Source of the DNA: Octopus bimaculoides
Lineage: Eukaryota
Assembly: GCF_001194135.2 (NCBI RefSeq)
Contig: NC_068997.1
Span: 34,168,950 to 34,232,332 of the forward strand
DNA length: 63,383 nt
Direction of reading: 5' to 3'
Position 1 is the first letter of the stretch, and each line of letters starts with the position of its first letter. This document shows, piece by piece, positions 1 through 63,383 of the stretch. Under the pieces are notes generated by a model that saw only the letters and a list, made by a program, of their open reading frames with translations, was not told the origin of the DNA and did no database searches. Both the position numbers and the translations under genes were made by a program.

Positions 1-317
1 CAAAATAGATACGCATTTAAATAAAATGCTTATAAACACAAATATATGAATACTTATACAGACACAGACACACACGTGTGTATACATACATACATACATA
101 CATACATACAATCATACACGCATACACGCATACACACATATACATGCATACATATATATCTACATATATGTGTATATATATACACACATATATATATCTA
201 CATACACATACAAATATGCATGTATATACATACATACATACATACATACATACATACATGTACATATTTATATAAGTGAATTCTCCCCATACATATATAT
301 AAATATACTCATTTACT

Positions 318-652
318 CTTTTATTTGTTTCAGTCATTTGACTGCGGCCATGCTGGAGCACCGCTTTTAGTCGAACAAATCGACTCCAGGACTTATTCTT
401 TGTAGACCTAGTACTTAACTTATAGGTCTGTTTTGCCGAACCGCTAAGTTACAGGGACGTAAACACACCAAAATCAGTTGTCAAGCGATGGTGGGGGACA
501 AACACAGACACACAAACAGACAGACAGACACACACACACACACACACACACACATGACAGACTTCTTTCAGTTTCCGTCTACCAAATCCACTCACAAAGC
601 TTTGGTCGGCCCGAGGCTATAGTAAGACACTTGCCATAGGTGCCACGCAGTG
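318..652 (-). mobile_element. tRNA-derived SINE, family A (5'-truncated)
   Basis: Matches the complete copy at 45271-45667 in reverse: CCTTGGGCAAG-like core, internal (CA)n, 3' end ...GCAGTCAAATGACTGAAAC. Confidence 0.85.
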
Positions 653-879
653 TTACTACATACATACATATTTATGTATTTTTGTATATATATANNNNNN
701 NNNNNNNNNNNNNNNNNNNNNNNNNNNNNTCCATACATGTATACAAACACACACATATATATATATATATATGTGTGTGTTTGTATACATGTATGGATAG
801 ATATAGATATATATACACTCACACTATGATTGACCCCTAAGTAATGCTAAGGTAGGCATAATTTCTTTTATCTACTTAC

Positions 880-1230
880 ACAATTCCTTCAATTAATTGC
901 ATGTGCGAGTAGAGTAAGTTTTCCGCCATACAAAATTACTGCTCAACGTGTCCTGCATCACAGCCGATACATTTGCGACATCGGTGAAGTCAGCTCTTCA
1001 TCCTCTGCGAAAAAATTCAGGGATACACTGCTGTACCTACTTCACAACCAATTCCATCTCGCCTCTATCAAACAATCGTTGTCCGAGAAAACTTTCATTG
1101 AACTGAACAAATGGAAGTCGAAGTAAACCAATCTATGATCTGCAGTGGATGGCGGATCACAGACCAGCACAATTTGCCGAGAGCCTCATTTGTAGCCCAA
1201 TATGCGAGTAATCGGATTTTTCTCATGGTG
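880..1230 (-). pseudogene. mariner transposase C-terminal remnant
   Basis: Minus-strand frameshifted pieces DFHLFSSMK and RCRKCIGCDAGHVEQ* match the mariner C-terminus (DYHLF...RWxKCI...GxYVE). Confidence 0.6.
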
Positions 1231-1276
1231 CATGTATGTATGTATGTATGTATGCATGGGGTACCTTACCAGTAAC

Positions 1277-1494
1277 AAAAAATGGTTTCAAATTTTGCCA
1301 CAAGGCAGTCATTTTGGGAAGGAGATGTTTCGATTACATCGACCCAGGTGTCCAACTGGTACTTAATTTATCAATCCCGAAAGGATGAAATGCAAAAAGC
1401 CAACCACGGCGGAATTTAAACTCAGAGCGTAGCAGCAGACTAAATACCGCTAAACATTTCGTCTGGCGTGCTAACGATTCTGCCAGCTGACCGT
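1277..1494 (-). mobile_element. tRNA-derived SINE, family B, with 12-bp TSD
   Basis: Head GCTGGCAGAATCGTTAGCACGCC; CTTACCAGTAAC duplicated at 1265-1276 and 1495-1506. Confidence 0.85.
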
Positions 1495-1520
1495 CTTACC
1501 AGTAACGAATAACAGAATGA

Positions 1521-1737
1521 GTATGGTTGGCTCTGGGAAAAGAAATTAGCTTACAAGTTCACATGGTTCCGGGTTCAGTCATACTGCGTGACATTTTGGG
1601 CAAATGGTTTCAATCAGTCCGGGCCAACAAAAGCCTTCTGGGTGGATCTGTTTGACGGAAAGNNNNNNNNNNCCTTCTGGGTGGATCTGTTTGACGGAAA
1701 GTGAAAGAAGCTCGTCGTATATGTGTATCTCCCCCCC

Positions 1738-1772
<35 letters not shown>

Positions 1773-1990
1773 CATGATACATGTGTGCGTGTCTTTGTGA
1801 ATGTATTCGTACTCCACCATCGCTTGAAGACCTGCGTTGGTTTGTTTACGTCTCGGTAACTTAGCGGTTCGGAAAACAGTTAGAGTAAGTACCAGGTTTT
1901 AAAATAAGTACTAGTGTCGATTAGATCTACTAAATTCTTCCTGGCAGTGCCCCAGCATAGGCGAAGTCCAATGACTGTAACAAGAAAAAG
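1521..1990 (+). mobile_element. SINE family A (spans 10-N gap)
   Basis: GGTTCCGGGTTCAGTC B-box-like head, GACGGAAAGTGAAAGAAGC, AACTTAGCGGTTCGG, AGTCCAATGACTG tail. Confidence 0.8.
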
Positions 1991-2089
1991 ACTAATAATA
2001 AAGAGTCAAAATATTAATTTCTTCCTGTTAAACATTAGACTCTTTTATAGAAATATCGATCCTATATCATAGTATTAATAATTTTTTTT

Positions 2090-2272
2090 ATTCAAAGCCA
2101 TCAAATTGAGAGGAGTGTGTTAGGTTAGTCAACATTACATCCCAGTACTTGACTGACACTGGAAGATCGATGAATTAAAGGCTGGATTTGAACTCAGAAA
2201 GTAAAATCCTAGAAAATAAAACAGCAAGTATTTTTCTCCGACGCACTACACATCCTGCAAATTTGCTGCCTT
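2090..2272 (-). mobile_element. degraded SINE family B
   Basis: GGATTTGAACTCAGAA and remnant head similar to other B copies. Confidence 0.55.
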
Positions 2273-2389
2273 TCCGCTCTGTATCATAAGTCTAAATTTC
2301 GCCATACAGATTTAATGGACGTCAGAATTGACTGAATTTATCCAAATGATTCAATGATACTTCCCTTTTCTGCTGCTCACATTACTGGA

Positions 2390-3182
2390 TTCTTTTCTAT
2401 CCTAGGTACAAGGCCCCTAAATTTTGGGGAGGGGGTCGATTAGATCGATCCAGTAAGCAACTGGTACTTAATTTATCAACCCCGAGAGGATGAAAGGCAA
2501 AGTCGATCTCGGTGGAATTTGAACTCAGAACGTAACGGCAGACGAAATACCGCTAAGCATTTCGCCCGGCCTGCTAACGTTTCTTATTTCTTTACTGCCC
2601 ACAAGGGGCTACACACAGAGGGGACAAACAAGGACAGACAAACGGATTAAGTCGATTATATCGACCCCAGTGCGACAAGGACAGACAAACGGTTTAAGTC
2701 GCTTATATCAACCCCACTGCGTAACTGGTACTTATTTAATCAACCCCGAAAGGATGAAAGGCAAAGTCGACCTCGGCGGAATTTGAACGCAGAACATAGC
2801 GGCAGACAAAATACTGCTAAGCATTTCGCCCGGCGTGCTAACGTTTCTTATTTCTTTATTGCCCACAAAGGGATACACATAGAGGAGACAAACAAGGACA
2901 GACAAAGGGATTAAGTCCATTACATCGACCCAGTGCGTGCTAACGTTTCTTATTTCTTTATTGCCCACAAGGGGCTAAACATAGAGGAGACAAACAAGGA
3001 CAGACAAAGGGATTAAGTCGATTATATCGTCTCCAGTGAGTAACAGGTACTTAATTTATCGATCTCGAAAGGATGAAAAGCAAAGTCGACCTCGGCGGAA
3101 TTTGAACTCAGAATGTAAAGACAGACGAAATACCGCTAAGCATTTCGCCCGGCGTGCTAACGTTTCTGCCAGCTCGCCGCCT
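2390..3182 (-). mobile_element. multimeric SINE family B (one head, three cores)
   Basis: Core AAAGGATGAAAGGCAAAGTCGA(C/T)CTCGG(C/T)GGAATTTGAAC three times; long tail GTCTGTCCTTGTTTGTC...GAAATA reads back into AGAAACGTTAGCA. Confidence 0.85.
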
Positions 3183-3769
3183 TGCTGGATGCTATATTTT
3201 AATTGATTAATTTACCCGAGATAAAAGCTCCGCTCTTCTACTCAGCTGCTTACTCAGTTTCCACAGATCTACCAACGACATCCCTCAGTTGCTTACTTTC
3301 ATTTTTTATCTTCTGTTCTGTTGTCATATATAATACTACTAAATTTATATACGCCCCCTACCTCTGTCTGTATCTCTGTCACTGTCTGTCCGTCTGTCTC
3401 TCTGTCTGTCTCTCTGTGTCTGTCACTGTCTGTCTGTCTCTGTCTGTCTGTCTCTATCTCGCTCTCTCACTCTCTCTCACTCACTCTCTCTCTCTGTATG
3501 TCTACCTATCTATCAATCTACCTTACTCTTTCCTTACTTTTTCCTTTGCCCTCTCCCCTATCCAATCTCTGTCTTTTTTTTCACATTTTGTTCTTGTTTA
3601 GTTGTCTATTATTCCTCTCTGACTTTCTTTCAAACACTCTCCGTCAAAATTCCTATTAATTTTAGCCTTTTTCTTTTTGTTTATTTCCGACGTATTTCAC
3701 CTTTCTTACTGTCTTTCATACTGACTCTCCAGCACACAAATCTTAAACACATAAATTCACACCACACAC

Positions 3770-3789
3770 CTAAACACACACACACACCT

Positions 3790-3878
<89 letters not shown>
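3770..3878. repeat. (CA)n microsatellite
   Basis: Direct read. Confidence 0.95.
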
Positions 3879-3879
<1 letters not shown>

Positions 3880-4192
3880 ATATTTATACCCAGCTGTAAA
3901 ATTTCTACAAATGCCTAGCTCAGGTTTACTTTCGTGGATATTATTACTGCTGTTATTTCTCTTTTAACTTCTGTTGTTGAAATAGTCATTTCTTCAATTT
4001 CTCCCTTCTCATTACGCTAACAAACCCCACCGCTACATACAGCCACCCTTCAATGTTTTTATAACGTTCCATATTCTTTGATGTGTGTCAATGTCACCCA
4101 GACATCGTTTACGTCTGCCACTTTCAATAGTTCATACCAACAACTTCCTCTCTATACTCTTACTCCCACTCTACGTTATCTATCTATCTATC

Positions 4193-4223
<31 letters not shown>

Positions 4224-4413
4224 CTATCTACATACATAGATAGATAGATAGATAGTTAGAGATACATACACACACTCACATACACACACATATTCAAACA
4301 TTCATTCAGATAAGTATTCACAAATGCAGTCATACATGCATACTTTCATATGTACATTCATTCATACATACAAAATTCACGCGCACACATGCACACGCAC
4401 GCGCATACATGTA

Positions 4414-4490
<77 letters not shown>

Positions 4491-4803
4491 GAATGCATAT
4501 ATTTGGAAAACAAAAAAATAGCTAACAAAAATAATGCGGTACGGTCTGTTGCCAACGAAAATCGACTCTGAATAAAGAGAGGAATAATCTCAAGAATTAA
4601 AAAATAAACTCAGTTATTGGTCTGGCAGTCTGTTTCCTCTTTTTCTGGAGACAAGAAGGCAGGAGTGGACACATGTTCCTGCCTCAGTAAGTGTCATCAT
4701 CTCATCAGTTGTCCTACCGTGACTCCAGTTGATGAAAGACTTGTACCTATACACAAATAGAGTTACACATACATAGATTCGTATATTCATGCACGCACAC
4801 ACA

Positions 4804-4856
<53 letters not shown>

Positions 4857-4894
4857 ACACAACAGCAGCAGCAGCAATAAAAATAATAAAACTT

Positions 4895-5078
4895 TTTACA
4901 ATAGGCGCAAGGGTGAGAGGATTAATCCAGTACATCTACCCCAGTGCACAAGTGGTACTTGTTTTATCGATCCAGAATGATGAAAGGCAAAGTCGACCTC
5001 TGTAGAAATTGAACTTGAATGCAAAGAGCCGGAAACACTTTATTCAACGCACTAAGGATTCTGCAAACTCGCCTCCTT
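4895..5078 (-). mobile_element. SINE family B
   Basis: GATGAAAGGCAAAGTCGACCTC core; head at ~5075 next to (CAA)n. Confidence 0.75.
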
Positions 5079-5109
5079 GACAACAACAACAACAACAACA
5101 ACAGCAACA

Positions 5110-5362
5110 AAAATAATCTTGAAGGAAAATACCAAATAGAAAAGAAAAAGTTTAACACTGTTATGGAAACCCTAAAACCACGTGTTCTGGCAAAAAACAT
5201 TAAAGGTGCAACACTACACTGATTGCATAACGGATTTCCAGCAAAACAGGTTATTTACAAATAACCAGAGGCAGATTTTTAAGAGCTTAAGAGGAGATGC
5301 AGAAGTTTATATACCTCCTGAAGCAGAGGAAACCCGCCAATTTTGGAATAACATCTGGGGAC
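5110..5362 (+). pseudogene. R4/Dong retrotransposon pre-RT fragment
   Basis: QQNRLFTNNQRQIFKSL...PPEAEETRQFWNNIW, the conserved pre-RT NxxF...FWxxIW segment also seen in the copies at 59 kb and 11.7 kb. Confidence 0.7.
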
Positions 5363-5548
5363 GCATAATGGGAGAACACTCTGAAAGGAGAGACCCCTGA
5401 AATGTGAATACAAACAGAATAAAACAAGTTTTGCGTAAATAGGACCATGGATTCCCGAGATACGCGTTTTTTGAGGGTTTCTTTCCACAAATTTAAGCAG
5501 TAAAACCTGCAGTTATTACCCTTTACTGTGAACACCGGGTAGTTTTGT

Positions 5549-6060
5549 TGGCATAACTACAGATATGTACCTCATCGACTTTGTTGCCTCACAACCCCCA
5601 GAAAAATGGATACTTTTTTACGAAATTTTCAGCAAATACNNNNNNNNNNNNNNNNNNNNNNNNNNNNNNNNNNNNNNNNNNNNNNNNNNNNNNNNNNNNN
5701 NNNNNNNNNNNNAAATTTTATACAATTACCTTTCATATGGCATAAATTACAATTATAAAGAAATTTGCGGGGAAAATTTTTTCTGAGAGGGTTGGGAGAG
5801 GTGTTTTTACGGGGATTTGTTCCATTTCTTATTTTCCCACAGCCATCGAAATGATAAGGGCATCATTTTATGAAACATAAGTTTTGAAAATTTTTGAAAT
5901 TCCTCACCATCCCACTCCAGTCCGCGCACAAAAAATCTTTTTCATAAAAATTCACAGCATCTAGGCGGTATTTGTTGAAAATTTCGTTAAAAAGTATCAA
6001 TTTCTCTGAAAGTTGTGAGGCAACAAAGTCGAGAAGGGGTATACATCTGTAGTTATGCCA
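5549..6060. mobile_element. MITE-like element with ~90-bp TIRs
   Basis: 5549-5639 is the reverse complement of 5967-6060 (TGGCATAACTACAG...); flanks GTTTTGT / GTTTTAT are a possible 7-bp TSD. Confidence 0.6.
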
Positions 6061-6279
6061 GTTTTATTTGTGTGCTTGCTTGCATGCATGCTTGTGTGCA
6101 ATTTAATACAGCCAAACCGGCACATAATGGGAAAATTTTCTGAAAGCAAGTGACCCCTGAAATGTGAATACAAACAAAATGAAACAAGTTTCGCGTAAAT
6201 CAGACTACGGATTCCCAAGATACGCAGGTTTTCTCAGTACCTTCATAAATAGTCAAAACGGTGTATAATGGGGAAATAC

Positions 6280-7400
6280 TCAGGCTGAGTAAAAAGTAAG
6301 CAACGTTTTGAAACATGAAATTCATCACAATGTATTTCAACAATGCCGAAATTTTATTCATCAAAGTAAGTAAGTACCATTACAATCAACACCTTTTTGC
6401 TAACGAGTTACAAGTTCATTTATATTCCGGTAACAAAAAAATCTGGAGTTCTGGAGCTGATGAACTCTTTCAACGCACTTTCAGCATCAATTTGATTTTT
6501 GAACTCCTTTCACAGGAAACTATCAAACTGCTTGAAAAGTGGTTGTCGGTAGGAGAAAAGTCTGGGGAATAAGCTGGGTGAGGAAGAGCTTCGTAGCCAA
6601 GTTCCCTCAAATTCTGAAGCGTTATTAGTGAAACGCGTGGTTGAGCATTGTCATGAAGAATGCTTGGCCCTCTTCTGTTGACCAATCTGGGACGGGGGAG
6701 TAGCAGTTTTTCGTTCATTTTGGCAATTTCATGGCAATACGTTTCTGCAGTAATGGTTTTCCGGGTTTTAAGCAGTTGTCGTGGATGAGTCCAGCAGTAC
6801 ACCCCCAAACAGTCACTGTAACCTTCTTTGTGAAGAGCCCGGGTTTAGAGAAAGTTTTCGGTCCTTCATTTTGGTCCAACCACTGCAAAGAAATTTTTTT
6901 TTTTTATTATTGTACAGAATCCACTTTTCATCGCAAGTTACAATAGGGTCTAGAAATGGATCGGTTATGGAGAAGAAGCGACGAGCAAATTTCATATCTG
7001 CGCATTTTCTGATTCTCATTCAAATCGTGTGGTACCCATTTGATTTTCCGATCCCATGCAAATGGTTGCAGGCAGTTTTCCGGCTAACTTGAAGTTATTT
7101 TTCCAGTTCTCGAGTGGCTTTACGTGGAACTTTCTCAATGACGATCTTTAATTGACCGTCATCGATGACAGATAGGCGTCCACTACGCTCACGACCTTCA
7201 AGGCTCAGGTCTCCACTGCGAAATCGTTTAAACCATTTTCGAGCTGACCACTCACTGGTCATTTCCTCACCAAACGTTTCGTTGATCTCGCGAGTAGTTT
7301 CAGCTGCTTTACGTCCTTTTTGAAGTTGAATAGCAAAATTGTTCGAATATCGCGCTTTGACAGTGCCAGTTCTGATGATTTATTCTGTAATTGTCCACAG
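6280..7400 (-). mobile_element. mariner (DD34D-type) transposon remnant
   Basis: N-terminal SKRDIRTILLFNFKKGRKAAETTREINETFG...KWFKRFRSGD, IVTCDEKWILYNN, LHDNAQP, PAYSPDFSPTDNHF; frameshifted. Confidence 0.92.
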
Positions 7401-7497
7401 GAAACTATACCAAGAGGAGATAGACAAGGGGTCAGGGAGGTGATTTATTCCGAATGATAATAACATTTGATTAAAAATTTTATAATAAATAAATATC

Positions 7498-8013
7498 TAA
7501 ACGAATGGAGAATAATTATGAAAATGAAGTAGGGAAGGGGTGCAACCCCACAAACCACATACCACCACTGAACCTTTTTTTTTGAACCTTTTGACTCCCT
7601 TACGGGTCACATTTACTCTCAACATGTACGCTACTTTTTTTCCATCTTTTCTCGAACATACTCAGACACAGGCAGCTCCTCTCCATCCTTATTTTCCTTT
7701 TGAGTTGGCAAACGAAATAATTTACCAACCCTCGGCTGGAGATGAAGACGCTTGTCTCTGCTCCGCTCAAGCGCGACTCCTATACCACCTCTTTCGCAGT
7801 CGCTATTACCGCAATGAAACAAACCTTCCCTTCCCTTGAAAGGGAGGGAGTGGAACAATCTTTATTACAGACTCGGAAGACAGCTGTACTCTTCTTAAAC
7901 ATGACAGAAGGTGTTCAGCATAAACCCACATCTCCGATATCTTCGGATACTGCACAATAGCGTGCTGAGCAGTTGCACTGCTCTGCTCGCATCTTGGGCA
8001 AGTGGGCCAGCAA
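7498..8013 (-). pseudogene. L1/Tx1-like LINE ORF2 C-terminal fragment plus partial 3' UTR
   Basis: TCPRCEQSSATAQHAIVQYP (decayed CCHC finger) ...ISEMWVYAEHLL...AKEVV*ESRL...QLKRKIRMER...FEKRWKKVA, across frameshifts. Confidence 0.65.
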
Positions 8014-9400
8014 CTTTATTGACCATAAGGCCTTACACAGATGGGACGAACAAGGACAGACAAGACAGCACAAGTGGGGACAAAAAACATAAACGGATGA
8101 ATGAAATGAAATTATATAAAAATGAAGATGTAATAGTTGCTGGACCCCATTTCCAGGTAGTACGATTTTAACTATATTTTCCACTATTTTAAATCCTACG
8201 TTTATCCGAATAATTATCTTAGTAAATGCAAAGTGACTTCAATTTTTCGAATTCGACCATAGGTAGCAAATGGTCATATATTATCTCTATCCCTAATGGA
8301 TTTACATCGTCCCCAAAGTTTGCTTTTAATTTTCTTTAGTTTTTCATGTCAATTAAAATGCATTCCATACCTGGAACTCTTATGTTATCCTCTTCTATGA
8401 CTCTAAATACTGACTTCATCTTCCCAATTTTTTCTTCGATGGCCGCATTCGTCCAATAGTGTGTTACATATGCTCTATATTTTTAATTGTTCTGTATTTC
8501 TTGTGTGTCTGCTTGTGTTTATTCAGTTAGTGAATCTGTACTGTCAGAATTTGTTCGCGTATACCTACCTGAAGTGTCTGTGAGTGCTTGTGAATATTCT
8601 ACTGGAGTTACTGGTCTGTATGTGCGAGGTGGTGCATATTTAGTTTGGGATTCTGGGATGTCTGCGATATTCTTGTGTGTTTGTGCTGTGTGGGCGTTTG
8701 TGTGTCACTCAGTTCTTTCTTTTTTTTTTAGAATTCTTTGGGGGTGGAGAGTTCTTGATGTCTTTCATCTTCCTGTTCTGTGTTTCTTAGACTCCATCTG
8801 TACCTCCTCAGTACCTTCCTTCAACTTCTCGTTGCTACTCATTTCCTCTTGTCTCACCTACATTGATGTTTGGTTATCGAGAAGGGGGCAAACTTAATAT
8901 GGTCCTTCTCTCTGCAGTGGTAGCATGTGGGAGGTCTTCGCTCCACTAACACACACAGCCTCACATCCTCTGGCAGCTCAATTTCCTCCGTTATCTCTTG
9001 GAGGTCTAGTGCGGTGGCCTGGACTTCTAGGCCATATCCCCACTAATTCAGCTGTTTAGTTCGGCTCATCTGCAGCACTTGAGGGTCATCTTTTGTGTCC
9101 ATCAGGATAGCTGCTAGCAGCCACATCTCGTTGATCTATGCGGGCACCCTACCAATTCTCACTCCTTCTATTCGCTTTCCGAGATAAGTTGGTAGTAGAA
9201 CCCATTTTTCCGATTGCAAGATCACAGTGGAGTGCGCTTCCCGACTGTGGGATTGTCGTAGCCCGCCTGCCTTCAAACGGTTGATTTCTGTAGTTATTAT
9301 CATCGTATTTTGGTGATTTAAATAGGAGTTTTGATTGTATGTCTACTAGCAGGTAGCCATACTTAGTATGTCCCTTGATTAATTTAAATCCTTCAGGTAG
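8014..9400 (-). mobile_element. 5'-truncated element with gag/ORF1-like coding remnant and no RT; 3' end shared with SINE B
   Basis: One frame with stops: ...EIELPEDVRLCVLVERRPPTCYHCREKDHIK (CX2CX4H knuckle, ~8885-8945); 8014-8063 matches the SINE B long tail. Confidence 0.6.
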
Positions 9401-9406
9401 TATATA

Positions 9407-9457
<51 letters not shown>

Positions 9458-9558
9458 CTCTTAGCTGAGAGGAAATACGCACAGAGATGGAGCACATACA
9501 TACATGCAGGAACGATGCATACGCACTCACACGCACATACCTAGTCATACACTGATGA

Positions 9559-9602
9559 TGCCCATGTGCCCATGTGCCCATGTGCCCATGTGCCCATGTG
9601 CA
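9559..9602. repeat. 8-bp tandem repeat (ATGTGCCC)n, ~5 units
   Basis: Direct read. Confidence 0.9.
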
Positions 9603-10779
9603 TATACAAGTAAACGGGCTTGACACACAACAGCGACAAAACCATAACGGTGACAGAAAGCTAAGAGCGGAGAGACAGATTATTTTCATACCAAAATGAA
9701 TGGCTGCGTTATAACGTTCGTATAAGTCTTACTTGCGTATCAGTTCAGTATCATTAGCAAGCCCACCCATGCAAATGTAGCAATCTCTACCACAACCCTC
9801 TCTACCATCTAAAATGTATATGGAGGTGATGTGCCGCTTGTGTTGTAGCTTTATACGCTACGAATGTCAACGTCTCAATATTATTCTCTTGGTAAAGACA
9901 GTTAAATGTTAAATATATTCCGCTGTCTGTTTGTCATCCAGCTATTTCCTCACCTAACAACTACCCTCGACGCCTCCCCACTTCACTCTCTTTTATCCAA
10001 ACAACACCTTTAAAGAAAAGGATAACGACTTTTGTTTGAACAATGACCGACATTTTGCATTGTCAGTCTCGAATGGGTTCGTATTTTTGCTGTGGTTATT
10101 GTTATTATTGTTAGATTTTAGACTCAGAAATGAATATTAGTACATTATTGTTGTTGTTTGAGTTGCTGTTGTTATGGAAGTTGTTTCCCATGATTCTGGT
10201 GTAGCTGCAATGGTTGCTGTCATGATTGTTGTTGTTGTAGTTGCGTAGTTCCTGTTATAACTTGTTGAAACTGTAGTGATTGTAGTTGTCGTCGTCGTCG
10301 TTGTTGCTGTTGCAGTAATGGTGGATTTTATCATTTGATTTTTACTGTCGTTATGAAAAAGAAAAGAGATAGTACATCGTGAGGTACTCTGCTGCAACAC
10401 ATCACATTGGACTATACGGAAGTATTTCACACAAAAGTGTATAAAACAGTATGATAGTGTACATCCATACATAAGTGCACCTAAATACAAGTGCAATGCA
10501 ATACAACTTAGGTTTTGTTTTTAGAATATTGTAAGACTGTAATGACGTGAAGTGTAGTGTTATCGTTTTGTTCCGTATAAGCCGTGAATGAGTAGACCTA
10601 AGATAAAATATGTTATAATCATGATCAGCACGCCTATTTATATATATAGGAATACATTAACTAATGTTTTAATAATTTTTTAAGATGGTAGGATGTGACC
10701 AGAGACGAATTTGGTTACTGTCTCCACTAGAGTGAGCGACGGCATAATAGTGAAGTGTGCTTTATGTAATGCAGCAGAG

Positions 10780-11572
10780 CAGGGATCACCAAACGACGGT
10801 CCGGGGGCGGGATTCGGCCCGCGAGGTCAGTTCCTCCGGTCCGCCACCGCACTGTACCTTTTGTGTACCTGCAATGAGAGTTCATTCCTGCAACAATCGT
10901 GTTTTAACTTGCATTGCTGTGTTGAAACCGGTTTGAAGAGTGCCATATGTAAAAGGGACTGACTTCAGTGAATTGTGTCATATATTTTCCATATTTGAGT
11001 GTTGAAGGAACTCGCAAGAGGTAAGCAGATAAGCATCGCATTGGTTTGCCAGCAAATGACTTGTTGAAAGAGAAGCGCAGAGAAGGCAGACTTGTTGAAT
11101 TTCATTGCTACTTACCTGATGAGGAGTTTTCAAAGTTGAAGAAATTTGCTTCTAATATGACATCAGCATATGGAACAATTTATGTCTGTGAGCAAACATT
11201 TTCAAAAATGAAGCATGTGAAGTCAACACATCAAATGAGGTTGACTGATGAACATTTGAAAGCTATTCTCTTGGTTGGATGCAGCAATTCCAAAGCAAAT
11301 ATTGATGATATCTAAAAAGCTAAACACCAGTTTCACAAATCTCACCAACCTTTTTGCTGCTTATTTTGTGAGATTCGGATATGTGCGCACTGGGTGTGAT
11401 GTAACTATTTTATTGCTGACGTCACCTTCTTTGATAACATTTTGGTAAATAAATATGTTGGTTGTCTTTATTTTTTGTGTATTCACTGTATTGCGTTAAA
11501 CAAAACGGTTATGCGACCCGCATTCGTCATTTAGTTATCTGACCCACTGTGAAAAAAGTTTGGTAATCCTTG
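10780..11572 (+). mobile_element. internally deleted hAT (Buster/Charlie-like) transposon
   Basis: TIRs CAGGGATCACCAAA / TTTGGTAATCCTTG; 8-bp TSD CAGCAGAG / CAGTAGAG; ORF 11046-11315 AYGTIYVCEQTFSKMKHVKSTHQMRLTDEHL = hAT C-terminal dimerisation region. Confidence 0.92.
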
Positions 11573-11619
11573 CAGTAGAGGTTGTGTCGCCCGATGATGA
11601 CATGTCATAATACATTTTA

Positions 11620-11728
11620 CCATACATACATACATACATGCATACATACATACATACATACATATATACACACACACACACATACATACATACATACATA
11701 CATACATACATACATACATACATACATA
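11620..11728. repeat. (CATA)n microsatellite, 5' flank of R4 element
   Basis: Direct read. Confidence 0.95.
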
Positions 11729-14247
11729 GACTCTTTCTGGAGAAAAATCTGGAGTGAAGAGGTTTTTAACCAAGATACTCTGTGGCTGGAAGAAATCCGA
11801 AGTCATTGCTCCTGCATTGTACCCAAGACATACAACATTGATGGCGAAACTCTTGCACAAACGCTTGTGATTCAGAAACTCCAGGATGGAAAAACACCTG
11901 GAAGAAACTTGATTGTTGGATATTGGTACAAGAAGCTAACCTTCTACCAACCATATCTTATCCATCTGTACCAGCAAGCTCTCAATGGGAACAGTAGCAT
12001 ATCACACTGCTTAGCTCTGGCAGAGACAAAATTGACCCCCAAATGCAGGACCACCCACACGGCAAAAAACTACCGACCAATTGCATGCCAGAACTTAATG
12101 TATAATATACAAGATACAGCATGCTTAAACCTCTTCCTCGACAGTAGAACAAGCAGCTGCTATATCAGTGGTGCGAGACCACAGGATGAACCAAGTTTCA
12201 ATGTGAATAGACTACAAGAAAGCCTTTGACTCTGTTCCCCATTCATGGATGCTAGAAATCTTTCAACTTCCTAAAGTTCCAATGAGAATAGTCAAAACCA
12301 TAGCTGACCTGACTTTATCGTGGGCCACCATCTTGAAATTAAACACAAAGAGTGACTGTATTATCACTGATAGATTACAGTATCGCAAAGGCATATTCCA
12401 AGGAGACAGCCTCTCTGTGATGTCATTTATACTTTCTGTAAACCCCTTGTCATTCATGTTAAGGAAGTCTGAAGGATGTCTCATTGGTTCACAAGGAAAC
12501 AGAAATACCAAAATTACACACTATTTCTTTGTGGATGACTTGAAACTTTATGCAAAGAATATGCATGAGAGGAAAAAGAGCCTTGACTTAGTTACAACAT
12601 TCCCAAAGGATGTAGGGTTGGAGTTTGGTCAGAATAAATGTTGCTATATGGCTGTGAAAAGGGGGAAAACTATAAACGAGACTAGTAACATCTCCATTAA
12701 TGATTTGACTGTTTCCCCTGTATCTGACGAGGAATGTTACAGGTATCTAGGGGTGGATGAAAATATATCTTACAGTGGCACCTGTAACAAAACATATGTC
12801 TCTAAAGAATATTACAGCCGAATAAAGAAAATTTGGACCTCAGAACTCTCTGCAGTCAATAAAACAGTGGCCCATAATGTGTTTGCAGTTCCAGTACTCA
12901 TACCAACATTTAGACTGCTTGATTGAACGCTTGATGAGATCGGAGCCATTGATGTGAAAACCCGAAAAATACGAACAAGCACACATCATTTCCACATAAA
13001 TGGTGATGTAGACCGCCTCTACCAAAAACGAAAACAAGGCGGAAGAGGCTTAGCATCGATCCAGAATGCCTTTGAATGTCGCATCATATCCCTTCGGCAA
13101 CATCTTTTAACCACCAAGTGTCGAAGTGCATCCCTTGACCAAGTTTGCATACATGAGGCTGGTAACATCATAAGACTTGGAAGGCAATTATTTGAGCAAC
13201 ACTCTTGTCTGATAATCTAGAATACATTCCCAAAGAAGTCGCACGACTCTACCGCAACGTTTCATCAAATGAAAGGATGCGCCTGTTTGAGCAGAAGACT
13301 ATGCATGTATATGTTAGTAGAAAGCTCCGAGATAATAGTAATATTGATTATCAAAGCAGTCCATTATAGACCATTTGCGGGATTACTACCCCTCACTATG
13401 AAGGGTATGCTTTTTTCAATCCAGGAGCAAGAAATATTAACCAAATAGCCGATGCATAAAAGGAGTGGCGATGCAGGAAAAGCAGTAAAATGTGGCAACC
13501 GATGCAGACTTTGTAGAGTTAACACCGAAGATATCAGCCACATCATAAGCAGTTGTCCGAAAATGAAATCCGTCGAAAGGATAACCACGAGGATAAAGAA
13601 ATAAGAACCCATAGTATGTCAGAAGTCATAGCTACTCATAATAAAAAGGAGTACTGGTGGAATGTCCCAGTGAAAACCTCAATAAAATGTAAGCGCAACA
13701 GACGTGATATAATGCTTTGGGTTAGAGAAGAGAAACTGTGCACAGTTGTGGAAGTTATCTGCTCAGCGGCTGTTAGCATAAAGCTGAAGCTCAGAGAAAA
13801 AGAGAATACCTACGCTGAACTATTGATAAATCTGCAGTTACTCTATTCAAATTACAAGTTCAGGTTTATACCTGTAATTATCGGGGCCCTGGGATATGTA
13901 ACACACTGCCTAAATACCAATCTTGAGAAATTAGGCTTCTCAGAACCAGAAAGGAGAAAGCTAATTCGAAGACTACAGATGCAATCCATCATTGGAATTG
14001 TAAAAATCTGTAAAACTTTCCAGAAGTTTATCATTAAAATATGTATGAACATGTCTAGATATGCAACTATATGCATGAGAATACATACATAAAACAAAAC
14101 ATACAAATCTGCACACTTACATACATACATACATACAAATATACCCTGTTGTTGATATTGAAATTCCAATGAAGGAGCTATAGATCTGGGTTAGAAGCCA
14201 GCTCTTTACCTATTGGCAAGAAATCTTGAAATAAAAGTGAACAATGA
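11729..14247 (+). mobile_element. 5'-truncated R4/Dong-clade RLE retrotransposon (fam3) flanked by (CATA)n
   Basis: FWRKIWSE; KNYRPIAC; RT GIFQGDSLS...HYFFVDDLKLY; CRLCRVNTEDISHII (CCHC); RLE region WWNVPVKT...NRRDI...IPVIIGALG; frameshifted. Confidence 0.93.
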
Positions 14248-14253
14248 CATACA

Positions 14254-14288
<35 letters not shown>

Positions 14289-14328
14289 GCATACATACAT
14301 ACATACATGCATACATACATACATACAT
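14248..14328. repeat. (CATA)n microsatellite, 3' flank of R4 element
   Basis: Direct read. Confidence 0.95.
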
Positions 14329-14526
14329 CTCAACAATTAAATTTTCTATGCTCTAAGAGTCTCCATATTTTAGAACAGCATACGTTAAATCTCTACACTC
14401 ATACAACATGTAGTAACTTTGTCTGATTACAACAATTGTTGAGATATAATAAATGGGAAATATTGTTAATGACACAATTTTACAACGTTATAGTAGTATT
14501 CAGTTGTTTAAAGTGCCACACAATAG

Positions 14527-14657
14527 GATGAAGCTCCATTGTGGCGAAAAGAACTTCTGAGACATGCAGTCAACCTGTGCAGATTCACTTTTACCGTTAG
14601 TGAACTTATTATTCATAAACCAGATAATAAAGCAAAAGAAACTCGTCCTTGTTTCAG
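14527..14657 (+). CDS. possible isolated host exon (unidentified)
   Basis: AATAG| acceptor (weak pyrimidine tract), only one open frame DEAPLWRKELLRHAVNLCRFTFTVSELIIHKPDNKAKETRPCF, donor AG|GTACGT; no family recognised. Confidence 0.25.
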
Positions 14658-15059
14658 GTACGTCGTTGTTTGATGCAACTGTTCCTGTAAGCTTCAAGAC
14701 ATCAAGATTCAAATTCATCTTTCGACCGCTCAGCACTTTAGTATTCGGAGCTAAATACTAATTTAGTGAAATTCTGAAGCTCGGTGACACATTATTTATT
14801 TTCGTATAGACCTATTTAAAAGGTGTTACTCTATATATCACATTGCATACTATTGCGCTGTCTATCGTTGGTGTAATTTCAAGATTGTCATATAGTCCAT
14901 ACATGTCGACGCTGTAATACCAGTCTATGTCTGTCTGTATGTATGTATATCTCAATTTCTGTTAATCCTCCACGTACATGTATACAAAACGAAAACGAAT
15001 CTCCTAAGTGTATGGCTTCATTTAGAATTCATCAAATATATCCGGACTTATCAACGATG

Positions 15060-15660
15060 ATTTGTCCTGTTTTGCTCGGAAAACTTTTTTCTCACAGATT
15101 ACCCCTCCGATTACGTTTTGTGAATATTGAGCTTCTGAAAAATGTAATTGAGAAAAATCCAAATCGAACTGCACGAGAATTAGTCATAATTCGGTCATGA
15201 GACGCATCGATGAACGAGGAAACGAGTCTAAACTTGTTCAGTGGATTCCTCATCATCTGGCTGCATCTCAGCTTAAAGAATTGCATTTTGCCCGGACAGA
15301 ATCTACTCAACTGAAGGAAATGAATTCTTTATAATTATATCCAACGAAAGCAACAATGGTTAACCGCCTGACAATGAAAACGAGAATCACCAAACAAGAC
15401 TACTTTCGAAAAATATAATACTCTGTGCTAGTAGTATATGAAGAGTGTCGTCATGTTAAACCAAAACGAAACAGTTGCGTCATCAGTTGCAAGCATTGCT
15501 AAAAAATTTACAGTCAATTATAAAAGGGTGTCGATCTTACATGATAATACAAGACTATATTATATACTAAGATCAAGGAGATCTTAGGAGATATATACTG
15601 TCTAAGATCAAGGATGTCTAAGAACACGGAAGTTTTGCCTCACACATCTTACTTCTCATA
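15060..15660 (+). pseudogene. highly decayed mariner transposase
   Basis: VIEKNPNRTAREL, KLVQWIPHHL (WVPHEL motif), LHDNTRL, VLPHTSY. Confidence 0.7.
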
Positions 15661-16569
15661 TGTGTGTGTGCGTGTGTTTATTCACACAGCTTCCGTGTAT
15701 CAAATTCATTCACAAGGTGCCGCGCAGTAGCAGCGAACTATTACAAAAGGAGTGGTGACAATGACATCAAAATTTCGGCATCCTAGCCTCCATCGGACGA
15801 AGGTTAGGAGGCCGAAACTTCTAAGTCACGGACAACACTCTTCTAGCAAAGTATAGTACATAATATACATTAGTGACAGAGACAGTATTAATACCAAGAT
15901 GTAATATTTATCCCCGCTTAAACGTAGTTGTTCAGTCAGAACAAACTATATAGAGCTGTAATTACCATGAGAGAAAATCTCATATTGGCTTTTGGTACAA
16001 AATATACTCTAGTTTATATCGCTAGTGGAAAGACAAATCCATGCCATCTCCAGCGTCGTAACTACCAAATCACTTGATTTCGCCCCTCCTTTGTGTCGTC
16101 TCTGATGGACGCTCAACTGCTAGAAATAGCAACGATTCATATCCCCGTCAGCGATGTGCAGAATAACAGTACCAGGACAGGCGCTGGTGTCGCAATTAGC
16201 CAGTGAGCTTGTTACAAAATGCATTAGCGACCGAGGCAGTATTAATAGCAAAAGTAATATTTATCCCCACTTAAATGTTAGAACAAACTATACTGCAGTA
16301 GTTACTATGAGAGAAAGTCTTATTCTGGCTTTTTGGTGCAAAAGGCACTCTTGTTTACATTGCTAGTGGAGAGGTAAATTCACCAGATAACGTTATTTCG
16401 ACCTTTCTTGATCTTGTCAATAATGGACATTTGACCGGTAAAGTCATTGACAAAACCTATTTTTGCACCCTTTACCATATGAGAGGATTTTTTTCTCTAC
16501 GGTAACTGCAGTGAATTTTGCTTCACAAACATTTTAACTAACCTAACGTGCACGCGCGCACGCGCACGC

Positions 16570-16625
<56 letters not shown>

Positions 16626-17154
16626 ATACACACTGCATATATGAATATAAAACATACATAAATGTAAATAATGTTTTACTCTTAGCCAAATAGATTGTTT
16701 TGTAAATACCTAAGTGCGAACAGGGAGAAGAAAAGAATATATCCAAATTATTGCAATATTTTGGGCCTCTTGCATAAAAGATTTCTTACTTTATGTCTCG
16801 AGCAATAAAAACAGTCAAGGGCTTGATGGATTAAGAATGGCCTCTTTGGATTATTCAGAGAAATGAATTTATGAATAACGATTGACATTTCTGGACATTG
16901 CTTTGAATCATGAAACGAAGAGACCATTCTCTTACCAAAAATCTTACTGAACGAATATTCTGTATAATATGAACTCTTCTTGCAGTACCAGTTTAAGAAA
17001 GTTAGTTTCTCCCATTAGTAAATAGATATCTTCTTAATTTCCAGATGACGACGAATATATTAATGCCTTTAATTCTTATAATTAGAAACTTTGCTGTTAC
17101 AGCTTTATAAACAAAATACAATACTGCATATCGTTTGTAAAGCAGTGAGCAGGA

Positions 17155-17265
17155 CTAATCGATAGGGGTCGATACAATAAGTACCAGTGAAACACTAGCC
17201 GTCGATGCAATCGACCCACCCACTCTCCCCAATGTGCTGGCTTTGTGCCAAAATTTGAAACCAAT
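17155..17265 (+). mobile_element. SINE family B 3' fragment
   Basis: GGGGTCGATACAATAAGTACCAGT...TGTGCCAAAATTTGAAACC. Confidence 0.7.
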
Positions 17266-17500
17266 GTTATATATCACTCGGTGTATCAGGATCATTCTAA
17301 CGGTCAACCTGGGAATATTTTTAGCGTATGTTCTTTACAAACCAGGTTTCGTATTTAATACTGTTGACATATGAAAGATTTGCCCTAAGAAGACTGGGGA
17401 AATTGCTTACCATGACCCACCAACAAATACCTTCTACTTTCAGCACGGGTGTTCTCTTTTCTTCCTGTGGTACACCTGTGTTTACATATATAAACACATA

Positions 17501-17640
17501 CACACGCACACACATACATAAGCATATATGCATGTGTACATTTATATAGGAGAATGTATGTATACACACGCACACACATACATAAGCATATATGCCTGTT
17601 ATACATTTATATAGGAGGATGTATGTATACACACATATAT
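17501..17640. repeat. ~62-bp minisatellite, ~2.2 units
   Basis: ACACGCACACACATACATAAGCATATATGC...ATAGGAG repeated at 17501 and ~17565. Confidence 0.8.
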
Positions 17641-17827
17641 ATGTTCGCAGTGGCTCTGACGAAAATAACATTCATTTTCTTAGGTCGTTCAATTTTCTTC
17701 ACTTGATCAACAGACCAATTCAGTAAACCTATCAATAATGTACCTATACTGATTACTAGAAAAAGCTGTAAGACAAATTTTCTCTAATAAAGAAATTATA
17801 TGTAATGACCATTACTTTTAACTTGTT

Positions 17828-17891
<64 letters not shown>

Positions 17892-18589
17892 GTCTTCTAT
17901 TTTTTAATTATTACAAATCTTTCACTGATGAGGGACCCGGTTTCCAACAAAGATACAAGGCTCCGTCTTTAGATGTAATTAACACAAACAAATTCACATT
18001 TGGAACTTGGGAAAAGTCTTGCATATTTTTACTGTTCCACTCACAGAATGCACTTGTATGTATGTATGTATGTATGTATGTATGTACTATGTATTACAGC
18101 AGTATCAACGCCAAGCAGTGTTTAGGCATAAACGAACTTTAGGTTAGTTAAAATATGTTTGCGACATATTTCAATTTCTAAAGGCAAATTCACTGCAGTT
18201 ACCATGAGGAAAAAACAAAAAAAAAAACATTCTCTCCAATGCTAAAAAGTTTGAAACGCGTGTGAGAATCCGATAGGGGTCAGGAATGGACGGATATGGT
18301 ATTTTTACATCTTTTTGGCCATAAGACAGAATTTTGTCTCCGCACCTTGAGTTTGATCAACTGTTTAAATTGGATTTGCTACTTACATATCTACGTACCT
18401 GCAGTATACTACCAATACATGATATCTGATGGTTGTTTTGTCTCACAGTGAACCCTATGTTATGGCACCTAACCTACATTTTAATAAATTCTGTAATTAA
18501 TATTTATCTCTCTCTCTATGTATGTACATATGTGTGCGTGCGCGTATGTGTGTATGTGTGTGTGTGTGCGTGTTTGTGTATGTATGTAG

Positions 18590-18636
<47 letters not shown>

Positions 18637-19590
18637 GGTGTCGAAATATAATGGTTCAATGGTATCTGTAGAACTTATATTTCAGGGATAAATCTTAGTT
18701 TCAGTGCGAGAAACAGATTTATAACTTCATCTTTTACGAAATGCTATTCTCTACGATTTTAATCACATTGTAAATACATGTAACAACCATACAGTTTCTT
18801 AGCGTATGAGAAAATTAAATGGAAGAAAATCTAGGCTTCTAACTGAAATAGGACGTAGAAGCTTACGTCTGTGTACTTTATATGTATTTTATATGTGTAT
18901 TTATTGTCTCATATACATATACGTACACATACGCAAATATATGCGTATTCATAAATACACAAATACAAAACACATGCATATTCATACATACTCGTAAACT
19001 ACACAAAAACACACACATATGTAGTTTACGCGTGTATGTTTGTGTGGGTGCGTGTGCAACTTAGTGTAGGTGCGAATGTACATGCACAAGTGTTTTAATA
19101 AAGAAAGTAGCCCGATTTAAAGGCGATAAATTGAATACATCTTCAAAGCTCCAGGCAGGACTCGAACGTTGTTCGCCGACTGAGCTATTTTATAACGTAT
19201 TGACAACTATCTTATAATGTATCTTTCTTCAGATATATTTTAAGTACTTGTATTATCTTACTTCTACTTTCTTCTGTGTTATTAAATAAATGATGTCTAG
19301 AAACTGTTTCGTTTTGTGACTGACAAATGGGCGTTAACGGGCGATTTCTTGAAACTGATAATTGATTCACTCAAGTGGAACATATTTTACTTGTATCGTG
19401 ATTGTTGTCCTTCCATCTTGTAACAAATGAGACGGAGATTTTGTATTAACATTGTTCTTGATATAATTTGAACGGCAACTGTATACTGATTCCCTCCAGC
19501 ACTTCTCAGCCCCTCAACGATTGTCTTTTCATCGTAACTATACTCGTTTGGTGAAATCTATCCGGTTGCACTATTTTATTGTTGTTGTTG

Positions 19591-19632
<42 letters not shown>

Positions 19633-19825
19633 AGGCGGTGAGCTGGCAGAATCATTAGCACGCTGGACGAAATGCTTAAGTGGTATTTCGCCCATTGTTA
19701 CGTTCTGAGTTCAAATTCCGCCGAGGTCGACTTTGCATTTCATCCTTTCGGAGTCGATAAATTAAATACCAGTAGAACACTGAAGTCCATGTAACCGACT
19801 TATCCCCACCTCTCCAAGCTGCCCT
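19633..19825 (+). mobile_element. SINE family B after (TTA)n
   Basis: AAGGCGGTGAGCTGGCAGAATC head; GTTCAAATTCC B-box; core. Confidence 0.85.
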
Positions 19826-19847
19826 TTTGGAAAAAAATTTGGAATTG

Positions 19848-20216
19848 TTACCTCCGTCTTAGCGAAGGCGAAGGATTTGCTTTCAGTCGTGTTTGTTTGC
19901 TTGTTTGTCCGTGGACAAGGTATCTCAAGAATCGCTGGATGGATTCGGATGAAACTTTCAGGAATGTTTGGCCTCTTGACTGGTACGAACTGATTAGATT
20001 TTGGGATCCATCCGGTACCGGACAAGGATTCTGGATTATTTTCCCGGTTTTTTTAACTTAATTTTTGAGAGCGGTCGGGTTCACTTTTAGTATTCTCGTT
20101 TGTGAGAGCAGTGGAGTTTATTTCAGGTATTCGCATTTTAAAAATCATCTCCGGCTAATCGTTGAGAGGACGTTGGTGTTGCCTTGGCGGAGGTTTTCAC
20201 TCTCTGAGTGCTCTTG
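19848..20216 (+). mobile_element. non-autonomous Helentron-associated element (HINE/DINE-like)
   Basis: 5' TTACCTCCGTCTTAGCGAAGGCGAAGG, (GTTT)n tract, GGATGGATTCGGATGAAACTTTCAGG, 3' sub-TIR CCTTGGCGGAGGT and terminal hairpin CACTCTCTGAGTG. Confidence 0.8.
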
Positions 20217-20250
20217 TTGTTGTTGTTTTTACTACTACTACTACTACTAC

Positions 20251-20283
<33 letters not shown>

Positions 20284-20300
20284 CATTATTATTATTAAAA

Positions 20301-20512
20301 TAGTGAGCTGGCAGAATCGTTAGCACGCTGGACGAAATGCTTAAGTGGTGTTTTGACGGTCGCTACATTCTGAGTTCAAATTCTGCCAAGGTCGATTTTG
20401 CCTTTCATCCTTTCGGAGTCGATGAATTAAGTACCAGTGAAACACTGGGGCCAATGATATCGACTAGTCCACTCACTGCAAATTTCAGGCCCTGTGCCTA
20501 TAATAGAAAGGA
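20301..20512 (+). mobile_element. SINE family B embedded in (TTA)n
   Basis: Complete head and core; ends TGTGCCTATAATAGAAAGG followed by (ATT)n. Confidence 0.88.
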
Positions 20513-20541
20513 TTATTATTATTATTATTATTATTATTATT

Positions 20542-20996
20542 GAGTGAAAGAGCCGTGCATGCTATCAAAGTGACACTGGGGTTAAATATACGAAGCTCAA
20601 TATACTCATCATGACTATCCGTCTGATAAGGGTACACCAGACACATGCATCACAACCATAGTACACGACATGGGGATCTTATAACAAGATAATCAGCGCA
20701 TGACCTTGCAGGTGGAGCCCACTTACAATGTTCTTTAGGTCGAGTGGCCCATCCCGCTCAAAAAGCATCTGAATAAGGTTAGTTTTAAGGATGATGAATA
20801 AAACACTGAACTTTCCAGAGGTGAATAATTCAAACCCCAAAGAAATCTTCTCAACACATGGCTATGGTGCTCCCCCACCACTTCTGCTTGGGATCAGAGA
20901 TGTATATATTGTCAACCACCAGGGGACATGCTTAACTGGTTAAAGTGAAACAACTAACAAGCAAATCTGTGGTCGTGAACAGATTATTTGTGTAGT
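20542..20996 (-). mobile_element. non-coding TAA-associated element C (5'-truncated)
   Basis: Homologous to 23676-23985, 24433-24736 and 63123-63383; sense 3' end ...TTTCACTC followed by (AAT)n. Confidence 0.75.
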
Positions 20997-22758
20997 CCAC
21001 AAAACAGATTAGAATGTCTAGAAAAAAATTCCTAACATCGGGTTACAACAAGTAATCTTAGATTCCGAGAACCCTCCTAAGAATCTTAGCTGTCCCTAAT
21101 AACACTGCTTTATGGATCTGTACTAAACTGAGTTTCATGTCTATTTCCTCTATCCATCTTTTCAAATCATTAGGGATAGTTCCTAATCCACCTGCAACTA
21201 CTGGAATGTGTTTTGCCCGCATTTTCCATAGTCTGTAATTCAATGGCTAGGTCCTGGTACTACACTACTTTTCCATTACCTCTCATATTGAGTTTTTCAT
21301 CATTTGGGATTGTAAAGTCAAATATCTACCACTTTCTATTCCCTTTATCGACCACTGCTAAATCATGCGTTGTAGCTTCTATTACTCTGTGAGTCTGAAT
21401 GTTAGAGTCCTGCAACATTTTATATTTCTTATCTTCTAATACTTTACTAGGTTCATATTCATACCATTTGTCAATATTGTCAAATCCTAACTTTCTACAT
21501 AACTCCCAGTAGATTACTCTCCATAGGTTACCATATCTTTTCTTGTATTCCTTCTGTGCCAGCATGTTGCATTCACTTAATATAATGAGTAACACTTTCC
21601 TCTTTTGAGTTGGTTAACCTACATTGGGAATCTACTTGGATTTTGTCTATCTTGGCTTTTATCCAATTCGTCCGTAATGCTTGATCTTGTGCTGCTACTA
21701 ACAAACATTTTGTCTCTCTTTTGAGCTTTCCATTCTGCAACGATGACCATGACTCTAGACTACTATTTGCTGCAACTATCTTTGGAAATTTACCATGCAA
21801 ATCCTTCTCCTGCCAGTCAAATAAATTTTGTTCTTTTTTCTGGTTTTTAACTTTATTCATTGGTTTCCTTATGTCTTGCTGTGACTCTAGCAACTCTTAA
21901 TAAACCTTCTTCACTATTACCTACATATAAGTCTATATCTACTCTAGCTGACTCCACGCAGTCTTCTACAGATATTAGCCCTCTTCCACCTTCCTTTTTG
22001 CTACTCTTGTTCTTGGGTGGAGTCCGCCATTCATATCGAATTCTTTACTAGTTCTTCTGTCTAGCTTTGCTAATTCAGTTTTTGTCTAATCTACAAAAGC
22101 TGCTGATTGTCTAAGTAATGATACTGACCAAGAATTTGCAGCCTTCATTAGATTCGGACCATTTAGCTTTTACTTCTGATGTACCTCTTCTCAATATTCG
22201 TTTTCATTTCTATAATTAATACTATATCAGATTATTATACTCCTAGATATTTATAACTCTCTCTTTCTTTCAATGATTCTAATGTCTAGTCATCTGGTAA
22301 TTGGATGCCTTCACTTTTGACTACCTGTCCCCTTTTTATGGCTAATATTGTACACGTATCTATGCCAAATTCCATACCTGTAACTTTGTTGAGTCTTACA
22401 GTCTGTATTAAGAAATCTATCTCTTTTTCATTCTTACTAAAATGTTTCATATTATCCATGTAGAGCAAATGGTTAATTTTTTCCTTTACTATTTCTGAAT
22501 TGGTACCCTGTCTTTGCCTTCTTTAATACTAAACTGATGGAGATCAAACATAAGACAAATATTAAAGGGGATGACGAGTTTACTTAGAAAATTCCTCTCT
22601 TGATATTAAATTTCCTTATGACTGTGTCACCTGAGTATAGATCTACTTCCCAATACTTTGCTAATTATTTTCTTATATTGTCTGCTATATTGAATATACT
22701 CAAACATTCACTTATCTATGAGTATGGGACTATGTCATAAGCTTTCTTATAATCTATC

Positions 22759-22760
<2 letters not shown>
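20997..22760 (-). mobile_element. decayed R4/Dong element (fam2), 5'-truncated
   Basis: LYMDNMKHF (degenerate YMDD), WQEKDLHGKF...AAQDQALRTNW, LLGTAKILRRVLGI*; 3' UTR matches 62880-62955. Confidence 0.85.

Positions 22761-22812
<52 letters not shown>
22761..22812. repeat. (TTA)n microsatellite spacer
   Basis: Direct read. Confidence 0.95.
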
Positions 22813-22813
<1 letters not shown>

Positions 22814-23425
22814 GTTCAGTAGTTTTATTTTTATAACGTACTTTCACTTCACTACCGAGCGCAGCTCTGTGCGCCTTGGGTATGTGCTGTGGTTTGCTGT
22901 GGTGCTCTTATGTTTACTGTATTGAAAGTGTTTTGCGTAGAATGTGTGCAGTACCCAGTAGTGCAATTTTCTGTATGTTATATATATTTGTAAGTCCTGG
23001 TGTTTTTGTTATGTATTTGTCTGAATATTTTTTTATTATACCTAAGGCACCTACTATGATAGGAATTGTTTCTGTTTTTAGACTCCNNNNNNNNNNTGCT
23101 GTGGTTTGCTGTGGTGCTCTTATGTTTACTGTATTGAAAGTGTTTTGCGTAGAATGTGTGCAGTACCCAGTAGTGCAATTTTCTGTATGTTATATATATT
23201 TGTAAGTCCTGGTGTTTTTGTTATGTATTTGTCTGAATATTTTTTTATTATACCTAAGGCACCTACTATGATAGGAATTGTTTCTGTTTTTAGACTCCAC
23301 ATTCGAGTTATCTCTATTTCCAGGTCTTTGTATTTTGAAAGTTTTTCCATTTCTTTTAGAGAAACGTTGTCATCTGCTGGTATTGATACATCAATTAGAA
23401 AGCATTTTTTTTCTTCATGATCTTT
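22813..23425 (-). mobile_element. R4/Dong fam1 3' fragment (RLE C-terminus plus 3' UTR; gap-flank duplication)
   Basis: CFLIDVSIPADDNVSLKEMEKLSKYKDLEIE...ILRKTLSIQ*; 3' end ACTACTGAAC followed by (AAT)n. Confidence 0.92.
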
Positions 23426-23450
23426 GACATTATTATCATTATTATTATAA

Positions 23451-23662
23451 AGGCGGTGAGCTCGCAGAATCGTTAGCACGTTGGGCAAAATGCTTAGCGA
23501 TGTTTCGCCCGCCTTTACGTTCTGAATTCAAATTCCGCTAAGGTCGACTTTGCCTTTCATCCTTTCGAGATCGATAAATTAAGTACCAGTGAAACACCGG
23601 AGTCGATGTAACTGACTATCCCCCCCACCCCAAATTTCAGGCATTGTACTTATAGTAGAAAT
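23451..23662 (+). mobile_element. SINE family B embedded in (TTA)-type repeats
   Basis: AGGCGGTGAGCTCGCAGAATCG head to ...TATAGTAGAAAT. Confidence 0.85.
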
Positions 23663-23675
23663 AATAATTATTATT

Positions 23676-49338: not shown

Positions 49339-49728
49339 GTTGTTGTTGTTGGCACTCCGTCGCTTACGACGTCGAGGGTTCCAGTTGATCCGATCAACTG
49401 AACAGCCTGCTCGTGAAATTAACGTGCAAGTGGCTGAGCGCTCCACAGACACGTGTACCCTTAACGTAGTTCTTGGGGATATTCAGCGTGACACAGTGTG
49501 ACAAGGCCGACCCTTTGAATTACAGGCACAAAAGAAACAAGAAGAAAGAGTGAGAGAAAGTTGTGGTGAAAGAGTACAGCAGGGTTCGGCACCATCCCCT
49601 GCCGGAGCCTCCTGGAGCTTTAGGTGTTTTCGCTCAATAAACACTCACAACGCCCGGTCTGGGAATCGAAACTGCGATCCTATGACCGCGAGTCCGCTGC
49701 CCTAACCACTGGGCCATTGCGCCTCCAC
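49339..49728 (-). mobile_element. tRNA-derived SINE family D with (CAA)n tail and 12-bp TSD
   Basis: Head GGAGGCGCAATGGCCCAGTGGTTAGGGCAGCGGACTCGCGG...TTTCGATTCCC; tail GGAGTGCCAACAACAAC; TSD CCTTTCTACTAT at 49327-49338 and 49729-49740. Confidence 0.9.
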
Positions 49729-49763
49729 CCTTTCTACTATAGGCACATAATAATCCTTTCTAC

Positions 49764-49799
<36 letters not shown>

Positions 49800-50008
49800 C
49801 CTTTCTACTATATTACTACTGAAATTTGTGGGAATAGGGCCAGTTGATTAGATCGACCCAAGTACGCAACTGGTACTTAATTCATCGACCCCGAAAGGAT
49901 GAACGGCAAAATCGACCACGACGGAATTTGAACTTAGAATGTAAAAACAGACGAAATACCGCCAAGGATTTCGCCCGGTGTACTAACAATTCTGCTAGCT
50001 CACCGCCC
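49800..50008 (-). mobile_element. SINE family B embedded in (TAA)n
   Basis: Complete core; (TAA)n at 49767-49799 and 50012-50064. Confidence 0.85.
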
Positions 50009-50010
50009 TT

Positions 50011-50064
<54 letters not shown>

Positions 50065-50539
50065 GTTTCAATTTTTGGCGCAAGGCCAGCAATTTCGGGG
50101 GCAAGGGTAAGTCTTTGTGGTCTGTGTCACTACATATCGAAATCTTTAAAAAATACTTTAACGTAGCATATAGATGTAAATTGTGACGCTGAATCCGAAT
50201 TTGCTATCCATCTATTCCAGAAAAAAATTGCGAAAATGGTACAGATGTTCAAAGTTTGATACACGAGTAAATTAAATATTTAAAAGCTACGACCAAGTTA
50301 ACTGGAGTTGCTAGAAATAACAGTCAAAGCATTAAAATAGACACGAACAAAGTAAACAGTGAAAAACATCAAAACATATGCGAGCAAATTAAATATTTAA
50401 AGGATACGAGAAAAACTAATTGCTGTTGCTAGAAATAACAGTCAAAACATTATTTAAAACAGACATTTATTGCAACGAATGTTTGCAATACACTCTAGGA
50501 TATTATAAAATAAATTAACTTTCTCATGTCTCTTCTTTA

Positions 50540-50990
50540 CATAAATTCGCAAATATACAAGTCAATCATGGAATGATGTGTCCCACATCGGCGTTCGTTT
50601 CCACGCTTTAAAGACGCCCATGTACTCTCAATTTGTTGGGTGTGTGTCCCATCTTTTGAATTTATAAATTCAATGCTATGGTTCACAGTTTGAAATCATA
50701 GAAATCGATTTCTGGGATATGATTATAAGCTCGCCACAGGTCACTGAAGATAGTGGTTCCCTGAAGAAATGAGTATCGTATGCAGTCCTCTAGTGTTTCG
50801 AGGTTACGATCTAGTACAGCGTTAAGGGAAACGTCTCTCGTCTCGCGACATATTCCTCCAAAGATCCACTGTTCAGGTAACATTCTCCCTCGGTTGTACT
50901 TGTGTTTTGTGTACACTGTTTCTTCTATCTCAACGATATTTTCGAGACCACCTATCTAAGCTGGGTTGCAGAGCAGGTCCTCTGCACACA
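50540..50990 (-). pseudogene. Merlin/IS1595-like transposase remnant
   Basis: VEIEE...KHKYNRGR...QWIFGGICRET...GTTIFSDLWRAY...NHSIEF...GTHTQQIESTW. Confidence 0.88.
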
Positions 50991-51214
50991 ACTCACGGTG
51001 ATGTGTAAATATTCGCTTGTGATTGACTAAAGTACCCAAATTTTGCAAATTTTAAAGGTTAATAACTTTTTAATTATAAATGCAAAGGGAAAATGATTTT
51101 CGTTTTCATAATTAGTATGCAAAACTTAATCCATGCACCAAATTTGAAAACAATTGGAACAGGATTGGAGATAGTGATTCAAACCACAAAAATCCCTCAG
51201 TTAAATCGAACTGC

Positions 51215-51330
51215 TACTTATTTTATCCGTCCCAGAGGGATGAACGGCAAAGTCGACCTCGGTGGAATTTAAACTCAGAAAGATCGTAATGCCGTTAAAC
51301 ATTTTGTCTGCATGCTCACGATTCTATCAG
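51215..51330 (-). mobile_element. SINE family B 5' part
   Basis: GGATGAACGGCAAAGTCGACCTCGG core; abuts (TAA)n 51333-51396. Confidence 0.7.
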
Positions 51331-51331
51331 C

Positions 51332-51396
<65 letters not shown>

Positions 51397-51400
<4 letters not shown>

Positions 51401-52096
51401 CAACATATCATGAAAGAAAGAAAAGATTGATAAATATGGAGACCTGAGAATTGAGATCGCCAAGATGTGGCAGCTACGAGAGTCAAAAATAAAGGTTGTC
51501 CCTATTGTCAGCAGAGCATTGGGTTCAATACCGCCCAACTGAAGAAACATCTGGAAACTTTAGAAAAAACAACAGAAAAACGATGGTACAGGCACACCTC
51601 AGAAAAGGTCACAGAAAATGAGAAAGCAACCATACTCTGGATATGCCAACATACACAGATAGAGAAATTAAGACCAATAGGCCGGGAATAGTTGTCAGAT
51701 ATCACAAAAAACGAAAATGCTTTCTAATTGATGTATCAACAGCTACAGATGACAATATTTCTCTAAAAGAAACGGAGAAACTTCCAAAATAACAAACATC
51801 TGGGAATAGAGGCAACTCGAATGTGGAGCCTAAAATCAGAAACAATTCCTATTACAGTATGCGCATTAGGTGTGATAAACACAGATTCAGACAAATACAT
51901 AACAAAAACACCAGGACGTACGAGTATATATAACATACAGAAAATAACACTACTAGGCACCGCACATATGCTACGAAAAACAATTTCAACACAGTGAAAA
52001 TAAGAACACCACAACAAACCACAACACATACCCATGACACACAGAGCTGCGCTCGGTAGTACAGTGAATGCACGTTATAAAAATAAGGCTACTGAA
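51397..52096 (+). mobile_element. chimeric R4/Dong 3' fragment (other-family RLE piece fused to fam1 3' end)
   Basis: KYGDLRIEIAKMW...ALGSIP (51397-51560), then TEKRWYRHT...ILW...fam1 3' UTR, then (TAA)n. Confidence 0.8.
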
Positions 52097-52098
52097 TG

Positions 52099-52155
<57 letters not shown>

Positions 52156-52195
52156 GTAATAATAATAATAATAGTAATAATCATAATAATAATTG

Positions 52196-53246
52196 TGCTA
52201 TAAGACCTCCACAATAGCAATGTAAGTTACTTATCAACTGCAAAGGCCTAAATGCTGCGGCTTGTGTACAAAAAGAAAAACAGTAAAATGCCACATTCTA
52301 TTCCCAAGGAAGCTTGCATATTTGCAAGGGAACTTGGCATTAACCCAGAATTAGATGAAAAACCTGAAACTACTGCGCCCAATCTAATAAAACCGATCAA
52401 TTAAATTGCAAGAAAGAACGATCAGAAACAAATTGAGGAGCGATGGAGCCAGAAACCCCTTCAATGACAGTATATTCTTCGACGTCGAAATGTTGATGTA
52501 GACCAAATATCAAACACATCAGTGGTTGAGAAGTTCAGGGCTGAAAGCAAAGACTAAAAGTTTCATATTGGCAGCACAAGATCAAAGCTTGTTTACCAGA
52601 AACTACCTACGATAAGGTAGGACAGTATTTACATTGGAAAATATCTAAACACTACAAAATCGGCACTCTTGCTTACTGGTACGTGACATCATCCTGAGCC
52701 AGTCGTTGATGGTAAAAATGTTACTATCCTATGGGATTTTCTAGTCGACACCGATAGAACGATCCGGGCTATTGGACCAGACGTAATTATTGAAGACAGG
52801 GAAGAAAATACTTGCAGACTAATAGATGTAAGTGTTCCGACTGATAAAAATATGTCTGCAAAAGAATTTGACAATTTAATTAAATATAAGGACCTGAGAA
52901 TTGAAATACAAATAATGTCGCATCTTAAAACAAGAACTGTTCCTATTATTGTAGGTGCTCTAGGTATGATAAAAATGGGATGTCAGAAACGTCTACTCGA
53001 TATCCCGGTAGAACCATCTCTCAGAGAAATCCAAAAGGTTGTACTAGTGTACAACCCATATCTTTAGAAATATCCTTTCAATTTAAAAGTCTGTGTTGTA
53101 TTACATGAAGATATTTCACTATTGCCCCTGTCACTTCCCATCCACAAGCTTTCAGTCATACTGTAACATCTCTTATCCTTTACTCACTCTAGGGCGCTGG
53201 GTGTTCCTCGGCAAGTGATTGTAAAACATATATGCAGATTAAAAGT
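52196..53246 (+). mobile_element. R4/Dong 3' fragment (fam6), CCHC region deleted
   Basis: AAQDQSLFTRNY jumps to DKVGQYLHWKI; KNMSAKEFDNLIKYKDLRIEI...PIIVGALG; followed by (TAA/CAA)n. Confidence 0.8.
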
Positions 53247-53279
53247 AAATAACAATAACAACAACAACAATAATAATTT

Positions 53280-53600
53280 AAGCAAATAAATGGTAGAGAA
53301 CGAAGTACTGAAGATAGGAAAAATTTGCAGAGGACGCTAGAAAGTTCTGGAGTAATATTTGGAATAAGCCAGTCAATCATAATGGAGATGCAATATGGTT
53401 AAAGAAAGTGAGGGAAGAAATAGTGAGTGAGAAGCATCCAGATCTAAGACTAACTAGTGCATTAATGCGTAAAATGTAAATGAAAATGCCCAAGACCAGA
53501 TTTAGTCGAAGAATACTGGCTAAAGAAGCTGCATCTATTTGCAATGGATGCGTGAATGTAATTTCAGTCCAGGTATGGATTTTGCTATGAAGTGGCAAAA
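53280..53600 (+). pseudogene. very decayed R4/Dong pre-RT fragment
   Basis: KCPRPDLVEEYWLKKL resembles WKAPGPDxxxxYWLK. Confidence 0.45.
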
Positions 53601-53951
53601 GAGACAGTCATGATTTTTATTTTGCCTGGTATTGGGCAAGTGTGTCTGTTGGTTGCGGAATATAATTCTTCTATTGTTTTTTTTTCTTCAACTCAAATTG
53701 TTTGGAGGCATCGTGACGTATTTTACACCATGCAGATTGATCTCGGTAATGACTTTCCCAAGATGTCAGGTTAAGCTGTAGAGATTTTAGTGATTGCTTC
53801 AACTTATCTTTATACTTAAGGAGAGGTCTTCCTTTGCCGCAATATTCCCACCCCCCATTTGTTGGCCATTTGTTAGCTAAAAGCTTGAGATGTCCATACG
53901 TTTCTGCTAAAACTTTATTTTAGCTATGCTCTATCCAACCTGTCTCCGCTC

Positions 53952-54006
<55 letters not shown>

Positions 54007-54699
54007 TACGCTTTCATAAGTACAGACGACTTCCAGGATTTTTATTTAACGCCCAAAATATGTGTAAGCTCGTTTCTGAAATTTCAAACTTTGAGACAGC
54101 TCTCTCTGTAATTCGAAAGTTCGAGATGTTTGTAAACAAATTTCTATATGCTTGCTAAACCATTGCGATGTTCATATATTTCTATATCTTGGCTACGCTG
54201 AGATATTTATAGATTTCTATTGTTTTGCTAAAACTTTATCTTATTATGCTCTGTTCAACCTGTCTCCACTCCTTTCCAAAATCCCTACACACCCGCTTCC
54301 TATTCACCGTCAGATCTGTCAACCATTCGACCAATCATACAGCCTGTATTACAAGACCCAACACCCCCACTCTCTAATGTAATGTCACAGCAAGATCAGC
54401 AGCTAAACCAACAGGCTTAAATTTGTCCTCATTTATTGTTTCACAGACTGAAACCTATCATCTCTCTATAGCAACAACAACACCCCAACAAATGTTTGGA
54501 AGATGGCCTGAACAAGGCAACAGTAAGTATTTGTCAGTGTTAGTGCTAGCAATAGCACTAACAATGACAATAATATATAATAGGTAAAAGTGGTTCAAAT
54601 GGGAAAAAAAGAAGTAATTGTGATACAATGACAACTTGCCAAAATAGGGAATAATCAACATTAACATGTGATGCAGTGCAGCTGTAACTTGGTCGGGCC

Positions 54700-55040
54700 G
54701 TCGGTGACTAGACTGGCAACTCCACTCAGCTTGCTTGGCTAGCAGGGTGAAATACTGATTTTTGAATATCATGCAGGATGAAAAACAAAATCCGGCAAAG
54801 GGCAGAGGAACTCAGAAGAGTCAATGACCATCCAAAAACGGATGGACAGATCTCGTTAGCCTCGGTCGGCAATCTGTCTAGGAGAAGGAACAAGCTGATT
54901 AAAAAACTGGGGTCTCGATAGAGCTCCTTAATCATCTGGTGACAACCTGTCAGTGCTTATGCAACTAGATGGCCTTTTCCTCAAGTGGCATCAATATGCA
55001 GCGGAGTCTAGACTACCTGGACGAGAGAGTGGAATGGGCA
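54700..55040 (+). mobile_element. RTE-like 5' UTR fragment
   Basis: GGCAATCTGTCTAGGAGAAGGAACAAGCTGATT resembles the motif common in RTE 5' regions (recalled, not searched). Confidence 0.35.
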
Positions 55041-55045
55041 ACACA

Positions 55046-55121
<76 letters not shown>

Positions 55122-55135
55122 TTATAATAATAATA

Positions 55136-55477
55136 AAAAATATTTGTCATAGGTGCCCTAGGAATGATAGCAAAAGGGGCTGATTGCTACTTAGCTCAGA
55201 TACCAGGAAACCCCTAAATGGCAGAAATTCAAAAGATAGTGCTCATGGGAACTGCCCATACCCTATTCAAAATACTTTCTATGTAATCTCAAGTTTTAAA
55301 ACAAACACATAATTTTCTTATGGCCTCTTAAACATTCTCTAGAACAACACTATGTACAAATCGAAATATATGGCACCCTAGGCATAACACCAACATGAAC
55401 TTCTAACTTGTCTCTTGAGGTCTCTGCGTGAGACTTGGAGCCAACTTGTACAAATGCAAAGCAAAAGTCAAACATAA

Positions 55478-55478
<1 letters not shown>
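55136..55478 (+). mobile_element. R4/Dong 3' fragment (fam7)
   Basis: VIGALGMIAK...EIQKIVLMGTAH; distinct 3' UTR; (TAA)n on both sides. Confidence 0.8.
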
Positions 55479-55521
<43 letters not shown>

Positions 55522-56275
55522 NNNNNNNNNNNNNNNNNNNNNNNNNNNNNNNNNNNNNNNNNNNNNNNNNNNNNNNNNNNNNNNNNNNNNNNNNNNNNNN
55601 NNNNNNNNNNNNNNNNNNNNNNNNNNNNNNNNNNNNNNNNNNNNNNNNNNNNNNNNNNNNNNNNNNNNNNNNNNNNNNNNNNNNNNNNNNNNNNNNNNNN
55701 NNNNNNNNNNNNNNNNNNNNNNNNNNNNNNNNNNNNNNNNNNNNNNNNNNNNNNNNNNNNNNNNNNNNNNNNNNNNNNNNNNNNNNNNNNNNNNNNNNNN
55801 NNNNNNNNNNNNNNNNNNNNNNNNNNNNNNNNNNNNNNNNNNNNNNNNNNNNNNNNNNNNNNNNNNNNNNNNNNNNNNNNNNNNNNNNNNNNNNNNNNNN
55901 NNNNNNNNNNNNNNNNNNNNNNNNNNNNNNNNNNNNNNNNNNNNNNNNNNNNNNNNNNNNNNNNNNNNNNNNNNNNNNNNNNNNNNNNNNNNNNNNNNNN
56001 NNNNNNNNNNNNNNNNNNNNNNNNNNNNNNNNNNNNNNNNNNNNNNNNNNNNNNNNNNNNNNNNNNNNNNNNNNNNNNNNNNNNNNNNNNNNNNNNNNNN
56101 NNNNNNNNNNNNNNNNNNNNNNNNNNNNNNNNNNNNNNNNNNNNNNNNNNNNNNNNNNNNNNNNNNNNNNNNNNNNNNNNNNNNNNNNNNNNNNNNNNNN
56201 NNNNNNNNNNNNNNNNNNNNNNNNNNNNNNNNNNNNNNNNNNNNNNNNNNNNNNNNNNNNNNNNNNNNNNNNNNT

Positions 56276-56461
56276 ACCAGGACTTACAAATATATATAAC
56301 ATACAGAAAATTGCACTACTGGGTACTGCACACATTCTACGCAAAACACTTTCAATACAGTAAACATAAGAGCACCACAGCAAACCACAGCACATACCCA
56401 AGGCGCACAGAGCTGCGCTCGGTAGTGAAGTGAAAGCACGTTATAAAAATAAACCTACTGA
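56276..56461 (+). mobile_element. R4/Dong fam1 3' end (after gap)
   Basis: PGLTNIYNIQKIALLGTAHILRKTLSIQ* plus UTR, then (AAT)n. Confidence 0.9.
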
Positions 56462-56463
56462 AC

Positions 56464-56525
<62 letters not shown>

Positions 56526-56527
<2 letters not shown>

Positions 56528-59163
56528 GATATTTAAAACTGATATTAATAAATTCTACAGAGATTTAGGGAAACAGTCGATAGAAGTAAAATACCTACCT
56601 GATATGAAAGAAGTGGCGACATTTTGGAAAGCATATGGGGCGATAGAAAGCTGAATGGGTAGGAGGAGAAGAAGAAAGAATGAGTGAGATTGAAGAACAG
56701 GTACGGATGATGTTACTATGCAGGAACTAGCTCAAGCTCTATATAAAGCTCATAAGTGGAAGTCACCTGAACATGATAAAATCCCAAACTTGTGGCTTAA
56801 TAGCATCTCTCCATCACACCGTCAGTTAATGGAATATTTCTCTTATATCATCAGAAATCCCGAAAAGACTCCAAGCTGGCCAACATTAAGGGTAACATAT
56901 CTACTCCCTAAAACGAGTGAAACCCCCCAAACTATAGGCTCATCACTTGTTTGACCACCATGTACAAAACGCATCTGTCCCCAACGAAAGGATGCACCAA
57001 TTTCTCGATTAAAACATCTTTCCCCTTCAACAAAAAGCGTGCAAAAGAAACTCATACAGCTGCAAAGACCAGCTGGTTATAAACCGTATGATACTCGAAA
57101 ATTGCTCATCTAAAAAAACGAAATTTAAGCTCAGCATAGACTAACTATAGTAAGGCATTTGACAGTGTCCCACATTTCTTTCTTGCCTTTAACTCTCCAA
57201 CGCAGAGTATAGGCCACTTATAATTGAATTCCATGTCGCATAATTTTTCGCTTCTGTACTTATACTCTGCCATGAATGTCTCTCTTTTTCTAGTTCCTTT
57301 TGTGCTGATATACACCACGAGTTCTTAGGCCTACCCCTCTTTCTATATCCATCCGGATTCCACTGTAAAGCACTTTTCGCTACATTTGGTGTGTCCTTTC
57401 TAATTGTGTTACCAATCCACTTCCACTTTTTCTTAAATATTTGCTTCCTAATCGAAACTTGATTCGTTCTTTGCCATAGCTCCATATTGCTTATGTGTTC
57501 GGTCCATCTGATTTCTATTATATTTGTGTCCCACATAGCTGAATCTTAAAGGCATTAAAATATACAAGATCTCTCTTTTTGTAAAAGGTTTTCTACGAAG
57601 AGTATGGGACTGTGTAACACAGAATTGTTTCCTAGACACGAGAAAGGCTCATATGTATCATAGAACATAAAAATATACCGTAGAATATTTCAGGACGATT
57701 CACTCTCCTTTCTCCTCATTCCCTTGTCCCACGAGCTGAATAGGACAAATCACGGTCACAAAGTGTTTGACAATATCATCTCACGTTTGCTTTACATGGA
57801 TGAACTGAAATTATACGCAAAAGATGACAAGGTTCAGAAAGGGCTACTGATAACTGAAAAAATTCAGTGATGACACCATTATGCAATATGGCAACGACAA
57901 GTGCGCAAACGCTTCGTTCAAACATGGTAAACTGACAGCTAACACCACGACCCAACTTGATCGTGGTATATCTATCAAGGACCTGGATCAAGAAGATTTT
58001 TTATTAGTATCTTGAAGTACACGAAGGGAAATAGATTCAAAACGGATCAATGAAAGACAAGATTAGGAAAGAGTATTATGTACGTGTCAGAATGGTTCTG
58101 ATTACTGAGATGAACTTCTAGAATAGAATTGCAGCTATAAACGTCCTGACGGTACCGGTTGTTCAGTATAGCTTTAATGTCATCAACTGAAATCTGAGTG
58201 AAATCCAGCGTATGGACATAAAGACTAGGACAGTACACAGAATGCACCACTCAAGATCAGACGTCCACAAGCTCAATCTCCCACGAAAGGAAGGCGGTAG
58301 AACCAAATCCAACTTGCACTCAATCTCAAAGGAGGCATATAAATACAGACGAGAGCTTAACCTGTCTGATTATGATGATGATGATGATAAGGAAGACGCA
58401 CCATCCACTACGGCAGCCCAAAAAATGTGAAAGAAAGGCTAAATAGGAAAATTTGAAGGTAATATCGATACTGTGGCAAGTAAAACCATTCCATGCGTAA
58501 TACCCCAAACGAGCTAGGAAAGCTGATGTAGATATGAGTAGAACTAAGCAGTGGCTGCAGAGTGCTGGCTTGAAAGCCGAAATAGAAGGATTTATCCTAG
58601 TGGAACAAGATCAGAGTCTCCTAACTTAGAACTAACAAGCCAATATCACACACAATGAGGTAGACACAAAGGGTAGACTCTGAAATGTCAAACTGGAGAG
58701 TATTGAGCACATTGTTGCTGGTTGCTCAGTCCTTGCCCCTACAAAATATAAAACCAGGTATGATCGAGTTGGCAGTACTTGCACTAGAACGTATGCTATC
58801 ATTATGATAAGCGCACTCTAAAGGTTGGTACGAACACCATCCAGAGCCAGTCACTGAGGGAGAGAATGTTATCATCCTATGGGATTATGAGACAGGCAAA
58901 TAAATGAAAACCGACCATACATTATCACCAAAGACGTAAGACAAAAAGCATGCCTGTTAATTGATATGACAGAACCTACTGATAGAAAAACTGTCGAAAT
59001 AAAAGGACCTTGAGATTGAGATATTTAGGTAATTAAAAATCAAAATGTTGACATCGACCGACCACATTCTCAGGACGTTTCTCTCCAATCTAATATATGC
59101 GTGCCTTACGTCTCTGGTTGAGACCCAACAAGAAGATGAAAAGAATTGTGAATCAATCGGGAA
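56526..59163 (+). mobile_element. decayed R4/Dong element (fam8) interrupted by an RTE fragment
   Basis: HKWKSPEHDKIPNLWL; KAFDSVPH; LYMDEL; KAEIEGFIL..QDQSL; ESIEHIVAGC; ends before (TAA/GAT/CAA)n. Confidence 0.82.
57178..57630 (-). pseudogene. RTE-clade LINE 3' fragment
   Basis: IRWTEHISNMELWQRTNQ...KWKWIGNTIRK...ALQWNPDGYRKRGRPKNSW. Confidence 0.8.
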
Positions 59164-59210
59164 ATAATAATAATGATGATGATGATAACAACAACAACAA
59201 CAACAACAAC

Positions 59211-59262
<52 letters not shown>

Positions 59263-59265
<3 letters not shown>

Positions 59266-62041
59266 GAAAACAAGAGAAGAGATCTGTCAATCCTTAATGA
59301 AACTAGTAGACAATCAAGCAACTAGAAGAGAACAAAAATACTGCGCAATTGCAAAATTACAGAAAAAGGCTTACCTGAGGTAAAGCAACATATCTTTCCC
59401 AAAGCACAAAGAATCCGCCGGTATGAGAAACGCCAACGTTTCTTTGAACAAAACAAACAGTTCAACTACAACCCCAAAAGATTCTACCAAGAACTTGGCA
59501 AAATTAAAATAGACATCAATGCAGCACGAACAACAGAAGTGGAAGAATGTTGGAAAGAAATATGGTCAACGAAGGAACAACCTCAGAAAAGGTGTACCAA
59601 AACAATGAACTCAGCACCTGAACAACTCTGGATCCCTATAACGACTGAAGATGTCAACCAGGCACTGTAAAAATTAAGTAAATGGAAGGAACCCAGGCAC
59701 GATAAGATCCTCAACTTCTGATTAAAATATGTAACAGGAACACATAAAAAAAAACTGACTGAAAACTTTAATCACATACTAGCAGAGCCAGAGACAATGC
59801 CTGAATGGCTCACGGAAGGGAAAACTCCCCTAATTCCCGAATCCACTGAAACGGCAAACCCACAAAATTACAGTCAAATTACTTGTCTCCCTACAATACA
59901 CAAATTCACAAAGCCTTTACTGCAATAATATTGCAGAGAATGGGCAAACATCTAGAAGAAATATAACCTGTTTCCAGAAGAGCAGAAGGGATGTTGCAAG
60001 AGCTCTTACGGCTGTTAAGATCAACTAATGATCAATAAAGCCATAATTGAAGACAGCCGCAGAAAGAAGAAGGGTCTAAGTATGGCCTGGATCGATTACT
60101 GAAAGCCTTTTGATAGTATTCCTCACACATGGATCCTAGAAACACTAACCATGAACAAAGTAGCACCAATAATCATAAAATATACCAAACATTCCATGAA
60201 TAAATGGCAGACAGTGCTATAGCTCCAAGCAAAAGAGGGACTCATAAAAACCAAAGCCGTTCCCATTAGAAGAGGAATATTCCAGGGAGACACACCCTCG
60301 TCACTCCTTTTTTGCTTGACACTGACACCTTTATCTGACATGCTAAACCGAACTGGATGCGGATACAACTATTACGGCAAAACAATCAGCTACCTCTTAT
60401 ATATGGATGATCTAAAACAGTATTCTACAAATGATAAACAGTTGGAAGCATTACTACAGACAGTACATGGATTTACCAAAGAAATAAATATGAAATTTGG
60501 CTAAGAAAAATGTGCCAAAGCAACCTTGAAAAGAGGAAAACCAGTTAAGAGTAACAACATCATACTAGATAAATCAAATGAAATAAGAGAATTAGACCAA
60601 AGCCAGATAAACAAATATTTAAGAATCAATGAACAAGATACGATACAACACACACAAATGGAAGATAAAATGAAAAAAAAGAATACTATAGACGAGTTAG
60701 ATTAATACCGAAAACAGAGCTCAATGCGAAAAACAAGATAATAGGTGTCAACACTTTAACCTTCCCAGTTATAAGTCACAGTTAAAATATCTTTAGTTGG
60801 ACGCTAAATGAACTAATCAAAATAGACAGGAAAACTAGAAAAATGACAGGACTTAGGATGCACCACCCAAATTCTGACATAGAAATGTTATATATACAAC
60901 GTATAGAAGGTGGTAGAGGACTTATATAGCTACAAAAATATTACAAAATAACTACCATAGGACTACAAAAATACCTACTTCTGAAGCACGGAAAACTAAT
61001 ACAAAAATAGCCACAAAACACGAACAGAACAAAAACTCTTTTCAGTCTTTAAGGAAGCTGACAAATACAAACAAGAAGTCACACTACCTAACAAATATGA
61101 AGGAAAAGAAGAAACAACAAAAGCTGTAAAACAAATGAAATCAAAACTAGAACAGCGACGGATCATGATGAAACGAGGGCAAGAAAAACCCCTTCATGGC
61201 AAATATTGGGTTAAACTAAATAGAAAAGAAATAGACAAAGCAAAATCCCAACAATAACTGAGAAGCTCAAGACTCAAAGCAGAGACTGAAGGATTTTCAA
61301 TTTCAGCACAAGACCAAAGCCTCCCCACCAGAAATTACCAAAAATATATAATGAAAAGAAGCATAACAAGCAACTGCAGAATATGTGGAGATGGAGATGA
61401 AACAATAAATTATATTGACTCTGGCTGCCCACTCTTGGCTAAGAGGGAATATATTCCCAGACACGACAGAGTTGGGATCTATATACACTGGAAGCTATGC
61501 AAACACTATGGAATAACAACAGAAAAAAGATGGTATAGGCACACACCAGAAAAGGTCACAGAAAATGAAAAGGCAACAATACTATGGGATATGCCAATAC
61601 ACACAGATAGGGAAATTAAGGCAAATAGACCAGATAATAGTTGCGGAGATCGTGAAGATATAAAATGCTTTCTAATTGATGTATCAATTGCAACAGATGA
61701 CAATGTTTCTCTAAAAGAAATGGAGAAACTTTCAAAATACAAAGACCTGGAAATAGAAGTAACTCGAATGTGGAATCTAAAAACAGAAACAATTCCTATC
61801 ATAGTAGGTGCCTTAGGTATAATAAAAAATATTCAGACAAATACATAACAAAAACACTAGGACTTACAAACATATATAACATAGAGAAAATAGCACTAAT
61901 AGGCACCGCACACATCCTACGTAAAACACTTTCAATACAGTAACCATAAGAGCATTACAGCAAACCACAGCACATACCCAGGGCACACAGACCTGCGCTC
62001 GGTAGTGCAGTGAAAGCACGTGATGAAAATAAGACTACTGA
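59263..62041 (+). mobile_element. R4/Dong fam1, 5'-truncated, RT to 3' UTR continuous
   Basis: GIFQGD; LLYMDDLK; CRICGDGDETINYIDSGC..RHDRVG; ANRPD...LIDVSI...EKLSKYKDL; ends GACTACTG followed by (AAT)n. Confidence 0.93.
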
Positions 62042-62160
62042 ATAATAATAATAATNNNNNNNNNNNNNNNNNNNNNNNNNNNNNNNNNNNNNNNNNNNNN
62101 NNNNNNNNNNNNNNNNNNNNNNNNNNNNNNNNNNNNNNNNNNNNNNNNNNNNNNNTAATA

Positions 62161-62308
62161 ATCCTTTCTACTATAGGCACAAGGCCTGAAATTTGGGGGA
62201 TTGGGCAGACGATTACATCGACCACAGTGTTTCACTGGTACTTAATTTTTCGACCCTGACAGGATGAAAGGCAAAGTCGACCTCGGCTGCATTTCAACTC
62301 AGAACATA
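62161..62308 (-). mobile_element. SINE family B, 5'-truncated, within (TAA)n
   Basis: CCTTTCTACTATAGGCACAAGGCC...GGATGAAAGGCAAAGTCGACCTCGG. Confidence 0.82.
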
Positions 62309-62350
62309 CGCCTTCAATAATAATACTAGTAATAATAATAATAATAATAA

Positions 62351-62412
<62 letters not shown>

Positions 62413-62425
62413 ATAATAATAATAA

Positions 62426-62958
62426 GTATTAATCCACTGGAAGTTATGTAGAAGGCTACGATTTGAACATACTGATAAATGGTATAAACATGAACCTAGT
62501 AAAGTACTAGAAAATATGAAATATAAAATCTTGTGGGACCTTAACATTCAGACTGACAGAATAATAGAAGCTAGAACGCATGGTTTAGCAGTGGTAGATA
62601 AAGAGAATAGAAAGCGGTAGATATTTGACTTTACAGTCCCAAATGATGACAAGGTCAATGCGAGACGTATCGGAAAAGTAGTGTAGTACGAGGACCTAGC
62701 CATTGAATTACAGAGACTACGGAAAATGCGGGCAAAACATATCCCAGTAGTTGCAGGTGGATTAGGAATTGTCCCTTAAGATTTGAAAAGATGGATAGAG
62801 GAAATAGACATAAAACTCACTTTAGTGCAGCTTCAGAAAACTGTTATTAGGGAGAGTTAGGATACTTAGGAGGGTACTTGGGATCTAAGATTATGTGTTG
62901 TAGCCCGATGTTAAGAATTTTTCTTTTTTTCCAACAGTCTAATCTGTTTTGTGTATAT
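62426..62958 (+). mobile_element. R4/Dong fam2 3' fragment
   Basis: KYKILWDLNIQTDRIIEA...IFDFTVP...YEDLAIEL...IPVVAGGLG; UTR matches 20997-21060. Confidence 0.85.
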
Positions 62959-62959
62959 A

Positions 62960-63021
<62 letters not shown>

Positions 63022-63122
63022 CAACAACAAGAACAAAAACAACAACAATAACAACAACAACAATAATAACAATAACAATATTAATAATAATAATAATAAT
63101 AATAATGATAATAATAATAATA
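62959..63122. repeat. (TAA)n/(CAA)n compound microsatellite spacer
   Basis: Direct read. Confidence 0.95.
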
Positions 63123-63383
63123 ATGCCCTGATGCAGTACAATGCCCTGATGCAGTACCAGGCAGTGGCTCTCATGGCTTCTGATCTTAATCGATTGGAAG
63201 TGTTATCATGTATATTGTTTTGTCTTGGTATAAAAGATGGGCTACAGCAAATATTCTGCTTAATACCACAGATTTGCTTGTCAGTTGTTTGACCTTAACC
63301 AGTTGAGCATGTCCCTAGGTGGCTGACGATATGTGCATCTCTGATCATGAGCAGAAGTAGTGGGGGAGCATCATAGCCATGTG
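63123..63383 (+). mobile_element. element C 5' part (runs off window)
   Basis: Starts after (TAA)n with ATGCCCTGATGCAGTAC; GGGCTACAGCAAATATTCTGC onward matches the minus-strand copies at 20.9 and 23.9 kb. Confidence 0.75.

What the first reader, a model, noticed from the sequence alone, without database searches (positions are those of the whole stretch)
20542..20996. Element C: candidate non-autonomous parasite of the Dong RLE machinery
Seen: four copies (20542, 23676, 24433, 63123) of a non-coding sequence of about 570 bp in total. All are co-oriented with neighbouring R4 elements; the three copies with a visible 3' end finish at (AAT)n, two of them as ...CACTC|AATAAT. Two copies lack the 5' part, as expected for target-primed reverse transcription. 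No ORF, no clear tRNA head and no obvious match to the R4 3' UTRs in the window. Established: non-autonomous partners of RLE elements are rare; R2 SIDEs are the known model. Inference: a SIDE-like or SINE-like element that exploits TAA-specific R4 proteins.
Basis: partly seen in the sequence, partly recalled or inferred. Interest (0 to 1): 0.72.

Follow-up and report, generated by a model that had tools for sequence, protein, structure and literature searches.

The report
Old non-coding retroposon at TAA repeats
A four-copy, non-coding repeat of about 455 bp that ends in (AAT)n among Dong-like LINE fragments is real and probably hitch-hiked on their copying machinery, but four old copies in one window cannot prove this.

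Summary
Element C is real. BLAST and an nhmmer profile find exactly four copies in the window (E 1e-41 to 1e-159) and nothing else. All four are co-oriented with the restriction-like-endonuclease (RLE) LINE fragments. The three visible 3' ends stop at ...(C/T)ACTC(AAT)n.

The "570 bp" is not supported. The shared unit is about 455 bp. Copies 1, 2 and 4 begin at the same base (TGGGCTACA) behind three unrelated sequences: the complete 3' end of LINE D, a unique 138 bp, and a unique 115 bp. Copy 3 is fused to an ORF-internal point of LINE E. No copy has TAA repeats at its 5' junction, whereas at least 8 LINE fragments do.

C has no ORF over 53 aa, no RT/RLE remnant and no tRNA or Rfam match. It carries a conserved T4-5 run and shares no 3' sequence with any LINE 3' end sampled from the window. 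Those LINE 3' UTRs are only about 49-194 bp.

The best reading is an old (K2P 0.15-0.26), discrete non-coding RNA copied in trans at (TAA)n. Its upstream partners were probably joined by reverse-transcriptase template jumps. It fails the SIDE and SINE tests that could be run here. A long 3' UTR of an unseen LINE family is not excluded, because no external copies could be reached. Interest is modest.

The parts
20542..20999 (-). Element C copy 1. This is the only complete core (458 bp), running from TGGACTACA... to ...TTTCACTC.
   Evidence: nhmmer E 3e-159, profile positions 1-453
20512..20541 (-). (AAT)10 tail of copy 1. A tRNA-like SINE in reverse orientation (20276-20511) follows it.
20998..22759 (-). 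LINE D copy. It is 5'-truncated and carries RT and RLE remnants. Its complete 3' end (...TCTGTTTTGTG) is fused to the first base of C with a 2-nt TG overlap and no TAA repeat. A (AAT)18 array lies upstream at 22760-22813.
23676..23982 (-). Element C copy 2. It has the same 5' start (TGGGCTACA) and a deletion of about 148 bp before the last ~10 nt. It ends CTTACTC(AAT)3, then a reverse SINE follows.
23983..24119 (-). Unique 137-138 bp directly upstream of copy 2, bounded by an N gap (24120-24366). It has no homology to anything in the window and no coding remnant.
24435..24743 (-). Element C copy 3, the 3' ~310 bp only. It is joined, with about 1 nt of overlap, to an ORF-internal position of LINE E.
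24367..24434 (-). (AAT)22 tail of copy 3.
24744..28002 (-). LINE E copy. Its 5' part and RT are present. It lacks the last ~1015 bp (RLE domain and 3' UTR) that the + copy has, and C copy 3 takes their place. A (AAT)16 array lies upstream at 28003-28050.
63238..63383 (+). Element C copy 4, the first 146 bp of the core. It runs off the end of the window.
63125..63237 (+). Leader found only in copy 4 (113-115 bp). It starts with an 18-bp direct duplication and lies between the (AAT)n array and the C core.
62426..62959 (+). LINE D copy, the 3' 535 bp. An impure (AAT/AAC)n array of 163 bp (62960-63122) follows, and then the copy-4 leader.
59265..62040 (+). LINE E copy with its own 3' end. It shows what copy 3's E partner has lost: a CCHC knuckle, the RPD...D...K RLE motif, and a 3' UTR ending ...GACTACTG(AAT)n.

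Best explanation
Element C is an old, discrete, non-coding retroposon unit of about 455 nt. Its RNA ended in ...CACTC(UAA)n. It was reverse-transcribed at nicked (TAA)n arrays by the reverse transcriptase and restriction-like endonuclease of a Dong-like LINE, supplied in trans.

C is not derived from LINE families D or E, nor from any of the other families whose remnants lie in this window. It carries no Pol III head, so it was probably made as a Pol II or read-through transcript.

In all four copies the cDNA did not end at the target. It continued into a second, unrelated sequence. In copy 1 this is the 3' end of LINE D RNA. In copy 3 it is an internal point of LINE E RNA. In copies 2 and 4 it is an unknown sequence. 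What the TAA arrays flank is therefore a chimera X-C. The most economical mechanism is template jumping or switching by the RLE-LINE reverse transcriptase, at or before the 5' end of the C RNA.

Shown here: the copies, their common 5' boundary, their tails, their orientation, the absence of coding and of homology to the LINEs, and the array-free 5' junctions. Inferred: trans-mobilisation, the identity of the enzyme donor, and template jumping.
For: 1. Four copies and no others. They are 78-87% identical, K2P 0.145-0.258, the same age class as the D pair (0.136) and the long E pair (0.167).

2. All three visible 3' ends abut (AAT)n. All four copies have the orientation of at least 15 RLE-LINE coding remnants relative to the array strand.

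3. The neighbouring elements are RLE LINEs. E gives Pfam RVT_1 at 5e-15. Its best solved relatives are R2 proteins at 3e-13. An intact relative, P0001, shows the CCHC knuckle plus RPD...D...K.

4. c1, c2 and c4 share the 5' boundary at the same base, behind three unrelated sequences. In c1 the partner is the complete 3' end of D, joined with a 2-nt overlap. By my own arithmetic, under random truncation over 455 positions the chance that two further copies fall within 1 nt of the first is about 4e-5.

5. At least 8 LINE fragments abut a TAA array directly at their 5' junction: 22759, 28002, 42498, 51399, 55136, 56524, 59265 and 62426. C does so in 0 of 4 copies. The units that the arrays flank are D+C, E+C and 115 bp+C.

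6. No RT/RLE remnant lies in C or in its unique upstream pieces. In every other TAA-terminated LINE unit the coding remnant reaches within about 49-194 bp of the array.

7. C's last 100 nt show no similarity to the 3' ends of twelve LINE units (z <= 1.1).

8. Precedent from the literature. R2 reverse transcriptase jumps in vivo from the 5' end of its template to tRNA or U12 RNA (PMC3414825). A LINE reverse transcriptase switches templates at specific sites and makes bipartite and tripartite chimeras (PMC2104539).
Against: - There are only four old copies. One is cut by the window end and one is bounded by an N gap.
- No copy has TAA on both sides of a bare C, so a free-standing C insertion has not been seen.
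- Two of the four copies lie just downstream of LINE D. This could mean that C travels with D rather than alone.
- No transcript evidence exists and no external copies were found.
- No conserved structure was seen: fold z -0.31 and an alifold covariation term of +1.06.
- Deletions at or after integration could also remove the TAA repeats at the 5' junctions.
- The enzyme donor is not identified. All LINE copies in the window are dead.
Confidence: 0.45

Rival explanations
1. C is simply the 3' terminal part (a long 3' UTR) of a further autonomous Dong-like LINE family whose body is not present in this window. The four copies would be ordinary 5'-truncated insertions, later rearranged.
For: 5'-truncated LINE 3' ends are the commonest object in this window. 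With only four copies, none is long enough to be sure. The unique sequences upstream of c2 and c4 have unknown origin. No outside data could be obtained to test this reading.
Against: Three copies start at the same base behind three mutually unrelated sequences, one of which is the intact 3' end of another LINE. The 115 and 138 bp upstream carry no RT/RLE remnant. All other LINE families here have 3' UTRs of about 49-194 bp, against at least 455 bp for C. Truncated LINE fragments here abut TAA arrays, and C never does.
Confidence: 0.25
2. C is not independent. It is a downstream sequence captured by a dead LINE D master, through read-through transcription or 3' transduction. The composite D...C is what was copied, and it used C's end as the new 3' end.
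For: Two of four copies lie immediately 3' of D, directly in c1 and after (AAT/AAC)n plus 115 bp in c4. With about 15 LINE fragments of which 2 are D, this would happen by chance roughly 1% of the time (my rough estimate). The two D copies share two in-frame TAG stops at homologous codons (21328-21326 and 62618-62620; 21262-21260 and 62684-62686; read). They therefore descend from a dead master that needed help in trans. D and C pairs have similar divergence.
Against: c2 has no D upstream within 138 bp, and c3 is fused to E. The D-C junctions of c1 and c4 differ. D has its own TAA-tailed 3' end in c4. c2 is at least as close to c4 (87%) as c1 is (85.5%).
Confidence: 0.15
3. The array-free 5' junctions and the chimeras are secondary. 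They would arise from target deletions at second-strand cleavage, later deletions between tandem insertions, an old inverted segmental duplication, or mis-assembly. C copies would then be plain insertions, and fewer than four of them independent.
For: The region has ten N gaps and a perfect 212-bp duplication around a gap. The order E ... SINE ... D-C recurs in mirror image in the two halves of the window. The E/C junction of c3 could be a simple deletion of about 1.2 kb.
Against: No junction is shared between the two halves: the D 5' ends, the E 5' ends and the D-C junctions all differ. A random deletion would not end exactly at D's last base and at C's first base, the same base as in c2 and c4.
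Confidence: 0.1

Closest known systems
R2 SIDEs (short internally deleted elements; Eickbush & Eickbush 2012, PMC3414825)
   Same: Both are short, non-coding passengers of a restriction-like-endonuclease LINE. Both sit at the LINE's own specific target and are copied by target-primed reverse transcription. [quoted passage not shown]
   Different: SIDEs consist of the parent's 5' ribozyme plus the parent's 3' UTR. C shares no sequence with any LINE in the window, and no HDV-like ribozyme was detectable (a low-power test).
LINE-dependent SINEs (tRNA, 5S, 7SL or snRNA head plus a LINE-related or repeat tail; e.g. SINEU, PMC4494074)
   Same: The size (about 455 nt), the lack of coding, and a 3' tail repeat identical to that of the presumed partner LINEs.
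   Different: C has no small-RNA head. A T4-5 run conserved in the three copies that cover it would terminate Pol III. The real tRNA-like SINE of this genome has an (ATT)n tail and lies in the opposite orientation.
Chimeric retrocopies made by LINE template switching (MGL/WEIRD/Mg-SINE chimeras, PMC2104539; U6-L1 type chimeras in mammals, from my own knowledge)
   Same: Two RNA-derived parts are fused head to tail without target sequence between them. The 3' part is always the one that carries the priming end. Switching occurs at a fixed site of the first template.
   Different: Here the 3' partner is a dedicated repeat family at a microsatellite target. No target-site duplication can be read in a TAA array, so the single-event origin of each chimera cannot be proven.
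Dong (Bombyx mori) and the Dong-R4 LINEs reported as abundant in octopus genomes (PMC3774820, PMC13282606, PMC8967140)
   Same: The (TAA)n arrays as insertion site, the fixed orientation and the (TAA)n tail. The neighbours D and E have an RT plus a C-terminal CCHC/RLE domain.
   Different: C has no reading frame at all and no similarity to those elements. It can at most be their passenger.

Membership tests
R2-type SIDE | The 3' end is homologous to the 3' UTR of the parent autonomous LINE | tested here: not met
   C's last 100 nt against the 3' ends of 12 LINE units gives z <= 1.1. The nhmmer profile finds nothing but the four copies. Only families present in the window were tested.
R2-type SIDE | The 5' end carries the parent's HDV-like self-cleaving ribozyme | tested here: inconclusive
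   Rfam found no ribozyme. A home-made permissive descriptor gave hits at background rate (3% per position), and none was shared between copies. The same test also found none at the 5' end of LINE E, so its power is low.
R2-type SIDE | Inserted at the parent's specific target in the parent's orientation | tested here: met
   All three visible 3' ends lie in (AAT)n arrays, co-oriented with all RLE LINE fragments.
SINE | A 5' head derived from tRNA, 5S, 7SL or snRNA with an internal Pol III promoter | tested here: not met
   ARAGORN found 0. Rfam found 0 at gathering score and only chance-level hits at E of about 1-10.
SINE | Can be transcribed end to end by Pol III (no internal T4+ terminator) | tested here: not met
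   A T4-5 run at core position ~236 is conserved in c1, c2 and c3, and further runs occur in c1 and c3. That such a run terminates Pol III is established knowledge.
SINE | Short (under ~600 bp), non-coding, with a 3' tail like that of a partner LINE | tested here: met
   The core is 455-458 bp, the longest ORF is 53 aa, and the tail is (AAT)n.
3' end of an autonomous Dong/R4 LINE | Longer copies continue upstream into the RT/RLE reading frame of the same family | tested here: not met
   c1 continues into the complete 3' end of a different LINE. c3 continues into an internal point of another. c2 and c4 continue into unique non-coding sequence. With four copies only, genome-wide data are needed.
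3' end of an autonomous Dong/R4 LINE | 5' ends of copies scattered (random truncation) and joined to the target array | tested here: not met
   Three of four copies start at one base. None of the four abuts a TAA array, against at least 8 LINE fragments that do.
Dong-like RLE LINE (applied to neighbours D and E, the presumed enzyme donors) | An RT followed by a CCHC knuckle and a PD-(D/E)xK endonuclease, with insertion in (TAA)n | tested here: met
   RVT_1 at 5e-15. R2 proteins are the best solved relatives. The CCHC and RPD...D...K motifs are read in P0001 and in the E + copy. Both ends lie in TAA arrays. Clade placement by phylogeny was not done.
Template-jump chimera | Two RNA-derived parts fused without target sequence, the whole flanked by target sequence or a duplication | tested here: inconclusive
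   The units D+C, E+C and 115 bp+C are each flanked by TAA arrays, with overlaps of 0-2 nt at the fusion. No target-site duplication can be scored in a microsatellite.

The most novel reading that the evidence does not exclude
C is a head-less, ribozyme-less non-autonomous retroposon whose only link to its Dong-like partner is the (UAA)n tail. It acts as a preferred priming template from whose fixed 5' end the RLE reverse transcriptase regularly jumps to other RNAs. It would then be a natural 3' cassette that drags LINE fragments and other transcripts into TAA microsatellites.
Probability: 0.3. Interest if true: 0.55.

Novelty: new member of a known kind. Interest (0 to 1): 0.35.

Why it matters
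Passengers of restriction-like-endonuclease LINEs are few. R2 SIDEs are the textbook case.

A passenger that shares nothing but the tail repeat with its partner would suggest that microsatellite-specific Dong-like elements recognise their template loosely, through the tail. That differs from the strict 3' UTR recognition shown for R2 and R1. The recurrent fusion at one base of C would be in vivo evidence of template jumping by this class of enzyme, which is now being developed for site-specific gene insertion.

If C turns out to be a LINE 3' UTR, the finding is routine repeat annotation.

Tried and rejected
- Outside copies through the protein database. A six-frame translation of c1 and c4 was used as a pseudo-protein query and gave no hit.
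- Look-up of a window ORF near the right end, to extend c4 beyond the window. It is not on record.
- Exact-pattern scans of metagenome and prokaryote genome contigs with two conserved C strings. All gave 0.
- Testing D-C linkage through D-family contigs. The best D relative is only 46% identical, so no same-species D contigs exist in the collection.
- E-family contigs were found: L001 is 98% identical to window fragments, and L002 about 78%. They are about 1 kb and end at the E tail, so they say nothing about C.
- tRNA or other small-RNA head: rejected.
- Stable or conserved RNA structure: rejected as unsupported (z -0.31; no covariation).
- HDV-like ribozyme. A first whole-window scan timed out. 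The targeted scan gave background-level hits only.
- Homology between the c4 leader and D's 3' end. A z of 3.3 dissolved on alignment.
- Homology between the c4 leader and the c2 upstream piece: none.
- A seemingly long non-coding stretch after the LINE at 52222-53091 looked like a precedent for a long 3' UTR. That LINE in fact ends at a degenerate (AAT/AAC)n array at about 53243-53277, giving a UTR of about 170 bp.
- Identification of the source species from accession numbers in the literature: nothing found. My impression that the SINE and LINE content is octopus-like rests on memory and on PMC13282606 and PMC8967140. It is not a test.

Full report
**What is there**

The window is a dense nest of retroposon fragments separated by (TAA)n-type microsatellites and ten N gaps. 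A blastn of the finding's region against the window shows three further matches. These are 24405-24743 (84%), 23694-23982 (78%) and 63238-63383 (85%, opposite strand). An nhmmer profile built from the four copies finds only these four (E 3e-159 to 3e-50) and then noise at E 1.8. The repeat is therefore real and far beyond chance.

On the element's own strand the copies are:
- c1: 20999->20542
- c2: 23982->23676
- c3: 24743->24435
- c4: 63238->63383, where the window ends.

c1 and c3 end TTTCACTC(AAT)n. c2 ends CTTACTC(AAT)3 and lacks about 148 bp just before that end. Pairwise K2P distances are 0.145-0.258, so these are old copies.

**What surrounds it**

tblastn with 161 LINE proteins collected from two protein searches maps 15 coding remnants. 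All have the same orientation relative to the array strand as C.

Family E (24744-28002 '-', 59265-62040 '+', plus several 3' fragments) gives Pfam RVT_1. Its best solved relatives are R2 proteins. An intact relative from a public read set, 98% identical to window fragments, shows the CCHC knuckle and the RPD...D...K endonuclease motif. Family D (20998-22759 '-', 62426-62959 '+') has the same architecture in degenerate form.

These are restriction-like-endonuclease LINEs sitting in (TAA)n, that is, Dong-like. Dong-R4 LINEs are reported as abundant in octopus genomes (PMC13282606, PMC8967140). I did not do a clade phylogeny. The species assignment is an impression, not a result (one search found nothing).

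The '570 bp' comes from c4 alone. The 113-115 bp between the (AAT)n array and the shared core (63125-63237) match nothing else in the window. They do not match the 138 bp upstream of c2 or D's 3' end.

The homology of c1, c2 and c4 begins at the same base, the T of TGGGCTACA (20999, 23982, 63238). What lies upstream differs in each case:
- c1: the complete 3' end of LINE D (...TCTGTTTTGTG), joined with a 2-nt overlap and no TAA repeat.
- c2: a unique sequence, then an N gap.
- c4: the unique leader.
- c3: this copy is truncated by about 143 nt and is joined to an ORF-internal point of LINE E. That E copy thereby lacks the last ~1015 bp that the + copy of E has.

c1 and c2 are therefore not random 5' truncations. 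Under random truncation, a common start in three copies has a chance of about 4e-5 (my arithmetic).

**A second regularity**

At least eight LINE fragments abut a TAA array directly at their 5' junction. C does so in none of four copies. The arrays flank composites instead: (AAT)18-D-C-(AAT)10, (AAT)16-E-C-(AAT)22, and (AAT/AAC)n-115 bp-C.

**What C is not**

- It has no ORF above 53 aa and no RT/RLE remnant, either in C or in its unique upstream pieces.
- It has no tRNA and no Rfam family at gathering score. Relaxed scans give only E of about 1-10.
- A T4-5 run is conserved in the three copies that cover it. This argues against a Pol III transcript.
- It shares no sequence with any LINE here, neither overall nor in the last 100 nt.
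- It is no more stable than shuffled sequence (z -0.31) and shows no covariation.
- Dong and R4 carry a 5' HDV-like ribozyme that cuts at the element's first base (PMC3774820). A permissive descriptor of my own gave only background-level hits at C's start and at the leader's start. It found none at E's 5' end either, so this negative result is weak.

**Is C a long 3' UTR?**

In every other TAA-terminated LINE unit the coding remnant reaches to within about 49-194 bp of the array. One apparent exception, after 53091, turned out to end at a degenerate array at about 53243. C is at least 455 bp with no coding remnant upstream in the two copies where unique sequence precedes it. Together with the fixed start, this weakens the UTR reading. 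Four copies cannot exclude it.

**Most likely mechanism**

C was a discrete non-coding RNA with a (UAA)n 3' end. A Dong-like enzyme supplied in trans reverse-transcribed it at nicked TAA arrays. At the 5' end of C (c1, c2, c4), or before it (c3), the enzyme went on to a second template, which produced X-C chimeras.

In vivo jumps from the 5' end of an R2 template to tRNA or U12 RNA are documented (PMC3414825). So is switching at fixed sites of a first template with bipartite and tripartite products (PMC2104539). Trans-mobilisation, the donor family and the jumps are inferences. The anatomy is shown.

**The D question**

Two of the four copies follow LINE D. The two D copies share two in-frame TAG stops at homologous codons (21328-21326 and 62618-62620; 21262-21260 and 62684-62686; read). 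They therefore descend from a dead master.

This could mean that D...C travelled as a composite. It could also mean that D RNA was a frequent jump acceptor, or it could be coincidence (roughly 1% by my estimate). The D-C junctions differ between c1 and c4, and c2 and c3 lack D, so I rank the composite reading lower.

**Limits**

No outside copy of C could be reached. The collection holds no same-species D contigs. c4 is cut by the window end, and c2's upstream is cut by an N gap.

**Verdict**

The SIDE and SINE labels fail the tests that could be run. 'Non-autonomous passenger of Dong-like machinery' remains the best reading, at under even odds (0.45). It would be a new member of a known kind and is of modest interest.

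Noticed in passing
19611-19817 (+), 20276-20511 (+), 23429-23666 (+), 49788-50030 (-), 62156-62308 (-), and others at 1334-5089: A tRNA-like SINE always lies in the opposite orientation to the RLE LINE fragments and to C. Its own tail is (ATT)n, the complement of the LINEs' (TAA)n. SINE tails may therefore be what seeds the TAA target arrays that the Dong-like elements then colonise.
   Followed up: partly
arrays listed; switch between 46778 and 49260: Every TAA-type array left of 46778 reads (TTA)n on the + strand, and every one right of 49260 reads (TAA)n. The order E ... SINE ... D-C recurs in mirror image in the two halves. No junction is shared, so an old inverted duplication is neither shown nor excluded.
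   Followed up: partly
21328-21326 and 21262-21260 (-); 62618-62620 and 62684-62686 (+): The two LINE D copies have different 5' truncation points but share two in-frame TAG stops in the endonuclease region. They were copied from an already dead master, which makes D a trans-mobilised LINE.
   Followed up: partly
22885-23298: A perfect 212-bp tandem duplication (100% identity) lies around a 10-N gap inside an E 3' fragment. It is probably an assembly artefact.
   Followed up: no
22786-23086, 23097-23429, 56276-56491; locus L001: These E 3' fragments are 98-99% identical to each other and to a public read-set contig (Logan SRR7158634) that has an intact C-terminal ORF. A young and possibly active E subfamily therefore exists, yet no young C copy accompanies it in this window.
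   Followed up: partly
53278-55046 (+): This unit starts with a short LINE N-terminal remnant right after a degenerate (AAT/AAC)n array. It ends ...GGGCAACACAG(TAA)30 after about 1.5 kb with no detected coding remnant. It may be another chimeric or non-coding TAA-tailed unit.
   Followed up: partly
63122-63157: An 18-bp exact direct duplication (AATGCCCTGATGCAGTAC x2) lies at the junction between the (AAT)n array and the copy-4 leader.
   Followed up: no
62351-62412 and 63017-63080: Pure (TAG)20 and (AAC)n blocks are embedded in the TAA arrays. These are variant repeats that have spread within the microsatellites.
   Followed up: no
27607-27681 and 27901-28007 (-): Tandem repeats of 38 bp and 27/54 bp lie in the 5' untranslated part of the long E copy, directly after its upstream TAA array.
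   Followed up: no
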